The notes under the pieces are model-generated. The model worked only from the letters and a program-made list of their open reading frames with translations, made no database searches and had not been told where the DNA came from. Shown piece after piece: positions 1-64,000 of a stretch of DNA of 64,000 nt. Numbering within the stretch: the stretch's first letter is position 1; the number at the start of each line of letters is the position of its first letter. The DNA comes from Gracilinanus agilis (Eukaryota): the NCBI RefSeq assembly GCF_016433145.1, contig NC_058132.1:598380339-598444338 (forward strand). The letters are read 5' to 3'. Both the position numbers and the translations under genes were made by a program.

Positions 1-49
1 TGTCTTAAAATGTAAACTCTCTCAGGGGGCAGGGACTATTTTACCAAAA

Positions 50-225
50 GCATGCTACTCACCTCCCAGCAGAAGATGAATCAAGATGCAGAATGAAAAA
101 GATATTTTATACCAGGGGTTGTTTGACTTATGCATATTTGTTACAAGTGTTTTTTTTTTCTTTATCAGTTAGTTGGGGAAGGGGTAGAAGGTTGAAAAAA
201 TAAATGTTAATTAAAAAAATTTTTA
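50..225 (+). mobile_element. Old marsupial L1 3' end fragment
   Basis: catgctactcacctcc...cagaatgaaa...gcatatttgttacaag...aataaatgttaattaaaaaa; a related fragment lies at 2365-2545. Confidence 0.6.
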
Positions 226-247
226 AGTATATGAACAAGGGCATTCT

Positions 248-362
248 ATTTCTTCTTTTTCTTTTTCTTCTTTCTTCTGCATCTTATTATTCTTGTTTCT
301 TCTTCTTGTTGTTGCTTCTTCTTTTCTTCTTGTTCTTGTTCTTTCTTATTTCATCTTCTCTC
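248..362. repeat. Degenerate (TTC)n pyrimidine-rich microsatellite
   Basis: Run of ttc/ttg/ttt units visible directly. Confidence 0.85.
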
Positions 363-448
363 TCCATATATATATTCACAAGAGGACCAGGAGAAAAGTT
401 ATGGTGGTTCTAAAGTTTTTTTTTTAAATAAGAGTTCTAAAGTTTTTT

Positions 449-671
449 TTAATTTTAATTAATTAAAGAATTTTTTTTAATTCTTTCCTTCCACCTTAGA
501 ATCAATATTGTGTATTGGTTCCAAGGCAGAAGAGTGGTAAGGGCTAGGCAATGGGGATTAAGTGACTTACCCATGGTCACATAGCTAGAAAGTAGCTGAG
601 GTCAAATTTGAACCCAGGACCTCCCATCTCTAAGCTTGTCTCTCAATCCACTGAGCCACCTAGCTGCCTCC
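449..671 (-). mobile_element. SINE1_Mdo-type tRNA-derived SINE
   Basis: Reverse complement of ggcagctaggtggctcagtggattgag...ccttaccactcttctgccttggaaccaat; flanking direct repeat ctaaagtttttt. Confidence 0.9.
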
Positions 672-1602
672 CTAAAGTTTTTTAAAGTTGTTGTTTTTCT
701 TTACAACACCTTTATTACTGTAGAACACTCCATGATTATCTCCTAGCATTTCTCTGGGATGAAACCTTTTCTTATTTTTTATGGCACAACATTAAGGCTT
801 TCTGTTCATACACCACAATTTGTCCAGCCCTTGCCCAGTTGATGGACATCTCCTTATTTTCTAGGTTATGGCCACTTTGTGATACTTTGCTTCTATGTGA
901 TAAGATATCCATGACCAGTGATAAGATCCGTGCCCAATAGTGCCTTAAAGATATCAGGTGCTTTTAGTGTTTGTTGAATTTCTATACAGAAGATCCACAA
1001 TGAAAATCTAGTGGATATAGGTCTAGCATATTCTTGGTCCAGTGTTTTTGCTCACCTATGTCTGATCTATCCTCTGTTGGCATCAGCTCAAATTCTACTT
1101 CCTCTATGAAGGCTTCTTTGTTACAATTGGTAATAAATTTCCAACGCCTTTGGACCTCATATACCCCATCATACCGATCACTGACTCTCATAACATATTA
1201 TTTTATATTATACAATAATTATTGTATAGAAACCATATCATATCTCCCTACGAGACTACAAGCTCCATGAGGATAGATACCACAACTTACTTAATCTTTA
1301 TGCCTCTCCCTTAACATTTAGCATAATTCTCTACCTACAAAACTATGCTAATATCGTCAAACTGAAAGCTCAGAAGCCTAGGTCAAATATATAATAATAA
1401 TGCTAAAATGATGGAGGAATAAGGGTGATCATAATAGACAAGTTTTTAGCATCATTGAACTAATTGAACATGGTCCCCCATTTCTCACTACCTGTGGTCC
1501 TCCATCTTCTGACATCTTAAAGTTAATGACTCTGATTCCTTGATCCTGCCAATTACATCATTCTAATCATCATATGGTACAGAAGGCTTGGCCAAGACAC
1601 AA

Positions 1603-1961
1603 TGTAATCCTAACTGGATTGTGGAGTCAAAGAAACTTTCCTGGAACTTGAATGCCAGGTTGTTATAAAAACAAACCAAGACTGATCTATATGCTTTATG
1701 TGAAATTAGTCAAAGTCCAGGATAAAGACATGAGATTTTTGGGTGATCTCTAAGGGTTGTTGGTAGCTGCATAAAAGAAGCCAGCACCCCTGTCAATGGG
1801 AATGAGCATTCTCACTTTATCATGATACTGCATTCTTTCCAGATTAGTCTGAATACCTCCTTTAGTTCTCCAACCACAACACTGCTACTAATAAATCCTT
1901 TGAGAATGAATTTCCTTTCTAACTGCTGCATTTTAATTTAGTGTGCCTCTCTATACTGGCA
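1603..1961 (+). mobile_element. Possible solo LTR
   Basis: TG...CA ends, TATA-like gcataaaag near 1769, AATAAA near 1890, imperfect 4-bp flanks acaa/ataa; no second copy in the window. Confidence 0.3.
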
Positions 1962-2269
1962 ATAACTTAATAAATCATTCAAAATAGTGTAGACTGGTAT
2001 GAAATGGCCAGATAGGATTATTCTCACTAAGCAAAGCTGGAGTATCCTACATAATCACTAAGGCATATACCTAAGAGTATCTAATGTCTAGGGAAGCAAA
2101 AGGACTGAGTCTCTCCTACTTGATAACAGAATTATTTTTAATGCCCTAACTGGTCCCAAATTAGAAATGACTTTAAAGTGATTCCCCTTGTTCTCTGCTT
2201 ATACTCTGGACCTTCTCTGGTATAGAGGAGGAATTTGGAGTTGCTGATTACTGAGGACTGTTATACCAT

Positions 2270-2545
2270 AGTAAAGACATTATGGAAAAAAATAACTTTG
2301 AAAAACTTTAGAGCTCTGCTTGAAGTAATGAACTGCCATAATTCTAAAAGAATGATGATGAAACATGTTACCCACCTTCTGACAGAAGATGAACTGAGAT
2401 ACAGAATGAAAATGACATTTTTATATGTGGCCAACCCAGGAATTTGTTTTGCTTGACTTATTCATATTTGTTACAAGAGTTTTCTTTTTCAACTGGTGAG
2501 GGAAGGGATAGAAGGCTGAAAATAAATGTTAATTAAAAAAAAGTT
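2270..2545 (+). mobile_element. Old marsupial L1 3' end fragment
   Basis: Same family as 50-225, with more upstream L1-like sequence; ends aataaatgttaattaaaaaaaa. Confidence 0.6.
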
Positions 2546-2662
2546 TTATAGAAGGATTTGAGCATGGGCATTCTTCATCCCACCCCCATTCCCACTCTAT
2601 ATACATACACAAAACTCTAAAGAGGACCAGGAGGAAAAGAAGAGAATTACAGACAGGAAATA

Positions 2663-2663
<1 letters not shown>

Positions 2664-2706
<43 letters not shown>
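2664..2706. repeat. (CA)n microsatellite
   Basis: Perfect CA run. Confidence 0.98.
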
Positions 2707-2708
<2 letters not shown>

Positions 2709-2866
2709 TTTTCCTTCCCCAAGAGATGTTTCTGACATCTCTGAAGGAACCAAAGTGAACTCCTCTGTTCGTAGACAGCTAATCAACATTCCATTTAGCA
2801 AACATTGATTAATCACCCACTACATGCAAAATATCTGTGAGATATTGATACAAAAGAAGGGACTAT

Positions 2867-3154
2867 TGTGTAATTAATTTCTGCACCCTAGAACTCCAAT
2901 TCCAAGCATCCCATGTTCCTTCTCACATTACATGATGACATAGGGAGGATATAAGTTTGGTGTAGCCTCTAGCTTTCTCTTCCCTTGATAGCATTTTGTA
3001 GAGGTGGTGTGAGGCAAGTGGCAGGAGAATTTACTCATGTGTGATGTTATTTTTGTTAGATAATTAGGTTTTTATTCCTTCTACTTCAAGTGATTATTAA
3101 TAAAATTTATAAAATCAATACTTGGAGTTATTAGACATTAATCTAAATCTTACA
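2867..3154 (+). mobile_element. Solo ERV LTR (family A)
   Basis: tgtgtaatt...aatcttaca (TG...CA), exact 4-bp TSD ctat, TATA-like gggaggatataag, AATAAA; homologous to 20560-20852. Confidence 0.85.
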
Positions 3155-5208
3155 CTATCTAAAGTCTCTACCTATCGAATGGCCACCTGCTTCCAAGGCA
3201 AGCTGGAGCAAAACCTGGATTTACTGTGATTGTGAAATACCTATTTATGGGGACCAAGAAGTGAAGGACCATGTGTCCCATTGTGTTGTTACTAACTTCT
3301 TTCAGGATCTTCATGATTCTAGTATACTGTGACTGGACTGACAGGTGTGTCTGCCTAAGAGACTTCCCTTCTTTCTTTCTCCCTTCGTTCATCAGTAGTC
3401 CCTCATTTAATCCTAACCCCTTGCCAGTGTCGGTACTCACAGCTACGTGTTTTAGATTTTTTTTAGTACATTTGACAGTCATTTTAGTTAATGATATGTT
3501 CATACCGTAAGTCTTTTTTCTCATTCCTGGAATATATTCCTTTGTCTTCTATTACATGTCTATCTCTGGTTCCTAAATTTCAGACAATGAAGTGTGACCA
3601 AATGCATCCTCTTTGTTAAAAGTGGTGTTACTATGCTAATATCAGCCCCATACTTGTAGCCCTTGAGACCTCATGTTACTTAAGGCCAACATCTAAAACA
3701 CCTTAAAAATATCAAGGAAAGGGACTGACCTGCAAAAACTGTTGTAGGGCATTTCAGAAACTGCCTCTTGAAAATTCAAGGCATTAACACTACAGCACAT
3801 CTGATCTTAACAGCCATTGCCCATGCTCCCTAGTTGCCACATGGGAATGGCTGCTTTTAAGCAGCAATCTTTATTTCTAGGCACATTAATGTCCCAAAGC
3901 AATGAAGTCCGTGCCCTGTCTGATGGGAGTAGAGATTTAGACTGTTGCTTCATGATAAACCTTGTTCCACATGTCCTTTGTCTCACTCTTATTTAAAAAA
4001 AAAAACACGACAAAACTGGATTGCCTATAATAATCCTCAGTGCATGTTTCTTTGGAAGGTAGGAGGCATGAGCTGAAATGGGAATATTCAGGATAAAAAG
4101 AATATCTTCAATAACTCACAGCTAAATATTGGACTGACAATGAATGCTCTTAGCCTAGATACTAGCAACTAGTCAATAGATGGATATTTGGGGTTGGGTT
4201 TTACCTGGAGGGGAGGATGGAAAATGATATTGAACTCCTTGCCACTGAAAATGGAGGGGAGAGAATGCAGGTGAATGCAAACAGTGCATCATTCTGAGTC
4301 CAACCAGGTGGTCCATAGACTTTACTGACTGCTCTTTGATCATGATCCTTTGATGATTGCTCTTAGGGGCTTCAGCCACCTGTGAAGTCATTGACAGAGA
4401 ACAAATAGCTGGAGGAGAGTAGAGAAAATTAATTGTTACTTTAAAAAAAAAGGAGGAAAAATGGAATCAAATTCAATAATTGCCATGCTGAGTTCCCGTA
4501 GGGATTATGAATGCTGGCTGGCCATATGGCTTCATTGAGATGCCACTAAGACCATGATAAAAAAAAAAAAAAAAACCTTTTGCTAACTGTATGGAGAAGG
4601 CAGCTGCCTCCCAGAGTCCACTTTGAAACACAGCTAACAATGTCCCAAAGAAGAAGGACAGTTTCATTGGTGTTTTGGGGTGATTCTTTTATAGATTCAA
4701 ACCATCAGGCTTTGCCCTGAGGAATTTTAGTCCTCAAAATATGGGACTAACCAACAACAGGACTAACTCAGGAATTTTGGTGCTGATTTTTTCACCAGAC
4801 TGACAGAGCATGGGACCTGGTATAAGGAATCACATTATTGAAATGAAGAAATCTGTTGTTCTCCCTAGCTATTTTAAAATGCAGTGTGGAAGAGTGGATA
4901 GAGTATTGGAATTGGAGTCAGGAACACCTGGATTCAAATCCTGCCTCGGATTCTTTAATAACAGTGTGATCATGGGAAAATCATTAAACCTCTCTATGTC
5001 TGAGTTTACTCATCTCTGAAAGGAGGAGGTTGAACTAGATACCCATTAAGGTCCCTTTTAGCTCCAAATCTATGCCCACAGTTACCTAATTGCATATAAA
5101 ATTATCAACCTCACTGATTTTGATAGATCTTTGCTCTCATCTCTAGATTTTTCCTTATACCATACCCTATACCCATTCATGCTTTGTCCTCCTGTATGAT
5201 GCTTTTTT

Positions 5209-5701
5209 AAAATATTTTATTTTTTAGAAAAATTTTCCATGGTTACATGATTCATGTTTTTACTTTCTCCTTCACCCCCCCTTAACCCTTACCAATAGCT
5301 GACATGCATTTCCACTGGTTTTAACATGTGTCATCAATCAAGACTTATTTCCATATTATTGATAGTTGCATTGGTGTGGTCATTTAGAGTCTACATTCCC
5401 AATCATCTCCGCATCAACCCATGTGTTGCAGCAGTTGTTTTTCTTCTGTTTTTCCATTCCTGTAGTTCTTCCTCTGAATGTGGAGAGCATTCTTTTCCAT
5501 AGATCCCTCAGAATTGTCCTGGGTCATTGCATTGCTGCTAGTACAGAAGTCCATTACATTCAATTTTACCACAGTGTATCAGTCTCTGTGTACAATGTTC
5601 TCTTGGTTCTGCTCCTTTCCCTCTGCATCAATTCCTGGAGGTCATTCCAGTTCACATGGACCCTCCAGTTTATTATTCCTTTGAGCACAATAGTATTCCA
5701 T
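5209..5701 (-). mobile_element. 5'-truncated L1_Mdo-type 3' end
   Basis: Typical opossum L1 3' UTR in reverse with T-tract; ~17-bp TSD ctgtatgatgctttttt (5192-5208) / ctgtgtgatgctttttt (5702-5718). Confidence 0.92.
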
Positions 5702-5872
5702 CTGTGTGATGCTTTTTTGGTATCTTCCAAAAGTCCTTTAGAAAGCATCTACTTAATAGCCTACAGTCCCGATTTTTATAAATATATTTTGAAAACCAAT
5801 ATGCCATGACACTTAGGTATCTCCCCAATAATATTTCCCTCTTGCTACATACTAGCCTACCATTTTTTGGTC

Positions 5873-6157
5873 CTTTATTTATTTTGAGATTGGGCAAAAA
5901 GTACAGTGCTTACACATAGGCCTGATCACTTTGCTGATTCTGACAGAAGTTTTGATTTGCTCCATTTCCCACCCAAATCAGTCACACTCTCCTTAAGCAG
6001 CCTGATGCCCCACCTCCTCCCAGAGGCCGAACATCTTGATGTCAAGTTTAGTGCAGATACCCTTTTATAAATCACAACTTCTCAACTCAAGAGATCCATC
6101 AGCCTCAGCATCCCCAAAAGACAGAACTATGAAAGTGTGCAGTCACCACATGTGGTC
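5873..6157 (-). pseudogene. Decayed 7SL (SRP) RNA retrocopy retaining both Alu and S domains
   Basis: Minus strand matches 7SL collinearly: gctgaggctgatggatctcttgag; gggtatctgcactaaacttgacatcaagatg; caggctgcttaaggag; ggaaatggagcaaatcaaaactt; gcactgtact; then an A-rich tail. Confidence 0.85.
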
Positions 6158-6957
6158 AAATCTGCCATTTCCCTTGATGCCCTTTACACAACTTCATAGA
6201 CTCACAGAGTGAAGAGTTAAAAGGACCCTCAGAAGCCATCTAGTTCAATGCAAGTTATAATCACATGATATACATACTCTCTGTCTTTCCATTGCATAGG
6301 TTTCATCTATATTTTTTATTCTTCGAAAGCTGTGGTTTTCCATGATTCAAAGGGACTTTCTTGTTCTTTTTTTTTTGTATCCCCAGCACTTAGCACAGTG
6401 TCCAGCACAGAGAAGAGTTTTTTAAAATGTATATTGACTGGGGTGGAGCCAAGATAGTGGCTTAGCAAAAAAATGTATATCAATTGTGGCCATATAACAT
6501 TTCTAGGAGAACATGCTCATAAAAGTTATTTTCTACTAGCATGGAGAATGCTTTTTACAAACCCAATAAAAATGAATTCTCTACAGATGTTGAGGCTTCC
6601 AGATAACCTTGTTTGTAGGGGACATTATGCAGAAAGCATCAGATCCCTAACAGGAGTGTGATATGGGGGGAGTAGACTAGGTGATCTCTGAGGTTTTTTT
6701 AGCTCTAGATCTATGATCTGATCTTCTTAATAGGATCCATGGTCACTTACAAGATATTAGCCTAATTATTCAGATAGGAAAACCAAAGTGGGTAAAATAA
6801 TGTATGGTGTTCAGATTTTAACATGGAGACAAAGCAACAGCCTACTGCATTCATTTGTCACTCCTTGTTTCATAAATAGGCACTGCAATAATATGAATTA
6901 AAGGATAATGATTTAGACTCACTTTTGAATAGGAGGAGAGTGGATTGGAAAGCATTT

Positions 6958-7187
6958 GGGAAATTGGTGATGTAGTGGATAGAGACAAAAAGACCTGAGT
7001 TCAAATCTGGCTTCAGACACTTACTAGTGGTATGACCCTAGGCAAGACACAACCCTATTTGCTGCAGTTTCTTCATTTGTAAAATGAGATGGAGAAGGAA
7101 ATGGCAAACCATTCTAGTAGTTTTGCCAAGAAAATCCAAGATAGGGTCAGGAAGAGCTAGACATGACTGAAACCACTGAACAACATC
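6958..7187 (+). mobile_element. MAR1-type CORE-SINE
   Basis: CORE segment plus RTE/BovB-like tail gaaggaaatggcaaacca...ttgccaagaaaa...actgaacaac. Confidence 0.85.
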
Positions 7188-7249
7188 AAACAGGTTTTTC
7201 TATGCACTCCCCACTGTAGCTCTTCTAAACTTTTTTGTTTGCTTGCTTA

Positions 7250-7478
7250 GGGTAACTTTTGTGGTGCTGGGGACAGAGTGCTGGGTCTGGGATCAGGAAG
7301 AGTTGAGTTCAAATCTGACCTCAGACACTTACTAGAAGTCACTTAACCCTGTCTCTTTCAGTTTTTTCTTCTGTAAAATGAGCTAGAGAAGGAAATGGCA
7401 AACCACTCCAGTATCTTTTCCAAGAAAACCACAAACACAGTCATAAAGAGTTGGATATGACAGAAAAAAACAACACTT
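7250..7478 (+). mobile_element. MAR1-type CORE-SINE
   Basis: Same head, CORE and aaggaaatggcaaaccactccagtatc tail. Confidence 0.85.
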
Positions 7479-8299
7479 TCAGGGGTCACAAACTACTTTC
7501 TATTATAAAAGGCTATCTTTTTAAAACAATAAGCCCTTATACCTATATTTAAGTAGTTGGCCGGAAAGTATGAACTACTACAAGAATGGGAAACAAAGGA
7601 GAAGGTTGTGTTTTCAAGGTTATTAGCAGCCAAAAGACTACAACCCCTGGGTGTAGCAAAGAAAGCAGGAATCCTAAAATTTCAACAAAGGATGCCCTTT
7701 CCATTTTCTTACCATTGATCTATCTACCTTCTTTGATTACCACTATAATAGAACATTATGAAATGGGAAACTATCCTTCAATATTTCATTGAATATTAGA
7801 GTTAGAAGGAACCTTAAAAATCTTATTACTGATTTTTAACCTAATTTCTTACAGGTAAGGAAAGTATGACATCTTTTGGTTACATGATGTCCTGAGACAA
7901 AGGAAAAGAATTCAGATCTCCAAAATCTTATCCTAGTGTTCTTTCCTTTATTACACTATACATTTGGCTACACTTTGATAATTTCATTCAACATTTTGTA
8001 TGGAGGTGGTGTTGAAATTTTCCCCCTAGATGTTTCCATAAGATACAGATTAGTTACTTTTAAACTGAATGATTGATTCTGTCCAATTTGTCTCAAAAGT
8101 GCCCTGATTGGTGGGTGCTTTATACAGCCCACTATATCTAGCCAGCTTTAGTCATACTTCACTTTTTTCCAACTCTGGAACTATAATCAAATCAACACTT
8201 CCAAGGGTGTGTCAATCTACTTCTCTAAGACTCTATTCACCCTGTTCCTGTGATTTTTAAAACTAAAATACCCCTCCCTATCTCAATTGAAATAGGAAA

Positions 8300-9060
8300 G
8301 TCTTAAGAAGATATCGGTTGAAAAATAAATATAATGAGTTCCATTTTGGTATGGTAAGTTTTAAGATGCTAGTGGAGCATCCAAGTGAAGACATCTAGAA
8401 GGCAGTTGGTGATATGGAACTGGAATTCTAGAGTGATTAAGGCTAGGAGCTACATAGATGGGGATGATAATTTAACCCAGAGAAACTGAGGAGCACACCA
8501 AAAGGGAGAATGTGGAGAGAAGAAAAAAGGGCTTAGGCAAAACACTGATTGAATTTTGTATTTAGTGGCCATGAGAAAGATGATCATAGGAGGAAAAGAA
8601 GATAAATTTACACCAAGAAGACCAGATCTGGGAGAGGCCAGATAGTCAACCCCCCTCATTTTACAGATAAGTAATTTGCCCAAGGTCACAGAGGCAGTAA
8701 ATTTCACAGTTTGAATTGTAACCTGGGTCCTCTGATTCCAAACCCCAGCCAGGCTTTCCACTAACCCATGCTGCCTCTTAAGCAATGGATGATGAAGCAA
8801 TGGAGCACTAGAGATTACAAAGGGATGGTCAATAAGTCCTAGAAGAAGAACGAGTGAGCAATGTTTTAAAACCAAGGAAAGAGAGAGTATGCATAACGGT
8901 GTTGTGGGTCAATAAAGTTGAATGAGGACCAAGAATAATATAGTTTATTCGAGGAAGAGAGGAGTTTTAGCAGGATGGCGGCATTGAAAGTCAGATAGCA
9001 AGGGATTAAAAATCATTGTGTGAGAGGTAAAGAACTGGAGGCAAAGAATGTATCCCTTTC
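8300..9060 (-). mobile_element. L2 relic interrupted by a MIR (~8590-8780)
   Basis: Purine-rich pattern typical of antisense L2 (gcatccaagtgaagacatctagaaggcagttgg...); MIR core ctcattttacagat...aaggtcaca. Confidence 0.6.
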
Positions 9061-10804
9061 TCTGCCAAGGTCAGAAAAGCTGACTAGAAAAATCTAATCC
9101 ATTGTATCTGGATCCCATTCATTTCTGCTTGAGTCATGGAGAACTAACCATAAATAGTTTACCCAATAGTCAGACTATTCCCTTGTACTTATCCTGATGG
9201 CTATTTGTGACTGGAATTACTTAAAGATTTCGCCTAATTATAGGAGTCATTATTCTAACCTTCTAACTCCTGAGGAAGGAGGGTAAGAAGCTACTGGAAG
9301 TACTTAGTAATAAGTGACATGCTCTCCAGAGTAGTTCAATTGTCAAATTAAAAAACATGCAGGAAAATTTATACTTTTCACTATTGATAGATGTCCATTG
9401 TTGGAGAATAAATCTTGCAATTATGGCTCCCCGCATCAAACATTCTTGGAGGAAACAGTGATTACTAACAGTAAAATTATAAGATATTTGATTGTTAAGG
9501 ACCCATAATTAGTAGAAGGGGAAGAAAGGAAGTAATATTGTCAAAAAAGCATTAAAAGACTTACATTTAGGGTTTGATATCTCACTTGATCTTTGATGTT
9601 TTATTTTTGTAGATCTGCCACAACATTTAAAGAAGATCCATCCCCCCTCCCAAAGACTGGCAGGTTAAAGCTCTAAACTGGATGGTCTGATTTGGCTTTT
9701 CCTTGTCTTCCTCCTGGAAGACAGCCAGAGATCCTCCTTTCTCAGGAAAGGGCAATCCCTCTGAATAGCTAAAAGCTGGAAACCTGCCATGTATGGCTGT
9801 CGCATTAATTTAATTTTACCGGCAACAATAAAGGAAGGGGGGTGGTCAGTGCCCGGGATCCAGACATAATGATGGGCACACTAAAATGGATTATTTTTTC
9901 CTGCTTTTTTCCAGTCCTCCTCCCTACTCTTAAATAATAAATAATGAAATCGAGGAGCCCTCCATACCAAGATAGTAGCCACCTATTTACCAGAGATTCT
10001 AGTGACAAATATATTCCAAATGGTTCATAGATGGTACATGCAAATACTTCACTGTTAATTAAGCCTGAGAAAGAATCATAAAAGCATAGACTCATAGACT
10101 TAAAGCCAGAAGGGAATCATAATGACCATCAAATCAAATCATCTTTTTACAGATAAGGAAAGCAAGGTACAGAGAGATTAGTGACTTGCCCAAAGTCATG
10201 CAACTAATGTCTGATTTAAGCCAAGATCTTCCTAACTGCAAATCCAGTACCCTCTACTACCCCAATTTAGTCATTGATTTTGCCATATAGGTCTGTGGAC
10301 TTATGCAGAAGTGTTATATATCAGGTAACCTCAAGTTTTCTCAAAACAAGCTTTCTTTTGAGACTTTTAAAAAAAAATATTGTTTTCCTGATTTCCCTTT
10401 GGTTTTTAAGCAATGCTTCTTCTTCTTCTTCTGTACCTTTAAGCATGCCGTCTTATTTCTGAGGAGGACCAGACACACCTCTATAGAGTTCTCCCTCCTG
10501 TATTCCTTCCTTCTCTTTTTTCTAGCTGTCCTCTCTTTTCTCCCAAACCCAGAGATGGTTGTTATGGTTGTGAAAACAAGAGACTTACCAGGATGTTTTG
10601 GAGACAAAGCCGAAATATCACATCTCATCCCACCCACTCATCCCTCACTTTGAGTTCATATTTAATTGTACCTACAGAAGTCATAACTCATTTGCCCATA
10701 TAATGGCAGGTCACAGAGGCAGTGTAGGCAAGGAGGCAGAGATAAGTTAGACCCTAACCTTTGACTAGACATACAGTCCAAGGAAACCAATGACAAAAAA
10801 AAAA

Positions 10805-11155
10805 AAAAGCCTTGTGTACCCAAAAATATTTATAGTGGCATTTCTTGTTGTATCAAAAAATTGCATATCATAAAGATACCTATCAATGGGTGAATGGCTA
10901 AACAAACTGTGGTATATGAATGTAATGTAGGAGTGTGCTGGTAAATATTCAACAGCTAGCTCCCTGGAAGAGGAGGGAGAGGAAATGTATCCATGACACA
11001 CTTTTAAGTTTAATCTGCTTGCTTACCATCTCAAGGGTGGGGGTATGATTAAAGGGAAAGGGAGGGAGAGAATTTGGGACTCAAATTTTTTCTTTAAATG
11101 TTGAAAATTGTTTTTATGTATAATTAGAGGAAAATTAAATTAGAGTAAAAAAATA
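10805..11155 (+). mobile_element. Old L1 ORF2 C-terminus / 3' UTR fragment
   Basis: aaaatatttatagtggc...cctatcaatgggtgaatggctaaacaaactgtggtatatgaatgtaatg, then G-rich tract and A tail. Confidence 0.75.
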
Positions 11156-11629
11156 AAAGCCATATTAGAAAGAAAAAACATTTAATCTCCATTAGTTTTT
11201 TCTCTATCTCTTTCTTAAGACTAGAAATCAATAAAACAGTAAATCTATCCCTGATGTTTAATATTTGCAACTTTCCAAGATGTAAATACTTATGCTTAAA
11301 ATTTAACTCTGTACAATGAATAAGTGAGACACATGCTTACACACACACACACATACATGCAAGAAGTTTAAAATTTAACTTAATTCAGTATTGGCCAAAC
11401 TGTCTGATTCAACTCATTCTCAATGGACATTTATTGAGTGCCTACTATATGCCAATCACATTAAGAGCTGGGGATACAAAACAAAAGGGAAACCCATACC
11501 CTTCATCTCCCTTTTATATACTACTAGGAGATACAAAATATTCCCAAATAAATAAGGTATACCCATCAAAAACCATAGTCTAGTCATGGGTTTCACCCTA
11601 CCAAGCTGCAGTGATACCTTCTTTTCTTC

Positions 11630-12420
11630 AGGAAGTTCATTCATTCTTAATCATTGCCTACACTGAAAATCTGTGTAATGGCATTTAAAGCCTTGAGTTT
11701 TACTACTGTCTCCTTTACTGAATGTCTTCTGTGAGATTTGAGTATCTTTAATGCTAATCTCTTCCTTTATTGTAGCTATTTTTATGATATATGTCCTGGG
11801 GATATATAGGCAATCTTCTCCTTTCCTCATCCTTTTTAGTCCAAAGCCATTTTGATTAGATTTCTAAGATACCTGGCAAATACACTCTTCCTAGCTTCGT
11901 ATTTGGTGTACTCCATCTCTGGCCAGGAATCTGTCAACCTTATATTTTAAGCCTATGGTCCAGAAGTCCAATTTCATTATCAGGCATCACCTTCTTAGCC
12001 AGCTGTTCACTTTCCAAATTAATTTTTCTCTCTTAAATTCCTTCCCTTCAAAAGGCAATTGTGAGAAAAACACAATCTCTGTTCCCAAGATTCCAGCTTC
12101 TTGTCCAAAACTTCATAATCATTGACGGTACTTTTGTATACTGACAGTGCCAGGTTCCTTCTGGCACTATCATTTGTGCCCACAAGAGTTATCAAAGGTA
12201 GGTAGTTGTCAATTGCCTTGATAAGTCTGGGAAATGAGTACCAGGAAGACACGAGTCTTCTCTATTATTGTTATTAAATAAAAAATTGCTGCCTCAGTAT
12301 CCCTCACTAAGGAATCACCAACTTCTACACTACAATTCTTCCTGAGACTCTTCCTGTATATTATCTCCCTTGATAACTTCTATGGTCCTTCTATGTCATT
12401 CTTTGGAGGACAAGCAGCTT
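11630..12420 (-). mobile_element. CR1/L3 relic containing ORF1 SGNH esterase and the start of ORF2
   Basis: Minus-strand translation has ITLVGTNDSARRNL...DYEVLDKKLES (esterase GxND motif), followed by a degenerate KCxYT endonuclease start. Confidence 0.75.
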
Positions 12421-13062
12421 CTTTCTGTAGACAGACCCAGTTCCTTCCTTTTCAGGAGGAAACTTAAAACTATTTTAAGCTCTAATTGTAGATCTGTCCT
12501 TTTCCTATTCTTTTTTCCTCTGTGTAAATCTTGTGTACTCTTCAGCAATCTGACACAGACTGAGCCTCCCCTTCATCATCTAAGAAGCATTTTTATCCCA
12601 CAGTAACTTACTCCAATCAATTGATCATTTAATCAATAAGCATGTAGGAAGTATTTACTAGGAAATAAGCACTGGGCTAAGTGCAGGTGATAGAAAGAAA
12701 AACAAAACCAATACATACCCTCAAGGAGCTTATATTCTAATGGATTGACCACATATATAAATAGGTTCAGAGAAGATGGAAGTTGACCTTAGAGGTTAGC
12801 ACTGGCAGTCAAGAGACTCAGGAAAGACCAACTGCAGAAGATAACTTCTGGGTATGGTCTTGAAGGAAGCAAACAATTCTAAGAGTTGAGGATAAAGGGG
12901 GAGAATATTCCAGATATGGGGGACAGCCAGTACATAGATGTGGGAGAATGGAAATGCAGAATTATGTGTGAGGAATACCAAGTAAGCCTGCATGGATGAA
13001 CTAGAGAATGTGTGGGAAGGAATATTGCTGAAGGAAACTAGAAATACCAGGAAGGTCTAAAC

Positions 13063-13255
13063 TAGTGATTCCCAAAGTAGGCGCTACTGCCTCCTGGTGG
13101 GTGCTGCAGCGATCCAGGGGAGTGATGATGGTCACAAGTGAATTTATCTTTCCTATTAATTGCTATTAAAATTTAAAAAAATTAATTTCCAAGGGGCTAA
13201 GTAATATTTTTTCTGGAAAGGGGGAGGTAGGCCAAAAAAAGTTTGGGAACCACTG
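13063..13255. mobile_element. hAT/Charlie-type MITE (family CAGTGATTCCCAAA)
   Basis: TIRs tagtgattcccaaa / tttgggaaccactg; 8-bp TSD gtctaaac/gtctagac; homologous to 22761-22952. Confidence 0.92.
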
Positions 13256-13320
13256 GTCTAGACTGTAAAAAGCTTAAATGCCAAATACCAAAGTTTATAT
13301 TTGATCTTAAAGGTAATAGG

Positions 13321-13572
13321 GATGCAGGTAGGTGGCACAATGGATAGATCGCTGAGCTTGAAGTCAGGAAGATTTATCTTCTGGAGTTCAAGGCTGACCT
13401 CACTTTTTAGCATTGTGATCCCGAGCAAGTCATTCAACCTCGTTTTCCCAAATTTCTTCATCTGTAAAATGAGCTGGAAAAGGAAGTGGCAAGTTGCACC
13501 AGTATCTTTGCCAAGAAAACTCCAAATGGGGTCATGAAGAGTCAGACACAATCGAAACAACTAGAAAACAAC
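13321..13572 (+). mobile_element. MAR1-type SINE
   Basis: Full head, CORE and tail; TSD aaaggtaataggga/aaaggcaataggga. Confidence 0.9.
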
Positions 13573-13649
13573 AAAAGGCAATAGGGAGCTAATGGAGTTA
13601 CTTCACAAGGTGGGTGCAGTACTTAAGCATGATATAAATGTAAGTTATT

Positions 13650-14125
13650 ATGTAGTAGAAGTAGATCTGGTCTTAGTCAGATATGGGTTTAAATCTTGAA
13701 TCTGCCATGTACTACTTGTGCAGCCTTGGATTAATTCCTGAAAGATCCAAGGTTCTCTGGGACCCAGTTCCTTTATCTGTAAAATGAGGGGGGTACATCA
13801 GAAAGAGTAGAACCCTGGTTCAAATCTCACCTCCGCCTCTTACTCTCTATGTGATATTGGTCAAATCATATAATCTCCTTGTGCCTCAGTGTCTTCATTT
13901 ATACAAATGAGGGGGTTGGACCAGAGGGCTTCTAAAGTTCTTTGGAACTCTAAATCTATATACTAAATGCTTTAATTCTTCTGAGCCTTAGTTCCTCATA
14001 TATAAAATGAGGGGGTTGGACTGGGTACTCTCTAGGGTCTCATGCAGCTTTAAATCAAAGAAGCAATGATCTATGATCCTATGACTCTCTAAGGTCCTTT
14101 ACATCTCTAAATTCTATAAGCCTAT
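13650..14125 (+). mobile_element. Cluster of MIR/MIR3-like SINE fragments
   Basis: Repeated ...aaaatgagggggttggac...tctaaggtcc...tctaaat cores. Confidence 0.65.
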
Positions 14126-15245
14126 TATTTGGCCTAAAATTGTATAGAAGTGGGGGAAGGGAGCTGATGGATGCCCTGGAGAGGTCAGAATCTAGCTTGT
14201 GGTAGCTCACTGAGTGATCCCCAGGCTCTAAAGGAGAAAGGGGGATTGGGACTTCATTAAGTAAAGATTACCCCATAGAGAGAGCAGGTCTGGAAACTCA
14301 GTTGGTGGGGTGGTTTCCTTGCGGCAGCTCAGAGCATAATTCTTTCCAGGCTATCACCACTCCCCCTCAGCAAATTTAAGGAGCCTACAAGCTCTAGTCT
14401 GTCATCCCAGAATAGCCATTCCAGAGTATTAGCTGCCATGAGCCCAGCACTGACCCCTAGAGAACACCATTTATTATCTGCCTCCATGGGTAGACACTGA
14501 CCCATCAATAACCCCAAGCTATTACAAGCCTCCAGCCAGCTGAGCACCCCCAGCCTGGCCACGTGCAGCCCAGAAAACAGTCTCAGTATAACCGACATGG
14601 AAATGAAGATTCCATTTGTATAAAATTTGATAAAGTAAAACTAAAATGAAATAAAATAAAAGGTTTCCGGGGTGTTACAAATTATTGAATATTCCACATT
14701 TCAATGGATTCTCACAGGGTGCCCCGGGTCTCATTTTCATTTTCTTTCTTTCCTTCTTTGTGGCTGAAAATGAAAGGGTTAGCTTTTCAGTGCTTCCCTG
14801 GAAACTGAACTCCCACCACTTCTCTTAAATCAATTCCCCAGACAGTCCCATCTCCTCTGCCAGGGCCTGTGCAACCAGTGCACAAGGGATTCATCAACCT
14901 AAACAGCTGCAACCATTCTCAGTAAAGGCTAAAAGAGGGAACTAACTGACCTGGCCTTGGTCCACATGTCCAACCGGGCAGGTTCAAAAGAAACCTGGGC
15001 AGGGAGGCCGTTTTCCTATCCCAGACTCCTCAGGGCTGTTCATGATATATTAGGTACTAGCATTTATTAAGTGCCTGGTACGGCCAACACTGCATGTTAT
15101 CTATTTTAAAAAATAAAACAAAATTCCCTGAGCTCAGGGAAAAACTGGTTCAACAAGGACAAAGGAGACACAGTCACAGATTGACTCAAAATTTAAACAA
15201 AAACCCATAATTCCATTTGGTACGTGTACTCCTCCTCACCTCCCA

Positions 15246-15246
<1 letters not shown>

Positions 15247-15293
<47 letters not shown>
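15247..15293. repeat. (AC)n microsatellite
   Basis: Perfect run. Confidence 0.98.
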
Positions 15294-15294
<1 letters not shown>

Positions 15295-15852
15295 CCCTCC
15301 ACTGTGCATGGTCTCTCTGAGGCTGCTGAGGCTGGTTCCATCTCTAAGGGAAACTGATGCAGCAAGAGCTAAAGCCCCTCTCATGTAGACCTTGGATGAT
15401 GTGACAGCATGGCACTGTGCAGAGAACACTGGATTTGGAATAAGATATCCTGAATTCCAAACCGAGCTCTGCTACTTACAGTCTGAGTATTACTGATGTA
15501 GAAAAGAAGATTCCATTTGTATAAAATCTGGGAAAGGAAGAAAAAAAACTGTTGGGCTGTTATTACCAACATGACTTTAAGTAAGTTTTAATTGGCCCCT
15601 GGAGCCTCAGTTTGCCTCTCTTTAAAAGGATCAGGTACTCTCTAAGATCCTTTCCAGCTTTCTATGATAGGACCTTAGGAATAGCGACAATATCATTACA
15701 GCTTTTAAAGGTGTGTGACTGGGATAGCCAATACCTTGGAAAATAGGGTCAAAATTATAAGGCACAAGGGGTAAAGGAGAGAACCCTAGACTTATAATTA
15801 AAATACCTGGATTCAAATCCCCACTCTACCACTGGCTACCTTTGGCAATCCA

Positions 15853-16093
15853 CAGGGTTCTCAACCTAAGATACATATCCTCCCCCAGTACATTCTATGA
15901 TAGATAGATTTCAGGGGGTCCATAACCTAGGGATGGAAAAACATTCACATCTTTATTTTCATTAGTTTTGTATTTCCTTTGTAATCTTATGGATTTTACT
16001 TTGTGCATTAAAGACATTATTTTGGGAAAGGATGCATAAGCTTCACAAGAATGCCAAAGGGGTCCATGACACCAAAAAGGTTAAGAATCCCTG
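15853..16093. mobile_element. Charlie4z-like hAT MITE
   Basis: cagggttctcaacct...gatagatttcagggggtcc...tgccaaaggggtccatgacaccaaaaaggttaagaatccctg. Confidence 0.8.
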
Positions 16094-16769
16094 CCATAGA
16101 GTCTTAGACCTAGAAAAGTCCTTGCAGAGAAACCACTAGAACTGCTCTCATTTTATAAATTGTAAAATTATAAATTATGAAATCATTTTAAAAATTAAGT
16201 CTGAGAGATGTTAACTTTTCTAAGGACCTCTGGTTAGAAAAAGGCATTCCTTCCAAGATGCTGTCTCTATTTATAGGGCCATAGCCTACAAAGCTGGAGA
16301 GCATCTTAGAGGTCACCTCTGGGTCTCCTTTTTATCCTTCTCCACTTGGACTCTATCCCCTATACAATGCTGTTATTCTAAGTCATTTTAGTGCTTAGAG
16401 CCTCATCTCCTTCATCTACAAAATGGGGCTAATAACATGCTTATCTCCAAGTGTTTATGGTGAGAATCTAGTGACATAAGCAAATAAAAATGCTGAAAAC
16501 TGAAAACCTTAAAGTGAGACAAAGGTTTAACTTAATAATCAGTGCCTTTGGCAATCAGAAACAAAATAGATAATTTCAACAAGTATAGAGAAGCATATCC
16601 AATAAAGAAACATAAGTTATCAGGAAATAGTTGAGAAAGTAGGATTATTAATCAAAGTAGACAATAGACTGAGTTAGCCATGTGGTTAGTATTTTTTTTT
16701 CTGATTTTAATTAGCAAGCATTTCTATAACATTGAAAAGGTTGGGGCATGAGGGGAGGGGGAACATTAC

Positions 16770-17545
16770 ACAATGAAACTCAGGGAATCTCAGCCACCAT
16801 ATCTGGACCCTGATTGGAAGAGTGTGTCCAGTTCTAGGCAACATAGCTAAAGAAAGAAGAGAAGACTTTTGGAAAAGATGCAAAGGAAAACAACCAAGAA
16901 AAAAAAAAAGATTAAAGGATTAAAAAAAATAAGACCTTAGAAGGAAGATTTAAGTACTTGGGTTTGTTCAATTTACAAAATGGGATGACTTGAATAACAC
17001 TGGGATTCTCAAATCTCCAAAGGACCTTTTTTAAAAAGTGTTTTATTATATATTTTCCAATTACGTGTAGGTACAATTTTAATAATCATTTTGCAACATT
17101 TTGTAATCCATGTTCTCTCCTGCTGGGATGGAGAGAAGGATCCTCCCTTCCTTTCCCCCCAAGATGGTAGATTCACATTATACATATGCTATCATGCAAC
17201 ATATTTCCATATCCATCATGTTATAAAAGAAGACACATGTCACTTATTCTAAAGAAAAATTCATGAAGGAAATAAAATAAAGAATGGTAGGGTTCACTCT
17301 GCATTCATATTCTGCTTTCTAAGGCTGTAGATAGCCTTTTTTTCATCAATGAGTCCCTTGGAATTTTCTTGGATCCTTGCATTGCTGATAGAAGTTAAGT
17401 CGTTCACAGATGATCGTCGTACATTATTATACAAAGGACTTTTTCCCAAAGGGTGATGGCCAGATGGTCTTCATTGCCCCTGAGGTCAGAACAAGAGGAA
17501 ACATGCTTAAATTGAAGAAAGAGGAATTCAGGTTACTCGGGAAGA
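16770..17545 (+). mobile_element. CR1/L3 3' relic split by an antisense L1 3' end (~17030-17430)
   Basis: CR1-like ggaagagtgtgtccagttctagg and gaggtcagaacaagaggaaac...aggaattcagg; L1 bounded by caaaggacc tttt / caaaggact tttt. Confidence 0.65.
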
Positions 17546-17974
17546 GTAATGAGACCACTGGGAGACCTGGGTTCCAGTCCTTACACTCTCCCATGACCAA
17601 TGGAGTGAACAGGAACAAGCCATTCTACCTCTTGGGGCTTTGTTTTTCTCTGTCTGCAAAATGGAGATATCCCTTACAATACCTTTACAAATCAATTAAC
17701 AACAAGCATTTATGAAGCCTAGTTAAGTGCCATGAAACATTCCACACACTCAGAATGGAGAAAACAATTGGAAAAAGCTCTTGCACTCAAGGAACTAAAG
17801 TTCTGATGAAGGAACTTCCATACTCTACCATTCAAGATAAGTTCCTACTGTGTGTGTGAACAAATAGGTCTGTCTAAGTCTATCAGAACTTGGTTTTAAA
17901 AGGCTTTACATGCAAATGGAGAAATTTGTATCCTACATGTGTCATGCCACTTCAACAAGTGATTTCCAAGTGCT

Positions 17975-18115
17975 TATATATATATATATATATATATATA
18001 TGCCAGTCTTTGAACTAAGCATTAGAGATGTACAGAAAGACAAGAAATAATTCATAATCTAATGGGGGAGATAGCTATGTACAATCAAGATGTGTATAAA
18101 TAGGCATATATATAC

Positions 18116-18151
<36 letters not shown>
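17975..18151. repeat. Two (TA)n microsatellites within an L2 relic
   Basis: TA runs at 17975-18001 and 18106-18151. Confidence 0.9.
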
Positions 18152-18154
<3 letters not shown>

Positions 18155-18254
18155 ATAGAGATAATCTTAGAGGACAGAGAATAGCATTAAGGGGGAATCA
18201 GGAATAGTATCTTGCAGAAGGTACTACATATTTAATAGCACAATAGTAAGGAAA

Positions 18255-18780
18255 GCATTTTTATTTATTTTTTATTTTTTAGAAAAAATTTTTCCATGTT
18301 TCCATGATTTATGTTCTTACTCTTTCCCCCCCACCCCTGTAGCCGATGCACATTTCCACTGGTTTCTTCATGTGTCATTGATCAAGATCTATTTCCATAT
18401 TATTGATAGTTGTACTAGAGTGGTCATTTAGAGTCTACTTTCCAAATCATGTCTACATCAACCCATGTATTCAAGCAGTTGTTTTTCTTCTGTGCTTTCA
18501 CCCCTGTAGTTCTTCCTCTGAATGTGAATATTGTTCTTTCTCATAAGTCCCTCAGAATTGTCCTGGATTATTGAATTGCTGCTGGTAGAAAAGTCCATTA
18601 CATTCGATTTTACCACAGTGTATCAGTCTCTGTGTACAATGTTCTCCTGGTTCTGCTTTTTTCACTCTGCATCAATTCCTGGAGTTCTTTCCAGTTCACA
18701 TGGAATTCCTCCAGTTTATTATTCCTTTGAGCACAATAGTATTCCATCACCAATAGATATCACAATTTGTTCAGCCATTG
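18255..18780 (-). mobile_element. 5'-truncated L1_Mdo-type 3' end
   Basis: High similarity to 5209-5701 and 56548-57084. Confidence 0.9.
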
Positions 18781-19016
18781 TAATTGAAGCAGTGTGGTAC
18801 ACTGGAAAGAGTCCTAGTTCTGGAGTCAGAGCATTTCAGTTCTAATCCTGTCTCTGACATAGTATATTCTATGATCTTAGGCAAGGTCTTAGTTTCCTTA
18901 TTTATAAAATGAAAACACCAGGAGATGGATTCTCAAGTCCCTTCTAGCTCTTGATCTATAATGTTTTATATGGGCTATCATTCTATAAAGATAGATTTAT
19001 GAACAATAAGAGTTTT

Positions 19017-19272
19017 CAGGCAACTAGGTGGCCCAATATATGGAGTGCTGGATCTGGAGTCGGAAAGGGTCATCTTTCTGAGTTAAAATCTGACCTCAGA
19101 CACTTACTGGCTACGTGATCCTGGACATGTCACCTAACCCTGGTTGCCTCAATTTCCTTATTGTAAAATGAGCTAAAGAAGGAAATAGCAAAAAACCATT
19201 CCGTTATTTTTGCCAAGAAATCCTCAAATGGGGTTATAAAGAGGCAGATACCACTTCATGATTGAACAACAA
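19017..19272 (+). mobile_element. MAR1-type SINE
   Basis: ggcaactaggtggc head, CORE, aaggaaatagcaaa...ttgccaagaaa tail. Confidence 0.85.
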
Positions 19273-19455
19273 GTTGTTGAAGGAAACCATGGAGGACTTA
19301 CAAAGCTGTACACCAAATTAACAGACTTCAAAGAACTAGGCAAGTACTGTTGGGTTTGGGTGAGATTAACTAAAGATTACTTATCAAAGAAACTGTGAAC
19401 CTGGTTTTGAGGAAGGTAAAATATTGCAGAAAATTAATATTGAAAATTGTGATAT

Positions 19456-20196
19456 TGTCGTGAAATAATTTTCCCTTAGGTCAACTTAAGTCAAGGCTGA
19501 GGCTATACTCAATTTCTCCCCCCACCGGTATGAAAATGGTTTGGGATCTGCTGTCTTTGTAAAGGATAAAAGAATTGAAGGTAGGGCTCACTAGCCATGT
19601 TGAGCTCATTTAAAGTATAGTGGTTCGGCGGCAGCTGGGTGGTTCATTGGATTGAGAGTCAGGCCCAGAGACAGGAGGTGGTGGGTTCAGATCTGGCCTC
19701 AGACACTTCCTAACCAACTTCCTAGATATATGACCCTGGGCAAGTCACTTAACCCCCATTGCCTAGCCCTTACCACTCTTCTGCCTTAGAACCAATACCC
19801 ATTATCTATTATAAGATGGAAGGTAAGGGTTTTAAAAAATAAAAAAATATATAAAAAATTAATAATAAAGTACAATGGTTCAGCCACATGGAAAATGTTC
19901 TAGTGTCTTCCAGGTCACAGCAAAGATGCTCCCCTCTTGTGATGAAGTAATAAGTGAAGAGTTGGGGTCTCTAAGTCCACCTCCTCTGTGGCTATTTGCC
20001 AATCAGAGATGTCTTGGGATGATCAGGAGAGGGACTGGATGCTGAGTTCACCAGGGATATAGAGAGTTGTGCTAAAGGAGGGGAGGTCTTTGGGGATTGT
20101 GATGAGACAACTGAGCAGATTAAGATGTCTTGACCAGTCAATTAATAAATTAATTTAAAATTAAGAAATACTATCTCAAGAATTTCAGTTGTAACA
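19456..20196 (+). mobile_element. Solo LTR (family B) with an internal SINE1 insertion
   Basis: tgtcgtg...ttgtaaca (TG...CA), exact 4-bp TSD atat, CCAAT box, AATAAA near the 3' end. Confidence 0.75.
19627..19866 (+). mobile_element. SINE1_Mdo-type SINE
   Basis: Full length; TSD aaagtatagtggttc/aaagtacaatggttc. Confidence 0.95.
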
Positions 20197-20199
20197 ATA

Positions 20200-20440
20200 T
20201 GTATATTGTATACAACATGTATACAATGTATATATAAATATAGCTATATAGAATAAATCTACATTATATAGTCATTGTGTCTATAAAGATACATCATTGT
20301 ATGTACATGTACACATATATGCATCTACATGTGTGCGCATGTATCAATATGTTGTACATATCTATAGAGTTGTTTTGGCAAGTATACATGTGTGCACGTG
20401 TGTTTACATATACTGTCTATTTATGTGAATGTATATATGA
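20200..20440. repeat. TA/TG/CA low-complexity tract
   Basis: Decayed alternating purine-pyrimidine repeats. Confidence 0.75.
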
Positions 20441-20559
20441 ATAACTCAGCAGAAAGGAAGGAAAGGAGCATTTCAGATCCAAAAAATGATTCATAGCAAG
20501 CCACAGAAACAAGAATAGTGAAGTTTCTTAAAAGGGAGAGCTAGCAGATGGCTTGGCTT

Positions 20560-20852
20560 TGTAAGATTGAAATTAATATCTAATAACTCCAAGTATTATA
20601 TTTTATAAGATTTATTAATAATCACTTGAAATGGGAAAAATACAAGAACAAAAGTAAAAGTTTGAGTAAAGATATGTGAGAAAAATTCTCCTGCCCCAGA
20701 CTCATCCCACCTCCACAAACAGCCATCAGGGGAGAAGAGAGGGAGGGACGGAGCTCTGCAAAACTTATATCCTCCCTACGTTAGCACATAATATGAGAGG
20801 GAGCATGGGAAGCTGGGATTTAGAGTTCTGAGGAGCAAATCCTAATTACCCA
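20560..20852 (-). mobile_element. Solo ERV LTR (family A)
   Basis: Reverse complement tgggtaatt...gggaggatataag...aatcttaca aligns with 2867-3154; TSD gctt/actt. Confidence 0.85.
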
Positions 20853-22760
20853 ACTTGAGTCAAAAATGTAAGAAAAGTGATCTAGAAACAAAAAGAGTAA
20901 AAACAGGGAGAGAAAGAAACCTCTGAAGGCTGGTCAAGGCATTCAATTTTAAGTGAAAAGGAAAATCACTAAGTGACCAAACAAGAATAACAGTAAAAAA
21001 CAACAACAACAACAATAACAAAAAACAACCCAGTTGTTTAGAAAAACTGTTGTGGAAGCTATGATTGGAGAGGTTGGAAAAGAGAAGGCAAGAAGAGAGG
21101 TTATAGGGGAGTTTATGAATCAGTTTGCATGTGAAAGGACAAGACCTATATTATAATAGTGCCTGAAAAATAAAATTGGGGAGAATCCAACTGCAGTATG
21201 GAAACAGATCAGGAAGTCTTGACAATGAATTGGATATGGGGGAAAGAAAAGTGATCATAGATTGATTACAGACATGTATTAAAAACTTATAGAGAGACTA
21301 CTGGAGCAGCCTATTAATTGACCTCTTTGCTTCAGACTCTCCCCTTTTCTATCTCTCCACAAAGGTGCAATATAATTTTTTGAAGTCCCTGATCTGAATC
21401 TATTCCTCAATATTGAAAAACTTTCTATGGTTCCCTCAGATTATGTAAACTCCTTTAGGGCAGGGACTGTCTTGTGCATCCCTCGTGTTTAAGACCTGGC
21501 ACATAGTAGGCACTTAATAAATGTTTATTGGTTAATTGATCTCACTTCTTGGATAAAACATAAAATCTTCTGCCTAGCATTTAAAGTCCTCCCCAAAATG
21601 ACTCCAATCCACCTTTCCAGTCTTATATCATGTTACACCATCTTAATGGCAGATCAGTGATACCAGAAGAGCAAGTTGGACCAGGAGTCAGGAAGATTTG
21701 AACTTTAATCTTGGCTCAGAAACTTACAAAATGTATGATCCTTGGCAAATCACTTAGTCTCTCTCAGTTTCCTCATCTGTAAAATGGAGATAAGGATATC
21801 ACCTACCTCACGAGATTGATATGAGGATTAAATAAGATAATTATAAAGTACTCTAGAAGTAGTGGTTATTATTATACATTCCATGTTCCAGACAGCTACA
21901 CTACTAAGTTCTTTTCACTCTGCATTCCCTCTCTGGGCATTCTCACAAGTCAGTTACCATGCTTGGAATGAATTTCCCTCCTGTCCATCATCTCTTAATG
22001 CTAATCTTTGAACCTTAGATGTGGTACCATCTAGTGTGGGAAGCTACCCATGATCTTTCCCTCTCCACCTTGTTAGTATTCTCTCCTTCCTCAAACTACC
22101 CAACAGAATATAAACTTCTCAAGACCAAGGACTGTTTCGTTTTCATCTTTATATCCCCAGTGCCTTAGCAACAGTGCCTTGAACATAGTAAACACTTCAT
22201 AAATATTTTTCAGATTGAATTGAATGTGCATTGCTTATGCTACTATAATGAGCCCTGGAATGGAGAATGAAGAGAATGTTGCTGCTATTGATAGCAATGG
22301 AGAAATGTGGAAATCAATCAATCTATAAGTATTTATTAAGTCACTGCTATCTGCCAGGAACTGTGCTAAGTGTTTGTGTTATAAGTACAAAAATGAAGCA
22401 ATCCTTACTCCTAATAAGCTTATATAACATGAGTGTTCTTAGGGAATCTGATGAAATCGTCTTTAGAATGATGTTTCAGCTGTCTGTGGCATATCCAAAT
22501 AAAAATGTCCTATAGATATTGGAGAACCAGCTCTAAAAAAAAAAGATAGTGGCAGGGCAGGTCATGGAGATTTTTGAGTTTTCTTCTCGTGCCTCTATGG
22601 TTCCAGATTTTAGAAGCAAATCAGCCATCCTGCTACCACCCAGTTTCTCAGTTTACCTTTGAGATTTTTAATCTACTTAAATGAACATTTATTTTGAATC
22701 CTAACTAGACCTTTCTATTTAGATATCCAACCCACACCTCCAAATGATTATGTTCTAAAG

Positions 22761-22952
22761 CAGTGATTCCCAAAGTGGGCGCCACTGCTCCCTGGTGGGT
22801 GCTGCAGCAATCCAAGGGAGTGGTGATGGCCACAGGTGAATTTATCTTTCCTATTAATTGCTATTAAAATTAAAAAAAATAATTTCCAGGGGGCTAAGTA
22901 ATATTTTTTTCTGGAAAGGGGGCAGTAGGCCAAAAATGTTTGGGAACCACTG
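22761..22952. mobile_element. hAT/Charlie-type MITE (same family as 13063)
   Basis: TIRs cagtgattcccaaa / tttgggaaccactg; degenerate TSD ttctaaag/ctctaaga. Confidence 0.92.
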
Positions 22953-24014
22953 CTCTAAGATCAAATTCAACATTCAACTTTCTTTTTTCCTTTTTCTGTT
23001 TTTTCAATGATCTCATCCTATTTATAGAAACCCTTAGTTCAGAACATGAACTTCACCTTTGATTTCTTTCTTTTCCTAGAACCTCTACATGCAATCAGTC
23101 ACTTAAACTTCCCAGTGCTATTGTGAAAAAGGCACTATACTGGGGAATCTGGAAAAGAGTTTAGGGTAAAAAGAAGTATTTCTAAAATACCTACTATGTG
23201 CCAGGCACTGTGCTTTTACAAATATTTCATTTGATCCCCAAAGCAATGTTGGGATATAAATGGTAATATCCCACTTTACAGTTGGGGAAACTGAGGCAGA
23301 TTGAGGTTAAGTGATTGCTTTGGATTGTACAAGCTAGTATCTGAGTTAGGAGAGATCGTTATGAATGTGATGGCCAAAGAGGTGTTTTAGGGAAGAGTTA
23401 GGACTTAGCTGAGGCCTTCAAGTCTGGCCTTCAGCCAGGTAAGAAGGGAGAGAGACCCCAACCAAAGCATCCCAGGCAGGGTCAATAGCATGAACGACTT
23501 CAGAAAGGAATATGAGAATTTTGAGCTAGAAGGGAGTTTAGAGATCTTCTAGTCCAACCCCATCATTTTACTAGTGAGGAAACAGGCTCAAGGGCATCAA
23601 GTGATTGGCCAAAGATCATCAAGTCAGTAACAAAGCCAGGACAAGAACCCAGTTCTTCTGACACTTTCTGGCCCAATACACTTTCCATAAGTAATGTACA
23701 ATGTGTTCAAGGTATGGTGTGTAAACCAGTATGGCTACCTCTAGGAGCTCCTGTAGGAAAAGGATATTAGGTTTGAAAAGCAGATTTGAGTCAGCTTTTA
23801 TTAGGGCCCTGAATTCCAGATGAAGATATTTGGTTTTTCCTTTGTAGGCACTGGGAGATTCATTGTAAATTTGTGAGCAGAGAAGTAACCCAGTCAACCA
23901 ATTAACAGACATTAAGCATTACCTACCCCACAGAATGGCTGTGAGGAAAGCGTTTCTGGAGTCAGAAGGGAAAGCCTTCTGCTCCACATCCAGCCTGGGA
24001 AAGACAGAGGAATG

Positions 24015-24236
24015 TTGTTCACTCATTTCATGGAATGTCCAACACTTTGTGACCTCACTCGGGGTTTGCTTGGCAAATATATTGGAGTGGCTTGCCATTT
24101 CCTTCTCCAGCTTATTTTACAGATGACAAAAAAGAGGCAAACAGGAGTAAACCCAGGGTCACACAGCTAGTGTGTGAGGTTAGATTCGAACTCAGGGAGA
24201 GGAACCTGCCTGACTTCAGACCCAGCACTCCATCCT
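24015..24236 (-). mobile_element. MAR1-type SINE
   Basis: ggagtggcttgccatttccttctccagc...ttttacagatga...cagggtcacacagctag. Confidence 0.8.
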
Positions 24237-25191
24237 TTATGCCTCCTACCTTCCCTAAGATTGGCTTTTAGTCCTACTTTTATTCCTGTCGATGACTGGC
24301 CAAATCATTATTTCTCCGAGCTTCATTTCCTTCAGTGGAAGAGATGCTCTCTAGTATTCCTTCCTGCTCTCTGTCTATTATTCTATGGTAGGCAGTGCAT
24401 ATACAGATATAGACAAATCTATATCTCTCTGTGTGCATATGTATCTACACACATTTATATGTGTGTAATACATATTATGTTACATATTATGCATATATTA
24501 TCTCATTTGATTCTTACAAATATAATATAAAGAAGGTAGGTACCATTATTACCCCCATTTTACAGATGAGGAAAGTGAAGCTGAGTTGTTTACTGAGGCA
24601 AGTTTAGTGATTTGTCTAGGGTCACACAGTTGGTTAAGTATGAAGCAGAACTAGAACTTAGGTCTTCTGGACTCCAAGCCCAGCCTTTCATTCATAACCA
24701 TCTGGTTCCACATGTGACCTTGCCCACAGCCTCAGTTTCTTCACACCCAAAATGTGAGGATAGGACTAAAGGAAATCTAGGATCCTTTCCCACTTTCAGT
24801 CCTATGAGCCTACAGTGAGCATGAAGATGCTCTTCTAGCAAGGAATGAGGTCAGTGGAAGCAAGCTTTGTGGTTCCCCCCTATTTTTTGAGTACAGTTCT
24901 CTAAAGGAACAATATCTGAGGTGTTCAAAAGGTGCTTGAGGGGGGCATTTTCTTTCTTGGCTCTAGCCTAGCTGGCAGTTCCTTCTCCTCTAAAACTATC
25001 TTTCATCTCTTCTGTACTGGGTATCCCAAAAGTCTTAGTGAAGTTTTAGTGCAATAGGTTTAAAAATGCACTAAGATTTTTGAGACACCCTGTATATATC
25101 TTGTATCTGGTTGTTTTCCCCATTAAAATGTGAGCTCCTTGAAGGCAGAGATCATTTTTTGCCTTTTCCCCTAGTTTAGGGTAGTACCTGA

Positions 25192-25404
25192 GGCAGCTAG
25201 GTGACTCAATGGATAAGGTGCTGAGCCTGGAGTCAGGAAGCCCTGAGTTCAAATGTGGCCTTAAACCCTTTCTAGCAGTGTGACTCTGGACAAGTCACTT
25301 AACCTGCCTGGCAAAAGGCTACACTGGAGAAGGAAACAGCAAACCACTCCAGTATCCTTGCCAAGAAAACCCCATGGAGAGCCATGACTGAACTGCACAA
25401 CAAG
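25192..25404 (+). mobile_element. MAR1-type SINE
   Basis: gaggcagctaggtg head; gaaggaaacagcaaaccactccagtatccttgccaagaaaacccc tail. Confidence 0.85.
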
Positions 25405-25729
25405 GTAGTACCCAACACATAAAAAGGGTTTAATAAATGGTTTTTGATTAAATATCTACTTGAAGAGCCTCAGTCTCCTCATCTGTAAAATAACCAGAAG
25501 CTTGAACCTAATGGCTACTAAGGACCCCTTCCAGCTCTAAATCTATGGCTCTGATGGCTGCCAGTTTCCTAAGTTCCAGTCTAAATATTCCAGTTACAAA
25601 AGCCCTTCTACTGCAGTTACACCTCTGTCACAGATACAACCATGCCCCAACTCTACCCTCACCACCTACCACCCCCTTCAAGTGGGAAAGAGGGGCACAG
25701 GTTTCCTCTTTGGGGATGCAGCCTCTCAG

Positions 25730-26620
25730 CTCAGCGTGGCAGCCTCATTCAGGCACTCGGCTAATTCGGGGGCTGCGGCACGGGGGTGAGGTTTGGGGAG
25801 CCAGGCACTTTATAAATTGTGATCATTAATAATAAATAACGCGTCGTGGGAAACCTGCATTGCGGTGATGAGAATTATAGCATGCGGAAGGGATGGCGGG
25901 CGGGAGGGAAGTTAGTGGGAGGAGGACAGACCGGGGTGGGTGAACCGCGGGCTGGTGGGGAGGGTGGCAGGATTTGGGAGGAAGGGCCAGATAAAATTGT
26001 TATTGACTTAAGGAAGGGGCGGGGGAGGTGGAGGAGACCACCATGAAACTCCTGAGGAGCTGGGGTGTAGGGAGGGGAGGAAGAGCTGTCTCCCAAGCAA
26101 AGGGGGCTGTGATGATTTCCTCGGGCTGCTCCGCAGTCCTGAGGCACAAGTCCCGAAAAAAGGTCTGACGCCAACAAAATGTAGATTAACTGCGGGAACA
26201 GAGAGCTGGCCAGGGCCTCAGATCAAAGTGGGCCGCTGGGGGAGAGGGCTCTGCTAAACTCTCCAGCGCAGTGGTGGCGGCGGCGGAGGCTGCAGTGGCG
26301 CATTACCATAATGAATTTTGTGAGTAAGCAACTCGCCCGCCCGCCGCCTTGCCATCAAGCCTTTTGATCTGTTAAAAAGGTGTTTACTGTAATCAAGAAA
26401 GTGGGGGGAGCTGGGGTGGGAAAGCAAGAGAAGACTCCTCTGTTTTCTCTTCTGATTAGTTTTAACCCCTTTCCTTGGTTCTAGCAGTGTCTGCCCAGCG
26501 TCTTTTTACTCCGGGTACCCTTAAGGGTTGAGCTAGGAAAGCTTCGGTTTAACTAGATTTGCTGCTACTAGGGATCTCGGGGATCAGGTTGGGGAGTGAG
26601 GGTGGGAGAGTGGGCAGGAA
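25730..26620. promoter_or_regulatory. CpG/GC-rich island: candidate promoter or enhancer
   Basis: Only CpG-dense, TE-free segment in the window; GC box ggggcgggg near 26017, (GGC)n run, G-tracts, TCF site gatcaaag (26221), forkhead site tgtttac (26381). Confidence 0.7.
26250..26323 (+). other. Possible first exon ending in tandem splice donors, with an ATG at 26311
   Basis: ccata ATG AAT TTT|GTGAGT AAGC; overlapping GTGAGT (26320) and GTAAGC (26324); start coordinate is a guess. Confidence 0.3.
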
Positions 26621-27638
26621 GAAGGGAAGAGCTAAACTGAATCTCCTTCAACTTCTAAAAAAAAAAAAACAGCCAACACCACTAAAATATGGCCTCAAAC
26701 CATAGGAAACTACTGATGTCAACTTCAAATGCAATGCAAGAAAAAGAGTTTAAAGGTGTTAGGAGGAAGGGAGATTTGTGGTCTTTTTCTGGAGACTTCT
26801 TGGGCGGTCCCCTGCCTTCTCTCTCCCCCTTTCCTCTTTTCTCCACCGCCTCCCAATAGCTTGGCGTGTTTGTGGCAGATTCAGAAATTCTCTGCGCTCT
26901 CCATGGTCATGGGTCCTGTCCCCTTTCCTCTTTTCCTTATAACTGCAGAGGAATGGATTTCTTTAGGCCTGGCCTTCAAGGAAAAGAGAGGGACCCAAAG
27001 CTAATTGAGGGCCTACGGGTTACCCATTAGGGAGAGGCAGCTACTGGCAGTGCTCTGTTAATTTTACGCAACCCATCGTTTTGTGCAGGCGATGAACATA
27101 ATTAATACCCACTCATTGTTCCAATGCTGGGATCAAGGCAGGGCTTTTGGGTTCTGCTTTGTCTTGGGTGGTTGGGTTTTTTGTTTTTTATTTTTTCTGT
27201 TTGTCACCAGAGCTCCTGGAAGAGCTCAAGGCAATTAATAATAGGTTTCCCCCTAGACTTTCAGAAAGCCTTACTATGTTACACAAATTAGTTTCAGCCC
27301 TTATCTCAGAGAATGCAGTGTGGTGCCAGTGGGTAAAGTAGTGGACTTCGAACCCGGAAATATCTGTGATTCAATCCTATCTCCCATACAGTGTTAACCT
27401 AGAGTTAAGTCACTTAACCTTCCTGAACTGCAGTCTTCTCATCCGTGAAATGGGGATGATATTACCCACCTCAAAGGCCTGATGGGAGGATAAAAAAAAT
27501 ATGCCATATGGGCAGCACTATGTAAACATCAGCTGGCATGACTGCAGTTGGTATTGCCTCTGCACACTAGCAGACTTAAAAAATGATCAGTCTGGGCAGC
27601 AGTGGTTTTCTCATTTCTAGAAGTAATGGAACAGGGAT

Positions 27639-27736
27639 GGGATATGGTAGCAATAGAAATGAGAGGGGCACATGGGCTTAGGCAACAGGGATATGGTAGC
27701 AATAGGAATGAGAGGGGCACATGGGCTCAGGCAACA
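27639..27736. repeat. 49-bp tandem duplication
   Basis: gggatatggtagcaatag(a/g)aatgagaggggcacatgggct(t/c)aggcaaca x2, 2 mismatches. Confidence 0.95.
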
Positions 27737-28789
27737 GATGCACAGTTAATATTAATCATAATAACTCATATCTGTAACACTTGAGTGTAACAAAGCAACT
27801 TTCCTCACAACTCCGTGAAGTGGGCTGTGTTAGTATTATTAAACTCTGGTAAAAAAGCAGAAAAAAGCTCATTGATAAGTCTCTTGCCCCAGGTCAGCCA
27901 GCTGGAAAGAATTAGAAAGGAGCTGGACACAGGTCTTCTGACTCCAAAGCCAGGCCTCCTTCCACTGCAACAGGGATGGTGATATAAAAAAAAAACACAT
28001 TTGTTCTTCCCTTCTGGGCATTTTCAGAAATTGCCAGAATAAACTCGTAAGATGTTTTGTTTTGTTTTTTAAATCACTCTTTAAGAGAAAAAAGAAAAAA
28101 ACACAGAATCCCCTTCCTAGCCTCACAGGACTATCATAAGGCAAATAGTCTAAAATATATACAGGTGTGTATGAACAGGGTTGGGAGAAAATTCCTCAGA
28201 CCACATAGCCACACCTATTGCTTCACAAATAAAATACAAATTCCTCAGCTCAGCTTTTAAAGTTCACCACAATCTGGTTCCAGTCTAGCTTTCCAGGTTT
28301 ATTTCATGTGATTTCCAGGAACAGACATTATTTTTCAGCCAGACTGTGCTATTTGGTGTTATTAGAACTCAATGTAATATCATAGGAACATAAATTTAGA
28401 GCTGGAAAAAAAAAACCTTAGAGCTTTAGTCTAATGCTACCCCACCTCCATTTTTAGCAATGTAAAAAACAAGTCCTAGGGTGACTTGCCCAAGATCACA
28501 TAGAAAATTGGTAGCCGAGCCAGGATTTGAAACTAGCAACATGGTACAAATGAAAAGGGGCTGAATGTGGAGTTGTAGTCTTTCAAGACCCAGCTTGGAT
28601 CCCACCTGCTGCAGATCTTAATGGTTATAGTATTTTCTGACTCCTCAAATTATCATGCCTCTACTCGTCTATTTATATTGTGTAACTCCCAGTAGAATAT
28701 AAGTTCCTTGAGAGCAAAGGCTGTTTTTTGTCTTACCTTTGTATCTTTGAGACCCCACATAATGCTTTGCATGGGGAAGTCACTTATAG

Positions 28790-29270
28790 AATCACAGTTT
28801 CTAAGATGGAAAAGACCTTAGCAGCTAGCTAGTCCAACTCATACCTGACAATGGCTTTCCAATAAACCATCCCTCACAAAAGGGCTTTCAGCCTCTGCTT
28901 GAAGACCTCCAGTGTCAGGGAGCACACTATCTTCCCAGGTGGACTCTTCCACTTATGGACAGCTGCTGTGAAAATTCCTCTCCCTCTTATAATACCTAAA
29001 TTTTCTTCATTGCAACTTCCACTCATTGTTTCTGGTTCTGTCTCTTGAATCCAAACAGAGTCTAATCCCTCTTCCTCAAGATGACCCTTCAAATACTTAA
29101 AAACATTAGTAACTTTCTTCTCTGCCCTCCCCCAACTCCCTGTCACAAATGTACATGGTTTTACTGGCTCCATAACCATAGCACCGTCAATCAATCCTTA
29201 AGCATCCTGGCCACTACCCTCTGAATTCTCTCCAACTTTTCAATGTCCTTCCTAATGTGACTAGCAACTC
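28790..29270 (-). mobile_element. CR1/L3 3' relic
   Basis: cagcctctgcttgaagacctccagtg...ttccactcattgtttctggttctg...cccttcaaatacttaaa; minus ORF contains VFKYLKG...LEVFKQRL. Confidence 0.85.
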
Positions 29271-29340
29271 AAGACTATGCATTTGCCTAAGACTCTCCTC
29301 ATGGGTGCCAATGCTTTAAGCCTACATGAGGGACAGCATA

Positions 29341-29507
29341 GAGAAGAGGAAAGGGGAGGGGAGGGGAGGGGAGGAGAGGAGAGGAGAGGAAGAAGGGAAA
29401 GGAGAGGAGAGGAAGAAGGGAAAGGAGAGGAGAGGAAGAAGGGAAAGGAGAAGAGAGGAGAGGAGAGGAGAGGAGAGGAGAGGAGAGGAGAGGAGAGGAG
29501 AGGAGAG
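29341..29507. repeat. Polypurine (GGAGA)n/(GGGGA)n tract with a 23-bp higher-order unit
   Basis: Pure A/G tract; ggagaggagaggaagaagggaaa x3 at 29378-29446. Confidence 0.95.
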
Positions 29508-29865
29508 CTCTTTATTTGGGCTCTGGCTTTGAAAACTCTCTTTGGCAAGAGATTCCAAGAGGTAGAAAAAGACTTTTGTAAGAAGCCAACATATAGAGGA
29601 GCCAGGGGTATCTCACTGAAAGTGAGAGAGCTCATTTACTGTTTGTACTCCTTGGTGCATGCCAACCTATATAACTTCCCTAACTGCTATTTGTTATCAG
29701 CTGAGATAAATGGATAAATTCAATATCTATTATTGTGATGATCTATAACTGGTATTTTGTGGAAGGGGACTCAAGCCCCTAGATGCAGCCTAGGACAATC
29801 TATCTCTGTTAAAAGATAGGGATCAGGAAATGTGGCTTAAGTGTAAAAAACATTTTCCCCTAGAG

Positions 29866-30070
29866 CAGTGATGGGAAAACTACAGCCCACAGGCCAGATG
29901 TGGGCCCCCTGAAATGTTCTATCCTGATGCCTGACATTATTCCTAATCTGATGAATACAATGAGTAGGACACAATACAATGAAACTTTGAAAGAGTTGCC
30001 TTAGAAACAGACTGACAGATGAGCATTTCCTTTCCTTTGGCCCCCTCTTTAAAAAGTTTGCCCATCACTG
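29866..30070. mobile_element. hAT MITE (family CAGTGATGGGCAAACT), 205 bp
   Basis: TIRs cagtgatgggaaaact / agtttgcccatcactg; TSD ccctagag/ccctagac; homologous to 59182-59370. Confidence 0.93.
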
Positions 30071-32248
30071 CCCTAGACTAACAATATTTTTTGGAGAGGG
30101 AGATAAAAATATTTCTAGTTCAGTTTTACTCTCTTAGGAGAGCAGAATATCCAGCCTTATGGCTCCCATCTCCTGCCCTTCTCCTAATGAGAGTCAATCT
30201 CATTTGCAGATGAGTAGAAGATTCCAGAAGTAATTATTAATAATTCCCTGCATTCAGACAAACCCATGTGGACAAATGTATAATCTATGTAAGTAACAAG
30301 CACACCTTAAACTAGGGTTGTCCAGAGCTATATACTATGTTTCAGAAGTGGTCTGACCAGAGTAAACTATAACAAAGCTATCACTTCCTTATTCTTCAAA
30401 GCTACATAAGTTTAACAAATTGCTTGTTGGATTGGACTGGACTGAATTGGATTGGATGTTGGACTGCATCCAAGACCCATAGCTGGGAAAAGTCAGAAAA
30501 AAATTTCTCATAAAAATCAAAGTCTTAATAATTTTCTTCAATGCAATGCTTCATAATTTATGATGTTCTTTCTTTGCATCATCCTCTTGAGGTAGCTAAT
30601 ACATGTAATATTACCACCATTTTATAGATGGAGAAACTAAGGCTTCTGGAAGCTAAATGATTTGCCCTAACAAGTAAGGATTAAGGGCAACACTCAATTC
30701 CCATGTATGCTAAGTTCAGGTCTCATGTATTTTCCTCTTATGTTACACTTCTTGTCATGGAAACCCATTCCATAGGCTTCTTCTTTCCTGATGAAATCTC
30801 AACAATCCCTTTCAGAAAAGCGGTTACTTTGAAGCTCTTAAGTGATATTTAATCACAACAGTTTAACCTGTTTCACAATTACTCCTCCATTTCTATATAA
30901 ACCCTGACAAAGTCTATAGGACTCTCAAGGAAAGTACGGGCAAGCAAAGGGAGAAGTCATTTTTCTCTAGCCAAGAATCTGGAGAATTTTTCTTTTCTTA
31001 ATAGAATCATATGAAGTTTAAAAAAATTACAAACTCCTCCAAGATGATTTTTATCTCCTAAATTAAAACCACCATAGAAGGAGAGCCCACAAAGTGGGCA
31101 AAGAGCCTGATTTAGGGGGGTGGCTTCCATATCATTAAATTCATATGCTTTTAATTTGAAAGCAAAGCTTATTCTTGAAAGGAAATAAGCAGGACCTAAA
31201 AGAATTCAACATATAAAAATATGCATTCTGGGGTTTGCATTTAATAGCTGGGTGTTGCCTGATTTTATTAGACTGACCAGCTCAAATCTGGCAGTAGTTT
31301 AAAGTCCATAGGGGGTAAATGGAGGGAATAGGCATGTGCATAGGGAATGTATTTGAAAGACTGCTTAGTTTACACACATCTTTGTGAAACTGTGATATCA
31401 CTGATATGTATACTCCCTCTAAAGGTGTAAATCACAAGCAACCTATGCCTTTTCATAATGTTTGACTTTCATGCATGATCACCAAAAAAATCCTTTTTTG
31501 GGGTGGGGAGTCCACACAACATTCTAGAGACCTTCCTTTAGATCTCTTGATTTTGAACTTCAATAACTGGAGTACATAGGCAATTGTCTGTCAGCTACCC
31601 TTTACTCTATGTACATGATCAAATCTACCTTCTTTTCTAGTCTACATCTATCCAATGACACACATTATTTAATTTTGAATCACAATTCTACATTAGTTTA
31701 ATTGGTTTTTATGAAGTGAATAGTCTGCATCAGGCTTTGGCCCAGATTCTGGGGATAGAAATACAAAAAATAAAAAAATACATATCCCATACCTAAAAGG
31801 GTTTATGATCTACTTTCAGTCTAGAAACATTCTGTGTCACAGTTCTGGGTTATAGGTCCAGAGTCGAGTGGAGTGCTTGTGATCAGTCACAAAGGGAGCA
31901 GGGGCTCTAGTCACAGTTCCATGGCAAAAAAGAGTACTAGGGCTTATAGTTTCAGGAGAACAGGAACCTAGTTATAGTCCTAGGGCTAAGAGGAGGACTA
32001 GTACTTTCAACTACAGGGGAGCAGAAGCCCTTCCTGGGTAAAGACCAGAGTATAGACCAGGAGAGCAGTGAAGCTATCTTTCCCCAGGTCATACCACTTT
32101 GGAGGGAGTAAAAACTTGCAGATCTCCAGAACTAGCTCTGAAAACAGTAGCATGAAAAAAGTCTGAGGTTTGGGACAGTGCTTTCCCATCTCTAGATGAA
32201 CAGAACTCAATTTTGACATAAAATTCAAAGTCAAGAAATGGTTTAAGA

Positions 32249-32432
32249 CAGTGATGGGCAAACTATTCCCCGTAGGCCAGATCCAGGCCATAGTTTGCCC
32301 ATCACTGCCTTAAGCAATTCTCCAATAGATTGATCTGGATGTGGAGGTGTAGTGATTAGGGATTTGCTTAAGGCAGTGATGGGAAAACTAAGTCCTGCAT
32401 CTGGCCCACAGGGAATAGTTTGCCCATCACTG
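32249..32432. mobile_element. Composite of two inverted 59-bp hAT mini-MITEs around a 66-bp spacer
   Basis: Units 32249-32307 and 32374-32432, each with 16-17-bp TIRs; exact outer TSD gtttaaga (32241-32248, 32433-32440). Confidence 0.9.
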
Positions 32433-32917
32433 GTTTAAGAGAATGAGCAAACAATAAAAAATACCTTCATCATAAAAAAATTACTATCGTGGCAGGGAAC
32501 ACTAGACAAAAGCATGAAAACACTTATAAGCAGTCAAAGAAAGGTACTAATTGGAACCAAGCCAAACAAAAATTCCTAGAAGAGCTAAAGAGATGAGAGT
32601 AGTAGAGGAAAAACTTGAAAAGAAATGAGAGCCATGTAAGAAAACTATGGACAGAGGATTAACAGTTTGATAAAAGAGGCACACACACAAAAAATAATGA
32701 AGAAAATACCTCAAAAATTAGAAGGTGACTAATGGTAAAAGAGGAATAAAAATTCATTGATGAAAAGAATCTCTTTAGAAGCAGAATAGGCTAAATGGAA
32801 ATGAAGTTTTCAAATTCAATGAAGAAAAGAATTTCTTAAAAAGCAAAATTGGCCTAATGGAAAAAAGGTGATATTAAAGCTCACTGAAGAACATAGTATA
32901 TTAAAAATTAGAATCAA

Positions 32918-33096
32918 GGGGGCAGCTGGGTAGCTCAGTGGATTGAGAGTCAGGCCTAGAGATGGGAGGTCCTAGGTTCAAATCTGGCCTCAGACACTTC
33001 CCAGCTGTGTGACCCTGTTCAAGTCACTTGACCTCCATTGCCCATCCTTACCACTCTTCCACCTAGGAGCCAATACACAGAAGTTAAGGGTTTAAA
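32918..33096 (+). mobile_element. Young SINE1_Mdo-type SINE (short-tail variant) inside L1 ORF1
   Basis: TSD aaaattagaatcaa on both sides. Confidence 0.95.
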
Positions 33097-33367
33097 AAAA
33101 TTAGAATCAAACAAGTAGAAGCTAATGACTCTATGAGACATTAAGAAAAAATAAAATGAAAAAATTGAAGAAAATATGAAATATCTCATCAGAAAAACAA
33201 CTGATCTGGAAAATAGATCAAGGAGAGTTCATTGACAAATTATTAGATTCCCTGAAAGCCTTGATGAAAGAAAAAAAACATAGGTATGATATTTCAAGAA
33301 ATTATAAAGGAAAATTGACCCAATATTTTAGATCCAGATAGTAAAATTGATATTGAAAGATTCCACT

Positions 33368-33590
33368 GGGAGCAACTAGGTGGCTCCATGGATTGAGGGC
33401 CAGGCTCAGAGATGGAAGATACTCCGTTCAAATGTGGCCTCAGACACTTCCTAACCATGTGACCCTGGGCAAGTCACTTAATATCCATTGTGTTGCCCTT
33501 ACTACTCTTCTACCTTGGAGCCAAGTACAGAGTTCAAGGAATGGAGTATTGATTTTAAGATGAAAGGTAAGTGTTTTTTTTTTTAAGAGA
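33368..33590 (+). mobile_element. SINE1_Mdo-type SINE inside L1 ORF1
   Basis: Full head and tail; the L1 resumes after it. Confidence 0.9.
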
Positions 33591-36449
33591 ATCCATTGAT
33601 CACTTGAAAGAGATGCCCCAAATGGAAACTTTATAGCCAAATTTCAGAGCTCCTGGGCCAAGATAAAATATCGCAAGCAGCCAGAAAGAAGCAATTGAAA
33701 TATCATGGAGCAACAGTCAGGATCACACAATATTTATCTGCTCCCATATTAAAGGAATGTAGCACTTAGATATTCTGGAAGGCAAGGGAGCTAGAATTAC
33801 AACCAAAAATAGTTTGCCTAGCAAAGTTAGTAAAATCCTTTAAGGAGAACAGAGATATTTAATGAAATGGAGGACTTTCAACCTTTTCAATGAAAAGACT
33901 AAAGTTGAACAGAAAATTTTAATTTCAAATACAAGACTCAAGAAACATAAAAAGGTAAACATGAAAGAGTAATCATAGAGGACTCTTTACAAGTAAACTC
34001 TTTATATTTCTATATGGGAAGATGATACATGTAGCTTCTAATAATTTAATTGTTATTAGGGTAGTTAAAAGCAGTATACATAGAGGGCATGGGTATGAAT
34101 TGATTATGTTGAGATGATTTTTAAAAAAGTGAAGGGGCGATAAAGAAAGGAGGCATTGGAAGAAGGGAGAAGGAAGAGACAGAATGAAGAAAATTTTTTC
34201 ACATAAAAGAGTCATGTGAGTAAGAACTTTTATAATGGAGGGGGAAATGAGAAGAAGGTATCAGGCAATGCTTGAACCTTACTCTCATCAGTATTGATTC
34301 AAATAGGGAAGAATATATACACTATTATTTATATGATAAATAGAAGAAAATAGGATGAAGGTAAATATACATTTAGTAAGTATAACTTTGAATGGGAATG
34401 GGAAGTATTCATCTATAAAATGGAAGCAGATAGAAGATGGCTTAGAAACCAGAATCCAAAAATATATTGTATTTAAGGACACAGTTGAAATAGAAAGATA
34501 CATTTAGTTAATAAAGGACTAGAACAGAATCTCTTATACTTTAGCTGAAGTTAAAAAGGCAGTAAGAACAATCATGATTATAAACAAAGCAAAAGCAAAA
34601 AAAGACCAAATTAAGAGATAATCAGGAAAGCTATATTTTGAGAAAAGATATGTAGAAAATGAAGAAAAAAAAATTTACAGCAAGTTTTTCTAATAATGAT
34701 TTTTTGTCAAATACATTGAGAACTGAGTCAAGTTTGTAAAAATGGGAACCATGCTGCAATTCATAAATGGTCAAAATATATGAACAGGCAATTTCCAAAA
34801 GAAAAAAATCAAAGATATTTATAATTATATAAAAATGCTCTAAATCATTATAGACTAGAGAAATACAAATTAAAACAATTCTGAGGTACTATTCCACACT
34901 AACAGAAATGACAAATACTGTAGAGGAAAAGGGAAAATAGATACACTAATAAACTGATGGTGAGTATGAACTATTTCCATCATTCTGGAGAAAAATTTGG
35001 AAATATACCCAAAGGACCATAAAACCCTTTGGGGGGAATTTTTGGGATAATATCATCACTAGGTTCATGGTCCAAAGAGATCAAAGAAAAAGGGGAAGGA
35101 TCCATGTGTACAAAAATATTCATGAGTTTTTTTTTGAGGTGGCAAAGAATTAAAAGTTGAGGAGATACTCATCAATTGGGAAATAGCTGAACAAGTTGTG
35201 GTATATGATCATGCTGGGGTATTATCGTGCTCTGGGAAATGACAATGGAGAATGGTTTGAGGAAATAAAAAACATAGCAAGACCTATATGAATTGATGCA
35301 AAATAAAATGAGAAGAACCAGGAGATCATCATACACAGTAACAACAATGTTATAATGATGATCAACTGTGAAAGACATGGATACTCTGATCAATACAGTG
35401 AACCAAGACAGTTCCAAAGGACTCATGATAGAAACATGCTAACCACCTCCAGAAAGAAAGAAATGAAGTCTGAATGCAAACTGAAGTATAATTTTCTCAC
35501 TTTATTATTATAATTTTTTTACAATATGGCTAATGTGGAAATACATTTTGCATGATCTCATATGTATAACTGATATCAATTTGCTTGCCTTTTCAGTGAG
35601 TGGGAAGAAGAGTGGGAGGGAGGGAGAGAATATAGAACTCAATTTAAAAAGAAAAGAATGTAAAAATAAATAAATTGCGAATTAAAAAATAAAAATGGTA
35701 ATCATTTTTTTAAAAGTTTACAGTCTATTGAGGGAAGAGGGAAGGTAGAAGGGAAAGGGGAAACAATGTGCATGCAGATGAGTAAATACAAAATACATAC
35801 AAAACAAAATAAATTAGAGGTAGCTAGGTAGAGAATTGAGCACTGAACCTGGAGTCAGGAAGAGGTTTAAATGTGACTCGCATACTTACCAGTTGAGTGA
35901 CCCTAAGCAAGCCACTTAGTCACTGCCTTCCTTAATTTCCTCATATGCAAAATAGGAATAATAATGGTCCCCATCTCCCAGAGTTGTGAGTCTAGTGAAA
36001 TATTTGTAAAGTGCTTTGCAAGCCTGTAAATAATAACAACTCTTTAAATTGCTAGCTATAAAATCATTATTCTTATTAATAATAATATTTGAGTAAAGTT
36101 AAGCATTAACAGTTTGGGGATCAGTAAAGGTCTTATGTAGTTAATGATATATAAGTTGAATGTTGGAGGGAGCTAGGGATTCCAGTAAGGAAAGTGAGAA
36201 AATAGGAAATGCTACATTTTGGAAAGGGAACCAAAATATGGCCAGTTTTAGTGTGACTAATATATGAAATTAGAGTGGAAATAGGGTATGAAACATATTG
36301 TGAAGGGCAGTGAATGAGAAACAGAAGACTTTTATTAATCTTAAAGGAAATAGGGAACTATTGAAGCTTCTAATAATATAATGTAGCTGAATCTCACTCA
36401 CTATGCACCTCTCCTCTCCAATGTCCTTTGAGTGACTCAATTTTGATTA

Positions 36450-36640
36450 TTTTTTTAAATTAATTTATTTGTTATATTAAAATGCCCAGGTAACTTCCTT
36501 TCTCCTTTCCCTCCTCTCATTAGAAAAGTCATCATTTGAAAAAAAGATATATGTATATATAAAACTATGTTTTGCTTATTTCTATATATCGTGTCTTTCT
36601 CTGGAGGTGGATATACACAAGTCAGTCATTCTTCAAACAA
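36450..36640 (-). mobile_element. Old L1 3' end fragment
   Basis: T-rich tail then ctttccctcctctcattagaaaag...gtctttctctggaggtggata. Confidence 0.6.
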
Positions 36641-37809
36641 TCCATATATATCTTTGATTCTTTTGAAAATACAGTGTTCTCTGGCTCTGAGACATATAGC
36701 ATAGAAGAATAATATGTTTGTTTAGAAAGATGAGCCTTTGTTTTGGGGAGGAGCTGGGAGAGAAGGGGATAATATCATTAAAAGCACTATACAATTTTCT
36801 GTATGCAATTCATCTTGACTTTCATCTTCCTGTTCAATTGTGTACTCAACTCACTGCCCATCCACTGTATCTCTCCAAGATCTATTAACTGAGTGATGAG
36901 ATCTATATGTAGGTTGTCCTTTCATTTATATATCATAATCTGGACAATTGGCACAGTTAATGTATTAGGCTTTACCTATGCAAATAGTTAGGCCAAACTC
37001 TTTTGACCCAAGATGGATTTCATTTCTGAGGCTAAGCAGTGCCCTGGGGCTTGATGCTATCAGCACTTTGTCATCCACAAACAGAAGCATCTGGAAGCCC
37101 TCAGCATGTCTGGAGAAGTTCTTTTCCCTTTGGACACTGCACTAGCCATCCTCTCTGAAATTAGAAAATAGCTTTGGGGAACATAGTTCTTATTTTATAC
37201 TATATTGGATATTAATAATCAGTGGGGCAACAAACTTACCTCTTATCAAATCTTCTTGTGAATCCTTTAAGCTTTTGTCATGTGCATGAGAAATACTTTA
37301 GTCCTTTAAGATGGCATTTTGTTTTGTGGAATCAAGTGCTGCCTTTTTTTTTTTTTTAGAGTCAGTAAACAAGAACTGTGGAATCATGTTCTCCTTCAGT
37401 TAATCATGTGACTATTATAAGATAATCTGTTATAAAAAAATCTGCCCCATTCTTTTATCTTCATCAATAATGTACTCAATGTTTGAGGAAATATTTTCAT
37501 TATTTTTTTAATACAGGAAATAGGCATTTTGGGTTGGCAACTATTTATATTTTTTGTTTCATTTTCTAAATGAGATCTGTGACTTTTCCCAAAACCTTTA
37601 TTATCGTCCCTTTTTTATCTATCTTTTATAGTCTAAACTGTGAAATTTTCACTGTCATCTATAGAGAAAACTTTATTATAAAAGTTTCTATACTTTCATT
37701 GTTCATCTCTATGTTGTTTTTAAGTTTCATCCTTAAATAATTCTTCCAGATGACTTTGTATGATTGCGTCTCCCTTCAACATTTGTTCAAATTTGTGTTC
37801 CCCTCTACT

Positions 37810-38024
37810 ATATGAGTTCTTCATCTAGATTCCATGGCACATTTGGGTAGATATCAGGGATCCTTGTACTTGGATAGGGGAAAAAACCCTTCATTTCAAC
37901 AAAATTTCTTCTTTAATTCTATGTGTTTTATTTTATGCATTTTCAAACATTTTTCTAAGAAGGCATCCATAGGTTTCAGCAAACAAACTGCCAAAAGACA
38001 CACAAAAAAGGTAAGAATCTCTGT
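37810..38024. mobile_element. Charlie4z-like hAT MITE (decayed)
   Basis: ttttattttatgcattt...catccataggtttca...ctgccaaa...caaaaaaggtaagaatctctg; similar to 15853-16093. Confidence 0.7.
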
Positions 38025-38479
38025 TCTCCTGTGCTTTTCATCTCTTCTATGATTCTACAAGTAAACTTAAATTCTAACCCAATATTACCTTTGGCTGTCC
38101 AAAATCATGTGACTTCTGGGTAGATCAATTTCTGTACCATTTTCTTCTATTCATTATAGGTGTAGAAAATGGTGATGGCCACCATGGCAAGGGGGGTGGA
38201 TTCTTACTCCAACAAAATTTAGAGGTGGCCATCAAAAACAAAATAAGTTATTTTAATGTCACAAAATTTAAAAGCTTACACAAACACAAAATGAATAGGA
38301 TAGACAAAAAGAAATCACAGAATTTGAGAGTTGGGACTTCAATGGCCATCTCATCCAACCTGAATACAAAAGAAATCTCCTTCATAACATATTTTATAAG
38401 AGAAACTGTAGAGTGAGAAAAAAATCTATATTAAGGTATAAGAAAAGTCTGCTACCCACAATATATAGGAAAACAGCAC

Positions 38480-39545
38480 AAATATGCAAATCTAAGATCA
38501 ATAAAAAAGTGTTCAAAGCACACAATTTAAAAAAAACCCTCTAATTGGCTATAGAAAACATACTCTAAATTACCACACAAAAAAATAAACATACTAAGAA
38601 ATGGAAATTAAGAGACTCCTAAAGTTCTTTAAAAAATCCCTGTATATTGGCAAAGGTGACAAAAACTAAAAATAATCAATGTTGGGAGAGAATTGAGAAG
38701 ATAACTGTTGGTAAATTGGTCCAATTCTGTAACATCAATTTGGAATTATGCATTAAATATGACTAAACTATTCATACTCACTGCTGGAAAAATGTCCCAG
38801 GGATGTTAAAGACAGAAACAAAGGTTCCATGTATATGTATATATAACAAAATATTTACAGACACATTTTTTCATAGTAATAAAGAATCAAAAATAAAGTA
38901 GATGCCTATCATTTTGGAAATAGCTAAAAAAAACTGTAGTACATGAGTATAACTAGATATTCTTCTGTAGGAAGAAATGAAGAATATGATGTATATTGAA
39001 ATTCATGGCTGCTAGCTGTATGACCTTGGTAAGTTACTTAACTCCAATCACCTAGCCCTTACCATTCTTCTACCTTAGAAGCAATATTTAATATTGATTC
39101 TAAGACAAGAGGTAAGAGATTTTTTAAAAAAAGAAATGTGTGAGAAGACATATCAACTGATTCAAAGGGCAGTAAGAAGAGCCAGGTAAACAATAACCAC
39201 AAAACAATCAAACAGAATGTTATGAAAGTATAATGACCCAGATCTGGGAGGAGGAATGAATAGGATAGACTGGGAATTATAGGTGATATGAAAATTAAAT
39301 TAGCAATAAAACTAAAGGGGAAAAGTATGAAATATACATCTTTTCTCTTAGCAGAGAGGAAGAGAGGATTACTGGAATAAAATACTATTTAAATTGTCAG
39401 ATGCTACTAGAGAATTGGGAGTTTTTGTTTTGCTTTTTTACAAGGGAGTGCTCATTTTGATGGTAGGGAAGGTGGTTCTTTCCTGCAATAAGTATAACAT
39501 AAAAATGAAAACCTTCAATAAAACTCATTTCAAAAGGAAAAAAGA
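38480..39545 (+). mobile_element. Old L1 ORF2 C-terminus and 3' UTR relic with a SINE1 3' fragment (~39010-39130)
   Basis: ttggaattatgc...aaaatatttacagacac...gatgcctatcattttggaaatagctaaa. Confidence 0.7.
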
Positions 39546-39649
39546 AAGGTGATTGTTTGTGTTAGTATTTGCTCTTTTGTCCATGTCCCATTTCCCAGCA
39601 ATAATTACTTTTTAAAATATTTCAAGGTAGATGCTTTTTTTTGTTCTTT

Positions 39650-40445
39650 GTTCTTAATATTTTTTGTTTTATTTTTTATCTTTGTTGTAATAAGTCAGTG
39701 ACTGTACACATAGGACTATTAAAATATAACAGGTTGTTTTATTTTATTTTATTTGGTACTTGAGCACTGCCCAAATCTCTTCTCAAAGAAAGTACCCATG
39801 ATACAAATAAGCATGAGACTTTTGTTTAATAACCTATGGACAATGCCTTTGGTCTCTTATTTCTTATTCCTGAACTATATTTTCCAACATATATTTTCAC
39901 AAGCCTTTCCTCAATCCACTTACACAATGAAGTCACATAGCATTATAGCATGTGTTGACTTAATTTGGAGGGTCTTACTGAGTTCCTTCTAATTTCCCTA
40001 CTTCAGCCTCTGCAACAGATGTTGGCGCAGAAGATGCAATTATCTTCCTGGTGGTCTTCTTGCAATTGTGAGCACAGCAATATGAGATGACCAGGTGCTT
40101 CATGAAATGATGTATCTTGTTGCCTTTGGAAGCATGATAAAATCAACTCCAGCAACTCCTTTATTTGCTTCCCTAGAGAGAACCTATGAGTCATCTTTCC
40201 ATTTAGCAGCAACCTCTCTTTCTTGTCTGGTTTCATTTAGAGTGAGAATGTCAAGGTTGATGATTTGTTCTTCCAGCAATATGTCCATTGGTTGGTCATT
40301 GAACAAAACTCTTGCTTTTAGAATACAAAGTGCTAAGTTAATGTTTACAGACAGTCTAAAAACCATACAGGGATTGCCATTCTGTGCCCCTTTTCCCATC
40401 CCTGAACCCCCATCATTGTATCATAAACACTTCCAGGATGAAGAA
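39650..40445 (-). mobile_element. RTE-clade LINE relic, APE endonuclease N-terminus
   Basis: Minus translation LKARVLFNDQPMDILLEE..INLDILTLNETRQ..VAAKWKDDS, later KTLQIKSTHAIMLCDF. Confidence 0.8.
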
Positions 40446-40510
40446 TAATTTTTTCCCATTTTTTTTCATGAGCTTCCATAGCTTATAGATAGAAAAGAAA
40501 AACATGTTCA

Positions 40511-40720
40511 GAGGCAACTAGGTAGCACAATGGATAGAGTACCAGACCTGGAGTCAAGAGGTTCTGGGTTTGAGTCTGATCTCAGGCATTTCCTAGCTGT
40601 GTGACCCTGGGCATGTCATTAATCCCAATTGCCTAGCTTAGCCCTTGCTGCTCTTCTGCCTTACAGTAGATACTTAGTATTAATTCTAAGACAGAAAATA
40701 GGGTTTAAAAAAAAGAAAAA
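40511..40720 (+). mobile_element. SINE1_Mdo-type SINE (older)
   Basis: gaggcaactaggtagc head; cccttgctgctcttctgcctt tail and poly-A. Confidence 0.85.
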
Positions 40721-43519
40721 ATATATTAATAACATATCCCATATGAAATTATAGGAAGCTTTAAAAGCATTTTTCTTTCTTTTGAGGCAGTGCCAGAAGT
40801 TAGATGCATGGGAAGATGCCTTCTCAATAACTAGTTCTGTCAACTTGAACAATCATTGAAACCACTGTGGCCCCTACTCTCCTCATCTTTAAAATGAATG
40901 GTTGAATGAGATATTTTTTAAGATTTCTCCCAACTCTCAATCTTAAGGTTTACAGTGTAGTCCCTAGCCAATGACTGGACAAAAATCATTTGTTAGTTTC
41001 CATTCATCTAGAATTTAAATATTTATAAAGCTCTTTCATATACATAATCTCAGTGGATCCTCAGAACAACTTGTGTGAATTAGAATAGGCAATATCCTGT
41101 TTATTAATGAAGAAACCTAGCTTTGGAAAGATTAAGTACTTTACTTAGGTCACCCTTTGGGGTCAAAAAAGACAAACTTAATCCCTCTGATACATGATAG
41201 ACCTTCAAATACTGGAGGACAGCTATCCTGCCTTCCTAGATTTTTCTCTTCTAAGCTAAAAATCCCTTAATTAATTCAACAAGTAATTTGTGTCTTGATT
41301 TTTAGTCTGTCAACCCCATCACTCTCTTCCAGACATGTTCCAGCTTGTTCTTCTAGACATGGTCCAACTTACTAGTGACTTGCGAAAAATATCGCACCCA
41401 CAACTAAATGCCCTATTTCAGGGATGGTCTAACAAAATGACCACATCCTTACTTCTTTTAAAACAGTTTCTAGGTCTACCTTTGCTAGGTAAGACCAGTG
41501 TGGGTTCAGGTTTAGAACACAGGTCATCTGAGCTTCATTCTAATTTCTTTTCCAGACTTCACTGTCCTCTTTCAGCAAAAACAATGGTAACAATCAGCAT
41601 AACCTCACACCATAAGAAAAAAACCTTCTTTTATAACCAGAGATCCTAAGTGATCCCAGTTCTGCACAGTTTTCTTATGAACTGACCACTAAGAACCAAA
41701 TTTTTCTCTGGTTTAACTACTATATATTAGCAACTCTTGGTTATTTCCTGAGAGTTCAGGGCATCAAGTTTGCATTTTTCCTTCAGATCTTGTGACACTC
41801 ATTGTTATTTTCTGTTTCAACACATCACACAGGATTGTGTATTGATAATTAATGAGACATTCCATTAAAATGAAGGTGATTAAAAGAAACAAGCAAGAGG
41901 AAAAAAGGATTTCAATGCAAATATTTTAAAGTTTTACCTGATGGCCAATACCAATAGTATTTTGCTTATTTTGTTAGCATCAAATATCACTAGGAATAGT
42001 TCTATATGATAATTGTGGTGGATTTAAAAAAAAACAATTCTAGTGATTTGCTAGAATGAAGACACATAAAATCTAATTGTGTGATATATTATAAAGTGGA
42101 AAATGAATGTTTTTTTTTACCAATTCTATTGCCTTAATAAAATGAAAAAATATGTCAAGTCTAATCTTATGCTATACTATAAACTGGTGACAGTCATCAT
42201 ATAAAGATACCACATAATCCAAGTGACAAAAAAAGGAGAATTTGAAAAATGAGTGGCAATGGGCTAAACTCATCACTTGCCATTAGGAAACTGTCAATGT
42301 CTGTCCTCAAATGTGGCAACATAAACTAAATACAACATTCAAGATGGGTCTCACCAAGGCAAAGAATAAAAGAAAGTTCCTTCTTCTTCTTTTAGTCTCT
42401 TTCCCTTCTATTAGTTAATAGAAATCTAAGTGTATTGAGATAGATGAGAGAAAAGGCTAATCTTCCCTGGGCCCTCAAGTATTTGGTCTTCATTTTCAAA
42501 CAATTTAAACAAGCAGCTTCATTACTGAGTTGTTGTTTTTGTCTTGAGTTCAATCCATGACACTGGAGAGTGATTGAAGGGGATGAGTGTGATTTTTAAC
42601 AAGATTTATATCAATGGAATTATTGTAAAGTGAAACAATTTGAATACCTTTGGAATATACTGTAAAGGGTCCAAGATGGGACTATAAAGGGAAAGAACAT
42701 GTCCACTGCCCTTTACAGGCAGAGTCTATGGACTTGCCTCCTAGGAGAGCAAAGCAAGATTAAGCCAGAAACTTTCTCAGATGTTTAACTGATTAGAGCA
42801 GAAGAAGGATCATGGAAGAAACAGTGATTATACCACATCATATCAAAATATCAAGTCATTTCAGTGCTGGGTCTTCTCCTGATAGGAAACAGCCAGGGAG
42901 CTCATTATCTCCAGTGTCTAAGTGTTGAACCATGCATATGGTTGTCTGGAAGCAAGTAAGAGGTATCTGCACATGCTCTGTACAATATATATTACAGAAA
43001 CAACAGGCTATTTGAGTGATATGTAGGAGCTTGTTCTCTCATCTAACCCCTACTTGTCAAAATCATCTATATTTTCTAATTCTTTAAGATTCCTAAGGTA
43101 AGCCCAAGTATGTCCACCTAAGATGCCTAGGGCAGTTAAACCTTTAATGCTGGCCATTTGGTCTACCACTGTTGAGCTGAGAGAAGCACTCCTAACTCAC
43201 TGTGTTCCAATTTAAATGGCCTCATTTTTTTCTACCTTGCAGGTGTCTGTTATCCCCCATCAATTCACAAAGGATTTGTGATTGTATTAAAGGGATTTGT
43301 CCATGTACTATAAATCCCAAGTAAATCAATAGAGATGGTGGGACAACTTCTAATGCACTGACATGATAGATGAAGCCAAAGATCTGCATGTTCACTACTT
43401 CCATTCACTCTCTTGGGTATTTAGCATGCCAAATTTGAATCCATATACAACTCCAATCAGAGACTGGCTCTAATTCATTTTTCCAGAATTATATCATATT
43501 ATCCCATTCCTTGGTGCTT

Positions 43520-43815
43520 TTTTAGATTTATATTTTATTTATTTCATTAAGTAATTCCCAATTACATGTTTGTAAATTTTTTGAACATTCATTTTTTTTT
43601 TTAATTTGAGTTCCAGATTCTCTCCTCCTGTCCCTCACCCATTGTTTGTCAAGGCAAGCAAAATGATACAAATGATACATATGAAGTCAGGTAAAACACA
43701 TCTCCATATTAACCATGCTGCAAAAGAAAACACATACAGACACATAGAAAAATAAAGTCAAAAAAGTATTCTACAATCTGCATTCAGAGTTCATTAGTTC
43801 TTTCTCTAGAGGTTA
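43520..43815 (-). mobile_element. Old L1 3' end
   Basis: ttcccaattacatg...ttgagttccagattctctcc...catatgaagtca...aatctgcattcagagttcattagttctttctct. Confidence 0.75.
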
Positions 43816-44601
43816 TCCTTATCCTTATACTCTGCATTCCTGTACAACTTGTCATCTTACTCTTTTTGGTTCACAACATTTCACCTCCCCTCTCTCTGTG
43901 TGCTTTTGTAAGGGCTGCCCCACATGCCTTGAATGCATTTCCTCCTCATTTCCCCTACTTGGAACCATTAATTCCTTTCAAAGCTTAGCTAAAGGGCCAG
44001 TTCTTATAAGAGGCTTTTCCTGTGGTCTCCCTCTCTGCTCCACCCATCCAGTTATCAAAATATTTTGTATTCATTTTGCATAACTTTAAATTTATTTATC
44101 TGTCTTCATGTTGGTTTTTCTCAGTAAAATCTAAACCTTTTGAAGGCAGGGATTTTTTTTTCTTTTTTGTATTTGTCTCTTCAATGCCTTGTACAGTAAC
44201 TTGAATTAGTATTTAATAAATGCTTGCTGAATTAGATTGGATGGAATCACCATCACTTACTAGCTACTTCACTCTTAAATAGCATCACTATTCCAATATA
44301 TATGACCCATCCACAACCTCATCCCTATTCAAATACTGTGCTCTGCCCAGCCCTGTTCTCTAAGATTTCTAGAAGCCCCCTCTCTAACTTTGGCCATGAG
44401 GTATTTCTCCTATAATGCACTGGCATCCTGACAATCTCTCTCTTGGCCTTTCTTTACCTACAGCCTCTCTGCCCTCCCACCAAACAAAATGCCAAAGAAC
44501 GGCTAACTACCTAAGCTATAAAACAAGAAAATAAGCCCCATTTATCCTAAAGCCACTGTAGGGGGGAAATATTTATAAAATGAATGAGTTTTTTCAATAG
44601 A

Positions 44602-44602
<1 letters not shown>

Positions 44603-44635
<33 letters not shown>
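44603..44635. repeat. (TG)n microsatellite
   Basis: Perfect run. Confidence 0.98.
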
Positions 44636-44636
<1 letters not shown>

Positions 44637-45356
44637 GTATGTTAGGGTAGGGGTAGATGACTCCTAGAAGGTCAAATATTTCCATAGGTCCTATAGTACA
44701 GGATTTGAAATGAGGAAGACCTAGCTTTTAATTATGCCTCTGACCTGTGCTAGCTGTATGACTGGGTAAATCATTTCTTTCAGTTTGGGTTTCCTCAGCT
44801 GTAAACTGGGGATTGTAATCTCTAGGCCCTCAGCATGTGGTGGTTGTGAAGCTCAAATAAAATAATAAATCTAAATAATGCTTTAAAAAAAAAGGATGTA
44901 TTCCAGGAGAATGTAAGCTTGTTGAGGAGAGGAATTGTTTCATTTTTTGTCTTCATATTTCTAGCACCCTGGACAGCCCACAACATATAGCTGGATCTTA
45001 ATAAAATGCTTACTGAACTGAATTGAATTGGATTGAACAATTTCTAGCCCCAAACTGATATGAGAAACAAAAAGAAAAAGAATTGAGATTAACACAGTAA
45101 AAATAATAACAAAAAATGAAATATGCTCAAACTCCATTAATTTTTTCACAAAATTAAACAAAATTTAAATGGAAAGTGCTGAAATTAAAGTTTTATTTTA
45201 AAAAGCAAAATGAAGTTTAAAAGAAAAGCCAACGAAAATGTTGAGCTACGTTTGCTGTTACCACATCCTCTCCATTTTTCTCTGAAAAGAGACAAACTGA
45301 AGATTATGATGTCACCCAAATTGTAATATTCTGTTTGTCCCTTCATTTTGTATTTA

Positions 45357-45401
45357 TAAATATATATATACATATATATTTATATATACACATATACATG
45401 T

Positions 45402-45439
<38 letters not shown>
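45357..45439. repeat. Compound (TA)n/(CA)n microsatellite
   Basis: Visible directly. Confidence 0.95.
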
Positions 45440-45443
<4 letters not shown>

Positions 45444-45559
45444 TCTTTTAATGGCACAGAGTCAAGACATAACAAAGACCAAATTCTTCAACTGGGCAGA
45501 CATCTCATTCCCTTAAAAGCAGAACATCTAGCAAATTCTTGTTTGCCTGGATGACAATT

Positions 45560-46500
45560 TTCTCTAAGACTTGGCAACTAATTGGCTATGGTGATGATGA
45601 GAGGAAGAGAATAAGGATAGAGAAGAGGTGAATATGATGCAGAGGTTATGAATTTATGTGACTAGAAAGATGAAGGTGTCCTCAACAGAAACGAGCAGTT
45701 TTGGAAGAGGGATGTTTGGAGGGTCATCATTGGACATCTATTAATCACCTAGTATGTGTCAAATACTAGAAGAAAAGGTGGGGGTTGGAATTGCAAGGAG
45801 CTCACTGTCTAATGAAGGAAAATCTGAATCCCCTTTTGGATATTTTGACAGTTGTTTGGATATTTGGTGGTTATTGGTCATCCAAGAGGTGATGTGCAGC
45901 TGGAAATGAAAAGGGTTCAGGAGAGAGATTAGGATTTCATACAAGGATTTGGGAGTCACTAGTATTTAGAGGATAACTATAGGAGTAACCAAATTTGGCC
46001 TCAAAGATGAGATAAGAAAAAGAATCTTTCTCCTTTCTTTGCAGAGATGGACAACTATGGATACAGCACATTGTATAAACTGTCAGACACAGTTAACGAA
46101 CTGGTTACTTTTAAGGAATTGCCTTTTATTTTTTGTTTCAAGGGCTGTCTCTCTGGGTCTGGGTCAGCATCAGGGGAGGGATATATTTGGAAATGAAAGT
46201 AATTTAAGAACAAAAGATAAAAAATGCAATTTAAAAAAAAAAAGAGAGAGAGAGATGGTAATTGAATCCATGGGAGGTGATGAGATCATCAAGAGTGAAA
46301 ATGAGAGAAGAGAACAGGGCCTAGTTAGTGCTTTTAGAGATGCTTACACTTAGAGGGATGGATGGAAACTGAGAAGCAATAGTAAAAGTAGTCAAAGGTC
46401 AGAAAAGAATAAAATGAATGCAGTGTTAGAGAGCCAAGTAAGGAGAGAGAAAACAAGAGGAGGAGGTAGTTGACAGTTCCAAGAGATGCAGAGAAATCAG
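45560..46500 (-). mobile_element. L2 relic interrupted by a sense L1-type 3' fragment (~46020-46240)
   Basis: Antisense-L2 motifs tttatgtgactagaaagatgaaggtg and ggtgatgagatcatcaagagtga. Confidence 0.6.
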
Positions 46501-47134
46501 GCAGATTAGGATTTTTGTCACTTCCATTTTGTAGCTGAAGAAATCAAGATTCAGAGGAATGAAATGATTTGTTCCAGCTCATACAGCTGGAACTGGAACC
46601 CAACACCTGTGACCCTCAAACCAGACATATTGAATTTAAAACTTTATTCTTAAAAACATGGTCAATGTAAGAAGAAAAAAAGAAACAGGCTTATTGATTT
46701 AAGAAGATAATTAATACTAACAGATGGTTAGAAGACAGCTTTCTGGATCTCCTTTTACTGAAAGGGCTATCTCTAAGGTCACCTCCAGTTCTGATATTCA
46801 ATGATCTGAGCAAAACAGTTCAATTCCTATCTTTTTTTTTTTTTTTTTGCATTCACTATTAAGTAGATTACTCTTCAAACTAATAATAGTAGGACAAGCA
46901 GAAGGAACAGGAAGCTCAAGGTAGATTAGGACATAATAATAGTTCCTATAAGTTATTATCTACTTAAGGACAGGATGTTCCATTTTTGTCTCTTTTCCCT
47001 GGCACCTAACAAGGTACCTGGCACATAGTAGGTGTATAATAAATGCTTGTGGAATTGAATTGAATATGACACCAAATTGATATAAATGACTTTAACTCTC
47101 TTAGCCAAGATATACATTTGAGGGCACTGAAAAC

Positions 47135-47560
47135 TTGCAGATGTGATGGCTGAATCATGCCAATAGTCTTTGAGGAACCATGGAGAATGGGAGAGGTGCC
47201 AGAAGAAAGGAGACAATTTGTTCTGATTTTCAAAAATGGGGAGAAAGATGAATTCAGCATATTTGTCTGGCAAGCTTGGTGTCATTCCCTGGCCAAATCT
47301 AGAATGGATTATGGATTAGTTAAATGATGTTTTGTACAGCACTGACGTAGGGAAGCAGTAATGCAGCCCTCACTGGATGTTTTAATAAGATCAATCAAGG
47401 AACTATTTTTGACATAGTTAATCTGGATTCTGGATTTTAGTGAGATACTTGACAAAGTTTCCCATGATGTCTTTGTGGGATAAATGTATAAATATGGGAT
47501 AGATAATAGCACAGTTAAGAAAATTCATAGCTGATTCAATGTTCAGAAGTCTGATTAATG
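47135..47560 (+). mobile_element. CR1/L3 reverse-transcriptase relic
   Basis: gatgtgatggctgaatca...tggagaatgggagaggtgccagaaga...ttcaaaaatgggg...gacaaagtttcccatgat (DVxAEPL/WRxGEVPED/DKVxHD-like). Confidence 0.8.
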
Positions 47561-47994
47561 GATGAATTCCCATCTACCCAACCCCAGGCCAGACCAGTCA
47601 GCTGCTTACCTTGACCATCTTGTGATCTGCTCTGCCAGCTTCATGTATGACCCAATCCCTTGATTTCTACTGCCTGCTCTAGGCCCAAAAATCAAATCAG
47701 TTCTATTATTGTTTCTGAAAAGAGTATGTCAATTGACTGTCCTAGGTATGGATCAACTCACTATTCCAATGTTTCTCCAGCCCAAAATTCCCTTCCATGG
47801 TTAGCACATATAATGTCTCCTATTAGGATGGACACTACTTAATTGCAGAAACCATCTCACTTTTGCATTTGTATGGTGCTTGAGAGGCAATGTGGGTATA
47901 ATGGAAAGCAAGCTGGTCTTGAAGTCAGAAAGACCCAGTTTTAAAATGTCCTACCTGATATAAACTATTTGTGTGGTCCTGGAAAATTACTTTT

Positions 47995-48395
47995 AACAAA
48001 AATATATTAAAACCCTTACCTTTGGGGAAGCTAGGTAACTCAGTGGATTGAGAGTCAGGCCCAGAGAATGGAGGTCCTAGGTTCAAATATGGCCTCAGAC
48101 ACTTCCTAGCTGTGTGACCCTGGGCAAGTCACTTAGACTTCATTGCCTAGTCCTTACCCCTCTTCTGCCTTGGAACCAATATGCAGTATTGATTCCAAGA
48201 AGGAAGGTAAGGATTTAAAAAATAAAAAATAAAAAAATAAAAAAAACCAAACCTTACCTCCTGTTTTGGAAAGAGTATTGTGTATTGGTTCCAAGGCAGA
48301 AGAGCAATAAGGTTGAGGGAGTTAAGTACCTTTCCAAGGGTCATAAAGCTAGTAAGTGTCTGAGTCTACATTTGAATTCGGATCTTCCTGACAAC
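47995..48395. mobile_element. Sense SINE1 (48023-48250) nested in the tail of an antisense SINE1
   Basis: Duplicated aaac(c)cttacct flanks the inner copy. Confidence 0.8.
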
Positions 48396-49624
48396 AGGTG
48401 TCTACCCACTGTATTATCTCTGTGCCTCTCACACCAGTGCAGTTTCATGCTATACACAAAGCAGAATAACAATCAGAATAAGAGAGATAATTTTACCATA
48501 CTTTTGGATGATCATCTCAAACATAGAATGCTACTTTCAGTCCTAGGCACTATAATTTCAGAAGGACATACTGGACAGGACATATCAGCCACACTGTGAA
48601 GGAGAGAGTATGCACAATGGATGCCTCCTGGTACAACTGTCTCAGCAAGCAAGCTAAACCAGGTTGAGGGAACCTGACATGCCTCAGTAGACAGAATTCT
48701 ATACTTGGAGTCAGGAAGATCTGAGTTCAAATCCAAACTCAGACACTTCCTAGCTTTATGACCATGGACAAGTCCCTTGACCGCTGTTTGCCTCAGTTTC
48801 CTCACCTACAAAATGGAGATATTAATAGCATCCAGCCCACAGGGTTGTTGTGAGGATCAAATGAGATGTCATTTGTAAAATGCTTAGCATTATACCTGGA
48901 ACATAGTAGGTACTATATAAGTGGTATCTATTTTTATTTTATTATCATTATTATTATGTACTTTTACCACCCCAACCTCATTTTACACATGAGAAAACTT
49001 CCAGGATTGCTCTCCTACTTTGTCTACTGCTTCATAATATCAAAAGTGCCTTCTGATCTGTTACTATTTTATAATCCCATTAAGCTGGTGAAATAATGAT
49101 AGCTGCATTTTACAAACATACAAACTAAATGGTTAAATGAAATGACATTTATTAAGTACTCACTATATGCAAAGCATCTACAATTACTTGATCATGTGGT
49201 CAGTTAAAATACATGAAATCAAAGCATATATCCACTCATATGTCACACTCTTTTCCTGATCCTGGTTGGCCAGATTGCACACCAATAGAAATAGTTAGAG
49301 TGGATGATTGATTCATCAGGCAGCAAAGGAATTAAATCAACAGGGTCGTGAATTCAGAATTACTTAAGATCAGCACATTTTTTAAGTGAGTGAGGTTAGG
49401 AGTGCACCAATCATGGCCAGTCTGTGGTACTGGCAAGAACAGGTCAGTTCCTGGCCAGGCTCCGTATGTGCCATGGATCGTACTATGATCCTTTCAACAG
49501 GCTGGTATGTTGAGTAGCTATGTCAAAGAGGGGCAAATGTATCTTTTACTTTGATGTCTCTTTCCCTTGTGTCTATAGCCAAACAACATTAAATCATATT
49601 TTCCTCACCTTAAACAATAATTGC

Positions 49625-49860
49625 TCTGTCTCCCTTTCTCCCCTTTCCTTCTTTCTCTCTGAATCTCTGTTTCCTCTCACTATGATTTTCTATCTGTCTT
49701 TCTGCCTCTACCTCTGTCTCTTTGTCTGTTTTTCTCTTCTCTGTATCTCTTTGCCCCTTGGCCTGTCACCTTCTGTCACTATCTTCTTCCTCCCCTTTCT
49801 CTCTCCTTCCCTTTCCCTTCTCTACCTCTTTTTTTTCCCCTTCCCTGCCCCTTCTTCTCC
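49625..49860. repeat. Pyrimidine-rich low-complexity tract
   Basis: Degenerate (TC)/(TTC) repeats. Confidence 0.8.
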
Positions 49861-50861
49861 ATAAAATTTGGTTGAGCACTACATTTGTATCATACTGTCT
49901 GCCTCTTAAACACAAGTTTTCTTAGCATATAAATCCATTCATTGAATTAAAAAAAAAAAACCTTAACAATATTCCATTTATCACATTGAATATCCCGGGG
50001 GTGCGGACCTTAATAATCATCTAGTCTAACTCATTCATTTTACAGGTGAGAAAACTGTAGTGTAGAGGAATTAAATGGCTTGCCTAAGGAAATATAGATG
50101 GTGAGAGGCAAAAATCCAGGCTTTCTGTTTTTCCCCCCAAAGATCTTTCTACTATGTTAGACTGCCTCAAGTTCATATTTGCATTCTGAAAAACTTCCTG
50201 CAATACTACATCGGTCTATAGATGCCTCTTCCTTGACATTGCATGGATTTGTGTGGGCTTTGGGTTCAGGGACTGAAGAAATGAAGAAGATGCATCTGGG
50301 GCCTGGGGAGAGAACCATGATCATGTGATATAGCTCCTTCATCCACTCCTTTCTCTGCAATGGTGAGTCAGGGCCAGAAATGATCAGAGGTATTTGCTAG
50401 CAACCAAGTAGCTGAAGCCTGGGAAAACCCCACCCTTAATATGTTCCAGGTCACACCAAATCCCAAGTTCTACACTTGGGCTGTCAAGATTTTGAGTGGA
50501 ATTTCTGCATCTCTGTCTGATGACAGACCCCACTGGATGCCCGAGTCAAATCTCCTGTGTAAGTTGTTTATACTGCTTGGACACAAACTGTGTATTTCCT
50601 AGAACTCAGAGGATTGGTTCAATCCTATGTCTGGAGAATCTCTGGGGACTAAAAAATTGGTAGGCCAGCAGTAACTTGATAAATGTTTGATTATCATACA
50701 TTGGGTTTTTTGTTACTGATTACTGATTATATGCTTACTGATTCCATGCCAAGAGTAAAAACAATAGTATGCAGTATCAAAACACATTTGTCTGATTTTA
50801 TGGAGTCAGCCTCATTATAATAAGATCTCCTTATCTGGACTCATGGAAATATAATTCAGTT

Positions 50862-51105
50862 GGTCTTTTCTCAGTTGTGTCTGACTTTTCATTACCCCAT
50901 TTGGGATTTCAATGGCAGTACTGGAGTACTTAGTCATTTCCTTCTCTAAGCTCATTTTACAGATAAAGAAACTAAGGCAAACAGAGTTAAGTGATTTGCC
51001 CAGCATCATGCAGCTAGTAAGTGTCTGAGACCAGATTTGAATTCAGGAAGATAAGTTTTCCTGTTTCAAGGTCCAACACTATCTACTCTGCCACCTACCT
51101 ACCCC
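50862..51105 (-). mobile_element. MAR1-type SINE
   Basis: accccatttgggattt...gtcatttccttctctaagctcattttacagat...tgagaccagatttgaattcagg. Confidence 0.85.
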
Positions 51106-51359
51106 CATGGAAATATAGCAAGTTTTCAAAGGAGGCAGGTCTTACCAGTTGATGTGAGCTTGAAATCTAGTTTCTGATTAATTGAATCTATAAATCTCCA
51201 CACCTCTGAGCAATAAGTCTTCCCAGCTCTATAAAGAGAAATGGACCAGAAGGTTAGGGCACTCATTCTCTGAGAACGACAGAGAACACAACATTTTGTG
51301 AGCAGTTCTGCCCAGCGCCCTGGATCCTTAGAGCAGAGTAGAATCAGGTGAGTGACTAT

Positions 51360-51378
51360 TAACACCACCTGGTGGTCA
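51360..51378 (-). promoter_or_regulatory. Candidate CTCF site
   Basis: Minus strand TGACCACCAGGTGGTGTTA, close to consensus CCASYAGRKGGCRS, in non-repeat DNA. Confidence 0.5.
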
Positions 51379-52922
51379 AATTATTTTCTTTGTATTAGGC
51401 TTGAATACCCTGTTAGCTAGCTAATAACACATTGGCCATGCTAGGTGGGTTTTGGTTTATTCCTGAACAGGTTGAGGTGATTTGTTCTAAACTTTGAAGT
51501 CCATGTAGACTCCACATTGGCAATGAGCTCTAAAATCTATAAAAGATTAATCACAAAGAGAAGAACTATAACTCCTGCATGATCAAAGTAAAAATTCTAT
51601 TTTTATGGTTGCCTGTGTTTTATCCTCAATAAATTTTATAATAATGATTAGATCCAAAGTATGAACATCATTTACATACATCAAAATGTCTCACGCCATC
51701 CTGGAGAACTTTTACAGTCAGTTAAACACATGCAGCAAGTACAAAAGCACATTAGGAAGCCCAAAGCTCTGGACTCTCCAAGGCATTAATCACTATCACC
51801 TTGCCAGGCAGGGTAGCATGTGCACATATGTTTGTGTGGAGAGTATGTTTGTGCTTGTATGTGTGAATATACAAAGGAGAGAACAGTCTTCTGCACCCAG
51901 ATTCATGTTCACTTCTGTGTGTGCACACAGGAAGAGCTTCTGCATTTGTCAGAAATTCACTTACTTCAGCTTTTTCCTCTCTTGCCAAGGTAATCAGCCT
52001 CATTTCCCAGAAATTGCATTTCTCCAACAGTGACCAGAAGCACTTTAAAAATGGCAGCACCGGAAAGAGCTAGAAATAGTCGCTATTTAGCATTGTCCCT
52101 TTCTCCAACCTATGCCCAGAATATGTGAAAAGTTTATAGCTGCCACCAATGGTATAGGTATTCCCAAAGCTGCCTCCCGAGCACCTATCTCTTGTCTCTG
52201 TTCTCTCACTTATTTCTGGATTGGATTGATTTTGCCTTCTAGCAAGGAGTGGGAAGCCTCCACCTTCAGAGGTTATCACGGAGGGATTTAAGTCTGGGCA
52301 TGCTGGCAGACATGTTCCAAGGCAACAGCAACCACAAATTGCGTATGGTACAAGCTTTCAGGGTAAACATCAATTTCTCCAATTTGCTATAGCCTGAGAA
52401 CCTTATAAGCTTAGCGAATGAATTGTGAGTGTAGATTTTTGCTGGATGGATAGAGCAGGGTTTGCTTCTATAAAGCTCTGTTAATGTGCACTAGAGTCTT
52501 CAGTTTAAATATTGTGAAAGGGTAAAAAGTCACAGCTGGTTCTCGTCTACTTACAAAAGATTCTTACAACCTTTAAAAACAATTTCACAGAAAATACACA
52601 CCTCTTTCCAATATCTGGACCCACTTTCCTTGTTATAGAAAAGAAACCATTTATCACCTGTGTGGTTTGAGGCAGTTCACTTGATAATAGCTAGCAATTT
52701 ATATAGAACTTTAAGGCAAGCAAATGCTTTACATATTCTATCTCATTCGATCTTCACAACAATCTGAAGAAGGCAATGTTGCTATTATCTCCATTTTATA
52801 GATGAGGATAGAGGGGTTAAGCTAAGAGCCTAGGGTCACACAGTCATTAAGTATCTAAACCAGGGTTAAAACTCAGGTCTTTCCTGATCCCCAAGTCCAA
52901 CTCTCTATGGTACCATCTAGCA

Positions 52923-53128
52923 CAATGGTGGCAAACTTATGGCACATGTGCCAGAGGTGGGGTATTCAGAGCCCTCTCTGTGGGCATATGCACTGTAGCT
53001 CCAGCAGAATTCACCAGAGTTAGCTACTAGAAAGCCAGAGGGACCATGTGGGGCTAGGCTGCTCCTCTCCCCATCATCTGAGGTTGTTTCTCACATCATC
53101 CATCCCTATAAAATGTTTGCCATAACTG
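52923..53128. mobile_element. hAT MITE with hAT1-like TIRs (CAGTGATGGCGAACCT type)
   Basis: caatggtggcaaactt...atgtttgccataactg; TSD atctagca/acctagca. Confidence 0.8.
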
Positions 53129-53149
53129 ACCTAGCAGCTACTGGTACTT

Positions 53150-53321
53150 CTTTTTATTTTAAATCCTTGTCTTCTGACAGAAGATTGGTAAGGGCTAGGC
53201 AGTGGGGATTAAGTGACTTGCCCAGGGTCACACAGCTAGGAAGTGTCTGAGGCCATATTTGAACCTAGAACCTCCTATTTCTGGTCTTGGCTCTCTATCC
53301 ACTGAGCCACCTAGTTGCCCC
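53150..53321 (-). mobile_element. SINE1_Mdo-type SINE
   Basis: gtaagggctaggcagtggggattaagtgacttgcccagggtcacacagctagg...ccacctagttgcccc. Confidence 0.9.
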
Positions 53322-54401
53322 TCACCTAGTTGCTTCTTAACCTCTATAAGCCTCAGTTTCCTGATCTGTAAAATGAGACATTTAGACTAAATGGGCAACT
53401 AAAAGCCCTTCAAACTCTAAATTGGTGATCTATAAATTCTCCTTCCTGTGAAAAAATACTGAACTAACACAAAGACTCTCTCCCCTGCTCATTACTTTTC
53501 CTTTTCCTTTAAGACCCTGGTCAAACCCTGCTCCCCTCCATGGAACCTACGTGATCAGCCCAATTTATAGAGTTCTCTCTCCAGCCTCCAAACCTGTACA
53601 GCATTTATTGACTATCTTCATTCCTTAAGTAATGAGTCAGGCATAGCCTTGTTGTGTCTATTCCTTAAATCTTTGGTTGCTTATCAACTCTTTATATATT
53701 TAGATTTCATCTTTTAGGCTATATGGTAGCATCTTCAATGGTAAAGATGTGTCTTCTTAAGTCCTCCTGTAAAGTGCATTGTATTTAGTATCTATTCATC
53801 TATTGTTTGAAAGGCTCCTTAGTAGACAAACATATGGAACAATTCATAAAATTAAATAGATCCTACAAATTTATCTCTCTTTGAGGATGACTCAATAAAA
53901 GGAAGAATACTAGAAGGTAGTAGGAGATCATGATTTGAGTCCCAGCTCCACTGCTAACTCTGTATGTGTTTATTACCCTGGACAAGTCATTTAAACTCAG
54001 TTTTCACATCTGTAAAATGTGGCTAATGCTCATACCACTTTTCCTCATAAATTTATTATAATAATAATAGAAACAAGCCAACATATAAACTGCACTTTAG
54101 GTTTGCATGGAGTTTTTACATACAGTTCCTCATTTGAGTCTTGCTAAAAACCATTGAAATAATTATTTATTTTGGGGGACTTCTGATTTCGGCTCCCCCT
54201 GAAGCAGTTCATCAAGTCAGTTGCAATGAAAAAGCAATTTTAGAATGTTGCATGGAGATAAGAGATTTGCTTAAAGTAACCAGCTAGCAAGTATAACAGG
54301 CAGGATTTGAACACAAGACTTCTCTACTCCCACTTCACCATGCTATCCACTACAGTCACTGACCCTTGATTGACACAGTAATAATGTATAGAATGTGTAT
54401 G

Positions 54402-54870
54402 GTGCAGCTAGGTGGCCCAGCAGATAGAAGGCTGGTCCTGGAGTCAGGAAGTTCAGTTGTTCAGGTGTTTCAATTGTGTCCAACTCTTTGTGACCCCAAT
54501 TGGGATTTTTGGGGCAAAGAGACTAGAGTGGTTTGCCATTTCCTTTCCAGCTCATTTTACAGATGAAGAAACTATGGCAAACAGTGTGAAATGACTTGCC
54601 TAGGTTCTCAAAGCTAGTAAGCACTTGAGGTCAGATTTTAACTTAGGTCTTCCTGACTGGCCTGCATCAGAAAGACTCATCTTCCTGAACTCAAATCAGT
54701 CTCAGTCACTTACTGTAGGAACTTGGACAAGTCACATCACCCTATTTGCCTCAGTTTCCTCATCTATAAAATGAGCTGAAGAAGAAAATGGCAAACCACT
54801 CTAAGTTTCTTTTTCAGTAAAACCTCAAATGGGGTCATGAAGAGTCCAGACATTTCTGAAATAAGTAAAC
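54402..54870. mobile_element. MAR1 (+) split by an antisense MAR1 (~54455-54660)
   Basis: Head ends gagtcaggaag, antisense copy follows, then tcagaaag and the remainder of the sense copy. Confidence 0.8.
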
Positions 54871-55291
54871 AATAAATGGCAAGGAAAGCACTATATAGAA
54901 ACAAAACATTTTTACTGCCTCTGAAAAGAGTGGCTTCAGTAGTCACAGATAGTCAGCCATTCTTCCCATTTGACATTAAAAAAAAAAAGTTGGAATGTAA
55001 TAGTTTCATGTTAGGGCAAATTTAAAGAAAAAGTTTAATGATGAGAATGGGAATTCCTATAATCATGGCCCATAGATTGAATTTTTGAACAATCTTCATG
55101 CTTTGTTAGTAATGTATCTGTTATATATTAAAAAAAATATTTTCCAAGAAGTCTCCATAGTTTAGTTTTCCTGGTCAAGGGTGTTCCTTAATGTAGAATG
55201 AGAGCCCATCCAGCTCTTGTAATGGTAATATAATGGATTATGCATATTGTATCAGGTTAAAAATGAAACTCAGTGTAGTATTACAGCAATT

Positions 55292-55294
<3 letters not shown>

Positions 55295-55326
<32 letters not shown>
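55295..55326. repeat. (AC)n microsatellite
   Basis: Perfect run. Confidence 0.98.
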
Positions 55327-55327
<1 letters not shown>

Positions 55328-55697
55328 ATCTTATTCGGCACCAGATATTTAAATTTTAAACCCGTTTAAATATTCAGGTGAAACTAAAATAAATTTTGAA
55401 AAATGGAATTCAATAGAAAAGCTCCATTAAGGGTAAAAGTGCTTCCCCAAACCAATTTGGCTCTAAAAGGAAACTGGGAAGGAAGGTTTTCACAGTAGCA
55501 GCACCTGCCTGGGAAACATTGTACATTTTTCTACATAGACAGAAGATTAGCTGGAATTCTTTTGGCATGAACTTCATTAGCCAAGAAAAATGGAAGCCTG
55601 GGACCCAGGCACTGTCTCACACATAGCCAGCCACCTGTTTGCTAAGATCCTGAGTTCCATATCCAGATTGAGGCTGCCTCTTTCCATTGTCTCATTC

Positions 55698-56310
55698 TGT
55701 TGTGGGGGAACTTGAGGTGAATCCCAGGTTTGGGACAGGCCACCCTGTGCAAGAATGCAAGACTTCAAAACTTAGTTTAAAAATAAAAAGAGAAATGTAG
55801 TTATTTGGAATTCATGTTGAAGTGGCTGGGAGAACAGTGTAGGTGGAGCCCTGCCTCCTAGAGGAGATGTGTCCTGGGTCTTTTATACCTTTTAGAGGAC
55901 ATGGGCTACTGACTACAGAAAGGATGGTGGAATGAGGTTAGGCAGAAGTGGGGGAGGTTTGTTATCTGACTGGGACTAGAGTAATGTTTTGTGTTTCAAA
56001 GACACAAGGGATGACTGGGAATAGTTTAGGGGACCAGTACATGTCCTAGATACAACCCAGTGGTATCAGAGCATAACCAGAAGATGTGTTTCTGTATCCA
56101 TCTTGAAATCTAAGGGAGAATCCAAGGGGAATATTTCCCTTAAGGGTCTTCCCTTATCATGTGTCTCTGATACCCAGGGTCAACTTTTCCTCAGCACTGC
56201 AAGAATGCAAGGAAGGAAAGGCATTTTCCTGCTTTCTTTTTGACCTGAAATACTTCTAGGGTCTGGGGTGTCCAAGGGAAACCCAGGGTCTCATGCCAAT
56301 TCCATACAAC
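55698..56310 (-). mobile_element. Solo LTR (family C)
   Basis: Starts tgttgtgggggaacttgaggtg; antisense TATA (cttttatacc); collinear similarity to 58864-59575. Confidence 0.7.
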
Positions 56311-56547
56311 CTCATGTTAATTTCTTCCTCAAAAATGATCATGAGTTCTTTTTTGCACCTTTTCCTTGCAAAATCAGGGATAACTGGCCAATGTGTCTCC
56401 TAAATGCCTTCTTGTTTCTTAGGAAAACATCACACAGGATGTTTTCATTGGATTAACTGAAATGATTGCTTCCACAGAAATGCAAGCCCATCATGAAAGA
56501 CTCTTTGAAAACCAGAGCCTCAACTTCTTTCTCTCTGGCCTATTCTT

Positions 56548-57449
56548 TTTTTTATTTAATTTTTATTTTTAGAAAAATTTTCCATGGTTACATGATTCAT
56601 GTTCTTACTCTCCCCTCCACACCACCCACCACAGCCGACGCACATTTCCACTGGTTTTTACATGTGTCATCAATCAAGAGCTATTTCCATATTATTGATA
56701 ATTTCACTGGGGTGGTCATTTAGAGTCTACTTCCCAAATCATGTCTGCATCAACCCACGTGTTCAAGCAGTTTTTTTTTTTTTCTTCTGTGTTTCTACTG
56801 CCATAGTTCTTCCTTTTGAATGTGGATAGCATTCCTTTTCATAAGTCCCTCAGAATTGTCCCAGATCATTGAATTGCTGCTAGTAGAGAAGTCCATTATA
56901 TTCGATTTTACCACTGTGTATCAGTCTCTGTGAACAATGTTCTGGTTCTGTTCCTTTCACTCTGCACCAATTCCTGGATGTCTTTCCAGTTCACATGGAA
57001 TTCCTCCAGTTCGTTATTCCATCACCAGCAGACACCACAATTTTTTCAGCCATTCCCCAATTGAAGGGCATCCCCTCATTTTCCTATCAATAAGCACATA
57101 AGAAAGTTTTCTAAATCTCTTATAATTAGAGAAATGCAAATCAAAACAACTCTGAAGTATCACCTCACACCTAGCAGATTGGTTAACATGACAGCAAAGG
57201 AAAGTGGTGAATGTTGGAGGGGATGTGGCAAAATTGGAATATTGATGAACTGGTGGAGTTGTGAATTGATCCAACCATTCTGGATGGCAATCTGGAACTA
57301 TGCCCAAAAGGCTATAAAAGACTGCCTGCCCTTTGATCCAGCCATATCACTGCTGGGTTTATACCCCAAAGAAATCATAAGAAAAAAGACATGTACAAAA
57401 ATATTTATAGCCACACTCTTTGTAGTGGCAAAAAACTGGAAAACGAGGG
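56548..57449. mobile_element. 5'-inverted (twin-primed) L1_Mdo-type insertion
   Basis: 3' part on minus (56548-57084), ORF2 C-terminus on plus (57085-57449; MQIKTTLKYHLTPSRL...); TSD tctggcctattctt/tctggaatattctt. Confidence 0.9.
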
Positions 57450-57514
57450 TATGTTTCTGGAATATTCTTAAGAAAAATCCACTTGTATAGAAATTTATTA
57501 TTACATGAAATTGG

Positions 57515-57538
57515 TAGATAGATAGATAGATAGATAGA
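57515..57538. repeat. (TAGA)6 microsatellite
   Basis: Perfect run. Confidence 0.95.
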
Positions 57539-58462
57539 ACAATATAAGTTGTTTATGTATAATTTATATAACTATAAAACATATACAAATATAAAAATAA
57601 AAGAATAAAAAAAGAAGAATCCAACCAATTTTTAAAAATACAGTTAAGTCAGCCAAAATTACCCAGTTCAAAGGCTTGAAATCTAACATAAACTGTGTAG
57701 ACATAAATAGGGGAATATATGGGCAGATGAAAGGAAGAGTCCTGGAGACCAGAAGATAGAATATTATAAAGAGAAATAAAAATAGGAAACATTACTTAAA
57801 GAAATATGGAATAATATAAATAGAGGCCCTAATCCAGCTGACTGTAAATCCCTTTTCCTTAATTGGTTTAGAAACTGAGGGCTGTAATGTGAGACTGAGA
57901 GCTCTCAGCTGCTATTCTACTGAGCTGCCTAGAATCCCATTAAGTGGAAGACAATAGCAGAGCTGACAGCTCCCTTTCTGTAGGGGCACTTAGAGCTAAT
58001 CTGCTATTGAGACTAATACAATTATATGGGATTAGAGGATTGCCATTGATACATAGATTTGGAGATTCCCAAAGGAGGGGAAAGTTGGGGTTTTGCATAT
58101 TGGGGAGGGCCAAGAGAGGGATTGTAAAGACTACAAAACTCCTATTTATTCAAAGACCAAGAAAAATGATCATACTTTAGCATATGGGTCTGCATCTCAG
58201 CAATGATCCCAAATCTGAACCAAATAGTTGGGATGGAATTCCTTAAATACTTTCTTCTCTATTTAACTTCTTCTTAACATAAAGCTTTACAAAGGCACTC
58301 AGAAATCTCTGTGCAGAGGTATTTATTTCAAATAATTATTTATTTAGGCCTTTTTTTAATCCAGGGTTTTGAGAGCAAGAAGAACCTTATTTTTCATAGT
58401 AACAGGTGACTTTAATGATTAGTATTAGTGTTATTGTTGTTACGCTTCAAAAGACTATGTAA

Positions 58463-58647
58463 GGGGGCAGCTGGGGTAGCTCAGTGGATTGAGAGCCAGG
58501 CCTAGAGGTGGGAGGCCCTGGGTTCAAATGTGACCTCAGACACTTCCTAGCTGTGTGACCATGGGCAAGTCACTTGACCCCCATTGCCTACCCTTACCAC
58601 TCTTCTGACTCCAAGATGGAAGGTAAGGGTTATTAAAAAAAAAAAAA
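58463..58647 (+). mobile_element. Young SINE1_Mdo-type SINE
   Basis: TSD aaaagactatgta. Confidence 0.95.
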
Positions 58648-58863
58648 AAAAGACTATGTAGTTCTTTAAGGTTTGCATCGCCTTCTATATGTGATCTCAT
58701 TTCATCATCATCCCTGTGAGGTAGATACTGTTATTATCCCTATTTTATAGATGAGCAAACCAAAGACTAAAAGAAGTTAAGTGACTTTTCTAGAGTTACA
58801 ACTAGTAAGTATCCCAGAATTTGAACTCAAGTCTTCTAGATTCCAACTCCATCATTCACCAAA

Positions 58864-59575
58864 TGTGGTGGGGGACTTGAGGTGAACCCACTGGGGGTAG
58901 GAAGGGTATCCTTTGCAAGAAAGCAAGACTCTGAAACTTAGCTTAAAAATAAAAAGAGAAATTTATTAATTTAGAAGGTAATGTTGAATCCATCCAGGAG
59001 GACAGCATAGATGGAAAGCTGCCTCCTAGAGGACCTCAAGTCTGGGGTCTTTATACCCTTTACAACAGTTAATATGTGGCTTCTGGATGGTATGCCTGAG
59101 GCACAGGGGGTGGTGGTGGAAGGTCTGCCTGAAGACAGGGGGTAACCCTCATAGTTTATGGGACAGATAGATGTCTTAGATCAGTGATTGGATAACTATG
59201 GCTTGTGGGCCAGATGTTCTATCCAGCCACATGACATTATTCCTAATCTGACAAATACAATGAGTAGGATACAATACAATGAAACTTCAAAAGAATTGCC
59301 TTAGAAACAGACTGACAGATGAGCATTTCCTTTCCTTTGGCCCCCTCTTTTAAAAGTTTGCCCATCACTGTCTTAGATACAACCTGATGGCATCAAGGCA
59401 TAGCCTGAAGGTATATCTCTGTGTCCACCTCAAATCTAAAGCACAATCCAAGGAGAATATTCCTCTCAGAGTTTTAGAAGTCACAAGGATGTAAGGGAGC
59501 AATGGAATTTTCCTGCCCACAGTTTAGCCTGAAATACTCCTATAATTTGGGGGTACAATGTTCCATACCATACCC
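58864..59575 (-). mobile_element. Solo LTR (family C) interrupted by a hAT MITE
   Basis: tgtggtgggggacttgaggtg...aaaaataaaaagagaaatttatt...ctttataccc; antisense AATAAA and TATA. Confidence 0.7.
59182..59370. mobile_element. hAT MITE (same family as 29866)
   Basis: cagtgattggataact / agtttgcccatcactg; exact TSD tcttagat. Confidence 0.93.
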
Positions 59576-59713
59576 ACAATGGAAACAGTCAAATGTAGGG
59601 GAAAGAGTGCTAGATTTAGACATCTGAGTTCTCATCCCCACTTCAGACTACTGAGTATCTGACCCATGAGTTGTTCAAATTCAGAGCAAGTACCACCCTA
59701 AAATCTGTGTTAG

Positions 59714-59912
59714 AGGGGCAGCTGGGTAGCTCAGTGGATTGAGAGCCAGGCCTAGAGATGAGAGGACCTAAGTTCAAATCTGGCCTCAGACACTTCCCAG
59801 TCGTGTGACCCTGGGCAAGTCACTTGACCCCCATTGCCTACCCTTACCACTCTTCTGCCTTGGAGCCAATACCCAGTATTGACTCCAAGATGGAAGGTAA
59901 GGGTTTAAAAAA
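59714..59912 (+). mobile_element. Young SINE1_Mdo-type SINE
   Basis: TSD aaatctgtgttagag/aaattgtgttagag. Confidence 0.95.
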
Positions 59913-61759
59913 AAAATTGTGTTAGAGCCTTCCAACCTCGTACTGGAATGATCAACCACAGCTGAACATGCTGTACTCTGCCCCAAGACCAAGTCAATGG
60001 TCTTCTTTGAAAACAAAGAATAAACAACAACCTCATTTCTCTCATCTGTGAAATGGGGATGAAAGCTGCACCCTCCCCAACGGGTTACTGTGAGGCTCGA
60101 ATGAAAAATGATAAGGGCTTTGCGAACTTAAAACATTTGCTCCTACTTCTATAACTTCTCTCAATATACTTTACAAACTCAGACCCTGGAGATGTCACAG
60201 CATACTTCTGAGGCATCATCAGCATTGATGACACTGTGTAGACAAGAGAGCCAAGTCAAGTTCTGCCTCTGTCTCCATTCCAGGACACAGGAAATGCAAA
60301 TCGAGCAAACTGCAGAAAAGGGGATGCGGTATTTATCAGCCAATTCAGTTACAGGGACTCCTTATGGAAAACAGTGGCTGATTAACAGCAGTGCCAACTT
60401 CCTCCCTTAATAAGCCTTAAAACGATCTTCACAAATTGGCTCCTAACAATATCTAACACCTTACCTATCCATCATGAAAGCTGCATGAGAGCAGTGTGGT
60501 ATTTCTCATTCCTTGCTTAAATATGACCTTTCAGATCAGTTTCCTTCTTAGTATTTTCAGGAGAAGTAGGGACTATTGTAAGTGACACTTTACAATTCTC
60601 CACCATCCTACAACAGTGCTTCACTAATTTCATTCCAAAGCCCTAAGTATTAACCTAAAGGCACCTAAGTCTTCAGGGACTTCATTTTATACATGTTCTG
60701 TCTAACGCAGCTATGAGATTTTGAGCTATTAAATAATTTATTGTAATTTTTTAAAATGCTTAGAAATAAATGGAGAAGTTGATTTCAAATCCTCCTCATA
60801 GTCCAGCAGTGGCAATGAACCTCTAATATTACATTCAGAAGATTTACAGTTTTGCCATTGACAAGAGTTAATTGCTAATTAAAAGCCAGAGTTGAGACAG
60901 CTTTAGAATATAATCCACAGAGAAGGGGGTGATTAGGAGACACCCAGAGGGCCATGCTTTGGCCAAAGGCTGCCTATCTCCAAATCCCTCTCCCACTAGC
61001 CTGGCACTTGCTTCAAAACCTCACCTTGCTCCTTTGGGTAAAGGCATTTTCTTTCTGAGTCCACATTTCAATGTAAATTCAAAGGAAGAATAACCCATTA
61101 TCATAGGTTTCCTTTATCTGCTTTCTTGCAAAGAGCAAGACTCTTAAGACCCTGGAACACAAGACAAGTAAACTTTGAAAGGAGAGGTCGATGGGAAAGG
61201 AAGTTTAAAAAAAGCAGCAGCTAAAGCTTGCACACATGCTTATGCACATACACATGTTAATACATATTTTGTCCCATTCTGAGGAAGACAAGCTATTTTT
61301 TGCCTGAGTTCCTTAACACTTTCACTCATTCCTAATAAATTCATTCTATCTGTTAATGGATACAAGGCTCTCTTTAATGTCTCACTTTGTGTGAATTGTC
61401 CATGTTCTTCCTTAAATACCTTAGGGTGGAGTAGGGAGGTCCGGCCAGCTTGATGTTAATGGAGCCTTGATGTTAATATTCAGAGGCTTGAACAAAGTTA
61501 TCTTTGTTACATTTTTCAAGGACTCTTGTATGATTTTGACTTATGAGAAAAGGTGTCCTAGAAATGTCTCCGCAAATGACCTCTTCACTGGTATATAACC
61601 CTGCACCTTATCCATCATTAAAGCTGCATGGGAGCAATGTGGTATTTTTCACTTCTTGGTTAAATATGACCTCAGCCATTTTTATTCTTGGTTTTTTAAG
61701 GTGCAAATAGTATTTTAAGTAAATTAGAACTTGATTAAAAGCAATCTTGTTGTTTTGCT

Positions 61760-62110
61760 ATACTAAGTCAATAAGCATGGCTTATTATATGCTAGGCATA
61801 GCACTAAGTGCAAGGAATAAAAAAAAAAAGCAGAAATAAAGAAAATACCTGACCTCAAGGAACTTACATTTTAAGGAGAAAGATATCATAGGAAAGGAGG
61901 CTGAGTAACGGTGCCAGTGAGGAGAGACAGTGGACAACAAAATCTGGAGTCAGAAGAAGAGTGAACATGGCTGGCCCTGATACTTGTTAAGTTCCAGGAG
62001 GAACACAACAAAAAGAGGAAGTGGCCACTGAGGTGAATGATATACTAAAAGAAGAAGGCTACTGTGGAGAAAAAGGTGGAGAAAAGAAGTCAGGAGAGTG
62101 AGGAGTGCAG
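61760..62110 (-). mobile_element. L2 3' relic
   Basis: gtcaataagcat...gctaggcatagcactaagtgc...cctgacctcaaggaacttacatt. Confidence 0.65.
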
Positions 62111-63744
62111 CTCAGAGAGGTACAAAGATATGAAAATAAGATGCCTTTTATGTTAAACAAACAAGAAGACATATTGGCATCTTGTGTTTTTCATGTCTTT
62201 CAGTTAACCATGTGACTTCAAAGATGTGGTCCATAGTAGAATATCGCTCACCTTTTCCATTCTCATCCTTTTATCCAAAATTTCCTTGATATATGAGTAG
62301 GTTAATCTCAAAAAGATTTTATCGAGATGGGAAGGTAGGCAAAAGGATCAATAGAATAATGACCATTATTATAGACCACATAATAGACTATATGTCCATT
62401 AATTTATAGAACCCTACAGGTCATCTACTTCAGCTTCTGATATTACAGATGAGGAAAATGAAAGAGATGCATGACTTGGCTGAAGTCACCCAGATAGCAA
62501 TGGGCAAGGTTGACATAAACTCAAGTCTTGTCACTCCAAATTGAGCTATTACAATTCTTTAGAGTGCCATTATTTTGAGAAGGGTAATGATGTCTGTGAA
62601 TTGTTTTTGATTCCTTGTTGTCTTCCCCTCTTTCAGAAATCTTGAGGATAATTCCCTAGACATCCTTACAATTGTGTTATTTCTAGCACAGATATCCCAA
62701 TTTTTTGCTAGGTCTAGTCCAGCTGCTTATCCCATCTTTGTTTTCTTTAGAACCATTTCTATTCCCTCACTTTGTATATTAGGGACCATCATGAAGTAGC
62801 CAGGCAGAGCAATAAATAGAGTGCTGGACCTCAAGTTAGGAAAACCTAACTTCAAATTGCAGCCTCACACACTTTTACTTATTGAGTGACCCTGGGCAAA
62901 TTATTTAACTTTTCTATACCTTAATTTTCTCATCTGTAAAATTGGGATAATAATAGTACCTACTTTCCAAGGTTGTCATAAGGTTCAAATAAGATAACAT
63001 TTGTAAGGCATTTTCCAAACCCTAAAGCACTATTTAAATGCTAGCTATTTTTATTACTAGCTATTGTGATGGTAGAGTACAAATGTCACTATCCTTGATA
63101 AAAGAAAAAAGTTTGAAATAGACATATTCATTTAGCTTTCCTATTTGTTTTTTGTATGTTTTCTTCCTTCTGATTTCACCTTTAAATGTTCATAGATCAT
63201 AGAGCTAGGGCCATCTCATCCAATCCCCTCATTCTATAGTTGAGGAAATTGAGGCTCAAGGAAATTAAGGAACTTGCCCAAGGTAACACAAGTAATAAGG
63301 ATCAGAAGTGGGATTTGAGCCCAAGAACTCTGATCCCAGAGCCAGTGTACTTTCTGTTCTCCTAACCTACTTCCTGATGTTTTCAGGATAATCTGACTTA
63401 ATTGGGACCCCTGCCAAGCTTTCTGTAAACTTGTTCTTCCCTTTATGCTTCTTTCTATTTTATAGAATGATATTGTTCATAATCTTCTACTATTCTTCCT
63501 CTGGAGATTTTACAAATGAGTTTATGTTCTAAACTGGTATTGTCCCTGGCTGCCATATCTCTCCACTTGGCAAGGAAGTAAAGTTTTCCTGGCTGAGGAA
63601 ATTTCTAAGCTCTTCTGGTCTACTTTTTGTGGTGATTGATTTACACTGGTTAAATTTTCCATCTCCATGTAATGGAGACTTCAACTCTAGAGAAAGAGGT
63701 AGGGATTATTCTCCTTTCTCTCCTATTTTCTTTCTTTAATTCTT

Positions 63745-63967
63745 TTTCTTCTTTTTTAAAAAAACCCTCACCTTCTGCCTTGGAGCCAAGGCTCCAAGGC
63801 AGAAGAGTGGTAAGGGCTAGGCAATGGGGGGGTGGGGGTGGAGAGGGGGAGTGTCAAGTGACTTGCCCAGGGTCAAACAGCTAGGAAGTGTCTGAGGTCA
63901 AATTTGAACCTAGGACCTCCAGTCTCTAGGCCTGGCTCTCAATCCACTGAGCTACCCAGCTGCCCCC
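63745..63967 (-). mobile_element. Young SINE1_Mdo-type SINE with an internal G-rich insertion
   Basis: TSD tctttctttaattctt; ends gagctacccagctgcccc. Confidence 0.93.
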
Positions 63968-64000
63968 TCTTTCTTTAATTCTTAACAAGTTTAGGGGCTG

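What the first reader, a model, noticed from the sequence alone, without database searches (positions are those of the whole stretch)
32241..32440. Composite transposon built from two inverted 59-bp hAT mini-MITEs with one outer TSD
Seen: unit 1 (32249-32307) and unit 2 (32374-32432) are each a complete 59-bp TIR element (cagtgatggg[c/a]aaacta...tagtttgcccatcactg). They are reverse complements of each other with about 7 mismatches. Neither unit has its own TSD. The exact 8-bp repeat gtttaaga flanks the whole 184 bp, while the inner flanks are inverted copies (ccttaagcaa...ttgcttaagg) around ~46 bp of unrelated DNA. The block sits 2 bp before the ORF1 ATG of a dead L1. Known: hAT insertions make 8-bp TSDs and hairpin the donor flank, and Ac/Ds ends can pair in alternative ways. 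Inference: a tiny deletion derivative of the 29866/59182 family was duplicated in inverted orientation with its old target site, then moved as a cargo-carrying unit using the outer ends. This would be a bacterial-style composite transposon in miniature in a mammal.
Basis: partly seen in the sequence, partly recalled or inferred. Interest (0 to 1): 0.72.

Follow-up and report, generated by a model that had tools for sequence, protein, structure and literature searches.

The report
Four-ended fold-back hAT MITE copy
This 184-base palindrome is one old copy of a very abundant, lineage-specific mini "jumping gene" (a hAT MITE) that carries four transposon ends instead of two; it landed here as a single piece, so the layout belongs to the family and this copy is ordinary.

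Summary
An exact 8-bp direct repeat (gtttaaga) flanks 184 bp made of two 59-bp units in inverted orientation (6 mismatches) around a 66-bp spacer. The inverted repeat runs 19 bp into the spacer on each side. The whole is therefore a hairpin with 78-nt arms and a 28-nt loop (DNA fold z = -15).

It is not a one-off composite. In contigs of the run that holds this locus, summed depth over the units and inner arms is about 10^5, against 25-30 for single-copy DNA. In that run, 270 and 199 contigs lose homology exactly at the two outer ends, into unrelated flanks. No comparable break is listed at the inner ends. Three runs of two other organisms share the flanking L1-like repeat but lack the element. 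Paralogous copies of the host repeat carry 9-10 nt where this locus has 202, which is the size of an empty site.

The spacer is a family feature, not cargo, and the inverted duplication happened once in a founder, not here.

Both ends of each 59-bp unit look like the parent's 5' end. This hints at two nested fold-back duplications.

The scan had already found this family on other DNA of the same genome.

The parts
32241..32248 (.). left copy of the 8-bp target-site duplication (gtttaaga)
   Evidence: identical to 32433-32440
32249..32307 (+). unit 1, 59 bp; outer TIR 32249-32265, inner TIR 32291-32307
   Evidence: homology of 270 contigs starts at 32249
32308..32326 (.). left inner arm of the palindrome; its first 8 nt (ccttaagc) may be a relic target site
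   Evidence: 16/19 complementary to 32355-32373; mean depth of the 32303-32333 bin about 116,000 although depth has fallen to about 1,900 at 32323 and about 400 at 32329, so its first ~20 nt are inferred to be at roughly the 10^5 level
32327..32354 (.). 28-nt non-palindromic loop, the least conserved part of the family
   Evidence: depth about 400 to 11,000 at 32329-32345, 10-56 contigs; no similarity to the parent family or to the rest of the window
32355..32373 (.). right inner arm of the palindrome
   Evidence: depth 181,293 in 102 contigs at 32363, where the family's majority letter (A) restores pairing with the left arm
32374..32432 (-). unit 2, 59 bp, reverse complement of unit 1 (6 mismatches); inner TIR 32374-32390, outer TIR 32416-32432
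   Evidence: homology of 199 contigs ends at 32432
32433..32440 (.). right copy of the 8-bp target-site duplication
29866..30070 (+). 205-bp copy of the parent-type hAT MITE family (TSD ccctagag/ccctagac, 7/8)
59182..59370 (+). 189-bp copy of the parent-type hAT MITE family (TSD tcttagat, 8/8)
31993..32240 (+). host interspersed repeat (L1-like 5' region) upstream of the insertion
   Evidence: summed depth of thousands in all four runs of three organisms
32441..32916 (+). host repeat downstream of the insertion; ATG at 32443, stop after 4 codons; interrupted by a SINE from 32917

Best explanation
The block is one decayed copy of a high-copy, lineage-specific, non-autonomous hAT element with a fold-back layout. 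It has two inverted 59-bp mini-units, each with both TIRs, joined by a partly palindromic 66-bp spacer.

Shown: this copy was inserted as a single 184-bp piece into an L1-like repeat, 2 bp upstream of the repeat's first ATG, and it duplicated the 8-bp target GTTTAAGA. The family's homology ends at the outermost TIRs.

Inferred: a hAT transposase supplied in trans by an autonomous relative with the same TIRs cut at the two outer ends, and the inner ends were passengers. The architecture arose once in a founder copy by inverted duplication (fold-back or template-switch repair) of a mini-unit together with about 33 bp of its right flank, including its old target site. That four-ended product then amplified.

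The mini-unit itself looks like an earlier head-to-head duplication of the parent's 5' end. The duplication would centre on the parent's 12-bp subterminal palindrome GGCCCGCGGGCC.

The copy is now inert. Its arms are 88% complementary, it is about 80% identical to the listed sister copies, and it has no coding capacity.
For: Structure and TSD. Hairpin of -68.3 kcal/mol, z = -15.

Family status:
- In run X9, which holds the locus (0.85 of its words; single-copy contigs at depth 16-30), bin-mean summed depth is 56,000-320,000 across 32241-32457. It is 181,293 in 102 contigs at 32363, in the inner arm.
- 270 contigs have loose ends before 32249 and 199 behind 32432. Median loose length is 255 nt and consensus agreement only 0.42-0.44, so the flanks are unrelated.
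- The contigs that break at 32395/32398 continue with agreement 0.67-0.71 into the parent family.
- No break at 32307/32308 or 32373/32374 is among the best-supported loose ends.
- Records 29, 30 and 31 are other contigs that cross the spacer. Records 29 and 30 align without gaps at about 80% identity; record 31 has 4 gaps.
- The flank consensus next to both ends reads TCTAGA.

Empty site: paralogous host repeats in all four runs join 32239 to 32442 with 9-10 nt between them. One TSD copy plus its neighbours would give 10.

Lineage specificity: runs X8, X2 and X4 cover the flanks at thousands but cover the element at 0-30.

hAT type:
- The TIR starts CAGTG.
- 8-bp TSDs with central TA occur in two parent copies in the window and in 12 related MITEs from metagenome contigs.
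- The same target preference is reported for insect hAT MITEs (PMC3845634).

5'-type at all four unit ends: 6/9 against 2/9 at positions 17-25.
Against: - All runs were laid as contigs, not reads, so depth is not a copy number.
- Only three spanning contigs are listed, and I could not read the TSDs of other copies.
- The 28-nt loop is far less covered (about 400 to 11,000). The loop is therefore variable in the family, or this copy's loop is atypical.
- The absence of solo 59-bp units rests only on their not being among the top-ranked loose ends.
- No autonomous partner or transposase was identified.
- No orthologous empty site was seen, only paralogous ones, and their 9-10 nt match GGTTTAAGAG only loosely.
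- The founder-event mechanism and the 5'/5' origin of the unit are inference from a few diagnostic positions.
Confidence: 0.85

Rival explanations
1. The 59-bp 'units' were never independent transposons. The family is simply a hAT MITE with long (about 78-nt) terminal inverted repeats that happen to contain an internal palindrome, so the two inner 'ends' are by-products and there was no old target site.
For: No break at the inner junctions is among the best-supported loose ends, and depth stays near 180,000 across them. No solo unit occurs in the 64-kb window. Both ends of a unit are 5'-type, as a fold-back of one end would give.
Against: Each unit has complete 17-nt TIRs in the right orientation. 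The 8 nt just inside (CCTTAAGC) fit the family's target preference, with TA at positions 4-5. The listed loose ends are only the top few of about 1,850.
Confidence: 0.3
2. A unique composite formed and mobilised once. This is the reader's strong reading: a miniature bacterial-style composite transposon carrying unrelated cargo DNA.
For: Exact outer TSD and inverted inner flanks. The spacer matches nothing else in the window or in the parent family.
Against: The units plus inner arms are repeated at about 10^5 summed depth, with hundreds of different flanks. Other contigs span the spacer with the same length. The scan's earlier notes describe 176- to 196-bp copies elsewhere in the genome. The spacer has no gene, and the units have no transposase.
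Confidence: 0.03
3. Two independent insertions of a 59-bp MITE close together, or a local inverted duplication made at this locus after a single insertion.
For: The units' own flanks match 5/8 and 6/8, more than the roughly 2/8 expected by chance.
Against: - Those partial matches are explained by the shared target preference and the palindromic TTAA.
- Independent insertions would not give inverted inner flanks 19 nt long.
- A local inverted duplication would give inverted outer flanks, not direct ones.
- The same structure recurs elsewhere.
Confidence: 0.02
4. The element belongs to a TTAA-targeting superfamily (piggyBac-like), since TTAA lies near every junction.
For: TTAA lies 2 nt from each of the four unit ends.
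Against: - The direct repeat is 8 bp.
- The 2-nt linkers differ (GA, CC, GG, GT).
- Flank consensus over hundreds of copies is TCTAGA, not TTAA.
- Parent copies and their relatives have 8-bp TSDs without TTAA.
Confidence: 0.01

Closest known systems
hAT MITEs of animals (for example hAT1_NA/hAT2_NA of insects, PMC3845634; MER1/Charlie-type MITEs of mammals, from my own knowledge)
   Same: CAG-type TIRs (CAGTGAT...), an 8-bp TSD with TA at positions 4-5, about 200 bp in length, no coding capacity, high copy number, and ends shared with relatives in distant hosts.
   Different: This family has four TIRs and nested palindromes. Its interior is not a deletion remnant of a transposase gene.
Maize Ac/Ds 'double Ds' and Ac/Ds macrotransposons (PMC3260210)
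   Same: More than two hAT ends lie in one structure. The outermost pair can move everything between them as one unit, with one 8-bp TSD.
   Different: - Double Ds is one Ds inserted into another, and it breaks chromosomes. Nested Ds elements are thought to be selected against, and none was found in B73.
- Macrotransposons are kilobases long and are single events.
- Here the structure is 184 bp, symmetrical, and amplified to high copy number.
Bacterial composite transposons (IS-cargo-IS)
   Same: Two copies of a smaller TIR element in inverted orientation, mobilised by the outer ends.
   Different: The units encode no transposase, the 'cargo' is 66 bp with no gene and is mostly palindrome, and the structure is a fixed family consensus rather than an assembled module.
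Palindromic MITEs such as human MADE1, the source of mir-548 (PMC1784062, listed)
   Same: A near-perfect long hairpin when single-stranded, with weak look-alike hits to miRNA precursor models.
   Different: A different superfamily (mariner, TA target). No evidence here of transcription or small RNAs, and the Rfam scores are far below threshold.

Membership tests
hAT superfamily, non-autonomous (MITE) | 8-bp target-site duplication | tested here: met
   gtttaaga 8/8 here. Parent copies match 7/8 and 8/8. The 12 metagenome relatives match 7-8/8.
hAT superfamily, non-autonomous (MITE) | short TIRs of the YARNG type | tested here: met
   All ends start CAGTG, and the TIRs are 17 nt. The YARNG rule comes from my own knowledge.
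hAT superfamily, non-autonomous (MITE) | target preference with TA at positions 4-5 (nTCTAGAn-like) | tested here: met
   Flank consensus of 199-270 contigs reads TCTAGA. The preference is described in PMC3845634.
hAT superfamily, non-autonomous (MITE) | small, non-coding, high copy number | tested here: met
   184 bp. The only ORF of 80 aa or more overlapping it is a minus-strand one (32007-32291) that merely reaches into unit 1. Summed depth is about 10^5 against 25-30 for single-copy DNA.
hAT superfamily, non-autonomous (MITE) | an autonomous partner with the same ends that encodes a hAT transposase | not tested
   None is seen in the window or in the fetched loci, and no named family (SPIN, OC1, hAT1, ET) could be matched with the tools at hand.
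Composite transposon (IS-cargo-IS) | flanking units that are themselves complete, transposase-encoding elements | tested here: not met
   The units are 59 bp and have no ORF.
Composite transposon (IS-cargo-IS) | unrelated cargo between the units | tested here: not met
   38 of the 66 bp are palindrome arms repeated about as often as the units. The loop is 28 nt and holds no gene.
Composite transposon (IS-cargo-IS) | mobilisation as a whole by the outer ends, with a single TSD | tested here: met
   Outer TSD 8/8, and family homology ends at 32249 and 32432.
Drosophila Foldback (FB) elements | long TIRs built of tandem subrepeats, with a 9-bp TSD | tested here: not met
   The TSD is 8 bp, and the repeat finder shows no tandem subrepeats in the arms. 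The FB features come from my own knowledge.
miRNA precursor families (Rfam) | score at or above the family's gathering threshold | tested here: not met
   The best hit is MIR869 at 58.8 bits against a threshold of 330. The others score 20-31 against 69-89.

The most novel reading that the evidence does not exclude
The family records two successive fold-back duplications as a route by which MITEs are born. First, the parent's 5' end was copied head-to-head around its 12-bp subterminal palindrome to give a 59-bp two-ended unit. Then the unit and its flank were copied again to give a four-ended 184-bp element. This element reached high copy number in a mammal even though it has the end arrangement (as in double Ds) that is expected to break chromosomes and be selected against. 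If so, extra inward-facing ends may help rather than hinder recruitment of the transposase.
Probability: 0.3. Interest if true: 0.45.

Novelty: new member of a known kind. Interest (0 to 1): 0.25.

Why it matters
This copy does not matter in itself. It is an old, inert insertion in a dead repeat.

The family is a tidy natural example of how very small DNA transposons can be built by inverted duplication of an end plus flanking DNA. It also shows that a hAT element with four ends can amplify as a unit. That bears on how hAT transposases choose among several ends, and on the minimum substrate size for transposition.

The family also adds long, near-perfect hairpins to the genome at many sites. 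These are candidate sources of small RNAs or of fragile sites, but nothing here shows either.

I could not check Repbase or Dfam. A family this abundant in a well-annotated genome is probably already in a repeat library, which would remove the remaining novelty.

Tried and rejected
1. Confirming 'L1' by profile. Pfam on ten ATG-to-stop pieces and five stop-free pieces, and PDB sequence searches on two pieces, gave nothing significant. No second copy of this 5' region lies in the window.
2. Fetching other composite copies as readable DNA.
   - A unit-spacer-unit pattern in metagenome contigs gave 0 hits.
   - An inner-junction pattern in genome contigs gave 0 hits.
   - The parent's 5' end as a pattern in genome contigs also gave 0 hits.
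   - I therefore could not align family members or read their TSDs.
3. Origin of the spacer. Local alignment against the parent interiors, the metagenome MITEs and the rest of the window scored no better than shuffles.
4. Literature. No paper in the library holds the TIR string in a transposon context. Searches for opossum hAT MITEs, fold-back hAT MITEs and opossum hairpin miRNAs found only background. No description of this architecture was found, which is not proof that none exists.
5. The piggyBac/TTAA reading was rejected on TSD length and on the flank consensus.
6. Composite-like inverted repeats in five of the metagenome loci: none related.
7. Rfam gave only sub-threshold hairpin look-alikes.

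Full report
**What is there**

Between them are 184 bp:
- unit 1, 32249-32307;
- a 66-bp spacer, 32308-32373;
- unit 2, 32374-32432.

Each unit is 59 bp and has 17-nt terminal inverted repeats beginning CAGTGATGGG. Unit 1 and the reverse complement of unit 2 differ at 6 positions. An exact 8-mer match at the two flanks has a chance of about 2.4e-5 at this base composition.

One point needs correcting. The inverted symmetry continues 19 nt into the spacer on each side (16/19 complementary). The repeat finder reports one inverted repeat with 84-nt arms, 87% complementary, 28 nt apart. Four of those 84 nt are the palindromic TTAA inside the TSD. As single-stranded DNA the 200 nt fold into one long hairpin of -68.3 kcal/mol. 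Shuffled sequences average -22.4, giving z = -15.

**Relation to the longer family in the window**

The TIR occurs at two other loci in the window.
- 29866-30070 is 205 bp, with flanks ccctagag/ccctagac.
- 59182-59370 is 189 bp, with flanks tcttagat on both sides.

The units share the first ~34 nt and the last 17 nt with these copies and lack the interior.

**Is the 184-bp structure unique?**

One public run (X9, organism C) holds 0.85 of the sampled words of 31900-32800. Runs of two other organisms hold only a few per cent.

Results in X9:
- Contigs identical to the window have depth 16-30.
- Bin-mean summed depth over 32241-32457 is 56,000-320,000.
- At 32363, inside the right inner arm, depth is 181,293 in 102 contigs. 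The majority letter there (A) restores pairing with the left arm, so the palindrome is better in the family than in this copy.
- The best-supported places where contigs stop matching are 32249 (270 contigs) and 32432 (199 contigs). Their loose tails have a median length of 255 nt and agree with each other only 0.42-0.44, so the flanks are unrelated.
- The other two strong break points, 32395 and 32398, continue with agreement 0.67-0.71 into what is recognisably the parent family's next stretch.
- No break at the inner junctions is among the best-supported ones.
- Listed contigs 29, 30 and 31 come from elsewhere and cross the spacer. Contigs 29 and 30 align at about 80% identity without gaps.
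- The 28-nt loop is much less covered (about 400 at 32329-32332 and about 11,000 at 32345). It is therefore the variable part.

These are contigs, so the figures are not copy numbers. They still separate 'one locus' from 'very many loci' by three to four orders of magnitude.

**Did this copy insert as one piece?**

In all four runs some contigs of the host repeat join 32239 to 32442 with 9-10 other letters between them (tables 5 and 5c). This locus without the insert and with one TSD copy would have 10 letters there. The letters match only loosely, by 4 identities and 4 transitions in one variant. That is expected for old paralogues. The two TSD copies here are identical to each other, so the target had already diverged from the host-repeat consensus before the insertion. 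These are paralogous empty sites, not the orthologous one.

**Lineage**

The three runs of organisms A and B cover the host repeat at depths of thousands. Over 32241-32426 they have depth 0-30. The whole TIR family is therefore absent from them at 80% likeness, while the host repeat is shared.

**Superfamily**

A scan of metagenome contigs for the TIR pair at parent-type spacing found 12 contigs.
- Their elements are 195-212 bp long.
- They have the same first ~40 nt and the same 3' end as the parent copies in the window, and an unrelated interior.
- They have 8-bp TSDs matching 7-8 of 8, nearly all with TA at positions 4-5.
- One 8.7-kb contig has no ORF of 110 aa or more. This fits eukaryotic host DNA; I could not name the host.

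The flank consensus next to the ends of the composite family in X9 reads TCTAGA. A TA preference at positions 4-5 is reported for insect hAT MITEs with similar TIRs (PMC3845634). Opossum genomes are known to hold horizontally transferred hAT families that are shared with a blood-sucking bug (bioRxiv 10.1101/2024.01.22.576481). I could not link this TIR to any named family.

**Origin (inference)**

In all 11 orientable metagenome copies and in both window copies, the two ends of the parent differ from position 17 inward.
- The 5' end runs ...ACTA followed by CGGCCCGCGGGCC, which contains a perfect 12-bp palindrome.
- The 3' end, read inward, runs ...ACTT followed by a T-run.

All four ends of the two mini-units read ...ACTA. 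The 'other' end of each unit matches the 5' type at 6 of 9 positions 17-25, against 2 of 9 for the 3' type. Two of the mismatches are CpG transitions. The unit therefore looks like two 5' ends head-to-head rather than a plain internal deletion. This rests on few positions.

The composite repeats the same pattern one level up. The unit and about 33 nt of its right flank are copied in inverted orientation, and the first 8 nt of that flank (CCTTAAGC) look like a hAT target. Fold-back priming or template switching at a break is the simplest mechanism for both steps. Nothing here tests it. The spacer matches nothing else available.

**Comparison with what is known**

The element works like any hAT MITE: it is cut at the outer TIRs by a transposase supplied in trans. 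Its nearest named analogues are maize double Ds and the Ac/Ds macrotransposons. In those, outer hAT ends move everything between them, and nested arrangements are thought to be selected against because they break chromosomes (PMC3260210).

It fails two of the three defining features I listed for a bacterial composite transposon, because the units are not coding and there is no real cargo. It is not a Drosophila FB element, whose TSD is 9 bp and whose arms are built of tandem subrepeats. It reaches no Rfam miRNA threshold.

**Earlier notes of this scan**

Notes found describe 176- to 196-bp copies of the same four-ended architecture on other pieces of this genome. Follow-up agents called them ordinary copies of a very abundant family. 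I treated these notes as leads. One search tests the claim independently for this locus and agrees with it.

**Limits**

- I could not consult Repbase or Dfam.
- I could not read other copies' TSDs or count solo units.
- I could not see the orthologous site in a related species.
- The host repeat's identity as L1 rests on its copy number and on motifs I recognise in stop-free pieces, not on a profile hit.

**Verdict**

It is one ordinary copy of an abundant fold-back hAT MITE family, not a unique cargo-carrying composite.

Noticed in passing
L001-L012 (metagenome contigs; element coordinates): Twelve JGI metagenome contigs carry 195-212-bp MITEs with the same 17-nt TIRs, the same first ~40 nt and the same 3' end as the window's parent family, but an unrelated interior. 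All have 8-bp TSDs. Pairs L001/L002, L005/L008 and L006/L012 share a TSD, so they are probably the same locus seen in different samples. L012 (8.7 kb) has no ORF of 110 aa or more, which suggests eukaryotic host DNA.
   Followed up: partly
window 32917-33080 and 33368-33532: Two copies of a roughly 160-bp SINE-like repeat interrupt the host L1-like element. Relatives at 77-92% identity lie at 509-671, 19627-19801, 48024-48181, 53180-53321, 58461-58605, 59715-59876 and 63848-63968.
   Followed up: no
window 32241-32333, runs X2 and X4 (organism A): In the runs that otherwise lack the element, depth of 10-30 (about one contig) covers only the left third of the block and nothing over unit 2 (table 2). 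It may be one distant relative or a mis-laid contig. It remains unexplained.
   Followed up: no
L005:698-711 and the same position in the other metagenome copies: The 5' subterminal region of the relatives holds a perfect 12-bp palindrome, GGCCCGCGGGCC, followed by AGATGCGGCC. In the window's copies it is decayed at its CpGs. It is a plausible nucleation point for the fold-back that made the 59-bp unit.
   Followed up: partly
L012:1895-2004: An unrelated 54-nt inverted repeat, 94% complementary and 2 nt apart. It is another small palindromic element in the same metagenome contig.
   Followed up: no
window 9867-9883: A weak TIR-like match with 3 mismatches and no partner end nearby. It is probably chance.
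   Followed up: partly
window 33608-33766 and 34340-34504: Stop-free pieces that look to my eye like the C-terminal part of L1 ORF1 and the start of the L1 ORF2 endonuclease. Pfam and PDB sequence searches did not reach significance.
   Followed up: partly
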